This document shows positions 1 to 64,000 of a DNA stretch of 64,000 bases, piece after piece. Positions within the stretch are counted from its first letter, which is position 1. Every line of letters begins with the position of its first letter. Source of the stretch: Octopus sinensis (taxonomy: Eukaryota). The notes beneath the pieces are model-generated. The model did no database searches. It was not told the DNA's origin and saw only the letters and a program-made list of their open reading frames with translations. The position numbers were made by a program, and so were the translations under genes. Location of the stretch: NCBI RefSeq assembly GCF_006345805.1, contig NC_043003.1, positions 102,548,001-102,612,000 of the forward strand, in the 5' to 3' direction.

Positions 1-310
1 GTTTTGTAACTAGCTAAAGTTTGATGATGGCTTAGCAGGTTGAAACTTCAAAGTCACTATCAACAACATTCTTGTATAAGAATGATAAATTTGTACTCTA
101 GAAAAGTGTAGAGTAAGCCATCAGATTAATGTAAAATTGTTTTCATTATAACTGAACATGAAATATTAATAATATTAACATTAATAATAATTAATATATA
201 TTCTGTAAATAGCAATAATTATAAACTTTAAGCTTATAAGCATTCACTGTGTATTGGCTAAAGAAATACACACACACACAGACACACAGACACAAACACA
301 TGTATGTATA

Positions 311-526
311 TTCTTTTCTCCTCTAGGCACAAGGCCTGAAATTTTTGGCGGAGGGGGCCAGTCGATTACATCAACCCCAGTATGCAACTGGTACTTAATT
401 TATCGATCCTGAAAGATGAAAGGCAAAGTCGACCTCAGTGGAATTTGAACTCAGAACATGATGACAGACAAAATACTGCTAAGAATTTCGCACTGTGTGC
501 TAATGTTTCTGCCAGCTCACCACCTT
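311..526 (-). mobile_element. tRNA-headed SINE with Nin/Inv-like core (Nin-type SINE)
   Basis: Reverse complement reads GGTGAGCTGGCAGAAAC...GAGTTCAAATTCCACTGAGGTCGACTTTGCCTTTCATC...AAATTAAGTACCAG; about 9 similar copies in the window. Confidence 0.8.
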
Positions 527-1724
527 CACATGTATGTATATTGGAGTGAAGCAAGCATCATCCTAGTAGGTGCTGCACAATAATGTCAGATGCATTTCTT
601 CTTTGGCCTTGTCAATAACATATACCTGGTTGTCACGTGCCTAGATACAAAGTTTGTCCCCTCAGTTTTACGGAGAACAGTGAATAATACATTTGATGAT
701 ATTGCGGAAAGCTTGCCAAGTTCAAGACAGCTCAGTATACACAATTGTAACATTAATTAAAATAACCATTTGTGTATGATACTTAAGGTATATGTGTGTG
801 TGTACATTATACATATATCTGACTGTCTGTCTAATGTGCAGTATATATGTGTGTGTGTGCGCGTGTGTGAATGAGTGTGCATTATTCATATACACATAAA
901 AGCTGTCATCATCATTATCATAGTTTTTGTTTTCCTTTTTAACACCTAGTGTTTTCCCTGATAGCACAGGAGAGATCAGTTTACAATGCACACATACACA
1001 CATAAACGCGGATGTGCACACAGAGTTTGTAGGAGTTTTATCAATATAATTAACAGGATCTCATTAACCAATATCATTGTATTTTCCTCAGTACAAAGTC
1101 CTAAGTTTCTGGCTCCATAAGCAGTGGTAGGTTGAATTTTTTCTCTCTACGTAATTATTGACTCTACGTATGTAAACAAGTGAACATATGTGTGAATGTC
1201 TGTGTGTGTGCATGCATGGAAGTATACGTTTGTAATCTGTATTTGTGTATGCCAGTGTGTGTGTGTGTGTGTGTAGGCAATGCAGCTGTGTGTGTGTGCA
1301 ATGGAGATGACTATTGCAAAGTTGGTAAGCAGAAAGTAGTGCAGTTACCACGGTAACTTGATGCACAACAAATGTTGTTAATTACACCCATTATCCAAGG
1401 CAGCTTAAATTTAACCTTAATGTAATTCCAAATAGTGCTGCAGACACCCCATTCTACAAACTGTTACTAATGCTGCACCAGTCAACTAGTACTGCAGTGA
1501 AAGTAGACTGCGATTAACAGCATGGCTGCTGGTGTTTGTACCAACACAGATCTTATCAAAATGTAAGAGGGTAAGAAGCAAATCTGATTTAAAACAAACA
1601 AAAATAGGTTTTACTAACAATACACAAACTACATGTATTTAGTTACTAAAGGCTATAACTGAATTGGTACTAGCTCTGCCACTATAGTGTGTGTGTATAT
1701 ATATATATACATGCACACATATAT

Positions 1725-1875
1725 AGGTACAGGCATAACTGTGTGGTTAAGAAGTTCGCTATTAGCCACATGGTTTCAGGTTCAATCACACTGTGTGGCA
1801 CCTAGAGCAAGTGTTTCTTTTTAGTATAGTCTTTGACCAAATTCTTGTAAGTTTGGCAAATGGAAACTAAAGAGT
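1725..1875 (+). mobile_element. CORE-type SINE, 5' part
   Basis: A-box/B-box-like head then GGCACCTAGAGCAAGTGT, a decayed ACCTTGGGCAAGT CORE motif; ends in (TA)n. Confidence 0.6.
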
Positions 1876-1898
1876 TCCTGTTATATATATATATATAT

Positions 1899-1933
<35 letters not shown>

Positions 1934-2106
1934 GTTAATCCAACATGAAAACACAAAGAGAAACACAACAATGCGAGGATGTGGAACAAGAAAGGAAAGA
2001 AAGGAGATTTAACATTTTAAGTGGAGCACTTCGTCAGAAACATAGGAAAAGGAAAGATCCAAGGAAGGGAAGATGGAGGAAAAAAAATCGCCAACGATAC
2101 ACACAC

Positions 2107-2112
<6 letters not shown>
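1934..2112 (-). mobile_element. Short (TA)n-embedded element with decayed hammerhead-like motif (Penelope-terminus-like, family A)
   Basis: Flanked by (TA)n on both sides; minus strand GTTT-CTGACGA-A-GTGCTCCACTT-AAAAT-GTT-AAAT; homologous to 26839-26973. Confidence 0.6.
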
Positions 2113-2153
<41 letters not shown>

Positions 2154-2157
<4 letters not shown>

Positions 2158-3190
2158 GATGGAACATCACACCTGAGTAGAACTCGTATCTGGAAACCTT
2201 GTGACATAGTTAGATTGTTGAAAAGATTGATAATATGATCCCTGGAAGGGACATTTATATCTACTTCATGTAACTAATATCTTTTTAAACACCAGAGGGG
2301 AATAACTCATAGCACCTGTGCAATATTTTTTTAAAGACTCAAGGGAAATAAACCATTTCATTGTTTATGTTCGATTACTTTGAATATTGATTTTTTTTAT
2401 GTGTCCTATCTCTAATTTTTGTAGACAATAACACTTATTTTTATTTGACATGTGACTAAAACTCATGTGTGGAAACTTTGTGACATACTTAGATTGATGA
2501 AAAAAAGTGATAATAGGGCCCTTCCAATGGATCCTTCTATCAACTACATATTACTAATATTTTACTTAAACAACCCAAGGGAAATAACCCATACCACCTG
2601 CAGATTTAGCGAAGCGATCAATATTTAATTCTCACGATCAGCTGACTTAATGCTGTATTTCACTACTCACAATTTTGAATGGCTAAACATTATTATTGCA
2701 CTTCCTTAATTTGAATCTTAAACCTTAAAGACTTCATTCATACATTTCTATATATACATACTTTTTTGAATGCCCATTACTCCGATAATTCTGCATTTTT
2801 ACAGTTACACTTTTTCTATCACAGTAGATAAATTTTTTATTCCACAACGTTTTTTTAGTGGCTTCATGCAGGCATAGTGTGAATTTGATCCTTGATTGCC
2901 AAATTTCACTTAGCACTTCAACGGTGCTTTTTTCATAGTAAAACAATAGTTTCTCTGTGAATGACAGTAGTTATACATTCCCCAAATGCTTTTGCTAAGC
3001 AGAATAATGTCTTTGCCTCCCGCCAACCTCCAACAATCTCTCTCTCCTCCAGCTGACACTTTTTTGTACATTTTGTGACCGAAAATACACCTTTTGTGGC
3101 AGTTATAACAAAATTGCTTTCTTATATCAGAGTAATAAGGCATTTCAATAGAACATCTTTACCCCTGGGAATTACTGGGTACACCAGCTA

Positions 3191-3191
<1 letters not shown>
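2154..3191 (+). mobile_element. Putative non-autonomous Helitron remnant
   Basis: Ends in degenerate hairpin ACCCCTGGGAATTACTGGGT, then ACACCAG-CTAG|T (Helitron 3' signature); internal diverged direct repeats at about 2181 and 2460. 5' end not identified. Confidence 0.4.
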
Positions 3192-3231
<40 letters not shown>

Positions 3232-3640
3232 ATCTACAACCAAAAGAGTTACTAATAATTTCATGCTTTTATGATACTTTAACTAGGCATGTTTATAAAC
3301 TCTGCCATATATCTCTATGCAATCTTTCAGGCTCTTTTTATGGATGGAGTACATTTTTTTATTCTATTCATACTGGATCTATAAACTCTGTGTGAGTGTG
3401 TGTCCTTCTCTTGACATCACAATGGCGTAAATATGTATCATTGTTACACAATTGGTGTCACTCATTTTTAATAAGCCATAAAACATGTCTGGCTATGGGG
3501 AAGCAGTTGAGAGTTGGTGACAGGACTGGTATCTGGCAATAAAAAAAGTCTACCTCAACAAATTCTGCCCAACCCATGCAAACATAGAAAAACAAACACT
3601 AAAAACAGATTGTGATGATGATGTATTTATAATGTGTGTG

Positions 3641-3677
<37 letters not shown>

Positions 3678-3682
3678 TTATG

Positions 3683-4041
3683 CTTTACTAGTTTTAGTCA
3701 TTGGACAACAGCCATATTAGGGTTGTAGTTGAACAAATTAACCCCAGTGCTTATTTTTTAAATCTGGCATTTCAGTCTCTATTGCCAAACTGCTAAGTTA
3801 CAGAGACAGTTGTCAAGTGGGTGTGGGGGTGAAGGGGGTACAAACATTGAACACAAAGACACACGTACACACATGCATATACAATGGGCTTCCACACAGT
3901 TTTCATGTTTACCAAAGTCACTCACAAGGCATTGGGCACTCTGGTTTATATCCGAAGACACTTACCCAAAGTGCTTCACAGTAGGCACTGAACCTGAAAC
4001 CATGGGATCTCAATGTGAGCTTCTTAACTACATAGCCATAT

Positions 4042-4048
<7 letters not shown>
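3683..4048 (-). mobile_element. CORE-type SINE
   Basis: Same head/CORE/microsatellite/tail layout as 12364-12725. Confidence 0.75.
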
Positions 4049-4079
<31 letters not shown>

Positions 4080-4111
<32 letters not shown>

Positions 4112-4335
4112 AAACATTTAACATTTGTTTTCCATGCTGGTGTGGGTTGGATGGCTAGACAGGAACTGGCAAGGCCAGGGGCCACACCAGTCTCTATAGT
4201 CTGTTTTGGCTTGGTTTCTATGGCCGAATGCTCTTCCTGACACCAACCACTCCACAGACTGCTCTGAATGCTTTTTACATAGTGCCAGCACCAATGCTTT
4301 TTATGTGACACCAGCACTCACACCAATGCTTTTTA
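4080..4335 (-). mobile_element. RTE LINE 3' end, (GAT)n tail
   Basis: (CAT)n followed by a decayed TTTAACAT..TTTCCATGCTGG..GATGCTCTTCCTGACACCAACC block. Confidence 0.6.
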
Positions 4336-4897
4336 TGTTGCACAAAAGAGGCGAATTCAAATCATGTAAAGAATGTGGTCTTGACTCAAGTTTTGCACTA
4401 AATTGATTTTCAAGTGAGATATATTGAACCACCAGGGGATTCGAACACAAAACCAAGAAATTACCAAACCAGTCACAGTGACATCTGCATTGTTTTACTG
4501 CATCAACTACCTTCAGGTGTCTAAATATTGCCAGTATATTGAGTGTATCATTTACTAGGCTGTGCTAAAACACATCATTAATAGTAACCCAATACACTTG
4601 GTCTGTTCAGTGACAAATAAGAGATTTAAGCAGAGCTTCTATTTGTACAAGAATATATTATTACTGTGATTGACAATTAATGGGGATTACTTTCAGGAAA
4701 TAGAGTTTGGCAGTAAAACAGTGGCATAGAATCAAATGCCTTTGTTTTGGTTGATAACAGAGGAGTGGGAGTGAACAGCTCCACCTCCTCCTCCCCACAA
4801 ACTCTCTCTCTCTCTTTGCATACACACATCTTTACATCAGCATTGAAGCAGGTATCTAGCATGCATACAAAAGTAAAAAACAGTTTGGCAGAGAGAG

Positions 4898-5368
4898 ATG
4901 CACACACACACACACACACACACACCACACACACACACACACACACACCACACACACACACATACACCACACACACACATAGTGGTGATGAACAACTAAT
5001 CTGGAACTGTAGTGATTCTCAAGAAAGAATGAACACACACATGCACACATAAGCACACACATATGTATATATATATATATATTAATGATTTAGATGTATT
5101 TCTACATTTTCTGATTTTGTATATATACATATATATGCACACATACATAGACATACAACATGTATACATACATACACACAAACATGTATACATACATACA
5201 TACATACATACATACATACATACATACATACATACATACATACATACATGCATACATACATACATACATACATACAAACATACATACACACAAACATGTA
5301 TACATACATACATACATACATACATACAAACATACATACACACAAACATGTATACATACATACATACA

Positions 5369-5401
<33 letters not shown>

Positions 5402-5525
5402 CTACACAGAGGCAAATATCCATGCTGAAATATACATTTAGAGACATTGACATGCATATTCTTAAACACACACACACACACATACATATAAACATGCACA
5501 CACATATACATAAACACACACACAC
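4898..5525. repeat. Compound (CA)n/(TA)n/(TACA)n microsatellite
   Basis: Direct reading; source of the spurious CVCV/YIHT ORFs. Confidence 0.95.
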
Positions 5526-5805
5526 ACAGAGCCAAGATGATCAACAGCTAAATATATTCAGACTCATGCAGAGATCACAGCAGATGAGCTTTCAAGTTGA
5601 GTTAGACAGCAATTGCTGTCACTAATAACTACAGCACAAATGATACCACACACTGTTTCTTTTTAGCCTTTAGCACACAGGAGTCCTTCACATGGAAACC
5701 CAGGCACCTCACATCAGACATGGATCTGAACTGCTTCCATGAACAGAGACCACAAAAAAAAAATCTCTCTATGGAAACATGGCATTTTTGTTTCCTTTCA
5801 CAGCC

Positions 5806-6292
5806 ATCGAAATCGATCAAAAATCAATGGAAATTGTAGTTGTGATACCAGTGGTGGTGGCACGTAAAAGAACCATCCAAACGTGGCCGTTGCCAGCGCC
5901 AGCTCGACTAGCCTCCATGTCAGTGGCACATAAAAAGCATCAACTGATTGTGGCCATTGCTAGCCTCGCCTGGAACCTGTGCTGGTGGCACGTAAAAGAA
6001 CCATCCAAACGTGGCCGTTGCCAGCGCCAGCTCGACTAGCCTCCATGTCAGTGGCACATAAAAAGCATCAACTGATTGTGGCCATTGCTAGCCTCGCCTG
6101 GAACCTGTGCTGGTGGCACGTAAAAGGCACCCACTACACCCACGGAGTGGTTGGCGTTAGGAAGGGCATCCAGCTGTAGAAACACTGCCAGATCAGACCG
6201 GGCCTGGTGCAGCCTCCTGGCTTCCCAGACCCCAGTCGAACCGTCCAACCCATGCTAGCATGGAAAGCAGACGTTAAACGATGATGATGATG
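5806..6292 (+). mobile_element. RTE LINE 3' UTR with internal 128-bp tandem duplication
   Basis: Ends GGAAGGGCATCCAGCTGTAG...CCAACCCATGCTAGCATGGAAAGCAGACGTTAAACG(ATG)n; TGGTGGCACGTAAAAG recurs at 5855, 5983 and 6111. Confidence 0.85.
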
Positions 6293-7172
6293 AACACAGT
6301 TACTGTGAATGCCAGAAACCCACAGTGTCAGGTAATTTCTTATGTCAATGTCACATACATAACAGCCTGAAGACTGAGTACAAGAAAATACTTCAGCTCT
6401 GATCAGTTACTGATCCTCTGTAAACTTAAATGTAATCCACACTGGTGTGTACCATTGTATATGTGGAATGGCACTGCTACTACTACTACACTCTTGAATA
6501 ACTTAGACCAAAGCCATTGGATTATGTTCCCTCGAACAACAAGCTGCATACTGCCTCCATTTAAGTCCATTTCATGTACACGTCTCTACTCCTCTCTCGT
6601 CATCAAAGCAGTTGCAACAGGATGGTGGGAATCCTTATTATCATCATCATTGTCAGTACTGACCAGTAGATGTTTATATATCTTTCAAGGATTACAGGAA
6701 CAGAACTATTTCTTTGGTTAACTCTTTTGTCACGATATTTCTATTGAAATACATTCCATTTTTTACAACTAATTAAAAAAATATAGACATATTTAGTAAC
6801 ATAACTATCACCTAGTGCAAGGCATTGAGCTGGAACAATAGCTAGGGCATCAGAAAAAATTGCTTTACAGTGTTGGTTCTGGCTTATGCTCTGAGTATAC
6901 CACGAAGGTCACTTTTGCTTTTTATCCCCCCAGTACTGATAAAAATAAAATATTAGTCAAATGAATTGACTCCAATACTTATTCTATTTTTTTTTAAAGC
7001 TTGGTACTTAATTTTTTCAGTCTATTTTGCCAAATTACTAAGTTACAGGGATGTAAACACCAGCACCACTTGTCAAGTGGTGGTAGAGGACAAACATGGA
7101 CACAAAGAATCACACGCACACACACACACACACACACGTGTGCATGCACATATATATATATATATATATATA

Positions 7173-7480
7173 TCTCACATGATCATGTGACCGACCAGGC
7201 TATCAGATGTTGCTACACATCACTGGTCACAATACGCTTCGCATTGTTTTAGCCTTCAAATAACGCCACCTCGCTGGCTAAGTGAGCAGGCCAACAGAAG
7301 AAAGAGTGAGAGAAAGTTGTGGCGAAAGAGTACAGCAGGGATCGCCACCACCCCCTGCCAGATCCTCATGGAGCTTTAGGTGTTTTTTCCTCAATAAACA
7401 CTCATAACACCCAGTCTGGGAATCGAAACTGTGATCCTACGACCGCAAGTCCGCTGCCCTAACCACTATTTTGCCTCCAC
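7173..7480 (-). mobile_element. tRNA-derived SINE (OR1/OR2-like head), tail type 1
   Basis: Minus strand starts GTGGAGGC..GTGGTTAGGGCAGCGGACTTGCGGTCGTAGGATC..GTTTCGATTCCCAGAC; shares head and body with 29913, 45924 and 63508 copies. Confidence 0.8.
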
Positions 7481-7550
7481 ATATATATAAATCAGTAAAT
7501 AGTGGGGTTGTGTTGACCGCACATGAAGAAATGATAGGAGAGGAAAAATT

Positions 7551-7790
7551 CATCAAAGATATGGTACTGTGATGGGTACCAAAGCTGCACCAGTCCTTGC
7601 AAACCTCATAAAAGGTTTATTTGAACTATCACTATATGAGATATCATGCCAGAAATTTGGACACCTTTTCCACAGCTACTTAATGGAAAACTGGAAAAGA
7701 TACTTAGATGATTGTTTCATCATATAGAAAGAATCTTATGAAAAGCTTCTGGAATTCAAAACCACACTGAACAACTTACATCCCAACAAT
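7551..7790 (+). pseudogene. Penelope-like element reverse transcriptase fragment
   Basis: Translates HQRYGTVMGTKAAPVLANLI...ENWKRYLDDCFII*KESYEKLLEFKTTLNNLHPNN: PLE RT motifs GxxMG..AP..ANL, W.RY(I/L)DD, LN..HP; one in-frame stop. Confidence 0.85.
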
Positions 7791-8033
7791 TGGTATACTT
7801 ATTTATTAATTTTTGTATATATGTATTATTATTTTTTTAAAAAAGACATTGTAAATTTCTTCCGCAATTAAAAAAAATTTTCTTTTCCCCTTCCAAATCT
7901 TGAAAATTTGCCTTGCGATGAAAACCAGTTTGATGTTTTATTATTTTTTCTTTTTTAATTTTCCACACATCCATTTTTATCAAAATTTACTTTCAATTTA
8001 GCATTCTGCCTCTTATTATGATTTTTCCTCTCC

Positions 8034-8090
<57 letters not shown>

Positions 8091-9654
8091 TTGCTTCTTT
8101 CAGTTTCTGTCGTACAAATCCACTCACAAGGCTTTGGTCAGCCCAAGGCCATAGTAGAAGATAGTTGCCAAAGGTGCTATGCAGTGGGACTGAACCTGGA
8201 ACCATGTGGTTGGGAAGCAAACTTCTGTCCTTATATACTAGAATCGGAAACCATTATTAAGTGGGTGTTTGAAGCATAATTTAACAGGAAATTTTGATGA
8301 AAGAGCTTAATTTAGAATGATTTAAAACACGAATGTTTTATCACAGAATCAGGAACAGTCTTGGGGTGGATTGGTATCAAAAAGATTAATGGTAGTAAAA
8401 ATGGGGCGGGGACAAGAAATATCCATGAGAACTGTCATCTTAAAAGACATTTTCATGCAATATGTATCATCCACCCACATAGTATACCACTACAATATTG
8501 GAGAGTGAATCTGATGATCAGCAGCTATCTGTCTACATTCTCAAACACATGCATATACACATAGAAACATACATATATATACACTAATACACACATACAG
8601 AAACATATACGCACACAAATACACACACACATATATATATGCAAACACACACATACAGAAACATATACACACATACAGAAACATATACACACATGCACTG
8701 CACAAGCATACACAAAAATGCATGTACATGCACACAAACAATACAAATATATGCATACAAACAGACACAGTTATGTCCACATAGACACAGGCACAAACAT
8801 ATGCACACACACATGCAAAATCACACACACATAAGCATGTATGCTACTCAACGTATTCTCTTTGGGAAGAGCCAAATAAAGAATATTTTGCTATCCTTTG
8901 AGAGAGTCAGACAATAAACACACACACACACACACATCCACATCTTAATAATATACATTAGTCATTAGTCACAATATATATAACTACTGATTGATTATCA
9001 AATTATATCATAAAGTTTTGGGGAGGGAATCGTCAGCCTGTAAAGTACATTTGGCCCTACACTGCTATGGTATTACTATTACTATCTACAGATCTATGTC
9101 TGGAACAGAGCAAAGTACTGCTGTCTATATTACTACATTAGCTGGAATATCTGATAACGTTTAACCTTAAAAATAGCCATCCTACAGAAAACAAATAAAA
9201 TTAAATAAAAATAAAGTAAAAAATGAAAAACCCTCTAAATACAAAAATATCCACAGAATTAATTTAGAAGAGGATGCAGGAACAGTAGAATGGCTGATTA
9301 AATGTTTTGATAACAACCCAACTTGAGATTGCCCTTTAATTCTACGATACACATCTTGTGATAGAAATATCTAAATTAAAACCTACCATCAAAATTTTCA
9401 TGCTAATTTAAGTTCTAAACACCAGCTTAATTATAACAAACCTATTAGTCTCTTAGTTTTATGATACAAACTTCCTGTTTTAAAGTGATCTACATTAGAA
9501 CTTCCCTTCAAAATTTCATGCTAATTTATGTTCCAAATACCGGATTAATAAGGACAATGTTATTTTACGAAAATTTTATTATTTTTATTTTCAAAATTAA
9601 TTAAGACAGATTCATATTTTTGTATATTTATGTGCCCTTGTAGCTAATAAAGAA

Positions 9655-10103
9655 ATTATTATTATTATTATTATTATTATTATTGAGTGAGAGGGCAGTG
9701 CATACCATGAAAGTGACATGGGTAAAATATACGAAGCCCAGTATACCCATCATGACTACCCATCTGATAAGGGTACACCAGGCACATGCATCACAACCAT
9801 ATGTGCATGACATGGTGATCTCTATCAAGATAAACAGCGCATGACCTTGCAGGTGGGGCCCAGTTATAAATTTCTTCAAAACGAGTTGCCCATCTTGCTC
9901 AAATGGTCCCTGAATTAGGGTTGTTTAAGGATGTTGAAGGAAACACCTATGGTTCCAAAGGTGAATTATCCAAACCCTGAAGAATTCCTTTCAACACAAG
10001 GTTATGATGCTCCCCCACTACTTCTGCTCCTGATCAGAGATGCATATATCGTCAGCTACCAAGGGACATGCTCAACTGGTGAAGGTCAAAAAACTGACAA
10101 GCA
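9655..10103 (-). mobile_element. Unclassified (TAA)n-tailed interspersed repeat, copy 1
   Basis: About 420 bp colinear with 61968-62522; both end in CTCTCACTCAA(TAA)n on the minus strand. Confidence 0.7.
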
Positions 10104-10340
10104 AAGAAGAAGAAGAAGAAGAAGAAGAAGAAGAAGAAGAAGAAGAAGAAGAAGAAGAAGAAGAAGAAGAAGAAGAAGAAGAAGAAGAAGAAGAAGAAGA
10201 AGAAGAAGAAGACAGAAAGAAGAAGAAGAAGAAGAAGAAGAAGAAGAAGAAGAAGAGAAGAAGAAGAAGAAGAAGAAGAAGAAGAAGAGAAGAAGAAGAA
10301 GAAGAGAAGAAGAAGAAGAAGAAGAAGAAGAAGAAGAAGA
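10104..10340. repeat. (GAA)n tract of about 237 bp
   Basis: Direct reading; only a few interruptions. Confidence 0.98.
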
Positions 10341-10728
10341 CAGTGAGCAGGCAAAATGGTTAGCACATTGGACAAAATGATTAGTGGAATTTCTTTTGGC
10401 TTTTTACATTCCGAGTTCAAATCAATGTTATTTTACAAGATTTGTCATTATTTTCAGAATTAAATGAAGCAAATACAATGTATTTCAACAGAAATATAGC
10501 AAAAAAAAAAAAAAAGGTCAAGAGCTTGTTGTATTTATTTTTCTAGAGTTAACTTTTGGCATTCCATCCAGCTATCTATATTCTGAGTTTAAACAATGCC
10601 AACGTCCAACTTTACCTTTCATCCTTTTTGGGGTTCATAAATATGTACTGTCATGTATTGGAGTCAATGCTTTTCTCTCTCACTCTCACTTTTTTTTAGT
10701 CTTTCTCTTTCTCGCTTTCTCTTTCTAG

Positions 10729-10804
10729 AAGAAATTAGTGGTGGTCAAATTTGGAGAAGGACATCTTGGCTGGACCCATGTCTACTAGTGACTTTTGTGT
10801 CGCA
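10729..10804 (+). CDS. Candidate internal exon (phase 1 to 2) of unidentified gene
   Basis: Long polypyrimidine tract + TAG acceptor; GCA|GTATGA donor; reads EISGGQIWRRTSWLDPCLLVTFVS; phase-compatible with 11372. No homology recognised. Confidence 0.25.
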
Positions 10805-11371
10805 GTATGAGGAATCAAAGCAGACTTAAGGAAAGTTTACCTGTAGTCAGAGTATGTCAAATTGGACTTGCAAGTCCTAATCCGAGCCATCTGCAGGCAT
10901 GGGCACACTGGGCAGTTGCCTGGGGACTTCATAGGTTTAGAGGCCTAATTCTGATTTATGTATGATATGGCCTATTGTCAATAAATAAATACTATAGAGC
11001 CCAGTACATTCACTTTCCCAGGGGCCTGTAATGCTGTTAAGACACACCTGGTCCTAATGACCACTAATAATCACAAAGCAATACCAGAACTGTGCTGGGT
11101 CGAAGGCATTGAGACAAAGGGCATTAGATTGCTAATGCAGGGTAGAAAGCCTAGTTATTATATTTGTTAGAGTAAAATATACCTCAGAGCTGAATGTTCT
11201 AAAGAACTGCAAAGACTAATAAGGAAAATGAAAATAACGAAGAGCAACAGTAACAAGAACAATAAATCCTAGTTTTCAGAGCACCACAAGCCAAAATTCA
11301 GGGTATGGCAAACAAAATATTTTTAGGCATTGTATCACAAATAGATAAGCAAATTTCTCTTTCCTTGGTAG

Positions 11372-11429
11372 TATCAAACTTTTACTTTTATTGTGTAATG
11401 AGGAGGGATTGATTACAGATGAAAATAAG
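11372..11429 (+). CDS. Candidate internal exon (phase 2 to 0) of unidentified gene
   Basis: TTTCTCTTTCCTTGGTAG acceptor; AAG|GTAAGA donor; reads IKLLLLLCNEEGLITDENK. Confidence 0.4.
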
Positions 11430-11539
11430 GTAAGAAAAAAGAGGGGGAAAAAGTCATGAAAAAAGAAGACTCAATATAAAACAAGGAGCAATTTTCTTCT
11501 AAAAGTAAGGAGGAACAATTTCTTTTAAACAACAACAAA

Positions 11540-11900
11540 ATTCCATCTTGAGAAAATAACAAAGAAAATGCAGAGAATGAAGATGAATTAAGATTTACCA
11601 CTCTTCAAAAGTCAATCAAACAGTTAATAGACAAAATTATGCATCTTTGGTTCCATAGACACTCAGAAGGAATTCAACTGACACAAACATTTAGGTTCAG
11701 AATATAAAAAAGACAAATTGCTAGTAAAATTAAAATTAAGACTATACCAAACTTAAGAACGAATACCCACATAATATGGGTGTCTTTCAGTACCAAATAT
11801 CTCAAAAAGAAGAAAAGAATTTGCTTACTTATGCATTTGCTTGCTCTCGAATACAATTTGAGAAATGGTTAAATGATACACCAAACTGGAACAAACCAGA
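11540..11900 (+). pseudogene. Possible highly decayed RTE-type RT C-terminal fragment
   Basis: One frame gives LLVKLKLRLYQT*ERIPT*YG, resembling the RTE motif KLKLRLY..L.RP.L.YG; many stops and frameshifts. Confidence 0.3.
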
Positions 11901-12243
11901 AAACTTTTCATGTTTTATAACCTTCACTTATATTTTCTTTTCATTATTGTATACTTTATTTTACTTAGTTATTTCTGCACAAATATGAATGTGTGTATGC
12001 ATACATATCTGCAAATGTTTGCATATGTGTGTGTGCAAGTATGTATGTATGTATGTATGTATGTGTACAAGTACATGCACTGTTAAAATTCTCAAAGCAT
12101 CTTTCAATACAACATATAATGTCTGTCACTGTCTTCTATCACCAACACTCCACATTGTCTCATTTTCGTTTGTTCTTTGGTAATCTCTATTGAAAATTTC
12201 ATATTTTTTGTATATCTATTATTCCTTTGTAGCTAATGAAAAA

Positions 12244-12284
<41 letters not shown>

Positions 12285-12363
12285 TCTGCATGCATAAGCA
12301 AAAGCAGGGTATTGTAATCACTTGCCTTTGTCTATCTCTCTATCTCTTTTCTCTTTTTCTCTT

Positions 12364-12725
12364 TTTACTTGTTTCAGTAATTTTGACTGTGGCCATGCTG
12401 GAGCACCGCCTTTAATCGAGCAACTTGACCCCAGGACTTATTCTTTGTAAACCCAGTACTTATTCTATCGGTCTCTTTTGCCGAACCGCTAAGTGACGGG
12501 GACGTAAACACACCAGCATCCGTTGTCAAGCAATGCTCAGGGGGACAAACACAGACACACAAACATACATGCACATACATATATATACATATATACGACA
12601 GGCTTCTTTCAGTTTCCGTATACCAAATTCACTCACAAGGCTTTGGTCGGCCTGAGGCTATAGCAGAAGACACTTGCCCAAGGTGCCACGTAGTGGGACT
12701 GAACCCAGAACCATATGGTTGGTAA
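12364..12725 (-). mobile_element. CORE-type SINE, well preserved
   Basis: Minus strand GGTTCAGTCCCACTACGTGGCACCTTGGGCAAGTGTCTTC (B-box-like + CORE motif), internal microsatellite, tail ending GAAACAAGTAAAAAGAG. Confidence 0.85.
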
Positions 12726-12888
12726 ATCTATCTGTGTATTTGCAAAATTACTGGAAAACAACTGAACCAAATTTGGGCAGAAATACTCATTGGTTGAGTG
12801 GAACAAAATAATAAAAATTTGGTTTGATTATCTTCAAACATACATAAATACATACATAGATATGTGACTGTGTGCATGCACGTGCACA

Positions 12889-12929
<41 letters not shown>

Positions 12930-13214
12930 TGTACCGTGATGGATTCGAGAGTTTTGTTTATTTATGAGTTGATTTCTTAATTTTACTGGAATATAAATAC
13001 CTCTAATGGTGATACTTAAAAAAAAAAGATAAAAAAATCGGACTTACAGATTTCCTGATACGCAAGTATAGTCAAACACTTATAAAGCTTAATTCAGTTA
13101 AATTAAGACGCACAGTTAAGTAACGCATTGTAAACCACATTATAATTTGTGAAAATATTTATCTGCATTGCCCCTCTGATGCCCTTGTTCATTATTATCG
13201 TTATTAGTATTATT

Positions 13215-13426
13215 ATCATCATCATCATCATCATCGTTTAACGTCCACTTTCCATGCTGGCATGGGTTGGACGTATGACTGAGGGCTGGTAAACCAGATG
13301 GCTGCACCAGACTCTAATCAGATCTGGCAGAGTTTCTACAGCTGGATGCCCTTCCTAATGCCACCCACTCCGAGAGTGTAGTGGGTGCTTTTACGTGCCA
13401 CCAGCATGGGGCCAGTCAGGTGGCAC
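13215..13426 (-). mobile_element. RTE LINE 3' end
   Basis: (CAT)n-CGTTTAACGTCCACTTTCCATGC...GCTGGATGCCCTTCCTAATGCC. Confidence 0.8.
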
Positions 13427-13865
13427 TTTATCTTTTATTTGTTTCTATCATTGGACTGTGGCCATGTTGGGGCACTGCCTAAAAGTGTTTAGTTGAATGA
13501 ATCAACCCCAGTGCCTATTTTTTTTTTAAGCTTGGTACTTATTCTATCAAACTCTTCTTGCTGGACCACTAAGTTACAGATATGTAAACAAACCAGCACT
13601 GGTTGTCAAGCAAAGGTGGGGAACAAACACAAAGACACACATACATACATACATACAAACATACATACATACATACATACATACATGCATGCATATATAC
13701 ATACATACATACATACACACACACATACACACATATACAATGGGTTTCTTTCAGTTTCTATTAACTAAATCCACTCACAAGGCTTGTCTAAAGTGCTATT
13801 CAGTGAGATTGAACCTGGAGCCATGTGGTTGGGAAGCAAACTTTTTATCACATAGCCATACTAGC
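13427..13865 (-). mobile_element. CORE-type SINE
   Basis: Homologous to 12364-12725, with expanded (TACA)n. Confidence 0.75.
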
Positions 13866-14301
13866 ACCTCTTTGTATATGCAAGTAGATAAGAGGTAAAG
13901 AGGTCATCTTTAAAGTTAAAGTGCTCAGTCGACATTTCTGTGGAAAGTATGGCTATGCTGGGACTGTATATTATTGATTATTGGACCATTAAATGGTAGA
14001 GACCTGTACAAAACCATATTAACGATTAGTTTGTCTTCTTACCACCACCACCACCACCACCACCACCACCCTGACACACACGTCATAACTATATCCACAA
14101 CCTTTATACGTACACGCTTACATATAGGCATGCACACATACATACACCTATATGTAAATATGTGTCATATATACACAAACATAACTCTTTCTTTTTATGT
14201 CAACATTAAAGAGAAGGATTACTAAGTACTTTTATACTTTTTAGTAGAGTACATGTTAACTTTTAAAAGGTAAAGGTTGACAATCAACCTTATTCTTGGA
14301 A

Positions 14302-14343
<42 letters not shown>

Positions 14344-14369
14344 AAAAATTAGTGAATGGAATAGATAAA

Positions 14370-14465
14370 ATCCAGACTACATATGTTTCGTAGCTAGCAG
14401 AACCTCAGAAGTAGTCAATTATCCAAGTGAGGAGCAGACTTCTAGCTACTCTTCAGGCCAAGGAT
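14370..14465 (-). ncRNA. Type I hammerhead ribozyme candidate with complete catalytic core
   Basis: Minus strand ATCC-TT-GGC-CTGAAGA-GTAGCTAG-(44 nt)-CTAGCTAC-GAAAC-ATAT-GTA-GTC-T-GGAT: all core nucleotides, 8-bp helix II, 2-bp helix III with palindromic loop, helix I with internal loop. Confidence 0.75.
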
Positions 14466-16104
14466 ACTTTGTTTATGAAGAGTTTGCATTGTTGTTAGGA
14501 GATCCTGTGTTAATTCATTAGGGATTCGATCAAGATTAACTTTTTTCATCTTCTCATACTTTGCTAGGGGAAATGGAAAACTGGACAAGTAACACAAAGA
14601 ACAACCCTTCATCAGTTGTTGGCTGTCTATCAACTCTTCATTTCGAGCATTAAACAACAATATGAGTTTTCAAAGACAGTTGCTCCCATAAGTACCAAAA
14701 TTAAATTTTGGATTTGTGAAGGGTCATAGTTGGGAACAAAAACACGACAGTGGAGATATACAAGGAAACCGAACGAAAACAAACATGGAGCTTTGTTAGA
14801 CCAGAACAAGGGTAGAATAGCAAATGCTGGAGAAATATTGTCTTTGAAAAGAGAAAAGATAGAAGAGAGATAGAATATGTCCAGTCCTTAGGACAGTCCT
14901 GAAGAAAAGACAGATGATCACATTAGGAAAAGAAAGATGGACGATGGTCACATGTGACCAACAAGAGAGAGAAAAGAGAAAGAGGGAGAGAGAGAGACAG
15001 AAAACGGGACAGGGGAGAAAAAGAGAATTGGAGAAAAGGATGGGGGAGAATACATTAAATATATATACACATATATACACACACACATATATATATGCAC
15101 ATATATATACTCACATATATATGCACACACATTCACATTCACACACACAAACCACTGTGTATATACTTAAACATACGCACACACATACATACATATATAC
15201 TCAAGGCTAGGACAGATTTTAACACTAGAGCAACATTGTGTGAGTTATGGAAATTATAATGAATAATGATGCCTTGTTTCCTGCTCTTCTTGCTAAAATG
15301 GCTGCAATATGCAAAGAGACAACTTCTAAGAATGAGGCAGAAAACATCCAGGACAAGAAAATGAGAAGCCAAGCTGACTTTGAGGTTGATACTTGGTATT
15401 AATCATCTGGATTATTATTGATGCCTATCGTGTGTGGCCTACTAAGAGTTTCAAGCAATTGGAAGTAACAACTTTTGTGCTACTGGACAAGATTGAAAGG
15501 TTTAACTTTTTCAATACCTACCTGTTAAGGACCACCTCTGGCTCCCTAATACAAACCTTCCATCAAAATTTCAGGTTAATTCAATTTCCAAACTCCAAAT
15601 TAATAATGACAAACTTATTTTCGGAATTAACTGAACACAAGTATGCACAAGTATGCTGTGTGCTAAGAAGTTTGTTTTGCAATCACATGACTCTGGGTTC
15701 AATCCCACTGAGCTTCTTTTTCTTGAACTTCTTTGGTTTATGCAGAAATTTGATCCTGTTGCACTCATTTGTGTCGATTTAGTGTGATTTATAGTCATTT
15801 GGGAATGTTACACACAAGATACTTTTCCAAAGTCTAATTTTCTTTTTTTTTGTGGTGTCATCAGCTCTATTTAGATCCCTGATGGTTGTGCAGAGAATAC
15901 TCATTAACCACAAACATTTGACTTTACACCATAATTCATCCTAAATCACAATGGAAGTGATAGGATTTCAGACACCCTGATTGCAATGGTTAATGATTTG
16001 CATCACTTTTTTGGCATCTGGTACACATATAAATTACACCCTGGAAGGAAGTTCATAACCATTTTATTCCCATATTTCTGTTGAAAAACACTACCTATCT
16101 TTTA

Positions 16105-16412
16105 CTTTTTTCACTCATTGAACAGTGACCATGCTGGGGCACCATCTTGAAGTGTTTTTACTCAAACAAATCAATCTCAGTACTTTTTTTTTAATCCTGG
16201 TACTTACTCTATTGGTCTCTTATGCTGAGCTGCTAAGCTTTAAGGCTGTAAACAAACCAAGAAGCAGTGGTGACCAGTGGCGGTGGTGGACACACACACA
16301 TACAAAGACTACTTTCCGTTTCCATCTACCAAATCCACTCATAAGATGCAGTGGGACTGGATCCAGAACCATGTGGTTGGTAAGCAAACTTCTTAATGAT
16401 TCGGCAATGCCT
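16105..16412 (-). mobile_element. CORE-type SINE (internally deleted)
   Basis: Head and tail blocks homologous to 12364-12725. Confidence 0.7.
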
Positions 16413-16870
16413 GCACTTATATGTATATGTACAAGTCTTAAATTATAATGAAGCTTAACAAAAGTGATTATCTATCTCTAAACATAAAAACCATCTCTTC
16501 AGTCTCTCAAGATTCAGCCATGGGCACCACCCAGTTCTCTAACCATTCTTGGGGAAATCCCTGTAAGACTCATGGATCGACTGACCCTGCCCTACTCTAC
16601 TTCTCAGAAAATAAGCATAATGAAAAATAAAAACACAAAACATTTGCAATAATGGCAACACTCCAGTAAGGTTAGACACATCTGGTTTATTTAAACTAAA
16701 GGAACTAAACAACCTGAAATGTAAACATTTGATAAAATGTGGCTTATGGAAATTCTGTGATGCTTAGATGAAGATGAAATTTTTATCTAAAGCTATATCT
16801 AAAAATGCAAACATCTACATAAAACCCTCCTAAATCGTGATGAGCAGAGATTAAAAAGATGTTGCAAAGG

Positions 16871-16922
<52 letters not shown>

Positions 16923-17177
16923 CATACATACATATATATATATATATACATATATATGTATATATATATATACATATATACATATGTATATATATATACA
17001 TATATATAATCTAATTTTTGATGTGCATTTGAGTGTGAACTGAACTTAATTTCCAAAGTCATATTTCGCCAAAATATTTCTGTTTTGCTATTGCATTAAG
17101 GCCACTGATTCGCTCATCCATTCTGATTATGTCTTAACTATTGGATTGGCTGCTATCCCAAATTCAGATATGAAGTA

Positions 17178-17612
17178 ACGGGGCACAGGCATGGCTATGA
17201 GGTTAAGAGGTTCATTTCTCAGTGACATGGTTTCAAGTTCAGTCTCACTGCGTGGCATCTTGGGTAAGTATTTTTTTACTATAGCCCCTGGAACAAGCAA
17301 AGTTTTGTGAGAGGACTTAGTAGATAAAAACTGAAAGGCCATCACACACACACATTATGTTTGTGCCACTTTGTCTTGTCTTAACATTGTGTGATAATTG
17401 TAAATGAGTGTCACTGTCATACAAGCAGTGTCATTTCTTTCCAATATCCTGCAAAACACATCTATGGCTATGGGGAAATATCTGATTTGGAAACAAATTG
17501 GGGTTGACATCAAGATGGGCATCTAGGTGTAGAAAATCTGTCTCAGTAAATTCTTTTCCTCCCATGGAAGCATTGAAAAGTAGACGTTAACATAATGATG
17601 ATGATAATGAAA
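17178..17612 (+). mobile_element. CORE-type SINE with RTE-like (GAT)n tail
   Basis: Head + GCATCTTGGGTAAGT CORE; 3' GATGGGCATCTAGGTGTAGAAAATC...GACGTTAAC..ATGATGATG. Confidence 0.7.
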
Positions 17613-17631
17613 ACAAGGATCTTTGTCTTTT

Positions 17632-17998
17632 ATTTTTTACTTGTTTCAGTCATTAGGTTGTGGTCATGCTGGGGCACCACCTTGAAAATATTTTAGCTGA
17701 ATGTATCGACCCCAGTACTGTTATTTATTCTATTGGTCTCTTTTGCCAAAATGCTACGATATGGGGATGTAAACTCACTGGTAGTCAGTTGTCAAGTGGT
17801 GATGGTGATGGGGGACAAACACAGATACAAAGACACACACATATAGATATACGGGCTTCTTTCAGTTTCCATCAAACAAATCCATTCACAAGGTTTTGGT
17901 CAGCCCAAGGTTATAGTAGAAGATACTTGCCTAAGGTGCTATGCAGTGGGACTGAACCCTGAACCAGGTGGTTGGGAAGTAAGTTTCTCACCACACAC
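17632..17998 (-). mobile_element. CORE-type SINE
   Basis: Homologous to 12364-12725; tail-to-tail with the 17178 copy. Confidence 0.75.
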
Positions 17999-18032
17999 AT
18001 GAAAAGCTTCTCTCATGTGTTTGGCCCCATGG

Positions 18033-18259
18033 AGGCAATGACTGAGATCTTTGGCATTATGTTGTGCTTGAGAAGATGACCCATCAAGCCAAATAAAATT
18101 GCAGTTGTGGCAGACACTGTTGTGTCATGCAAATGGCACACAGAAGCACTCATTACACTCTTGGAGTGGTCGGCGTTAGGAAGGGCATCCAGCCCTGGTC
18201 AAACCATCCAACTCATGTCAGCATGGACAATGGACATTAAATGATGATGATGATGATGA
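18033..18259 (+). mobile_element. RTE LINE 3' end including ORF2 terminus
   Basis: EAMT then *DLWHYVVLEKMTHQAK* (RTE-type C-terminal M..R..WR..V motif) runs into the shared 3' UTR and (GAT)n tail. Confidence 0.75.
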
Positions 18260-18775
18260 GAACCACACCTGCATCTATGATGAAATACATTTCTATATGG
18301 CTACTTTCTTTGTTATATATCTTTTGTTTGAACTTATTCCAGCAACTCTTCATAATCTTTCATTCATACATATAATGCCTATGAGCATCACTTGATCTGT
18401 TTTCCACTTCTCCTCATCCTCACTTTTATATCCACTTTACCATGCTAGCTCTGCATGTTTGAAGACAAGTGGAATGGAAAAAATAAACCTTCACTTGAAA
18501 AGTAGTTAAGGATTAGCATCAGGAAGGACATCATCAACATCGTCTTTTTAACTTCCACTTTTCTATGCTTGCATGGGTTAGGTGGAATTTGTTAAGGTTG
18601 ATTTTCTATGGCTGGATGCCTTCCCTGTAGCAAAACCCTCAGCTGTTTCCAAGCAAAGTAATGTTACTTCATAGGTGGACATATTTCTTTGGAAGATTGT
18701 AAATAAATGATACCTGCTTAGTGTGATGTCAAAATAAGGAAACACAAACAGATGTACATATATACATATACATAC

Positions 18776-18808
<33 letters not shown>

Positions 18809-18809
18809 C

Positions 18810-19243
18810 ACAAAATGGGACAAGAAAGCAAAACATCTAGACAGTTAGGTGATATAAGAAAGGGACAACAAAACATCCAGATAGATGATACAAAGAAAAC
18901 AAGGACGGGTCATATGAAGTTTTCTTTCCTCAGTTGAGTTCCAGATTATCTTTGCAATTTCAGCTGGTTATACTCGAGATTGCTCCAATCTGGCCAGCTC
19001 CAAGGAAAAACTAAGCTAAGAACATTAGATTCCTTGGAAGAAAGCAGAGAATGTATACGAAAACAAGGATGGAAAAAAACAGAGAAAGATACACAAATAA
19101 AAATAACAGGACATAACAACAGGTGTCTTTCGACTAAGGACGAATTAAATTAAGTGTGGAAGTAAAGCCTTATGGCAGGGATACAAGATTTCACTGGCAC
19201 AGGGAAGAATATAGATGTTGCACGGACAACAGCCAAACCAAGA

Positions 19244-19244
<1 letters not shown>
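18810..19244. mobile_element. Unclassified purine-rich insert between two (TA)n tracts
   Basis: Sharp (TA)n boundaries on both sides; same context and strand-biased composition as the hammerhead-bearing inserts; no intact core found. Confidence 0.4.
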
Positions 19245-19274
<30 letters not shown>

Positions 19275-19444
19275 TATTTTTAGTTCATTATGCCATCTGG
19301 CGAGTGTCTGTTATAAAACAATATTTGGTGTGTTCTCAGCACATGAAACTAATAGTAGCACATAAAAACATATATTGTGTTTATTAAATAATATCTCTCA
19401 CAAGATGGTCAACTTTTTGTGTTGCATATATATTCCCATCCATG

Positions 19445-19820
19445 TAGTTTTGGGTTAGTCCCACTGCATGGCCCCTTGGGTAAGTGCCTTCTTCTATAGC
19501 CCTCGACTGATCAAAGCATTGTGAGTGGATTTGGGAGGCAAACACTGAAAGATGTCTGTCATGAATATGTGTTTGTGTGTATCATTGACTCGACATTACA
19601 TGGTGGCTGCAAACAACCGTCTTTGTCATAAAAGCAAAGCTCTTCCTAACCAGTTTTCCTTGTAAAATATGTCTAGCCAAGGAGAATTATTACTTTGCTC
19701 AGAAACAACTGAGGATTAGTGACAGGAAGATAGAAAATCTAGAAAATCTAACCCAACAAATTCTGTCTGACACATGAAAGCTTTGAAAGGAGGATGTTAA
19801 GTAATGGTGATGATGATGAG
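19445..19820 (+). mobile_element. CORE-type SINE with RTE-like tail
   Basis: GGTTAGTCCCACTGCATGGCCCCTTGGGTAAGT...ATGTTAAGTAATGGTGATGATGATG. Confidence 0.65.
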
Positions 19821-20754
19821 GATATCTGAGAGCAGAACAAAACCAGATGTTTAGCTTGTATTTTTATTATAACATCAGAGATTATGCAATTTATGTTGTT
19901 ATAATAAAAAGGACATACAAAATATCCTGTTTCATTCTGTTCTCAGGTGTATACTCTATAGATTATTCAAATGTGTATGATACCGGAAGAAAATTTGAGA
20001 ACAAATTACATTTATTACCTGATTGGGTTTACATAGAGTTCTAAGTATTGGTTAACAGTTATGGCATCACTTTTGAAATATCAATTCTTCAATGCATGCA
20101 CACACACACAAACACACACACACACACACACACAATGTGTGACAGGCTTCTTTCAATTTCAGTCTATCAAATCAATTTACAAGGCTTCAGTCTCGTCTTT
20201 ATATAATAAGAATTGTCATTAACCATCATTATTACTATTACCTTTAGGATTTGGCAGATATAGGAGAGAATCCTTGATTAGCATTTGTTTTAACTTTTAC
20301 CCTTCTAAGGTCAATTTTCATGACAAAATCAAGCACTATTCTAAGTACCTTGGTCACACGCAGTCTTCGTTATAGTTTTTTGATTGGCATAATTATGTGT
20401 AAAATTTTATGTACTTTGTTTCATCTGTCGATTTCTTTGTCAATTGTAAATATGTGGAAGTCTTAGATTCTTTCTGATATATTTATCACATCATTATCAT
20501 ACATCCGTTTCTTGTCTTGGAACTGTTTCTTTCAACAATCTTCACGTCCTAGATTTCACTTTCCCATGCATGTTTATATTTGGAAAATTCTTCCAGTTAG
20601 TTTAGATATAAACTATTGTCTGCAGAAATATAAATATCTATTACAAGACATTTCTGGTCTTTTTTTTTTTTTCCATGGAATAATGACTCGGCAATTTACC
20701 ACTATTTTGTAGACAAATTCCTCATTTTATTTTTTATTTTCATTGTCAACTCAT

Positions 20755-20806
<52 letters not shown>

Positions 20807-20834
20807 ACCGCTACCGCTACTGCTGCTGCAGCAA

Positions 20835-20990
20835 ACTGGCAGAAGTGATAAAGCATCAGAAAAATGCTTTGCAGTATTACTTCTGACTCATTCCGTTCTG
20901 AGTTCGAATTCCACCGAGGTCAACTTTGCCTTCTATCCTTTCAGGGTCTATAAAAGGGGTACCAGTCAAGTAATTGACTATCCTTCTCAC
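20835..20990 (+). mobile_element. Nin-type SINE (partial)
   Basis: CTGAGTTCGAATTCCACCGAGGTCAACTTTGCCTTCTATCCTTTCAGGGTC. Confidence 0.65.
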
Positions 20991-21786
20991 CCTAGTTGAA
21001 AAACTATATTATTGACTTTTGATATTATGGTAATGGAATCCTAATTAGTAAAGCCTCGTTAACTCACTTACATGCTACTATCACTAACAACTAATCTTTA
21101 TTTACTTCTCTTTGATTATTTTATTACTTTTTCTGAACTAGCTGACTACATACCATCTATACCATCCAAAAGCAGCCACTTTTGTTGTTTTCTGGATTCC
21201 TTTCAGATTCATTCCTCAAAAATGTTGTTCCATGTTCAGTCATTTCTCCTTAGAATTACTATCTTTTAGAATTTTCTCTTTGGTCACATTTTACTTATAG
21301 AACTCAAATACCATCTATATCTCCAATCAAGGTAGCATCACTGCAAGGGTCAAAGTGCCACCCTACTGTCTAACAAAGGCATTTCTACATGGTTCTTGCT
21401 TGATCTGCCACAAATAGCAGCCAAAATCACTCTCTGATCACACCCTATCATTAAAAATGGAAAAAAATGTACACATTGGATAATGAGGTCTTAAGTTTCC
21501 TATAGATAGCAAAACAGATGCAGATGGGATGTTCACAGCTGGAATGCCTTTGATCGTATGACAACTCAAAAGGGTTGACTCGGGGCTAATCAGCAAATAC
21601 AAAAAAAAAGTTATGTTCTGAGTCAAAATTTCACTGAGGTTAATTTTGCCTTCCATAATCCTGCCGTTGATGAAATAGGTATTCATCAAAGTGTCTGGTT
21701 TTATTTAATATGTCCTTTTCTTGTACCTATGTCAGAAATCCTTATTATGGTAGTAGAATAACAGAAGTAACAGAGAGCTAGGTTAA

Positions 21787-22005
21787 CTCTTTAGTATTTA
21801 AACCGGCCATATCCGGCCAAAATATTTAATCTGTTTTATGTTCAAATTGACCAGATCCAGGCACTCACACCTACCCTACAATGTTATTCTACATTAGGTA
21901 ATTACACCATCAAGATCTTGAAGATATGAGATAATGCATGATTAATTAAAATCAATGGGAATCAATAAGCATTATGTTTGATTGAATAATCAGAACACTA
22001 AAGGG
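21787..22005. mobile_element. piggyBac-like MITE
   Basis: TTAA at 21783-21786 and 22006-22009; termini CTCTTTAGT / ACTAAAGGG; a half copy recurs near 55268. Confidence 0.75.
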
Positions 22006-22386
22006 TTAAAGACCCTCTGTTATGGAGATATGCCCTATGCAAGCATAGAAAGGTGGACATTACAACAACAATGATGATGTAGCTTTCACTTCATTAAAAA
22101 AAAAATTGTAATCTTGTAAAAATAATAATAACTGTCATATGAATACATACACATACAACAACATAACATTCAGAAGCTATAAATGTTCAATAAGATTGTC
22201 TTAAGAGATATAAACACAGCTCTGTTGTTACAAGAGAGATGTTTTTCTTTATAAATTAGAGATTTTTTTGTGATGTAAGATAACTTTCGTTCAGAATTCT
22301 CTAATCCTTTTGGAATCTCAGTATTTTTCTTGTGTATTTTTTCTTTACGTAAATGCTGCACCATTAGAAGTATGAATGCATATCTA

Positions 22387-22446
<60 letters not shown>

Positions 22447-22459
22447 CCTATTTATCTAT

Positions 22460-22506
<47 letters not shown>

Positions 22507-23227
22507 CACGTAATACAGACATATATATGTACATATACATGCATACATACACATACAAACAAATTCATACTCACATACATACACCTTCATGCAGAAACCC
22601 TCCCATACTTCCATTAGCTACTTCAATCCTATTAACAGATGTAGATTTAAAGAGTGAGAATTGTAGTATAGATTAGCCTGAAGTAAGGATTATCTACATA
22701 GTGGATATTGTTCGTAACAAGAATAATAATTAATAATCATCATCATTGTCATCATGATTGTCATTATCATCATTATCATCACCATTGTCATCGTTTAACA
22801 TTAAATGCATTAGTGAAAGGATTTGATATGAAAATAAATAATAGCAGAGGTTTAACCTAGAACCTAGTTAGAAATGATAATATACTATTGGACTGAGATA
22901 TTTAAATTTACTTCCCCAAGTAAAATGTTTATGAATAAAGTAGATTGCGCAATATGTGAAACCATAAAATAATAAAATATGGGGGGATCATCATCATCAT
23001 CATAACATCATCATCATCATCACCACCACCACCACCAGCATCACCAGCACCAGCAGCAGCAGCACCACCACCACCACCACCATCATCACCATCATCATTA
23101 TCATCACCATCATCATTACCATCGTCTAAAAGTCCACTTTGCCATGCTTCTATGGGCCAGACAGCTTATTTAGACCGATTTTCCATAGCCAGATGCTCTT
23201 CAGGATCATAACTAACATTAACTTTTG

Positions 23228-23446
23228 AAGGTAATGAACTGGCAGAATCGTTAGCACATTGGGCAAAATGCTTAGCAGCAAATTCATCTGTCTTCACATT
23301 CTGAGTTCAAATTCCACCTATGTTAACTCTGCCTTTCATCCTTTTGAGATTGATAAAATAAGTACCAGTTGAATACTGAGGTTAATGTAATCAACTTAAC
23401 CCCTCCCCAAAAATTGATGGCGTTGTGCCAAAATTTGAAATCAATA
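23228..23446 (+). mobile_element. Nin-type SINE
   Basis: GAACTGGCAGAATCGTTAGC...CTGAGTTCAAATTCC...GCCTTTCATCC...AAAATAAGTACCAG. Confidence 0.75.
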
Positions 23447-23782
23447 TTACCTTATTTGGTAAAAGGTTGAGGGTTGATGATTAGAAGAACCTTTGGTTGT
23501 AGAAAATCTGCCTCGGTGAATTCCATCTAACCCATGCAAGCATGGACACATGGATGTTAAAATGATTATAAGGACAGTGATGATGATGAACACACTATAA
23601 TATTAGTTCCACAGAGGTGGAACTATTCTGGACTCTTCTATAACTATTCTGGGCTTACTATAATGGCCTCTACTCCATAGAACTTAATTGCTGTGCTTCT
23701 GCCTCATAAAAAGCACTCAGTCCACTCTGCTGGGTGGTGGGTGTTAGGAAGGGCATCTAGCCATAAAAACCCTAAAAAACAG

Positions 23783-24244
23783 ACACAGAAGTTTGGTGCA
23801 AGCTCCTGCCTGGCCAGCTCCTGTCAAATTGTCCAATCCATGCCAGCATCGAAGGTGGACGTTAAACAGTGATGATGATTGCCTTGGACACAACAATATT
23901 TTCATATCATTTAGTGAGGAGGAAGAGAAAATATTGTAACCATTAGAACTCCAACCCCTCACATGTCACAACATCTCTCCCACCCATCACCACCATTGCC
24001 CTGGTCAAACTGAACATGGCAATGGCGGTGGGTGGGGGAGATATTGACTGGGAAGGAAAACTGAAAGACTGATGCTCTAGGGAGAATGGATAGAATGTGG
24101 CAAAGCAGTGAGGGTGCCAAGAGGAGAAGGAGAGAGTGTCCAAGGCAATCATCATCACTGTTTAAAGTCCACCTTCGATGCTGGCATGGATTGGACAGTT
24201 TGACAGGAGCTGGCCAGGCAGGAGCTTGCACCAAACTTCTGTGT
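23783..24244. repeat. 109-bp inverted repeat, 244-bp spacer
   Basis: 23783-23891 versus 24136-24244: 107/109 complementary by manual alignment. Confidence 0.95.
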
Positions 24245-24341
24245 TTGAAATTTATAACAAATCATCAAAAACATTTGATCCCAGTAAATATATACTTATT
24301 AACAATCACTACCTACATTATAATTATCAGGCATATGTATA

Positions 24342-24668
24342 TATAACAATAATTAAGGGTTTAGCAACGAGTTGCTTAACCACATACCGAAAAGTTTAGA
24401 AATAGCAGCCAAAAGACCATTATTTCTTTTCGCTACAAAATATGACTCTACAGACAACCCTCTCTGTAACTCACACAGGCAAAAAAGAAGGAAAATAATG
24501 AAATCAAACAGTCTTTGGTTAATTATGAACACGTTTCTGGATTAGAGTTATAAAATGAGTGGAGTCAGATTTTGTAGCGAAAAGAAATAACGGTCTTTTG
24601 GCTGCTATTTCTAAACTTTTCAGTATGTGGTTAAGCAACTCGTTGCTAAACCCTTAATTATTGCTATA
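24342..24668. mobile_element. MITE/fold-back element with about 107-bp terminal inverted repeats
   Basis: 24342-24449 versus 24562-24668 with 4 mismatches; internal TTAA|GGGTTTAGC...GCTAAACCC|TTAA. Confidence 0.7.
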
Positions 24669-24817
24669 ATTATATATAAAACTTCTTGTATAAGTTTTTA
24701 CCAAATATGGTTCTTTTCCATACCGAAACTACTTGGTGAAATTTATTAATTATAAATGAATAATTTTTTACCCTATATCTATAATAATAATAATATAATA
24801 ATAATAATATATATATA

Positions 24818-24865
<48 letters not shown>

Positions 24866-25110
24866 AATAATTATTTGAGGGAATATTAATCCTAACTTAC
24901 AGGGAAAAATTCAATTTAGAAATACTAAATCAAATTTCACACAATATAATATATATATAAAAATTAGAAGAAATCACCTTTTATCAATTCAAAATAATCA
25001 TTTAAAATACACCATCTAGAAAATTACATATAATAGAAATATTAAAATAAAAATAACAATAATATACCGATGATTAAGTAAATTGCAAAAAAATAATAAA
25101 AACGTATATA

Positions 25111-25157
<47 letters not shown>

Positions 25158-25562
25158 GCTATATAAATGCAAGTGTGGCATTCAAATGGTGCATCCATGA
25201 GAAAAATGAATTTCATTTTTGAAAATCTATGTTCTAAAGAGAATGCTGTTCATAGACAATAATGAAAAAATTTAATTTGCAATGAGAAGTAACTCAACTT
25301 AACTCTTAGATCTACAAATTTCCTAATCTCTCTCTGCCACCATCAATCTATCACCCTCTTGTCTTGGAAGTAGAATTTTGCCACTATTGGTAATATCAGG
25401 AAATACAGCATACTTACAATAAATATAATTGAACTTTTATCAAATAATGATGAATTAAACACTAAATTTTAAAAGAAAAATACTACCTTAAAATGAAATA
25501 TAAAAAGACAAATTTCTCATTTCATCATCATCATCATCATTGTTTAACATCTGTCTTCCATG

Positions 25563-25597
<35 letters not shown>

Positions 25598-26799
25598 CGT
25601 GTGTGTGTGTTATTTTTTTCTAAATTTCCTCAACTTTATCACAACCTGCTCCATTGAAAACCTACCCCTGCAAAATTACATTAAAACAATGAACTCTGTA
25701 ATTTTCTGAAAGTTATCATTGCCTGCCATCAAACCTTGTATGTGCACTCATCCAGCACCTCTTATGTTAACTTTCTCAGTATCTCTGTTTTACTCTCTCT
25801 GTCTCCCTCCTCTATCTCTAGGATATAAAATGTAGAAATTAACCAACTGATTAATCTGCCAACATTTATATTAGTTGTTGTTTTATCGAGTTGTTTGAAA
25901 TATGATGTATGTATGTAATGGAATATATGTGTTTCTACTAAATATGTATGCGTATGATCATCAATAATTTCAAATGCTATTTCAATCCCACATCTCTTTC
26001 AGTCTTGTGGTGTTAGCAGCTGTGAACTATCACTGATTCTGCCTTGCTCTCCCTTTCATTGCAACCACCTGTAAAGAACTCATAGATTCCTCCTTGCAGC
26101 ACCCACACCTTTTACTGAAACCACCTGTTGATGTCATCTTCTGTTTTGTTCACTGATATTCAGAGGGTGCGTGGTGTGTATATGTTCTTTTGATTGTTAA
26201 TATGTGTGCATTTATATGTGTGTGTAAAAGACAGAAACAGCGAGGAAGAAAAGAAGAGAAAGTGTGTGTATGTGTGGGTAGGTGTGCATGCAGGTGTATA
26301 GGTGAACTAGTGAAAAGCTGTATGGTGTAATGGTGAATGACCAGTGCACAATAGTTTTATTCATGGTTTATATGTTAGTTCAATGCTTCTGTATCGCCAA
26401 TTTGTTTGTGGTTACTCAGGTCTTCATAGAGGTTGAAACCATTGATAGAACAGTTTTTACTTGTAATTTTTTCGTGATATTGATATGAAAAAGAATTAAA
26501 GAGAAAATCTATTTTCTCTGAGCTCAACATTAAAACAGGAAGGGAGTATATGCAAAGAATTACATTGAATTTTCAATACTAACAGTAAGAAATAGAGTTT
26601 AGTACAAAGGAGATTTATTTGTGCATGTATGTGTGTACATACATACACTATTTCTCTCTCTCTCTCACACACTCACACACACGCACACACACACACACGC
26701 ACACACACACACACACATTTATCCCTGGGCTGACCAAAGTGTTGTGAGTGAATTTGATAAACAGAAACTCATATAGACACAAGCTTAAAGAACTGAGTC

Positions 26800-26838
<39 letters not shown>

Positions 26839-26842
<4 letters not shown>

Positions 26843-26973
26843 ATCCAAACATGAAAACACAAAGAGAAAACACAACACGAGGACGTGGAACAAATATAGT
26901 ATTATTGGACGCTCAGGAAGGATGGGAAGAAGGAGGGTTTAATGTTTCGAGCGGAGCTCTTCGTCAGAAACAT
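26839..26973 (-). mobile_element. Family A (TA)n-embedded element with minimal hammerhead-like motif
   Basis: Minus strand 26971-26937: GTTT-CTGACGA-A-GAGC-TCC-GCTC-GAAAC-ATT-AAAC; (TA)n on both sides. Confidence 0.7.
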
Positions 26974-26975
26974 TA

Positions 26976-27017
<42 letters not shown>

Positions 27018-27031
27018 ATATATTATATATA

Positions 27032-27067
<36 letters not shown>

Positions 27068-29009
27068 TATAATGTACCTGTGTCTTGACACCACATGATG
27101 GTTGTAAAATGAATGTCACCCTCATACAAGCAATGCAGTTGTTTCCAGTTTTCCATGGAAACCATGTCTGACCATGGAGGTATATTACCTGGCTTGAAAA
27201 TAGGTGAGTGTTGGTGACAGGAAGAGCTTCCAGCCATAGAAAATCTATTTTGGGAAATTCCGTTTCCAATGGTTTGAATGTTGTTTATATGCTTTATTTA
27301 GGTGTGATGAAGCATAGTGGTTTATCCAACAATTGTGTTAATAGGCATGTCGACTGATGTAATAGATATGATGTTTTGTATTGTGCTTGTATCAGTATAA
27401 AACTAAGTTTGTGTTCAGGGTACTAGTATGTTTATTAGGGTTGCAATCATTTGTAATTTTTACCTCGCTTAGTCAAGTGAGAAGGCCAGTGCCTATGATC
27501 TGTGACAGAACAAAAAACCTTACCCACCAAGCCACATACTTCTACCATGACCCATGATAGGGTCTCTGGAACTGATGGAAGGGAGAGAGGAAGTTATTCT
27601 TAAACCAGAAGCCTTACCCAAATATTTGCAACTGTGTAGACTTCACTAAAAGTACTTAGAGGGTGAGGTAGTGTTATTAAACTGGGTGTTGGTTTAAGTC
27701 TATCACCCATTTAAGCCATCGTAGGATTTGAACTGAACTCTGAATGTAGACAGCTGAAATGAAAGCCATAAGACATCTGGTCCAATGTTATTACAGTTCT
27801 GCCAATCCCCCATCCTGGCTTTGTACCATTTTTTTTGTCCTCCCAAAATGGTAGAAATCAAAGTTGTCCTCAGCAGGACTTGAACTCAGCATGCAGAGCG
27901 TAAATGATTTTTGAACAATCAGTATCAGCTGGCATGTAAAGAGAGTTGTGAAAAAAATTTCCACAAAATTGTATTTCTGAAGGTTCTAGAAGTTTTGCTC
28001 AAGATTATAAAAAGCTGGAGTATTGAACCCTTAAACAGGATCACCTCAAGCACTACACAGTTACATGAAAAGTATTCTCACCTTCATCTACTTGTTTTCC
28101 ATAACATACTTTATATTTCATGAATATCATGACTGACAAGAATGCAATCAACCTTGGACTGTAATGCTGCCTTATATATCTACATATATGCAAATATCTT
28201 TCTATATAATTACTTTCCTTGCTCTGTTTACAATAACTACACACAATTATTACATAACAGTATTAACTAAAACATTTCTGTCATGCAGTATAGATTTTTG
28301 AATGTCACATATATGATGACATATATTTTTCAATATATGGAAAAATATATATATCATGAGTTGCTAGGTCATTCATGGCTAAGGACACAACCTCTTACCT
28401 CTACCTCACGCTTCTTGCCTTCTGCTCTAATTACCAAGACTAACCCAACTAGAGTAAATAGTTGCTGTTCAACTCCAAATTAATCTTAATCAAAAAGGTC
28501 TATAATCAAAACCGTTTCAGCCTTCACTATCCTCTCTTTTTGCATATCTGCCACTATGTTCATCAATGTGTCCTTCCTTTTTAGAATAACAGTGTAAGGA
28601 TAATCCTAATAAGACTTGGCTGTTATATCAGGCAAAGTGAGTGAGTGAGTGTACAGAGGTATCACGGTAGAGTGTAACTAATAATTTAATAAGATAAATA
28701 ATCATTCCTAATCTAGCAATATCTAATCATAAAACTATAGTATCACAGTTACTTACAATCCCTGATTCTTTATTTTTCTGCTTTTGTCTGCCAGTTTGTT
28801 GGGCTTCAGCTAAAAAATATTGGCTAGTTTTTAACTTCAGATAGTGAAATAAGTGGAGAAGAGATAAATTTTTCCCTGCTATAGATAACCTTCTCAATAT
28901 ATTCGAGAGTCCTGTTTTACAGATAAATAGGTGAAGTCATGTAGAAATAAAAAAATATTTTTATAGATATGACACAATGATTTCAATGAATATAAAACTT
29001 TACAAAAGT

Positions 29010-29355
29010 AGTCATGGCAGTATGGTTAAGAAGCTGGCTTCCTACCACATGGTCTTGGGTTCATTCCAACTGTGTGGCACCTTGGGTGGGTGTCTTCTAC
29101 TGCAGCTTGACCAATCAAAGCCTTATGAGTGGATTCAGTAGATGGAAACTGAAAAAAGCTTGTCTTATCTATGTACCTGTAATTCAACCTTGTCGCATTT
29201 TGTGTCATGCTGAATCTCTCTGAGAACTATGTTAAGGGTACTTATGTCTGTGGAGTGCTCACCCATTTATACATTAATTTCATGAGCAGACTGTTCTGTT
29301 GATTGAATTAACTGGATCCCTCGTCGTAACTGACACAGTGCCAGTCATGTATGTG

Positions 29356-29402
<47 letters not shown>

Positions 29403-29660
29403 TTAATGTGTACATGTGTGTTTTGTATCTTTGTCTTCATTCTGCATGAACAGTGTAGATGAGTGTCACTATAAAGGCAATGTCATTCATTTCCAGCCCT
29501 CTGTGAAAACATGTCTGGTCATAGGAAAATCTCACCTTAGGAACAATTGAGGGTTGATGACAAGAAGAGCATCTGGCCATAGAAAATCTGCCTTAAAATT
29601 CTACCTAATCCATGCAAGCAAAGAAAAGTGGATATTAAAATGATGGTGACTATGGTAATG
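29010..29660 (+). mobile_element. Composite CORE-type SINE with RTE-like tail
   Basis: Head + GGCACCTTGGGTGGGTGT at about 29075, (GT)n middle, tail GAGCATCTGGCCATAGAAAATC...GGATATTAAAATGATG. Confidence 0.6.
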
Positions 29661-29711
29661 ATGAATCTCTTACCTGGTATTTTAATCCCATATATATATA
29701 TATCATTATCT

Positions 29712-30268
29712 TCATCATCATCATTGTCATTTAACGTCTGCTTTCTATGCTGGCTTGGGTTGGATGGTTTGACTGAGGACTGGCAAGCCAGGAAGTTGTA
29801 CAAGGCTCCAATCTCATTTGGCAAGGTTTCTACAGCTGGATGCCCTTCCTAACACCAACCACTCTGAGAGTGTAGTGGGTGCTTTTTACATGCCATCTGC
29901 ACAGGAGCCATTAGTGGAGGCACATGGCCTAGTGGTTAGAGCAGCGGACTTGCGGTCGAGGGATCGCGAGTTCGAATCTCAGATCGGGCAATGTGTGTAT
30001 GTTTATAAGTGAAACACCTCAGCTCCACGCAACTCCGGCAGAAGGTAATGGTGAAACCTCTGCTGACTCTTCCGCCACAACTTTCTCTCACTCTTTCCTC
30101 CTGCATCTTACAGCTCACCTGCGATGGACTGGCATCCTGTCCAGGTGGGGAACCTATATGCCAAGAAACCGGCCCTTATGAGCCAGGCATGGCTCGAGAA
30201 GGAACAAACAAAAAGGAGCCATTCAGGCAGCACTGGCATCAACCACACTTGAATGGTGCTTTTTACGA
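29712..30268 (-). mobile_element. RTE LINE 3' end, interrupted by a SINE
   Basis: (CAT)n..TTTAACGTCTGCTTTCTATGC..GCTGGATGCCCTTCC; resumes after 30223. Confidence 0.7.
29913..30213 (+). mobile_element. tRNA-derived SINE (OR-like head), tail type 2
   Basis: GTGGAGGCACATGGCCTAGTGG..GAGTTCGAATC; 10-bp TSD AGGAGCCATT at 29903-29912 and 30214-30223; (AAAC)-like tail. Confidence 0.85.
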
Positions 30269-30275
30269 TATATAG

Positions 30276-30373
30276 ATATTCAAAATAGTTGATATGGAAG
30301 AGAGAGTATGCTGGAAATTTTATTAATAAAGTTTCCAGCATACTCTGTCTTCTGTATTAATTATTTTGAATAT
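30276..30373. repeat. 98-bp near-perfect palindrome
   Basis: 49-bp arms centred at 30324/30325; five G.T and one G/G deviation. Confidence 0.95.
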
Positions 30374-30444
30374 ACTCAATGTGCACTGGGGAGTTCCTAA
30401 TGTAGATCTAGCAATGAATGTGTATTTACCGTGGATGATGTCAG
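30339..30444 (+). CDS. Candidate internal exon (phase 0 to 1)
   Basis: TTTCCAG acceptor; TCAG|GTAGCT donor; reads HTLSSVLIILNILNVHWGVPNVDLAMNVYLPWMMS; phase-compatible with 11372-11429 and 31081-31181. Confidence 0.45.
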
Positions 30445-30558
30445 GTAGCTATAAGAGGTAAATATACTCTGTGAGCACAAAATACCCAAAATACAGTTTG
30501 GATGCTAAAATTCAAATTTTAAGTTTCAGATTTAAACTTTAATTATAACTTATATGCA

Positions 30559-30597
<39 letters not shown>

Positions 30598-30612
30598 GTA
30601 TATATATATATG

Positions 30613-30659
<47 letters not shown>

Positions 30660-30660
30660 G

Positions 30661-30707
<47 letters not shown>

Positions 30708-31080
30708 TATATATACATACATATATACACATATATATGATGTAAGGAGGAATAACTCTCCTTGTTTGCTCTTTGGTTATATTTCCTTCATTTTCTGCAG
30801 TGTGATGAAGTTTCACAAATAGAAAATTTATTTAGCTCTCTCATCTAGGTTCATATCTCTTTAGGTATTCTTCTTGGGGGTTTGAAATAGAATTTAGATA
30901 CTTATGTTAAATTCTTGATGCCAAACTAAACATGAGCCAGATGCTATATATACACCTAAATTGATTGACAAATATCTTTCATAACAACTTTGTAAAGAAA
31001 ATATCTTCTTTGGGAAATAATTCAGCTTTGCCACCATCTGCTGTTCTATCATGTATTTTACACACCTCTCTTCCTCATAG

Positions 31081-31181
31081 CCTACAAGATGACCAGTAAT
31101 TCAACTGCTTATATACATATACAGCATGTGGCTGAAAGACGTCCCATATTTTACATAACCACTACTAAGGTACTAGACAAG
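31081..31181 (+). CDS. Candidate internal exon (phase 1 to 0)
   Basis: CTCTCTTCCTCATAG acceptor; AAG|GTAAAC donor; reads (A)YKMTSNSTAYIHIQHVAERRPIFYITTTKVLDK. Confidence 0.5.
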
Positions 31182-32082
31182 GTAAACAGGTGGTAATGGT
31201 GTGTTTATGTAGCTAATATTTTTTTTTCACAGTTACCATCAAAATTTGGAAGACATTGTGAATTTGCAGTTAAAATGTTTAGCAAAAATTGTGAATCTGA
31301 GTGGTTTTTTTTTCGTTGCACCCTTTTGAATAGTTACACACATACAACTATAAAATCCCAGGTGCTTGCCAAGAATTTAGTATTTGCTGGTGCTAGTACA
31401 GGGTGCAGCATCAAAACCTTCCCCTATTCTACAAGGTAGTAACAGTTTCTTGTAGCTAATACTTTGCCATTTATTTTAGTTACGCCTTGGTCTAGACTGG
31501 TACAAGCCATGCTTTTGCTGTTGAAATATTTGTCAACAGTAAAATGTGTGAGGTTTTTTGCAACACTTTGAATATACAATGTATAATTTTCTAGACAGGT
31601 AAATTGAAAACTACAAATACTTTTTATGAATTAAACGACCCCAAATTTTGTTAGACAAAAGTATGTTGTAATCATTCTCCTTCATGCAGTGGGATACTGC
31701 ATAGTCTTTATGCATAGATTTTAACTTGTCATCTTTCACTAAGCCATTTATAAATACTCTGATTTGCATATACCTGGTGGGTTGTATACATCTCCATAAC
31801 AAAGCTACTTCCCCTGTTTCATGCAGGTGAGGCTGTTATGTTTTAAAAATATCTGAGTGACAAAGTGAAAAAATTATTGGTCATTTTCTAGAGCTTTTGT
31901 TATCATTTAAAAATCCTGCTTGATTTTACCAATGTTGGGACTGTTAAGCCTTTACTTTCACCCACCTGAATTCTAAATAATTTTGTAATCCTACAAAATT
32001 TGAAATGGTTATCTCTACAATTTGCCTCATTTCAAGATTCACTATGTTGCCCCTCTGCTTGAGTTTTTAATTTACAATATAT

Positions 32083-32495
32083 AAGGTGCAAACATGGCTG
32101 TGTGGTGAATAAATTTGCTTCCCAACCACATGGTTTGGGGTTCAGTCCCATTGTGTGACACCTTAGGCAAGTGTCTTCTGCTAAAGCACCAGGTTGCGGA
32201 AAGTCTTGTGAGAGGATTTGGTAACCAGAAATTGAAAAAATCCCAACATAAATATATGTGTTTATATTATGTGTGTCTTGTATGTGTTAGTGTGACCTTG
32301 TTTTTGTATAGTATGGTAGTCATAAACAAGTATTACTGTGTCCTTCATATGTCAGGATGTGGTAAATTATTACCGTACTTGGAAACAGGTGAGGGTTGGC
32401 AACAAGAAGGGCAACAAGCTGTAGAAAACCTACCTCAAATAAACTTCATCCAACCTATGTGAGCTTATAAAGTGGACTTCAAAACATTGATAATA
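32083..32495 (+). mobile_element. CORE-type SINE with RTE-like tail
   Basis: GGTTCAGTCCCATTGTGTGACACCTTAGGCAAGTGTC...GAAGGGCAACAAGCTGTAG. Confidence 0.7.
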
Positions 32496-33118
32496 TTGAT
32501 GTTTTATTCTAAATCTTTTAAAATTATAACTACTTATATTGCTTGTTATTTAAAGTGAGTAACCATTTTTGTTTCTTTACAAGAAGCAATAATGGTTACA
32601 CTGAGAAATGATAGTTCTTTCTATTTCAGCTGAATTGGAAGAAGAAACTAATGTCTACCTCTGGAAATCTATTGCCCATTAAGCAGTGTATATATTTACA
32701 CCTTTGTAAATCATTACACACCTGAATTCAAATGATTCAATGCATATGATGCAGCTAACTTAATTTTCTCTTTTTTTTTCTTCTTTCAAATGGTTTTTAA
32801 GAATTGTTCGTTTGTTCTCATTTCCTGACAAAATACGTCACCGTTTCATTCTAATATCCACTGTTTTATGCTTGCAGGGTTCAGATGTAGTTTATTGTTG
32901 TAGATTTCCTTCTGGCTGGATGCCCTTTCTGTCACCAACCCTCACCTATTTCCAAACATGGCAATATTTCCTGTGGTCAGTCATATTTTAGCAGAATATT
33001 GGAATTGAATAACACTGCTTGTATGACAGTGACACTCATTTACAACTATCATGCAATGTCAAGACAAGGAAACACAAACATATACAAGCACACACACAGA
33101 CACACACAGACACACACG

Positions 33119-33149
<31 letters not shown>

Positions 33150-33156
33150 GCACACA

Positions 33157-33190
<34 letters not shown>

Positions 33191-33281
33191 TGCACATACA
33201 TTTATATATGGATCAAAACTGCTTGATTCAAATTCGTTGGTACTCTTGAATTTCAAGCATGATGCTAGTCCACTCACTAGC

Positions 33282-33323
<42 letters not shown>

Positions 33324-33510
33324 CTGAACTTCTTTCAATTTCTGTCCGCCAAATTTGCTCATAAGGCTTTGTGTCAGTGCTGGGATATAGTAAAAGAGGC
33401 TTGCCCTAGGACTGAATCCCAAACCATGTGGTTGGGAAGTAAACTCGTTAACCATACAACCCTGCTTGCGACATAAAAATAATAAAAAAAGAAATAAAAA
33501 GGATGAACTG

Positions 33511-33545
<35 letters not shown>

Positions 33546-34889
33546 GGGGTGGAGAAATAAAAGGAAAAGAAAATTAAATCTAGAACGGATGTAGAAGAAC
33601 CAGTTCTTTGCTGGTGAGAATTCTTTTACTATGGAAATAGTGACAGGACTAGAATCAATAGAAAGCATTCCGGAGGACAATATAAGAAGGATTGGTGGGA
33701 AAGAAGTCATCTATTTATGCTGAGAGCTTGGAATATTTTCAGGAAGTTTAACACTTTCTCATTTTGAAAGATTCTCACATTTTCCCTGCTTTCTCACCTC
33801 CACTCCTACCTCAACACCAATGTTAATAACAATGACAACTATAGCGACAATGTTAAAGGCAATAAATTTATTTCTTTTTATTCAAAGTAAGTATATGAAC
33901 AGGTTTAAGTTATTACCCTGTTTTATTTGTGTTGTTGTTGTTACTAATATTTGTTTGTTTCATATTTTGTTGTTGTTCTTGTTTTATATGACTCTTGTTG
34001 CTGTTTTTCATTTTGCAGTTTGGTTGTTGTTATTGTTTTTGTTCATATTTGCAATGAGAAAGGAATTTAAAACAAAATAATGAATAAATATATTAATACT
34101 GTTAACTTAAAGTTTCGTGTTTTCTCCTTTATCAAAATTATTTACAAAAAAATATTTCATGTTTTTCTTTCAAAGATAACTAAAAAATATTTTCTGTTTA
34201 TAAAAATGGCTTTTCAAAGTGTTTTTGTTACATTTCTATGATAAAAGATGAATATTATTTTTGAAGTGAGTGAATAGATGTTAGGATGACAGTTGGAAAA
34301 TATTAGTAATTCAGGCATATACAGGGGATATATGAAAGCGAATAGACTTCAAAGAAAGCAAAACTGTAGAAAAGAAGATAAAAGAAAAAATACAATGTAA
34401 ATGAGAAAATGAAATCATATTTAAGACATGAACCCCGTAGGATAGTGGGACATCATAGAATATATCAGGATGAATAAAATTTGAAGGAGGATGAGAATGA
34501 GCAAAGAGAATAAGAGAATGAAGTGGGGGAGAATGAACACATAAGTCATATTAAATGGGAATGAACTAAGAGATTTGAGCCACGAAGAGAGAACACAAGT
34601 GTGTAAGAATTGATTATGTACAGGCTTGGCTGTGTAGTTAAGAGGTTTGCTTCCCAACCCCAAGGTTTTGGGTTCAGTTTTGCAGTATGACACCTTGAGC
34701 AAGTGTCTTTCATTATAGTTCAAGACAAAGTGGATTTGGTAGATAGAAACTGAAAGTAAGACGCTTGTTGTGTGTACGTATAATATGTGTTTGTGTCTCT
34801 TTGTCTTGATATCTTGTGGTACTTATACTGAGTTGTCATTTGTCTCCAGTTTCCTGTGAAAACATGTATGACCATGGGGAAATATTATT

Positions 34890-35162
34890 TTGCAGAGATA
34901 TAGCAAAAGTAGATTTTGTATGTGGTAGACATACAGGAAGAGTGCATGAGAAATATACGCTCTCAGTTACTCAGGAGGATCTCTGGAAGTAGTAGATAAT
35001 GTCTGTAGCCTTGGTGATATAATTAGTAGTGGATAATGATATTCTGAAAGTATAGTTGTTCAAATATGAACAGGCTAGAAACAATTTAGAGAGATATTAC
35101 TTCTGTTGGCAGCAAAAAGTGTCTTCCTCTGAGTGAAAAACAGACAGTATGATGCTGATGTG
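34890..35162 (+). pseudogene. RTE LINE RT C-terminal fragment
   Basis: GSLEVVDNVCSLGDIISSG**YSESIVVQI*TG*KQFREILLLL..K...VKNRQYDA matches the RTE motif LEVVD.FCYLGD.I...GG....RIR.GW.KFREL..LL; several stops. Confidence 0.8.
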
Positions 35163-36588
35163 ATTACTGGAGTTGGCTGCCTTCTACCTTTTACTTGCTT
35201 CAGTCATTAGATTTGTACCCTTTCTTCTTTAAGGCACTTTTAGTATTCATTATTTTGTCTTTCGTGTTTTATTCTGTGCACTGTGTATGTAATTTTGCTT
35301 ACCATTGCTGTCTTTACTTGGCTTATTACTGCTGTCTGTCTCTTATAACCTTTTCCTACAAGTTGTAGTGCACCTGAGCCTTAGTAAGCTGGAAGAACCA
35401 TTAATATGTTGGATGAAATTATTAGTAAAACCTCAATCTGGCAGAATTATTACCTCAACAGACAAAATTAGCAGCATTTCATCTGTCTTTAATTTCTGAG
35501 TTCAAATTCCACTGAGGTCAGCTTTGCCTTTCATCTTTTTGGGGTCAATAAAATACATACCAATCATGTACTACACCCCATTGTTATCAAATTAGGCTCA
35601 ATGAAATGTTAGTCTATTGAGATTGTAAAGATAAGTTGTAATCATTCTCCTGTATGATGTGTGAAAAATTGACATGGAAATGTGCTTCAGACAAACTCTT
35701 TAGTGGTAGTGAGATCAGTTATAAGGTCTTTTAGATGTATTACAACTCTGATATAGGAGGTTAGATGTATACCCCAAACTGAGGTGTGGGTAGAGTAATT
35801 CAATCAGCCAGAATAATTAAACATTGTCTAGTAATTGGTCACATGGGACCACCCATGATCTCTGCTTATGTTCTGAAAGTAAGATCAGGTCTCTTGCACA
35901 GGTTCTTGAGAAAATTGATGCTGTTGCTAGTGATTTTAATGTTAATATCCGAGTCTGAATAGAGGCCATGAAAATGATAGAGAAATAAAGAAGGATCAAG
36001 GTGACTGAAGATTAGCAATTCAAATGACTTTACAATTTGCCAACTTCAGAAAGTCAGTAAAATTCTGGGTCTTCTACAACTCAAATATGTACGAGATCCA
36101 TATTGATTTTCCCCACCTTTCTTAACTAAAAACAAGTTCCTATTTAAGTTAATTTAAATGTATTGCAACTGGTGAAAATAGTATCATCAGTTACAAATTC
36201 CCATTGAGTCAATCACTGGTTTACTAAACTTCTGATGGTGAGGAGGACAAAGGAATGTTTGTAACTTTGTGCTGAACAAATGTCACAAATAACTTTGCTT
36301 TTTACAGTTGTAGGTTTCCAGGTTTTTTTATGGTTCACACCATCTACATTTTTTTCTACATTTTTTTCATACTTGCAGGTTTTCTTACAGCTGGTCACCC
36401 TTCTTCCTCATATCTATCTGTCTGTCTATCATCATCATCATCATCATCCAGTGTTTTATCCCCATTAACCGGGGTGGCTGGCTGGATCTACCTCAATGCC
36501 ATAGCAGCCACCCTCACACCATCTCGCCATCTTGCCCAGTTTTGGGCATCCTCCTTTTTCAAATCAACCCTTCCAATGTATGTGGATA

Positions 36589-36632
<44 letters not shown>

Positions 36633-36636
36633 ATAT

Positions 36637-36735
36637 ATCTGTAAATGTAATATGTGACAATTATTTGGTAGCCAAGATAAAACTCCGAGTTTTATCTTGG
36701 CTACCGAATAATTGTCACATATTACATTTACAGAT
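36637..36735. repeat. 99-bp palindrome (49-bp arms, 1-nt centre)
   Basis: 36637-36685 versus 36687-36735, single T/G mismatch; adjacent to (TA)n. Confidence 0.97.
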
Positions 36736-36887
36736 AATTCCTCTATTTACATAATATTGAGGTTGCTTTCTTTCTTTTGTTATCTTACCGTTTTTATCAA
36801 TATATATATATATATTATATATATATATATATGTATATAGAGGTGTGTGTGTATAATATATATAGAGGTGTATACATATATATATAT

Positions 36888-36938
<51 letters not shown>

Positions 36939-36939
<1 letters not shown>

Positions 36940-37352
36940 CTGTTATTGTGGTCATAAAGGCTGAACATAGCGATTTAAAAATATCTGGATTTCTAAAAGT
37001 TGCCACATCTTTTGTCTACAAAATTTGTAATGAGCTAGAGACTGAAGATAGAAATGTATCACCAATATCAAAGCATAAAAAGCATTCTAAACACTCTGAA
37101 ATCATCAGAACACCTGAATTTATCCAGCAAGTTCAACAGATCATTTATTACAATCTCAGAAAGTCCATGAAGTCATTTGCAAAAGATTTCCATATGCCGG
37201 AAGGAACAGTCAGAAATGCTGTCCACAAAAACATCAGATATAAGTCTTATATGATGAAGAAAGGTCAATTTGTCAGAAAAATCAAAAGAAAAAATCACTA
37301 CGTCAGGTCTAAAAGGCTCTTAAACAAACTGAAAAATCCAGCAGAAGAAGAG
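36939..37352 (+). mobile_element. Tc1/mariner (maT/DD37D-like) transposase N-terminal fragment
   Basis: ..FLKVATSFVYKI..KKHSKHSEIIRTPEFIQQVQ..KSMKSFAKDFHMPEGTVRNAVHKNIRYKSY..KRLLNKLK: double-HTH pattern; stops before the catalytic D. Confidence 0.8.
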
Positions 37353-37797
37353 GATGTCACTTGCATACTCTATAGAATCTCTCACAAAAATATCAAGGAA
37401 GCCATACTCATATCACAACATAATAGCGAAATAAATGCACAAACTACACAAATATAAAAATATTAATATATGGTTACTGGCATAAAAAACCTAATGAACA
37501 ATGACCACAGACAAAATTATCAGGTGATTACTGACAAAGAAACCTAACAGTCTATAAAACCTTTGGTAGAAAAGTATTCAAGAATTTGACTTGCTTCAAA
37601 AATGGCAAAATATCAGAATTCACCATTCCTGAAAGGGATCAGGGGTGAGTTGTCTCACCCGTCTGTGACATTCAGGTGTTTTAACACCTTGCACTCTGAG
37701 GGAGCTACCCTCACCATGCTAAATTGCACTGTATCAGCAAACAAGTAAAACATATATACATTGAGTACATGCAGTCAATAATGTTTATATATATATA

Positions 37798-38029
37798 TTT
37801 CTTTATTACCCACAAGGGGCTAAACACAGAGGAGACAAACAAGGACAGACAATGGGATTAAGTCGATAACATCAACCCCAGTGTGTAACTGGTACTTATT
37901 TAATCGACCCTGAAAGGATGAAAGGCAAAGTTGACCTCGGCGGAATTTGAACTCAGAACGTAACAGCAGATGAAATACCGCTAAGCATTTCACCCAGCGT
38001 GCTAACGTTTCTGCCAGCTCGACGCCCTT
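37798..38029 (-). mobile_element. Nin-type SINE, well preserved
   Basis: GACCCTGAAAGGATGAAAGGCAAAGTTGACCTCGGCGGAATTTGAACTCAGAAC. Confidence 0.85.
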
Positions 38030-38033
38030 AAAT

Positions 38034-38083
<50 letters not shown>

Positions 38084-38391
38084 ATGTGCTGGTTTTTTTT
38101 AAGAAGAAAGGAAGAAAAGAGAAAGAAACTCCCATTACTGATGAGTTGTAAATTTAAAATCGCATACGTAAATAAATGGAATGGAACTTGTTTTGTCTTT
38201 TGAGATGTTAGTACAAGAGGCAAAGAGAGAATGATTTATACAGAATAGTTTCATAAAGAGAAGAATGAAATAGGCAGGACAAGTAGAGACAGAAAATCAC
38301 TGAAGGGGTCACAATATGCATGGCAAAATAACTTTGATAAATAAACTGATAATAATAATAATGATAATAATAATAATAATCATAATAATAA

Positions 38392-39267
38392 AATTACAGA
38401 CCAATAACCTGTCTCCCTACAATTCACAAAGCCTTTACTGCAATATTATCGCAGAGATCGAGCAAGCATCTGGAAGAAAACAACCTGTTTCCAGAAGAGC
38501 AGAAGGGATGCTGCAAGGGCTCATATGGCTGTAAAGATCAACTAATGATCAATAAAGCCATAACTGAAGACAACTGCAGAAAGAAGAAAGGCCTAAGTAT
38601 AACTTGGATCGACTACCAAAAGGCTTTTAATAGCATCCCCCACAGATGGATCCTAGAAACACTAGCCATAAACAAGGTAGCACCAATAATCATAACATAT
38701 ATAACACATTCCATAAATAAATGGCCAAGAGTGCTACAGCTCCAGACAAAAGAGGGACTCATAAAAACCAAAGCCATCTCCATTAGAAGAGGAATATTCC
38801 AGGGAGAAATGTTACGGCAAAACAATCAGCCACCTCTTATATATGGATGACCTAAAACTGTACGCTACAAATGGTAAACAGCTGGAAACACTACTACTGA
38901 CAGTACATGGATTTACCAAAGAAATAAATATGAAATTTGGCTTAGAAAAATGTGCCAAAGCAACCTTGGAAAGAGCAAAACTAGTTAAGAGTAGCAACAT
39001 CACACTAGATAAAGCCAATGAAATAAGAGAATTAGACCAAAGCCAGACATACAAATATTTAGGAATCAATGAACTAGATATGATACAACACACACAAATG
39101 AAGGAGAAAATAAAGAATACTACAGATGAGTTAGATCAATACTGAAAATAGAGCTCAATGCTAAAAACAAGACAATAGGTATCAATACTCTAGCCATCTC
39201 AGTTATAAGTTACAGCTACAATATCCTTAACTGGACACTAAACGAACTAACCAAAATAGACAGGAAA
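38392..39267 (+). pseudogene. R4/Dong-clade LINE reverse transcriptase fragment
   Basis: NYRPITCLPT..EEQKGC..GCKDQL..WIDYQKAFNSIPH.W..RRGIFQG / HLLYMDDLKLY..MKFGLEKC..YKYLGI; frameshifts and an internal deletion after FQG. Confidence 0.9.
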
Positions 39268-40280
39268 TTGTATGTGTCTTCATTTGCACATGCGTATACC
39301 TCCATGTGTGTTTACGTTTAGTTAGTGTGTGTGAGTTAAAATATTTGACCTCAAATATCCATCAGTTTAGATTGAGGTTAACTCCAATGAAACAGACCTA
39401 TGATTAAAGGCTTTTCAGATATAACTATACCTAACTTTTTTTTTCAAATACAGTGTACCTAGGATTGCATAACTGTGTTATTCTATTTCTAAGATGTTAG
39501 GGAATAATTCAAGGACAATTTTGGTTGCTATCCTAAAAGAAGCACGTTAAGAAAGCAAAAACCCAAAGAAAAGTTTGAGAAGACTAAGAAGATTATGAAG
39601 AAGAAAAAATAGAGAAAAAAACCTATAAAGAGAAAAAAGTTTTTAAAAATCTACAACTAAAACAATATTAAAAACTAATCTGCATACTGCCTTAGCTGCT
39701 AGACTATCCACCCACTCTGAAAAAATATCCATAAGCAGAAGATATATAGTAATATTTAGTAATTATAGATAACATTATTTGTAATAACTACCTATAATCT
39801 TCAAGGAAGTTCCATTTTCTGTTCTGCTCTTACTAAGTATTTCTGATTGCTATCTCACTATATTTTGGTTCCAACACTGAAGTCCAAGCAGACTGGTCGT
39901 ATTTCTTACGATGGTGCAAACACTATTGCTTCATCTTCTCTCATATTATTTATCCTTTGTGTCTGCTACTGATTATTGCCGAGGGAGTTTTCTTAATATG
40001 ATGTTGGCCTAACAGCATTGTAGAAATCAAAGATAGATTGTGATGCACCAAGTACAAACTACAATAAATTAAATATAAACCATAATAAGCCAAAGAAAGG
40101 CCACTCATGTGTCAAAGATAGACACCCTTTCTTTTTACCTTGCTTGAAAACCTATTTGACAAATCTGAAGCTTTAACAATCTCAACATAATAGAAACTGT
40201 TATAAATGGTGGTTTTGTTGGTCAGTTTCTTGGGTCACACTTTTACATTTGTGGAGAGAAAGAGTAAATATAAGAGGAGC

Positions 40281-40335
<55 letters not shown>

Positions 40336-41090
40336 ATTAATATAAGAGGTGCCAAATGGAAACACCTAACTAGACATGGTGGTATGCATGAGTAAAAGAA
40401 TACTCTCCATATGTACAATGTGAGAGAGGAAGAATCATAGTGATAGGCGAGGAGAAATAAAGGGGATTAAATGACTAAATATTTATAGGAGGAGTTATAC
40501 AAATGAAAAATTTGTATAAATTATATTTTAAGCTTATAAATACTTTATTTTGAAAATCAAGTATTCATTCCATCATTTTGTATAAACTACAAGAAATATG
40601 ATAAAAGTTAAATTATAAGGGTAACACCCTAATATTACTGATAATGATCATGAATATGTTTAATGATGACTGTTTCACTTTTAAGATCATTATCACATAC
40701 TTAAAAAAAAATGATAAAAATATGTGCTTGAAATAAATGAATATATCTAAATATGATGTTCCAGGATATAATATGTGACGTAAGTATGAAACTAGAGATT
40801 AAATGTTGCAGACGAGATATTAGAAATGATGTTTTTCATTATAATCATTATGTTTGTAATAGTAACCTTTACTTTTTCATGTTTGCATGGGTCAAATGAA
40901 GTCTATTGAAATAGATTTTTATCTGGTTGAATGCTCTTCCTGTCACCAGCCTTCTGTTTCCAAGTGAAGTAATGTTTTCCCATGATCAGACATGTTTTCA
41001 GAGAATACTGGGAAGGAATGACACTGCTTGTATGACAGTGACATTCATTTACAACTACCATGTTATGTCAAGACAACATGACACATACAT

Positions 41091-41139
<49 letters not shown>

Positions 41140-41351
41140 TACATCATACACACACACAAGTATAAATTAACCTCTCTAAATATTGTTCTTTAGTTCCTGA
41201 AGAACTGCTGATGAAGAAAAATATATTGTATTGAATTAATTGTTTAGGAATTAAATGTTTATTTATTCTCAAATTTATTTTTAAGTTCTTTATTTGAAGT
41301 GGCCAGACATAACTTCTTTGAACTTACCAAACAACACTTGAATATATATAT

Positions 41352-41815
41352 CATCATCATCATCATCGTTTAACATCCGCTTTCCATGCTAGCATGGGTT
41401 GGATGGTTCAACTGGGGTCTGGGAAGCCAGGAGGCTGCACCAGGCTCTAGTCTGATCTGGCAGTGTTTCTACAGCTGGATGCCCTTCCTAACGCCAACCA
41501 CTCCATGAGTGTAGTGGGTGCTTTTTACATGCCACTGGCACAGGTGCCAAGTGAGGCTGGCAATGGCCATGATCGGTTGGTGCTTTTTTACGTGCCACCA
41601 GCATGGAGGCCAGTTAAGGTGGCACTGGCAATGGCCACATTCAGATGGTTCTTTTACATGCCACCAGCACTGGTATCACAACTACAATTTCCATTGATTT
41701 TTGATCGATTTCGATTTCACTTGCCTCAACAGGTCTTTGCAAGCAGAGTTTTGTGTCCCAAGAAGGAAAGGTATGCATAAGTGGACTGGCTACATCCCAG
41801 GTAAAGGCCACAGGT
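41352..41815 (-). mobile_element. RTE LINE 3' UTR
   Basis: Reverse-complement match to 5806-6292 and 48606-48962. Confidence 0.85.
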
Positions 41816-42444
41816 TGACAAACTTCATTTAGTTTCTAACAACCAAATTATTTACAAGGTGTGGTCAACTGGAGCTATGGTAGAAGACACTTACCAAAGA
41901 TGACATGCAGTGCCACTAAACCTAAAACCATATGTTTGGGAAGCAAACTTCTTAACCACACAACCACACTTATACCTATCCACACAACCACATTGTCTAT
42001 TCATGCTTATTAATATTTTAAATAAAAGGGAATTATTTTCTCTGTGTCAGGCAGTGGATCAGGATCTCAAAGAATTTACTACCATTCCATGATACATAAA
42101 AAAAACATATCACAGCTAAATAAATGTCCTGTCAAAAAATACCAAAACAAAATACTCTTTTGGACAAATATCTCAAGTGTCATGAAAAAAAACCCACCTA
42201 TGCGCTCTGTAAAGTGGTTGGCATTAAGAAGGGTATGCAGCTGTTGAAACCATGCTAAAACAGGTAATGAGGTCTGACACCATTTTCTGGCTCGTTGGAT
42301 CCTGTTGAACTGCCCAATTCACACTAGCATAGAAGACAGACGGTGAATAATTTTATTGTTGTTGATGATGGTGATGAACAAATCAGAAAATTCAGATCAT
42401 AACATAGATTATTAAAGGTAGTCTTTTTAATGCTGGCCATTATT

Positions 42445-42665
42445 AAGGCAGTAAGTAAGCTGGAAGAATCGTTAGCATGCCAGACAAAATGCTTAGCAGC
42501 ATTTCATCTGCCTTTATGTTCTGAGTTCAAATTACACTGAGGTCAACTTTAGCTTTCATCCTTTTGAGGTCAATAAAATAAGTACAAGTTGAGCACTGGG
42601 GTCAATGTAATTGACCTACCCCTCCCTCCAAATTGCTGGCCTTGTGCCAAAACGTGAAACCAATA
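42445..42665 (+). mobile_element. Nin-type SINE
   Basis: GAATCGTTAGCATGCCAGAC..CTGAGTTCAAATT..GAGGTCAACTTTAGCTTTCATCC. Confidence 0.8.
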
Positions 42666-43226
42666 CTGGCTGTTGTTACCAACACAAAGCACTCAACTGT
42701 GAAACAGAAAAATTACCAACTAAATGTTACATGTGGACCAGAGTTAGAATTTCTGATCTTTGAGACATTTGACCTACATAGCAATCATTCATCCAGATCC
42801 TATAACTCACTCTAAACCGTATATGCTTTCTTAGACTATCAAAGAACAACTAAAGTTCAAAATGAAGCATTAAAAAACTTAACCTCCACTTATTCATTCA
42901 TAATCTACCAGAGAAGGAAGTTGTAAGAATGCTAAACGAGCATTATTACTCTTCTTTTTCTTTCACCATCTCTCTCACCTCAGACATATCTTCTTTACCT
43001 TTTCTATCTTTTGCATTGTTTAGCCACCGAACTGAAGGGTTTCGTCAAAAACCCTTTGATGTACTTGCACTTATTCTGTCAGTCTGTTTTGCCTAACTGC
43101 TAAGTTATAGGGAGGTAAACAAACATGTCAAGCAGTGGAGAGGGGGGGGGGCAAACAAAGATACACACACATATGTTTATGTATATATGTGTGTGTGTGT
43201 ATGTATACATACATATATATATATAT

Positions 43227-43346
43227 AAAATATGAATTAGAGATAAAACCACTATTATGCAACTCAAACAGTGATAGACATAAACCAATACATAAATAAC
43301 AAATAATATAAATATAATTAATATAATATATAATATATATACATAT

Positions 43347-43395
<49 letters not shown>

Positions 43396-43548
43396 TATAT
43401 ATATAATATATATTATGTCTATCACTGTTTGGGTTGCATAATAGTGGTTTTATCTCTAATTCATATTTTCTATTTTATATATTTATACTGTGAAATTTGA
43501 TTCAATACTAAATTGAATTTTTCCCTGTTAGTTTGGAGTTATACTCCC

Positions 43549-43555
<7 letters not shown>
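43227..43555. repeat. 57-bp inverted repeat around a (TA)n tract, plus AT-rich interspersed repeat
   Basis: 43227-43283 versus 43413-43469 (1 mismatch); 43470-43555 is the reverse complement of a block near 24870-24965. Confidence 0.85.
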
Positions 43556-43593
<38 letters not shown>

Positions 43594-44519
43594 TACATAC
43601 ATACACACACACATGCACACAATCTGTCTCACAGAGATTCTGTCAATCTGTCAACTAAATTCACTCACAAGGTATGGGTTAGCTTGGCTACCCAAGTAGG
43701 ACTGAACTCAAAACCACCGCATTGCAAAGCAAATTTCTTAACCACACAGCCATGCCTGTACCTACATATAAACTATAAAACTTTAAAACCTTTTCCTGTG
43801 AAATGATGTATGAGATTATGTCACATGTACAACTTTGATAATGTATCGCCACCACTGCTACTACCTCCACCAATACCACTCCTACTACTATCACAAACAC
43901 CCCCACTATACAATTCTTCAAGAATTTTTCGTGATTCTGGTTTGTTTCCATTGTAGTTTTGAAGTTATTGGATGTATCCTGCAGATGAATGCTGAAGTAG
44001 GTTTACTTCTTCATCAATTTAATGCTACACAAACCAAATACAAGCAACCCTCATTATGACTCAGCATTTAATATGTTTCATAATCTAAAATTGGAATACA
44101 GTGAACAGTGTGTGCTCCACATCAAAAAGAAAAAAAAATAGAAGAACATTGATATTTCTTTGCTATACTGTTAAGCCTAAGATTCCAAAGAATGTTTTTC
44201 TGTGAAAGGAATAAAATGCCACTAGTAATGCTATCATTAATTTACTGTGCCTTACTCCAGACTGGTTTCATATGGATGAGCCTGTCATACATTTTAACTC
44301 TTCTGTTACAATATACTGTTGAAATACACTGGCTTTGTTTCAGTTAATTTTGAAAATAATGAAGAATTCAAAGAAACAGCCTTGACATTTCTATGCTGGT
44401 GTTTGGAACGTGACACATTTTGATGGAAGTTTTAATTTGAAAGTTTGGATCAAACAACCAAGTGCAAGCTCAGATGGGTGGATATGAAAAGAATAAGTTC
44501 TTGATTCTGAGTTAGTTTC

Positions 44520-44745
44520 TACTAAGACATACAGATTAGTCTGCCACCCGGAACTGGAAGCATCCAAATTAGTCTTGTGGAACCCACTTCAGGTGATGTA
44601 AAAAGTGGAAAATGTCATTGCACTTATATCGGTCAACCTGATTTCAGACACTGGCCCGGAATGTATCCAGGACCTTAAGGTAGTGATGTTGGACCGAGAA
44701 GTGTGGTGGGTGAACATTGTAGTGCCTGTTGCCCAGGTTGGAACC
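44520..44745 (+). pseudogene. RTE-X-like LINE C-terminal fragment
   Basis: Across two frameshifts: CHPELEASKLVLW / EPTSGDVKSGKCHCTYIGQ / LISDTGPECIQDLKVVMLDREVW, matching the RTE-X end HPE..SKL.LWEP..G....GR...TY.DQL..DTG....L...M.DR..W. Confidence 0.7.
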
Positions 44746-44794
44746 CAGACACAGTAAATAATAATTCTATAAGAGATAAAATTCTAAGAACTAC

Positions 44795-45020
44795 CTTCTG
44801 TATATGGTCAGTTGCCATGATAGATCGTTAGCCACTACACACATTTTTTTATCTCCTTGTTTCTCTCCTTGTTTTTTCTGTGCCCCTTTCTGTAGAAGAG
44901 AATAGGCTCGAAATGTAAAAGACTTTTTCTATTCCTGAGCGTTATACTAATACATCTGTTTGTTGTGTACACCACCTGTCTTCGTCTTTTGTTTTTTCGT
45001 AAACTCCCTCCTGTATATTT
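44795..45020 (+). mobile_element. Family B element with minimal hammerhead-like motif (CUGUNGA variant)
   Basis: 44886-44921: CTTT-CTGTAGA-A-GAG-AATAGG-CTC-GAAAT-GTA-AAAG; shares downstream TTCCTGAGCGT with family A. Confidence 0.6.
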
Positions 45021-45923
45021 ATCTCCATAGAAAGAGAGAAAGAAAGGTAGGGAAGAGAGAGGGGAGAGGGGAACAATAGGCAAACTACTCACCAAAATGG
45101 CCTTTATGGGAAAAAAAAATCTACTCATAAACACATCTCTTTAACTATAATGAAAATGCAGACTAAAATCTTGTAAAACGTTTGATTAAATATGCACATA
45201 CACTTATAAAACCACATATATATACATAGAAAATAGGAGCAAGAATGTATTTGTTAAAAGGTAAACACAGTAACACACTTCCTCTCTTGTTCTTGTCTCC
45301 TCTCTCCCTCTCCTACTTTCTCCCTCTCTCTCTTCTTTATTGTCTTGCTCTTTCCCTATCTCTCTCTCTTCTTCCCCTTCTCTCTTCCTCTGTTTCTCTC
45401 CCTCTTTCTCCTCCCTTCTTTTCTTTTCTCCTCTCTCCTATCTCAATCTCTCTTCTTTCTCTTCCCATTCCTCTCTCACCTCTCTCTTTTCCTCCATCTC
45501 TCTCTACCCTCCGTTTCTCTCTCTCTCTCTCTTTCTCTCTCCCCCTCTCTCTTCCTTTCTTTGTTTCTGCAACGAAAATCAAATGTAATGAAGCAGAGAA
45601 AAGTGGAAATTCCTTTATTGTCATGACAGAAATCTATCTATAAGGTGATAATCTGAAAATAAGCTAATCTCTCTGTATTTCTGTTGTAATCAATAATTAG
45701 CTATTGTCAGCTCATAGAGGTAAATCTGTGCCCATCACACACACACACACACACTCTCTCTCTCTCTCACTCTCACTCTCTCTTTGCAACACTGAAGCAC
45801 ACACAGTCATTAGCTTTCTGTGCTATTAAATTCAGGAGGTTTAACAGAGATGTGTTGGGCAGGTAACAGGCAAGTTGGTAGAAGCCGTTAGCGATACTCT
45901 GACAATGAGTGCTGCTGCTGCTG

Positions 45924-46278
45924 TTACTGTTGAGCGAACGGTCTTCGTCCCAGAGCTCGCAAGATGGGAGAAGTCCAAAACGTGGTCCTTTGCTATTCGT
46001 AAGACCCGCAGAAGAGAGAGCAAGTCAAGCTCCGACACCGAAAGCATCGACGGATGGATGAATCCACATCCAGGCTCAGCGGTTGCGTAGGAAGTCGGGG
46101 ACAAGAAACAGGAAGAAAGAGTGAGAGAAAGTTGGAGTGAAAGAGTACAACAGGGGCCGCCACCACCCCCTGCTGGAGCCTGGTGGAGCTTTAGGTGTTT
46201 TCGCTCAATAAACACACACAACGCCCGGTCTGGGAATCGAAACCGCGATCCTCCGACTGCGAGTCCATTGCCCTGACC
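45924..46278 (-). mobile_element. tRNA-derived SINE (OR-like head), tail type 3
   Basis: Reverse-complement homolog of 63508-63879; flanked by (GCT)n on both sides. Confidence 0.85.
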
Positions 46279-46605
46279 ATTGGGCCATTGCGCCTCCACT
46301 ACCGCTGCTGCTGCTGATGATGATGATGGCGATCATCATCATGAAGATGGTGATAATGATGAGGATGATGGCAATAAGTAACTACAATCAACAATTTTCG
46401 TGCAAACCAATGTTAATTTACCAAAGATGTTGGCAACAGACAATATTTTGTTTTGTTTTGTTTTGTTTTTTCCAGAGCTCTAGACTAGATATGTTAGGTT
46501 TTTGTCTGGTTTGGTCTGGTCTGCATAATTTGTCATCATAGTTAATTCTATGGCTGGAAGAGATGTTTAAGAATAGCGTGGTGACAAACTTTTTTTTGAA
46601 TGCAG

Positions 46606-46746
46606 CCATGTGGCTGTTCTTAAGGAACTAGGATCACAACCTGGTTTTGTACAGCAAGATTTGACAAGCAACTGTGATTATTTGTACAATGGCATTCCAA
46701 ATCATGACTATATACCATTTGTGGATGAATTGAGATTTGTCTCTGA
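46606..46746 (+). CDS. Weak candidate exon (phase 2 to 2)
   Basis: T-run + GAATGCAG acceptor; reads HVAVLKELGSQPGFVQQDLTSNCDYLYNGIPNHDYIPFVDELRFVS; donor GA|GTAGAT is poor. Confidence 0.25.
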
Positions 46747-47559
46747 GTAGATGTTGAAGAAAATAGATAGCAGCAGAGATAGTTTTGGAACTGACGCTAA
46801 TTGGGAAACGAAGTCTTTGAGAAGTTTAAATTTTAACTGTTTCAATTTTAAATTTTATTTGTTTCAAATATATTTGAAAATATGAAAAATTTAGGAAAAC
46901 AACTTTTTCCTTACAAACAGCTGGTGTTTGGAACACAGATCAGCATAAAAATTCTGATAGAAAGTTTTAATTCAACTCACTTTAAAACAATGAACCTTAT
47001 GAAGGAGATGATAAAGGACCAAAATATGTAGTGCATTGCTGCACTTGAGAAGACAACAGAATTGAGCTCCTAAAACCACGATTCCACATAAAAAGCACTC
47101 AGTACCCTCATGTAGAAACCATGCCCAAAACAGACTATGGAATTTAGTGCAACCCCTGGCCTTTCCAGTTCCTGTTCAGCCATTCAGTACATGTTCGCAT
47201 GGAAGACAGACAGTAAATGTTGATGAGGATGATGATGATTTTGTGCAATAGAACCAATGGTGGTCTCAAGTGGGTTACTATCAAAAGGGTCAGAGAATAC
47301 AGTATCCCATCACACCTTAGGGGTTAAACAATGGAGGCATTATTAGCATTTAGTTATTTTGTCCAGAGATATATGGAGTAATTTCTTATAAGTAGAAATT
47401 AATACAGGTGAAAATTAAAACTAATGGCATTTATGGTTTAATCTGTAGAGATTTTCTTTTTCCTCTTCCTAAATCCATTTTAATAGAATCCGAAAAAAAA
47501 AAGTTAGAGAAAAATGTAACAATGAAATCATCATGCTTGTTTTGACTCTGATTTTTTCA

Positions 47560-47771
47560 GGTTTGTTTGAATCAGATGCAATTCATTGTGGTAGATTAGA
47601 TTTTCTATGGAAAGATGCCCTTGCTGTTGCTAACATTCAACTGTTTCTAAGCAAGGTGATATTTCCTCATGGCCAAACCGGTTTCACAGAATATGGAAAT
47701 TGAATAACACTGCTTGTATAACAGTGAGACTCGTTTACAAAAACTTTGCAATGTCAAAACAGGGATACACA

Positions 47772-47812
<41 letters not shown>

Positions 47813-47975
47813 ATGGGCTTTTTTCAGTTTCTTTCTACCAAATCTACTCAAAAGGCTTTGGTTGACCCTGACCTATTGTAAGACACTTACCCAGGATGCC
47901 ACTCAGCAGGATTAAATTTGAAAATTTGAAACTATGTGGCTGAAACTTCTTAACTACACAATCATGTCTGCACCC
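47560..47975 (-). mobile_element. CORE-type SINE with RTE-like tail
   Basis: Reverse-complement homolog of 17178-17612 with (CA)n. Confidence 0.65.
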
Positions 47976-48605
47976 TGTCTTAAATAGCTGAAAACAGCTT
48001 ACATCTTAAACACACACACACACACTTCACCGTCATCTAGCTGATATCAAGAAGAGGTCAACAAACCTCTTCAGATATTCAGGTAAATATTGAACAGCTG
48101 CATAATTACTTAATCAGTGCATAGTAATACAAAAAAAAAAGAAGAAAAACTAAAAGCACAGTTAAAATTGTTAAAGTACATTAATCTCATTCTATTTAAC
48201 ATATGTCATTCTGTTCTTACAGGACACACATATAAAATAACACTTCTTAGACTTGGTGCTAGTCACCAAAATAAGAAGACAAAAGTGTAAAAATTAAGTA
48301 GGTGTGACATCTCATTCGCCACAGAAAGTTCCCTTCATTGTCTAAATATCTTACACCATCATCATCATTTCTCTAATATATGAAACTCTCAGAGAACACT
48401 CAGTGTCAGCTGATCAAGCTAATCAAGAATGCCACCGTTCTAGGATTAAATGCTAATATCATAATCTCAAGCTGTACTGAAAAACTGTTATAATGTAATG
48501 CCATTTGAATTTCATGGATTATTTATGGTGGACCATTTAGTGCACTGTAGTATCACCAAGAAGATAGTTAACATCTCTTTGGGTATTTAATTTTTTCTTA
48601 TATAA

Positions 48606-48962
48606 AATCGGAATCAAAATCGTTCAAAAATCAATGGAAATTGTAGTTGTGATACCAGTGCCAGTGGCACGTAAAAGAACCATCTGAACGTGACTGTTGC
48701 CAGCACTGCCCCGACTGGCCTCCATACTGGTGGCATATAAAAAGCACCAACCAATCATGGCTGTTACCAGCTTCACCTGGCACGTAAAAAGCACCCACCA
48801 CTCTCATGGAGTGGTTGGCTTTAGGAAGGGCATCCAGCTGTAGAAACACTGCCAGAATAGACTGGGCCTGGTGCAGCCTCCTGGCTTCCCAGATCCCAGT
48901 CGAACCGTCCAACCCTGCTAGCATGGAAAGCAGACGTTAAACAATGATGATGATGATGATGA
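48606..48962 (+). mobile_element. RTE LINE 3' UTR
   Basis: ATCAATGGAAATTGTAGTTGTGATACCAG...GACGTTAAACA(ATG)n. Confidence 0.85.
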
Positions 48963-49097
48963 ACCATTATGTCTGCTTCTGTTTTAGGCATGTTTCAAAG
49001 TATTACATATATATATATATATTCAAAATACTCTATCTTTTTTTTTACCCTTTTCCTTGTTTCATTGTCATACTTTGATTAATAGGTTTATCTTAAA

Positions 49098-49434
49098 TGG
49101 TTTATCTGGTATTTGTTGGGAGGTAATCATCTAGGGATCGTTTGAATGCCGTGAAGTCCCTTTCCCCCTTTATGTGTGTCTGGCACGATGTCGAAGAGAG
49201 CAGGGCCAATTGAGGTGAAATAGTTCTGTCATAGTGTTGTGATATGACATGAACATTTCTGTAGTGGACGGAAGGCACGGGGGCCAAGCCTCAAATGAAT
49301 TTTAAAGACGGGCAATGTTGATCGAATATTTTCCACATCATACAGAAGATACAGAGCTCACAGCAGCGGTGAAGGGAGCAAAGCCTGAGCTTTTTGAGTC
49401 GATCCCAATAGTCAAGGCTTGTCATGTCATCCTC
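49098..49434 (-). pseudogene. CR1-group LINE ORF2 C-terminal fragment
   Basis: MTSLDYWDRLKKLRLCSLHRCCE..MMWKI / NYFTSIGPALFDIVP / FKRSLDDYL / QIPDKP: typical invertebrate CR1 end; frameshifted. Confidence 0.8.
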
Positions 49435-49821
49435 CGCAGACCTCCGCCAAGCACCTCATTTTAAGATAGATACGTGAGTAAAATTACTAATAGAGAAACG
49501 AAAATAAACTTTAGAATCAGCAACACCACCATAGGTTACGTGGAAACGATGAACGCGTTTTCAAGGGAGATAATCAAAGAACATAACTTTGTAGTACTTC
49601 ATGTAAAGTAGATATAACAAATGAAAAATCCTTCAAGAATCCTTAAAAATTCCCGAATCACTACCAAAATTTCATCATCTGTTCCTTGTGTCATTACCAA
49701 CTTTTCCTGCAAGTTTCATCAAATACCGTTAACAACGTTTTGAGTTTTTTGCACACAGACGGACAGACGGACAAATCAACGCCATTGGAAGCATAACCTC
49801 TTTCCTTGGCGGAGATAATAA
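49435..49821 (-). mobile_element. Helentron-associated non-autonomous element (HINE/DINE-1-like)
   Basis: Minus strand begins TTATTATCTCCGCCAAGGAAAGAGGTTATG, then GTCCGTCTGTCCGTCTGT microsatellite; subterminal inverted repeat CTCCGCCAAG (49442-49451) / CTTGGCGGAG (49805-49814); ends CTTGGCGGAGGTCTGCG. Confidence 0.65.
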
Positions 49822-50479
49822 ATTAAGTACAGACGTCAATGTAAATTGATTATTCACCAGAGGGCAGTCTCATCTTCCTGTATGGCCACAGCTCGATGAC
49901 TGTGACCAATAAAAGAATAAAAGAAAATGTTTATGATGAGTTGTACACACACACACCACACACACACACTCCCCTTTCTCTCCCCCTTCTCTCTCTCACA
50001 CACATACACACACACACAAAGAAGTCTAGTTCTATTTTTGTATCACTTTGATATATATTTTTATTGAAATGATGTGAACTTGCGAATTCATCTCGTTGAG
50101 TGGATCCGACAGTGGAAGCTGCTTGCAATATAATAAACAGAGAAAGAAACGAGAAGTCGTGACTATACCAGATACGAGATGGAGTGGAGGAGTGACTATA
50201 CACAATGCTGATAAACAACTCATCCCAGCAACAACACACAACAGTGATGGTGGTGATGATGATGATGAATGATAGCGATCATGACCATAGTGATGAGATG
50301 ATGGAAATGATGGTAATGGTAGAAATATATATGTTAATTATACATGATATTTATATACTATGTGTGTAGTGAGTGTATATGTGAGTGTAGTAAATGTAAG
50401 TTTTTACTGTGGATTACATGCAACTTATCTGTGTTCATTAACCTAAAAATTTAAATCCTTTATTTATCTCCTCCCTTTT

Positions 50480-50705
50480 TTTTTAGAATAAATGATGGTG
50501 ACAATGATGATGATGATGGTGATGATGATGATGACAACAATGATAATGAGGACAATGATGATGACAATGATGATGATGACAATGATGATAATGTTAATGA
50601 TGCTGATGACAGCATTGGCGCCACCAATGATGACAGTGACGATGATGATGATGATGATGATAGCAACAATGACAATGATGATGATGAGAAAAATGGTGAT
50701 GCTAC
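50480..50705. repeat. Degenerate (GAT/GAC/AAT)n trinucleotide tract
   Basis: Direct reading; similar tracts near 22990, 50245, 56630 and 59750. Confidence 0.8.
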
Positions 50706-51366
50706 TGTCATCAACCCTGACTCTACAGCTGGCTGTCCATTTCATAACATATCCATCACCTCACTTCCTGATTCTTCAACGATATCTCAGACTCAATTAT
50801 TTTATCATCATAATCTAAAATATATTTTGAAACCTCTTCTTGTGTAGTTTAGACTTAACCACTTACCATTTTAGTCTGCCATTCAAATATAAAGATGGTT
50901 TACCCATTGCATTGTAAAAATTATTAACTCACTTCAAACATCTTATTACAATTCCATATATATTTACAAGTATATTTACTAATTAAGTTGTCAGAGTCTG
51001 TTCTTATTGATCTGAGCAGATTAAGAGGAGCATAGCTCAGAAAAATGTCCCCAATGACAGACTATGAAGACCTAAAATCTCAATGGCTGAAATGGCAGGA
51101 GATGCCAAAATCAGAAGCAATTTCTATGAAAACATAGCTCAAGCAATGTGAATGCTGATGACAGGCAGTTGCCATTTTATTGCCTGGCCCTGCATGTCAT
51201 ATTTTGCATATGCTGTAGAGGATGTTTTTGAGACCACACAGTCCATGGTGGGGGTAATTTCCTGACAAGTTGGGATCCACCCTAATCAAAACCGCACACT
51301 ATCAGCATTTCTTCATTGATCACTGAACGGCAACTATAGAGTGGTTGTTGTAAGGTGAACAATATG

Positions 51367-51661
51367 GGTTAAAGAACTTTTTTGGTCATGAATGACTATG
51401 GGAAAGTTCCCCTCCGAGGCACAAGTCTGGCAAGGTTGTTTTATGGAAGACCAGCAGTCACCCATGCATACCAGCCTCCCCTCTTCATGCCACCGGTGTT
51501 ATCCAAGGGAAAGGTAAAGGCCAATACTGAGCGATCTGGAGCAATGTGCGATAAAGTGTCTTGCTCAAGAAGACAACACACAGCCAGGCCTAGGAATCGA
51601 ACTCACAACCTCATGATTGTGAGCCTGATGCTCTAACCATTGAGCCATGTGCCTTCACAAC
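51367..51661 (-). mobile_element. tRNA-derived SINE, same family as 59307-59651, without 5S head
   Basis: Minus strand GAAGGCACATGGCTCAATGGTTAGAGC..GAGTTCGATTCC; 12-bp TSD GTGAACAATATG at 51355-51366 and 51662-51673. Confidence 0.85.
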
Positions 51662-52398
51662 GTGAACAATATGATGCAGAGAACCAAATAATTCTAGTAG
51701 AGTAGTTGCTTGATGATGAACATTCTTACACAAGTGGTTGTTGTAGGGTGAACATTCTTACATAGTGAACTGAACAGCTATGTTATAGAGAACTAGTGAA
51801 TTAAATACTTGATTCAAAGTGAACAGAACAATTGTTTTAGTGAACCAAACAGTTAAATATTCCACTGATAAGTTAATGTCAATTCATAAACTGACATTAA
51901 ATTTTCTGCCTTCTAATTTGATTTTCATATTCTACTTCTCCATAAATTTGCTGTGTGACATTGTAACTGCATCACGGTCAATCCATTGCCACCACCAACA
52001 CCACACCGACATTATTATCACTATAACTGCTACTTGTACCACAGTAATAGTAACAACAACAACAGCAGCAGCATCACCACCACTACCACCACCACCACCA
52101 CCACCACCCCTACCACCATTGCCACTGTTATTACAACAGTTCATTTCTCATATGTCTAAGAAGATTAGAAGTGATTAGGGCTAGCATATTTGGCTGACTT
52201 CTAAAGCCATTGCCTCACATTTAATTCTCCTTGCCTGCCTCCTCTCATTATCAAACCAATTTACTGATATCTATACTCTTACATACAACTGGTAAAAACT
52301 TCATCTGAAACCAACCAGTGTCAAACCTAAGAAGCTGAAAGCCATCTTGAATAAGCCTGCTCTCTCTTTCTCTCTCTCTCTCTCACACACACACACAC

Positions 52399-52469
52399 TA
52401 TATATATATATATATATATATATACATACATATATATATATATATATACATACATATATATATATATAT

Positions 52470-52525
<56 letters not shown>

Positions 52526-52534
52526 TATATATAT

Positions 52535-52566
<32 letters not shown>

Positions 52567-52620
52567 CAATATATATATATACATATATATATATACATAT
52601 ATATATATACATATATATAC

Positions 52621-52670
<50 letters not shown>

Positions 52671-52722
52671 TATATATAATACATATATATATATACATAT
52701 ATATATACATATATATATATAC

Positions 52723-52816
<94 letters not shown>
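52399..52816. repeat. (TA)n microsatellite of about 420 bp
   Basis: Direct reading; others at about 16874, 24800, 30553 and 36880. Confidence 0.98.
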
Positions 52817-52820
<4 letters not shown>

Positions 52821-52911
52821 ATGCACTGTTTTCTCCAGAAAAATACAGCAGGCAAATTACAAAATTTAGGTTGCTTAACTCATTAGAATTTAAGTTTTCT
52901 AGCTTATAGTT

Positions 52912-53134
52912 TGATCATAGCTCCTAATGACTATAACCCCAAATGCTCATAACCCCTACTGATCATAATTCTCAATGGTTATAACCTCCAATGATCATAA
53001 CTCTTAATGATCATAGCCCTTCATAATCATAACATCCTGATGATCATAACACTTGATAATCATAACCCTTAATGACCATAACCTTCGATGGTCATAACTT
53101 CTGATAGTCATAGCCCCTGGTGATCTAATCCCTG
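52912..53134. repeat. Degenerate 16-bp minisatellite, about 14 units
   Basis: Consensus roughly TGATCATAACCCYYAA. Confidence 0.85.
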
Positions 53135-54032
53135 TAAATTTATAACATCATATGACTGATAAGAATTTATATTAGGAGTTCAATCAATCAATGTCATCTT
53201 CACATTATCTCTCTTTCTCCCCCGCCTTCTGCTGCCATCCCTATTTTTCTCTTCAGTATTTAAAGTTAATTTTTGCAGTGCATGAAGGACTTTGTACGAC
53301 AAAATTGGGCTGAGTGGGAGAATGTATATGAAGAAGTTTCAGATTAGAAATTCTCGGGTTTAAACCAGAAACTGGCCCAAAATCTTAGTATGTAGAAATG
53401 AATACCCTCTCAAGCAGAGTTTTTATCCAGTAAAAGAAACATATTTTGGTAGCAGATTCCAAAACAAAATTGTTGACACCAGACTTAACACAGGGCTTGA
53501 AGTTGGTGGCATACATGAAGGCAATTTCAGTTTTACATTTGTATGTTCCAGAAAGCCAGATTGTGATATTCTCAAAGAAGACTTGTAAAAGGTTTATATG
53601 GAATAGAAAATGGTGAGAAAGATAATGAACACATTTAAAAAATGAGTGTTTGATTGGTTCTTGATATTGTATTGTCTAATGTTAACTAAAATTTGAGAGA
53701 GACAAGAAATAACTAGACTAGTAGCAGCAGTGATAAAAAGAAAACCAATAATTATTAGTCGTTATGGAAGTCTTCATTGACAAATAGAGTGATGTATAAA
53801 TCAAGATGGCATTTTTGACATGGAACAAGAGTCATAATGGAGAGGCGCTGTGTTAGTTGTGTTAATAGAAGTTATTAATAAAAAATTTTCTCTCTCTCCC
53901 CCTCTTTTTCACCTGCTCAATAAATGCTTCTAATATTAAACTGAGAAACACAGTAAAAGTTCTTAATTATGCCAACATGATAATTATGTCAACATTATAA
54001 TTTTATGATAATTATGTCACTCTCTTTTTATA

Positions 54033-54790
54033 GATGCAAGCATGGCTGTAGGGTAAGAAGTATGCTTCCTAATCACATAGTTTTGGGTTCAGTCCCACAG
54101 TGTGACACCTTGGACAAGTATCTTCTACTGTAGCCTTGGGCTGACCGAAACCTTGTGTATGGATTTGGTGAAAGAAACTGAAAGAAGCTAGTCATATATA
54201 TATGTGTGTGTGTGTGTGTATGTGTGTCTTTGTATTTGTGTTTGTTCCCCTATCTATTTCTTTATTAACCACAAAGGGCTAAACATAGAGGGGACAAACA
54301 AGGACAGACATAGGTATTAAGTCGATTATATCGACCCCAGTGCGTAACTGGTACTTAATTTATCGACCCCGAAAGGATGAAAGGCAAAGTCGACCTCGGC
54401 GGAATTTGAACTCACAACGTAACGGCAGCCGAAATACGGCTAAGCATTTCACCCAACGTGCTAACGATTCTGCCACCTCGCTGCCTATATATATATATCT
54501 TTATTTTCTCACCTTGTTTCTTTATGTGTTCCTTTCTGTGGAAGAGCAACCAGCTCGCCGTCTTCAATAAAAATTGTTCCCCTACCACCACTTGACAACC
54601 AGTGCTGGTGTGTTTGCATCCCACTAACTTAGCAATTTGGCAAATAGAATAGCACCAATAGAATAAGTGCTAGGTTTAAAAAATAAGTACTGGGGTTGAT
54701 TCATTTGACTAAAAATTCAAGGCAGTGCCCCAGGATGGCTGCAGTCTAATGACTGAAAGGAGTAAAAAATAAAAGGTAAAAGATAAAAAA
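54033..54790 (+). mobile_element. CORE-type SINE split by a nested insertion
   Basis: Head/CORE at 54033-54250; tail resumes after 54584. Confidence 0.75.
54253..54573 (-). mobile_element. Nin-type SINE, young, nested
   Basis: CpG-rich intact copy; 11-bp TSD TTGTTCCCCTA at 54242-54252 and 54574-54584. Confidence 0.85.
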
Positions 54791-55460
54791 TGTATTCCTT
54801 TTTTTTTGCTAGTTTCAGCTTAAGAACTGTTGTCATGCTGAGGTGCCACTGTATGATGAGTTTCTGCACAGATTCCATCTCTAATGACAAGATATTGGTT
54901 ATCCCAAGTCTCCCAGTAGAAGGCACTTGTTGAAGGTGCTACTGAGAGGGATTATAACTGGAATCGCATGGTTCTGTGTAGCTGTGAAGTGAGCTCCTTA
55001 ATCTCCTAGATATGCTATCAAATAGATATCACTAATTATAGTGCTTTGTCCTGTTTTGGAACCCTATATCCTTAACCTAGACAAAACACACATTGAAGAA
55101 GCTACTTCCTTCTCAGAAGTAACAAATGTGTCAAATGTACTGAGTCTTTACAACACAACAGATTATAATTATTTTATCACAGAGTATTACTTCCAACAAC
55201 AGAAAGGGTTTTCCTAGCAATGAAAAATATATCTCCAGTAAACACGATTCTTTTTATCTGATGTCTTTAATCCTTTAGCATTCACATTATTCTGTCAAAA
55301 GTAATGCTTATTTATTCATATTACGGAGATGTACTTGCATAGCAAGTGACCTGATCTGAGATCGTGTGCTGGAACGAAAACAGTTGCAGCATGGAAGGTG
55401 TTTATAAGCCATTTAAGAAACACACAAAAACCATTAGATTCACTTCAACATTTAAATTTA

Positions 55461-55926
55461 AGTGCCAGTGACACTTAAAAGGCACCATTTGAGCATGATC
55501 GTTAGCAGCGTCGCCTTACTGGCACTTGTGCCCATGCTAGTAGGGTGCCTAGAGCACCATCCGAGTGTGATCATTGCCAGAGCAGCCAACTGGTTTCTGT
55601 GCCAGTGGCATGCAAAAGGGCACCATTCGAGCATGATCGTTACCAATATCACCTTACTGGCACCTGTGCTGGTGGCATGTGTAAAAGAATTCGAGCGAGG
55701 TCATTGCCAGTACTGCCTGACTGACCCCATGCCAGTGGCACATAAAAAGCACTCACTACACTCTCGGAGTGGTTGGCGTTAGGAAGGGCATCCAGCTGTA
55801 TAAATTCTGCCAGATCAAGATTGGAGCCTGGTACAGCCATCTGGTTTGCCAGCCCTCAATCAAAATCGTCCAACCCATGCTAGCATGGAAAGCGGACGTT
55901 AAACGATGATGATGGTGATGATGATG
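55461..55926 (+). mobile_element. RTE LINE 3' UTR, variant with diverged internal repeats
   Basis: Repeated TGCCAGTGGCA..AAAAG..CACC units, then the common tail and (GAT)n. Confidence 0.85.
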
Positions 55927-56789
55927 CAATAGCAAGACAAGGAAACACACCTATGTGCATGCACAGACACATACACATATGAGGGTTCCTTTTGTTTCCA
56001 TGTAGCAAATCCATTCATAAGACTTTTTGACTGGCCTAGAGCTATTGCAGAAGACACTTGCCCAATGTGAACACAAAAACCATGTGACAGGGACACTGAC
56101 TTCTTAACCACCCAGCTATGTCTGCATGAATTGAAATTCTTAAATTCTGAAGACACATTTAGACTGAGGTTGACTTTAAAAAACATTCCTTCATAATGAA
56201 TTACCTGAATCATTGAATCTATATTAATATTTTATGAGCTTTATATTTGGAAAGAAACCAAAAGTGCTGAGGGCAGACCTGTCAGAATATGAGCTAAAAT
56301 AAGAGACAGAAACAAACAAATAAAAAAAATCCTCAAAAGCTGAAGATAATGGTAATGCTAACAATGATAAATAAATAAAGGAAAAGAAACTGTATTATTT
56401 TTCTAATTTGAATATAATCATTATCTATATTATCGATCATAATGGGAAATGACATAACATCAGAGAAAGTTACACACCTTTTGCTCTTTGAATGTGTAGG
56501 TTATTGTGGCAGTGGGGTGGAGGGTATCTCATGAGCTTATGTTTAATCAAAATTACTTTTGATTAAAATATTTGAAGAATATTTTAAAAAATAAAGATCT
56601 GGACTATTGATGATGGTGGTGGTGATGGTGGTGATGATGATGGTGGCACTGGTAATGATGATGATGATAATGATATTGATGATGATGATGATGATGATGG
56701 TGATGACGATGGTGTTGGTTGTTAACCGTCATGACACTGCATCTTTCAAAAGTTTTGTGCTTCTTGGAATTCACAAACATTACTTGCCT

Positions 56790-57178
56790 TCCAATGATAT
56801 AGTTCCAAGTTCAGTTCCACTGCATGGCAACTAGGGCAAGTGTACTCTACTATAACCTTAGGCTGACCATAGCCTTGTGAATGGATTTGGAAGAGAGAGA
56901 CAGACAGACAGACAGCAAGATGTGTGTGTGTGTGTGTCTTTGTGCCTGTTTGTCCTCACCACCACCACCACCCCACCACCACCACAACTGCTTGACAACC
57001 AATATTTGTGTGTTTACATCCTGGTAACATAGCAGTTTGGCAAAAGGGGCTGATAGAATAAGTACCAGGATTAAAAAGCAAAAACAAATAAGTGCTGGGA
57101 CTGATTCATTTGACTAAAAATTCTTCAAGGCAGTGCCCCAGCATGGTCACAGACTAAAACAAGAAAAAGAGAAAAGAT
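56790..57178 (+). mobile_element. CORE-type SINE
   Basis: AGTTCAGTTCCACTGCATGGCAACTAGGGCAAGTG...GGCAGTGCCCCAGCATGGTCACAG. Confidence 0.7.
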
Positions 57179-57432
57179 GAAGAGAAAAATGATGATGATG
57201 ATGATGATGATGGTGAACTTCTTGAAAATATTTCTGAAACCAATAAAATATTCCTGCAATTTTAAATATACTCACTTTCCAAAAGGAAATAACTATTTTC
57301 CACCTTCCGCTATCTTATCCTACTTGATGACAGCTGTTGCACTCCCTCCTATGCAGCTTCTTTGCCAATGAATGAAGTTTGACAAGTTTTATAAGGAATC
57401 TTGTATAGCTTTTTCTTTTGTTTTTAGTGCAG

Positions 57433-57531
57433 GGGGGGATTTGCTTCAGGATTTATTTTATGGAACATTCCGGGCATTTTTGCATTGTTTCCATATTCTG
57501 AGAGAAGAATTCAAGTTATTTAGAATGAACT
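57433..57531 (+). CDS. Candidate internal exon (phase 1 to 1)
   Basis: TTTTCTTTTGTTTTTAGTGCAG acceptor(s); ACT|GTAAGC donor; reads GDLLQDLFYGTFRAFLHCFHILREEFKLFRMN. Confidence 0.4.
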
Positions 57532-57827
57532 GTAAGCAAATTAATTCTATACGCAAACAAGTTGGTAACAAACACCTACATTTCTCCACACTTTTCTCTT
57601 GTCATTCTCTCCCGCACCCCATCCTGAAACAAAGCAAACAGCCTTACTTGATGGAAACAACCAAAATATTGAATCTAAATGTTAAACAGCCAATTTGTCA
57701 AATTTAAGTGCCACCAACTCAAATATTAAGTTAACATCCATGCCATATCTTGCCAAACGTTAATTTTAATCTTTGAGTCAATGAAGGAACCTCCTGGGTA
57801 GTCGTTTGATTAGCTAGAAATAGCAGC

Positions 57828-58021
57828 CATCATCATCATCATCATCATCGTTTAATGCCCGTTTTCCATGCTAGCACGGGCTGGACGGTTCGACCAGGGT
57901 CTGGGAAGCCAGAAGGCTGCACCAGGCTCCAGTCTGATCTAGCAGTGTTTCTACAGCTGGATGCCCTTCCTAATGCCAACCACTCCGAGAATGTAGTGGG
58001 TACTTTTTACATGCCACCAGC
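57828..58021 (-). mobile_element. RTE LINE 3' end
   Basis: (CAT)n-CGTTTAATGCCCGTTTTCCATGCTAGC...GCTGGATGCCCTTCC. Confidence 0.8.
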
Positions 58022-59037
58022 ACGATCTCCCTTAAATTATACCTGGCAATCTTAAAGAAAACTGAAGTATACACAATGAGATCTTGGGACATGTCTGAAG
58101 TGGAAAAAGAAACAACATGGTGTGGTCATGGTTGGAGCATTATAGTGTTATCCTGGAGCTAAACAATAGCTGCAGTAGTTAACATATATTTTCTATCTTA
58201 ATGTAGATTCAACACTGCATTTGTCCTTATATTTTAATCTTTCAAGTCCGAAACCACTTCTGAATTAATTTTTTCCTTTTACCATTTATTCCAACATAGA
58301 TATTTGCCAACACCAATTCCTATTCTACTCAGGGTACATCATCCACCCACAATATATACACATTAGTAGAGTCATCTTTCCTGTATATATTTATATACCC
58401 TTTTGATACTCTGTTGCTTTCTTCACTTGCATTTAATTCCTCAATATTTTCCACAAAGAATATGTTCTCAAATAAAAAACCATATTCTTTGTGGAAAATA
58501 GCGATTTGACGTCTATATCTAGCATGTTGACCGTCCACTTTTAATTGTCAGTCCTTTAAATTTTGTATATATATATATACACACACACACACACAAATAT
58601 ATATATATATATAATTTGCATCTGTTTGCTGCTTATGCTGACAAAAATATGCAATATGGTAGCTTTCCAAACATCTAATCCAGTGTCACCTCAAGTTTTT
58701 AAGTCCAAGGTTTGTACATCTAGTCTGGTGCATTGCTAATCAGAGATACCCCTTAATGTTGATTTCACCAGAACCTGCAAGGGCCATGACCACAGCCCTT
58801 CCTCCATACCAACCCAGTGATATCATCCACATCACTGTGAACCTTTTCTTTGTAAAAGTATAGTAAACACACACACTGGCTTCTGTCCACCAAATCCACT
58901 CCCAAGGTCTGGGTTTGGCCTAGGGCTGTTGTAGAAATCATTATGGGAAGTGAACTACTCAACTACACAACCATAAATGCCAATATTAATATGGGATGTG
59001 GAGTGAGCCAGTATCTAGATGACAATTGTATTTACAG

Positions 59038-59121
59038 AATTCTTCTCCGTTTCAACTCCAGAAGCTCATCTCCTTATTACATGCTGGTCTTATTAATCCT
59101 ATTCAGTTTAATCTAGAAACA
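59038..59121 (+). CDS. Candidate internal exon (phase 0 to 0)
   Basis: TTGTATTTACAG acceptor; ACA|GTATTT donor; reads NSSPFQLQKLISLLHAGLINPIQFNLET. Confidence 0.3.
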
Positions 59122-59179
59122 GTATTTTGGTTTCTATACTCTATCCTTTTTCTTCAAATGTAAGTTATGCACATATCAT

Positions 59180-59298
59180 TTATATACCATATCACGTTAA
59201 AAGCACCGGTTCTCGTCTGATCACCGAAGTTAAGCAACGTCGAGCCTAGTCAGTACTTAGATGGGTGACCGCATGGGAAACCTAGGTGCAGTAAGCAT
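59180..59298 (+). pseudogene. 5S rRNA retro-copy / 5S-derived head
   Basis: ACCATATCACGTTAAAAGCACCGGTTCTCGTCTGATCACCGAAGTTAAGCAACGTCGAGCCTAGTCAGTACTTAGATGGGTGACCGCATGGGAAACCTAGGTGCAGTAAGCAT is clearly 5S; 5' end degraded, single copy, no T-run terminator. Confidence 0.92.
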
Positions 59299-59306
59299 AG
59301 CACATT

Positions 59307-59651
59307 GTTGAAGGCACATGGCTCAGTGGTTAGAGCGTCGAGCTTACGATCGTGAGGTTGTGAGCTCGAATCCCGGTCCGGGCTGCGTGTTGTGTTCTTG
59401 AGCAAAGCACTTTATTTCACGTTGCTCCAGTTCACTCAGCTGTAGAAATGAGTTGCGACGTCACAGGTGCCAAGCTGTATCAACCTTTGTCTTTCCCTTG
59501 GATAACACTGGTGGCATGGAGAGGGGAGGCTGGTATGCATGGGCGACTGCTGGTCTTCCATAAACAACCTTGCCCGGACTTGTGTCTAGGAGGGTAACTT
59601 TCTAGGTGCAATTCCATGGTCATTCATGACCGAAGGGGGTCTTTACCCTTA
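59307..59651 (+). mobile_element. tRNA-derived SINE fused 3' of the 5S copy
   Basis: A-box TGGCTCAGTGG, B-box-like GCTCGAATC; body homologous to 51367-51661. Confidence 0.85.
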
Positions 59652-60680
59652 CACATATCATATTGCATCAATTACACAATGGTCATTGCTAACTATGTGC
59701 ATGATTTCATGCCTTTCTTCTACGAATAAGAACAGAGATAATGATAGTTGGTGATGATGATGATGATGATGATGATGATGACGACGATGACGATGATGAT
59801 GACAACGACAACAACATCAACATTGTTGATAACGGTAACTACAATGATACTTTGCTATTGTTTGCACATAAAAATCTAAGTTTTTCGCTTTAGTTATCAA
59901 TGAGGATGAGTATGTTAGTGGTGGTTTTGGAGGTGCAAGCAGTGTCTGTTGGTGTCGGTGGCGGTAGGGATAGTAGTGGTGGTGGTGGTGGTAGAGGATA
60001 ACCTGAACTAATTATGTGAAGTTAGGAACACTGGAAGTGTACAAGGGAATCAATCCACTTTAAAATGAACAATTCCACAATATTTTTTATCAGTTTAAAG
60101 TTTTATTGAAGAAGGATCAACTTGAAAGAGAACCAATTTCCTGAAGTTAATTGTTAATTTTGTGAACAAACAAGTAAAGCTAAAATGAAATTTAACAAAT
60201 CTGTAGGGACATCACATTAATTAAAAGTGCATATTTCATCATTAACTTAAAAGTGGCACTGTTATTAGCAGCAGCTTTCAGGCCACATTCTGTGCTAATT
60301 AAATAATCAGAACAAATTTATTATCATTACATTCACTGTCAGTTCTTATTTTGGTTGGGTGGTGATAAGATTTCAGATTTCAGGGTGAATTGTGTTATGT
60401 ATTTTAATTTGGTTATGGTGATGACCTCCAGTAAATAGGTGTGAGAAGCAAGCAGGGCCCTAGTGAATGGGTCAACATTCAACATGTTCCTGTTAGCAAA
60501 GGAATGCAGGTGGGAGAGAATACATGATGTTTGGCAGTAAAAGTAATCGTGGATTTGTGGAATGTCCTGATTGTCCCCAGCTCTATGTATCCTCCACACC
60601 ACCCTATAAGGATGTTTCATTTTATTTCCTTTAACATCGTTGCTCTTCCTACCTGTACTTTTTTTTACTTAATTCTATGT

Positions 60681-60872
60681 AACCCACACTGCTAATCCCA
60701 ACTGTTAACTCCCACCATTACTCTCATTATAAACCCACTCTCTTAACCCTCACTGTTAATCTTCATTGTTAGCTCACAGTTAACCCAATACTGTTAACCC
60801 CCTACTGTTAACTTGCACCATTAACCACCATTATAAACCCACACTTTTAATTCTCACTGTTAACCCATCCAT
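60681..60872. repeat. Degenerate minisatellite of about 13 bp, about 15 units
   Basis: Consensus roughly AACCCYCACTGTT. Confidence 0.8.
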
Positions 60873-61619
60873 TATTAATCACGGTGTTGCCCTCCATCCC
60901 AGTTACTCTTTCTGCTTTTATGATTCATACTTGTAATGTCCCTTTGTTTCTTTCTGCCCATGTGGCAATGGTAGTGTTGAATTGGGTGATGGATTTCATC
61001 TGACATCCAAGAACTCACAACACAAAGAGCCAGATTAAATATAACATCACAAGACATCTTGTCTGACTCCCTAACAATTCCTCCAATTCACAAACCCACC
61101 CCTGGACTGCTACTTTATTTTATTCCATTGATCCTGAAAGAATGAAAGTCAAAGTTGACCTTGGTAGGATTTGAACTCAGAATGCAGCAAACCGGAAGGC
61201 TATTTGTGTCTTATTGTATCAATATAGAGTATTAGAGTCTAAACACCATTAACTGGGTTACTGTGCTATTATGTTTGCAAACAACTTATAGAGCTAAAGT
61301 AGAACTAGGGTAGAACTAGTGCTATGACAAAGACAAAAAAAACTCCATTCTCAGTGAACCATCACTTTATTTGGATTTCCAATTAGGTCCATCATAATTC
61401 TATTGTTTATTTGTGAGATAGAGGTTGTAGCCTCTATGACACATATAAAATCATTCTTTATTCTCTTATTTTACAATGGTTTTTGTTCCTCTGAACTAGC
61501 TAATTGCATATTCCCTTCATATAGGCCCACAAATTTCTCATTTGCATAATTCCTTCTGTAACTACTCTGTCATTACTATCTATTTTCTCCCTCCTTCCAC
61601 CTCTATGATAATCTCTGTG

Positions 61620-61671
<52 letters not shown>

Positions 61672-61967
61672 GTGCTCCTTTACTCATTGCCTATCATCAA
61701 GCCTAGTATGAGCACTAATCCTGCTCCCTTTATATTAACTTTCTCTATATCTCCTTCTTTTACTCTCTCTCCCCATCTTACTATACAGTGTAAAGCACGA
61801 CTGGAGAAATTAAAGAACCAACCAACCAACAAACAAACATTTATAATGGTTATTATTATATACAGAGAAGCTTCATATTCTTTCCTAGAGAGATATCCTA
61901 TTAAACTGCTGTCTTTTGAGAAAAGAATGATAATCTCAGCAGCCCATTGTGGTCAATCAAAATAACC

Positions 61968-62522
61968 ATTATTATTATTATTGAGTGAGAGAGCAGTGCA
62001 TACTATCAAAGTGACACTGGGGTAAAATATACAAAGCCAAGTATACCCATTATGAGTACCCGTCTGATAAGGGTACACCAGGTACATACATTATAATCAT
62101 ATGTGCACAACATGGTGATTTAATATCAAGATAAACAACACATGATCTTACAAGTGGGGATTGAATTTGAATTTTCTTCAGGTCAAGTAGCCCTTCCCAC
62201 TCAAATGGTCCCTGAATAAGGGTTGCTTAAGGATGTTGAATGAAACACCCATGTTTCCAAAGGTGAATTATTCAAACCCCAAAGAATTCCTCTCAACACA
62301 TGGCAATGATGCTCCCCAACTACTTCTGCTTGTGATCAGGGATGCACATATCATCAGCCATCAAGGGAAATGCTCAACTGGTTAAGGTCAAACAACTGAC
62401 AAGCAAATCTGTGGTACTGAGCAGAAAATTTACTGTAGCCCATCTTTTATACCAAGACAAAACAATGTACATGATAACACTTCCAATCAGTTAAGATCAG
62501 AAGCCATGAGAGCCACTGCATG
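61968..62522 (-). mobile_element. Unclassified (TAA)n-tailed interspersed repeat, copy 2
   Basis: About 540 bp, homologous to 9655-10103. Confidence 0.7.
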
Positions 62523-62524
62523 GT

Positions 62525-62738
62525 AGGTGGTGAGCTGGCAGAATTGTTAGCGCACAGGACGAAATGCTTAGTGGTATTTTGCCTGTCACTACATTCTGAG
62601 TTCAAATTCCGCTGAAGTCAACTTTGCCCTTCATCCTTTCGGGGTTGATAAATTAAGTACCAGTGTAACACTGGGGTCAATGTAGTCAACTTGTCTCCTC
62701 TCACAAATTTCAGGCCTTGTGCCTGTAATAGAAAGGCT
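62525..62738 (+). mobile_element. Nin-type SINE
   Basis: GGTGAGCTGGCAGAATTGTTAGC..CTGAGTTCAAATTCCGCTGAAGTCAACTTTGCCC..; (TAA)n tail. Confidence 0.85.
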
Positions 62739-63507
62739 TATAATAATAATAATAATAATTATTATTATTAACTGGTATCATATATTGCAGTGTTATATCT
62801 CATTTAATGTGTTTATCAACGAGCAACCAAATTGCATTTATCACTTTCACATTTCAACATACACAGAATAATTATGCAATATTTTGATTATATCATTTGA
62901 GTCCTAATTATTTTTTAGTATTAGCACCACCAGCTCTTCCACTACTACAACAGCTGCTTCTGCTGTGACACAGCTGCAACCACCGCCACCACCACCACCA
63001 TCACCATCACCATTGCTGTTATTATTAAATCTGACGTTATAGAGTGATAGACAAATGATATTTTCTCTCTTTGTATTGAATTACCTTCTGTCTGTCATCT
63101 CCTCTGTTTCATTGTTTCTAAAGCAAAAATGACTGAATATGAAATCATTGATGAAATCGTCAATGAGGATGGCAGCTATAATGACACTGACGATGGTAAC
63201 TTTGAGTGAAAAATAATGGTGACAATGACGACAGCACATTAGAAGAAAAATCAATTACAAAGTAACACGTGATGTTTTTGAGTCTGAATTGCATTATCAT
63301 CATCACCCACCATTGTCAACATTATCCATTTAATATTAAGTCCTGGTATGAGTTGAATAGTTTGATGGGATCTGAGTCACAGGACAGCATCAAGCACTGA
63401 CATTAGCTTTAGCATGGTTTCTACAGCCGAATGCCTTTCCTACTGTTAACCAGTTTACAGTGCTTAACATTAGGTGCTTTTTCAGGTTTTCAGCACCAGC
63501 ATCAGTG

Positions 63508-63879
63508 GTGGAAGCGCAATGGCCCAGTGATTAGGGCAGCGAACTCGCAGTCGGAGGATTGTGGTTTTGATTCCCAGACCGGGCGTTGTGTGTGTTTATT
63601 GAGCGAAAACACCTAAAGCTCCACGAGGCTCCGGCAGGGTGTGGTGGCGATCCCTGTTGTACTCTTTTGCACCACTCTTTCTTCCTGTTTCTTGTCCCCG
63701 ACTTCCTACGCAACCACTAAGCCTGGATGCGCATTCATCCATCCGTCAATGCTCTCGGTGTCAGGGGTTGACCTGCTTTCTTTTCTGCGGGTCTTACGAA
63801 TAGCAAAGGACCATGTTTCGGACTTCTCCCAGAGGATGAAGACCGCTTCGTTCAACAAACAAACAAACAAACAAAACAA
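63508..63879 (+). mobile_element. tRNA-derived SINE (OR-like head), tail type 3
   Basis: 13-bp TSD ACCAGCATCAGTG at 63495-63507 and 63880-63892; (AAAC)n tail. Confidence 0.88.
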
Positions 63880-64000
63880 ACCAGCATCAGTGAAGCCACC
63901 AATTAACTTGCAAGACAAGGAAATAAAAGGAAAATACTTCTCGACTGAGTGGAGGTGTATATGAGAGACAAAGGAATTGGCTTTATACTACGTGTTAAAA

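What the first reader, a model, noticed from the sequence alone, without database searches (positions are those of the whole stretch)
59170..59661. 5S rRNA-tRNA-SINE chimera apparently retrotransposed as one unit
Seen: near-full-length 5S (59180-59298), an 8-nt linker AGCACATT, then a complete tRNA-SINE (59307-59651). The same 10-mer CACATATCAT flanks the whole unit (59170-59179 and 59652-59661). There is no run of four T anywhere in the unit, so Pol III starting in 5S would read through about 470 nt. The same SINE occurs without 5S at 51367-51661. Known: 5S+tRNA composite heads exist in a few SINEs (for example AmnSINE1), and chimeric retrogenes arise by template switching. Inference: either an undescribed cephalopod composite SINE with two Pol III promoters or a one-off template-switch product, that is, a SINE family caught at birth. 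Caveats: box C reads TACTTAGATGG (A at 59259 where G is usual), the 5S 5' region shares CATATCA microhomology with the target, and a 5-6-bp CACAT match in the linker allows a two-step insertion model.
Basis: partly seen in the sequence, partly recalled or inferred. Interest (0 to 1): 0.85.

Follow-up and report, generated by a model that had tools for sequence, protein, structure and literature searches.

The report
Octopus 5S copy fused to SINE
A retro-copied 5S ribosomal RNA sequence sits head-to-tail with a complete octopus tRNA-type SINE inside a single 10-bp target-site duplication; such fusions are how new 5S-headed SINE families arise, but I could not search an octopus genome to tell a family member from a one-off or from two hits at the same spot.

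Summary
Rfam finds one 5S rRNA match in the window (59178-59297, 89.5 bits against a cut-off of 38). An 8-nt spacer and a full-length tRNA(Arg)-like CORE-type SINE (59307-59651) follow it. The exact 10-mer CACATATCAT flanks the pair (chance about 4e-4), and the unit contains no TTTT. The host is an Octopus species.

- **Spacer:** it contains GCACAT, which is the base before the duplication plus its first five bases (chance 0.2-0.6%). This is what two successive insertions at one nick would leave, with 5S first.
- **5' end:** the unit begins at 5S position 2. Positions 2-8 (TTATATA) are not 5S-like, while positions 9-120 are canonical. This suggests the template was a Pol III transcript of an already retro-copied 5S locus, not mature 5S rRNA.
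- **Age:** both halves keep their CpGs in a CpG-poor genome, so both are young.

My ranking:
- Retrocopy of a pre-existing 5S-SINE co-transcript, about 0.4.
- Two-step insertion, about 0.3.
- Fresh template switch, about 0.2.

The decisive copy-number test could not be run, because no cephalopod genome was searchable. Fusions of this kind are known in vertebrates and insects, so interest is moderate.

The parts
59170..59179 (+). Left copy of the target-site duplication, CACATATCAT. The preceding base, G at 59169, also recurs in the spacer.
   Evidence: Chance of a flanking repeat of 10 nt or more is about 3.5e-4.
59180..59186 (+). TTATATA, which occupies 5S positions 2-8 but is not 5S-like. 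Helix I cannot form with it.
   Evidence: Rfam marks non-canonical pairs in helix I. The minimum-energy fold leaves the 5' end unpaired. Position mapping n = 59178 + n is.
59187..59298 (+). 5S rRNA-derived segment, positions 9-120. The internal promoter looks intact: box A AGTTAAGCAACGTCG (59228-59242), intermediate element CCTAGT (59245-59250), box C TAGATGGGTGACCGCATG (59258-59275). There is no T-run terminator at its 3' end.
   Evidence: Rfam RF00001, 89.5 bits, full model. Motifs were read. CpG observed/expected is 1.05.
59299..59306 (+). Spacer AGCACATT. GCACAT at 59300-59305 equals G59169 plus the first 5 nt of the target-site duplication. The same hexamer also occurs in the SINE head at 59314-59319.
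   Evidence: Positional null probability is 0.56% for 5 nt and 0.21% with the preceding base.
59307..59651 (+). Full-length tRNA-like CORE-type SINE. It has box A TGGCTCAGTGG (59319-59329), box B-like AGCTCGAATCC (59363-59373), an anticodon-loop-like CTTACGA (Arg-like), a CORE-like stretch at about 59395-59450, and a 3' palindrome GGTCATTCATGACC (59618-59631).
   Evidence: Alignment with the copies at 51367-51661 and L005:19781-20070. The 18-nt CCATGGTCATTCATGACC (59614-59631), which contains the 3' palindrome, recurs in copy 2 with one mismatch. CORE similarity is about 5 SD above the shuffle mean. 10 of 12 inferable CpG sites are kept.
59652..59661 (+). Right copy of the target-site duplication, CACATATCAT.
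51367..51661 (-). Older copy of the same SINE with no 5S, flanked by its own 12-bp duplication GTGAACAATATG (51355-51366 and 51662-51673). In SINE orientation its duplication begins CATAT, close to the CACAT of the unit.
   Evidence: Its head gives a sub-threshold Rfam tRNA match of 28.1 bits.

Best explanation
One LINE-mediated, target-primed reverse transcription event inserted a single RNA of about 472 nt. The RNA ran from a 5S-type head, through an 8-nt spacer, to the 3' tail of a full-length tRNA(Arg)-like CORE-SINE. The event produced the 10-bp duplication CACATATCAT.

The RNA was most likely not made by a fresh jump onto mature 5S rRNA. It was more likely a Pol III read-through transcript of an already existing 5S-spacer-SINE locus. 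In that locus the 5S internal promoter (box A, intermediate element, box C) sets the start about 50 nt upstream whatever the sequence there, the 5S terminator is gone, and the SINE's 3' hairpin tail recruits the partner LINE. On this reading the unit is at least a second-generation copy of a composite 5S/tRNA SINE, and the spacer is a relic of how the progenitor was built.

Shown: the anatomy, the duplication, the youth of both halves, and the absence of terminators. Inferred: single-event insertion, Pol III origin of the template, and the existence of further copies. Taking all 'one unit' models together I give about 0.6. For this specific version I give about 0.4.
For: - A 10-bp duplication flanks the whole unit (chance about 3.5e-4).
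- The two parts share one orientation, the SINE is complete to the 5' end defined by copy 2, and the 5S is complete to position 120.
- The unit starts at 5S position 2, yet positions 2-8 are TTATATA while positions 9-120 are canonical with intact promoter boxes. A distance-measured Pol III start on a 5S-derived locus predicts exactly this. Kojima 2024 describes the same pattern for SINE3 families: conserved promoter, diverged upstream part (PMC10886601).
- There is no TTTT in 492 nt, and the 5S terminator is replaced by GCATAG.
- Both halves are young. CpG observed/expected is 1.05 for the 5S part and 0.63 for the SINE, against 0.29 for the window. The SINE keeps 10 of 12 inferable CpG sites, against 2 of 11 in each of the other two copies.
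- There is precedent. HaSE3 and the 5S+tRNA heads of Deu-SINEs are explained by a SINE-to-5S template switch (PMC3272025; PMC4824008; PMC4758252). The giant squid genome has about 24,000 5S-derived loci, thought likely to be SINEs (PMC6962438).
Against: - No second copy of the junction was seen. The 109 kb of other Octopus DNA I could fetch has no 5S at all, and its one further full-length SINE copy has no 5S upstream. Copy 2 in the window also lacks 5S.
- GCACAT in the spacer matches this locus's own target. Under this model that needs either an endonuclease preference for CAYAT targets, which rests on only two duplications, or a coincidence of 0.2-0.6%.
- Retro-copied 5S promoters are thought to be weak without their upstream elements (discussion in PMC3272025).
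- The SINE's box B is slightly degenerate (AGCTCGAATCC).
Confidence: 0.4

Rival explanations
1. Two successive insertions at the same target. A tailless 5S retrocopy went in first, with the duplication (G)CACATATCAT. A SINE was later primed at the same bottom-strand nick in the right-hand duplicate, with a top-strand cut only 5 nt away. That gave the SINE its own 5-bp duplication CACAT plus one filler T. The right-hand 10-mer is regenerated automatically, so the pair looks like a single unit.
For: - It explains the spacer with no coincidence. GCACAT at 59300-59305 equals G59169 plus the first 5 nt of the duplication, sits 1 nt from the SINE start, and has a null probability of 0.21-0.56%.
- Both the outer duplication and that of copy 2 begin CAYAT, which hints at a preferred and therefore reusable nick site.
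- The reverse order, SINE first, can be rejected. It would need ATCAT to recur by chance, about 1 in 1024 (read).
Against: - It needs a 5S retrocopy with no LINE-type tail and no A-tail. The SINE's conserved 3' hairpin points to a partner LINE that recognises a specific tail and would not pick up bare 5S RNA.
- It needs a second hit at the same phosphodiester bond within a short time, since both halves still keep their CpGs.
- It does not explain why 5S positions 2-8 are non-5S yet of the right length.
- A 5-bp repeat flanking the SINE alone is not rare under a looser test, about 5.7% with 3 nt of slack at each end.
Confidence: 0.3
2. A one-off chimeric retrocopy. During target-primed reverse transcription of a SINE RNA, the LINE reverse transcriptase reached the SINE's 5' end, added a few untemplated bases, jumped to the 3' end of a 5S rRNA, copied it, and the whole cDNA was integrated. 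The product is dead on arrival.
For: - It shows the classical signature of such chimeras: two RNA-derived parts in the same orientation, the small RNA on the 5' side, and one duplication around both.
- The SINE is complete to its 5' end and the 5S to its 3' end, as expected for an end-to-end jump.
- 5S/LINE-1 and U6/LINE-1 chimeras are documented in human (bioRxiv 10.1101/2025.02.02.635956; PMC2104539 and PMC6789731 listed).
Against: - It needs two separate coincidences. The 8-nt filler would have to contain the target's GCACAT (0.2-0.6%). A 7-nt non-5S stretch would have to replace exactly 5S positions 2-8.
- An 8-nt filler is long for template jumps.
- Human 5S/L1 chimeras are mostly antisense and truncated, unlike this one.
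Confidence: 0.2
3. An assembly artefact or chance juxtaposition: a mis-join at short CACAT-type repeats, or unrelated neighbouring fragments whose flanking 10-mers match by accident.
For: - The region is rich in CA/TA microsatellite-like sequence.
- CACATATCAT occurs four times in the window.
- Read-level support could not be examined.
Against: - The flanking 10-mer sits exactly at the independently defined element ends, with a chance of about 3.5e-4.
- The flanks are otherwise unique sequence.
- Both elements are full-length and collinear.
Confidence: 0.05

Closest known systems
HaSE3 of Helicoverpa armigera and related lepidopteran SINE3 families
   Same: A 5S rRNA-derived head with box A, intermediate element and box C is joined to the body and tail of a resident tRNA-derived SINE. 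The origin is attributed to a template switch from SINE RNA to 5S rRNA (PMC3272025). In these families the part upstream of the promoter diverges while the promoter is conserved (PMC10886601).
   Different: In HaSE3 the 5S head replaces the tRNA head. Here the complete tRNA head with its A and B boxes is retained behind a full-length 5S. HaSE3 is a demonstrated multi-copy family, whereas only one copy is known here.
AmnSINE1 and other 5S-headed Deu-SINEs of vertebrates (Nishihara et al. 2006)
   Same: The head is composite, with 5S sequence fused 5' of a tRNA-derived region, and the 5S promoter takes over (as summarised in PMC4758252, and PMC4824008).
   Different: Those elements keep only part of the tRNA region and carry the Deu domain. 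This one keeps the whole tRNA-like head, and its body is CORE-like. Those elements are ancient and vertebrate; this one is young and from an octopus.
Chimeric retrogenes made by LINE reverse-transcriptase template switching (5S/L1, U6/L1; Buzdin et al. 2003)
   Same: A small Pol III RNA lies 5' of a retroelement 3' part, and one target-site duplication surrounds both.
   Different: Human 5S/L1 chimeras are usually antisense and truncated at position 46 or 90. Here the 5S is in sense orientation and runs to position 120, the 3' partner is a complete SINE, and the junction carries an 8-nt target-like spacer.
Octopus CORE-SINEs OR1/OR2 (Ohshima and Okada 1994)
   Same: The SINE half has a tRNA-like head with an Arg-type anticodon loop (CTTACGA) and a CORE-like central stretch. 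It occurs in O. sinensis as well. Two papers cite OR1 or OR2 as the octopus CORE-SINE.
   Different: I had no OR1 or OR2 consensus to align, so identity with either family is a recollection and not a test. Neither has been described with a 5S head.

Membership tests
5S rRNA (Rfam RF00001), sequence family | Covariance-model score at or above the gathering threshold over the full model. | tested here: met
   89.5 bits against 38, model positions 1-120, E = 6.9e-18.
Functional 5S rRNA gene | Helix I pairing between the 5' and 3' ends, a T-run terminator, and the usual tandem-array context. | tested here: not met
   Helix I pairs are marked non-canonical and positions 2-8 read TTATATA. There is no TTTT until 59880. 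It is the only 5S in 64 kb.
tRNA-derived SINE (SINE2) | Internal A and B boxes, several dispersed copies with different target-site duplications, and length under 500 bp. | tested here: met
   Box A is TGGCTCAGTGG and box B-like is AGCTCGAATCC. Three copies were found, at 59307-59651, 51367-51661 and L005:19781-20070 in O. sinensis, two of them with distinct duplications.
tRNA-derived SINE (SINE2) | A 3' tail shared with a partner LINE. | tested here: inconclusive
   The 3' palindrome region is conserved in both window copies, but no LINE with it was found in the window or in 109 kb of other Octopus DNA. The one reverse-transcriptase fragment in the window (38392-39318) shows no similarity to the tail.
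CORE-SINE superfamily | The roughly 60-bp CORE domain downstream of the tRNA-related head. | tested here: inconclusive
No curated CORE reference was available.
5S-headed SINE family (SINE3, including composite 5S+tRNA heads) | A 5S-derived head that retains box A, the intermediate element and box C. | tested here: met
   AGTTAAGCAACGTCG, CCTAGT and TAGATGGGTGACCGCATG lie at 5S positions 50-64, 67-72 and 80-97.
5S-headed SINE family (SINE3, including composite 5S+tRNA heads) | Multiple genomic copies that share the 5S-body junction and have different target-site duplications. | not testable with these tools
   No cephalopod DNA is present in the metagenome, viral or prokaryote-genome collections. 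Protein-route searches with the junction ORF and with a six-frame query found no related sequence: no candidate and one unrelated protein. There is no 5S in the 109 kb of Octopus DNA fetched.
5S-headed SINE family (SINE3, including composite 5S+tRNA heads) | Transcription by Pol III from the 5S promoter through to the tail. | not testable with these tools
   Only permissive evidence exists: no T4 terminator in the unit.
AmnSINE1 / Deu-SINE | The Deu domain in the body. | not tested
   No Deu reference was available. The body aligns with CORE-like sequence instead, so I do not file it here.
Template-switch chimeric retrogene (Buzdin type) | Two RNA-derived parts in the same orientation enclosed by a single target-site duplication. 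| tested here: met
Template-switch chimeric retrogene (Buzdin type) | A direct fusion at the junction, with no target-derived sequence between the parts, and a bona fide cellular RNA as the 5' part. | tested here: inconclusive
   The 8-nt spacer contains the target's GCACAT, and 5S positions 2-8 are not 5S.

The most novel reading that the evidence does not exclude
Octopus genomes carry an undescribed, recently active SINE family. Its transcription unit would start at a complete 5S-type (type 1) promoter, read through a complete tRNA-type (type 2) SINE head and CORE body, and end in the SINE's LINE-recognised tail. It would be the first 5S-headed SINE reported from a mollusc, and an intermediate stage in which the old tRNA head has not yet been lost.
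Probability: 0.35. Interest if true: 0.55.

Novelty: new member of a known kind. Interest (0 to 1): 0.4.

Why it matters
New SINE families are thought to arise when a LINE reverse transcriptase joins an existing SINE to another Pol III RNA, but the early intermediates are rarely seen. The known 5S-headed families have already lost part or all of the tRNA head. A young octopus element with both promoters intact would show that intermediate stage. It would also extend 5S-headed SINEs to molluscs, and it could help explain the very large numbers of 5S-like loci reported in cephalopod genomes.

If it proves to be two hits at one nick, it documents target-site reuse by an octopus LINE endonuclease. 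It would then also be a warning that a shared flanking duplication does not by itself prove a single insertion.

Tried and rejected
**Searches for more copies**
- I searched for proteins related to the junction-spanning ORF (59250-59405, minus strand), hoping to find ORFs called on other copies. There were no candidates.
- I repeated this with a six-frame translation of the whole unit. It returned one unrelated protein.
- I looked up two window ORFs next to the unit, hoping to retrieve the same locus from other assemblies. Neither is on record.
- I scanned the metagenome collection for a generic 5S box C-to-tRNA box A composite pattern. It gave nothing.
- I scanned the viral, prokaryote-genome and metagenome collections for a conserved 20-mer of the SINE. 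Only chance matches of 21-25 nt in GC-rich bacterial contigs came back.

**Other Octopus DNA**
- I fetched 109 kb through homologues of a mariner-like ORF. It holds one more full-length SINE copy, no 5S and no junction.

**Host gene, orthologous locus and partner LINE**
I ran no further search on a concatenated-ORF query.
- I searched for the partner LINE through the 3' palindrome. It was not found.
- I looked for a target-site duplication around the O. sinensis copy. None is clear.

**Models rejected or discounted**
- SINE first, then 5S: rejected, because it needs a 1-in-1024 recurrence of ATCAT.
- Microhomology joining through CATATCA: rejected, because both copies of the heptamer are retained.
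- Twin priming: rejected, because the two parts are in the same orientation.
- The second ATGCACATATCAT at 62342: a 13-nt chance match, with no similarity in the flanks.

Full report
**What is there**

Rfam finds exactly one family above threshold in the 64-kb window. It is 5S rRNA at 59178-59297 on the + strand, covering the full model, at 89.5 bits against a gathering score of 38. A permissive rescan adds no other 5S. ARAGORN finds no tRNA gene.

Read directly, the locus is:

...GTTATG | CACATATCAT | TTATATA-CCATATCACG...(5S)...GTAAGCAT | AGCACATT | GTTGAAGGCACATGGCTCAGTGG...(SINE)...TCTTTACCCTTA | CACATATCAT | ATTGC...

- The element at 59307-59651 is a SINE. A second copy lies at 51367-51661 on the minus strand. 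It is 84% identical over aligned columns, has two internal deletions, and carries its own 12-bp duplication GTGAACAATATG.
- A third copy lies in O. sinensis DNA at L005:19781-20070.
- The 5' end of the SINE (GTTG[TG]AAGGCAC) is defined by copy 2, so the copy in the unit is full-length.
- The SINE has a consensus box A (TGGCTCAGTGG), a near-consensus box B (AGCTCGAATCC) and an Arg-like anticodon loop.
- A central stretch aligns collinearly with the CORE region of a MIR consensus. The score is about 5 SD above shuffles.
- A 3' palindrome, GGTCATTCATGACC, is conserved in both window copies.
- Homologues of a mariner-like ORF elsewhere in the window come from O. bimaculoides and O. sinensis, so the host is an Octopus species.

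**Is it more than chance?**

When a 472-nt unit is placed at random in the window with 3 nt of slack at each boundary, a flanking direct repeat of 10 nt or more appears in 7 of 20,000 trials. The flanks are otherwise unique sequence. The unit has no TTTT; the nearest are at 59146 and 59880.

**Three details that bear on mechanism**

1. The spacer. AGCACATT contains GCACAT. This equals the base before the left duplication (G59169) plus the first five bases of the duplication, and it ends 1 nt before the SINE. I took random pairs of window positions as a null. A 5-nt prefix of the duplication lies within 0-2 nt of the junction in 0.56% of trials, and in 0.21% when the preceding base must also match. 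I note that the same hexamer also occurs in the SINE head (GGCACATGG, 59314-59319).

2. The 5' end. With 5S position n at 59178 + n, the insert starts at position 2. Positions 9-120 are canonical and the internal promoter is intact: box A AGTTAAGCAACGTCG, intermediate element CCTAGT, box C TAGATGGGTGACCGCATG. Positions 2-8 read TTATATA and cannot pair with the well-preserved 3' strand of helix I. With the rest this well conserved, so many changes confined to positions 2-8 are not credible as decay after insertion. Either a 7-nt filler happens to have the right length, or the template RNA already carried these bases.

3. Age. The window is strongly CpG-depleted, with observed/expected of 0.29. 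The 5S part has 1.05 and the SINE 0.63. The SINE keeps 10 of 12 inferable CpG sites, against 2 of 11 in each of the other two copies. Both halves are young and about equally fresh, and all three target-like motifs are still identical.

**Models**

(a) One event, fresh template switch onto mature 5S rRNA. This is the best-precedented route. It is invoked for HaSE3 (PMC3272025), for the 5S+tRNA heads of Deu-SINEs, and for human 5S/L1 and U6/L1 chimeras. It explains the shared duplication, the common orientation and the end-to-end junction. It has to treat both detail 1 and detail 2 as coincidences.

(b) Two events at one nick. A tailless 5S copy inserts with the duplication (G)CACATATCAT. A SINE is then primed at the same bottom-strand nick in the right-hand duplicate, with a 5-nt stagger. 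This reproduces the observed string exactly, including the intact right-hand 10-mer. The reverse order would need ATCAT to recur by chance, so it can be dropped. The costs are three:
- A bare 5S RNA must be reverse-transcribed with no tail, although the SINE's conserved 3' hairpin suggests a tail-specific partner LINE.
- The same bond must be hit twice within a short time.
- Detail 2 remains unexplained.

(c) One event, with a template that was a Pol III co-transcript of an existing 5S-spacer-SINE locus. The 5S internal control region fixes the start at a set distance. A progenitor with a truncated 5S would therefore give transcripts that begin with local non-5S bases at the right position, which is detail 2. 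Loss of the 5S terminator allows read-through. The SINE tail provides mobilisation. The spacer would then be a relic of the progenitor's construction. Its resemblance to the present target would reflect an endonuclease preference: the duplications of this unit and of copy 2 both begin CAYAT, but that is only two data points. SINE3 families show the same pattern of a conserved promoter and a diverged upstream part (PMC10886601). Cephalopod genomes can hold very many 5S-like loci, about 24,000 in the giant squid (PMC6962438).

**Weighing**

My rough likelihoods make (b) and (c) similar and (a) clearly lower. If a family exists, its copies would outnumber rare double hits, and that tips the prior toward (c). 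All of these inputs are soft.
- (c) about 0.4
- (b) about 0.3
- (a) about 0.2
- artefact or other, about 0.05-0.1

'Inserted as one unit', that is (a) plus (c), comes to about 0.6.

**What could not be done**

The decisive test is counting junction copies in an Octopus genome, and it was out of reach.
- The DNA collections hold no cephalopod sequence.
- Protein-route searches with the junction ORF and with a six-frame query found no related sequence: no candidate and one unrelated protein.
- ORFs next to the unit are not on record.
- The 109 kb of other Octopus DNA I could fetch contains no 5S. Its one further full-length SINE copy has no 5S.

This does not constrain a family of up to a few tens of thousands of copies. 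It shows only that most copies of this SINE lack the 5S head.

**Comparison with what is known**

In architecture the unit is closest to the composite 5S+tRNA heads of AmnSINE1-type elements and to HaSE3. It differs in three ways:
- It keeps a full-length 5S and a full tRNA-like head with both promoter types.
- Its body is CORE-like and not Deu.
- Its host is a mollusc, a group for which a 2024 review lists no 5S-derived SINE (PMC10946416).

It is not a functional 5S gene: helix I is broken, there is no terminator, and it is not in an array. Membership of a 5S-headed SINE family fails only on the untestable criterion of copy number.

**Verdict**

The structure is real and young. It is of a known kind, a 5S/SINE fusion made by LINE machinery. 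The single-unit reading is the more likely one but is not secured. Interest is moderate, at 0.4, and would rise if a genome search shows a family.

Noticed in passing
window 29912-30213 (+), with duplications at 29903-29911 and 30214-30222: A different tRNA-headed SINE (head GGCACATGGCCTAGTGGTTAGAGC) ends in an A-rich tail (GAACAAACAAAAA) and has a 9-bp duplication GGAGCCATT. It is nested in another interspersed repeat. The A-rich tail suggests that a second, poly(A)-type LINE machinery has also been active in this genome.
   Followed up: partly
window 36738-37454 (+): A remnant of a mariner/Tc1-like transposase ORF, preceded by a (TA/TG) microsatellite. Its closest homologues are 'uncharacterized' proteins of O. 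bimaculoides and O. sinensis at 61-72% identity. Some ENA homologues carry helix-turn-helix domains PF13384 and PF01498. This hit is what identified the genus.
   Followed up: partly
window 38392-39318 (+) and 49105-49455 (-): A LINE reverse-transcriptase fragment split over overlapping frames (Pfam RVT_1, E = 9e-10 and 6e-8), and, by eye, a CR1-like LINE C-terminal remnant (…LDYWDRLKKLRL…, …FKRSLDDYL…). Neither shares the SINE's 3' tail.
   Followed up: partly
window 59752-59802, and many (TG/TA)n tracts such as 5114-5365 and 26616-27064: Microsatellites give sub-threshold Rfam matches to mir-598, mir-297, mir-466 and others. The giant squid genome paper reports 172 mir-598 loci, and that count may include matches of this kind.
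   Followed up: no
window 6051-6254, 41451-41777, 55652-55855, 57810-58052; also 45844-46332 and 63617-63961: Two further abundant interspersed repeat families are recognisable from recurring pseudo-peptides (…LDALPNANHS…VVGAFYVP… and …SSCFLSPTSYAT…LRVLRIAKDHV…). About 26% of the window matches another part of itself.
   Followed up: no
L008 and L009 (ENA sample ERZ21867824, contigs of 72 and 149 kb): Contigs deposited as a metagenome assembly carry mariner-like ORFs related to the octopus one, and prokaryote-style ORF calls. They have neither the SINE nor a 5S. They are probably host (mollusc) DNA from another species in a metagenome.
   Followed up: no
window 62342-62354: A second occurrence of the 13-mer ATGCACATATCAT, which is the target site plus three upstream bases, lies inside an unrelated repeat. 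No similarity extends beyond the 13 nt, so it is probably chance.
   Followed up: yes
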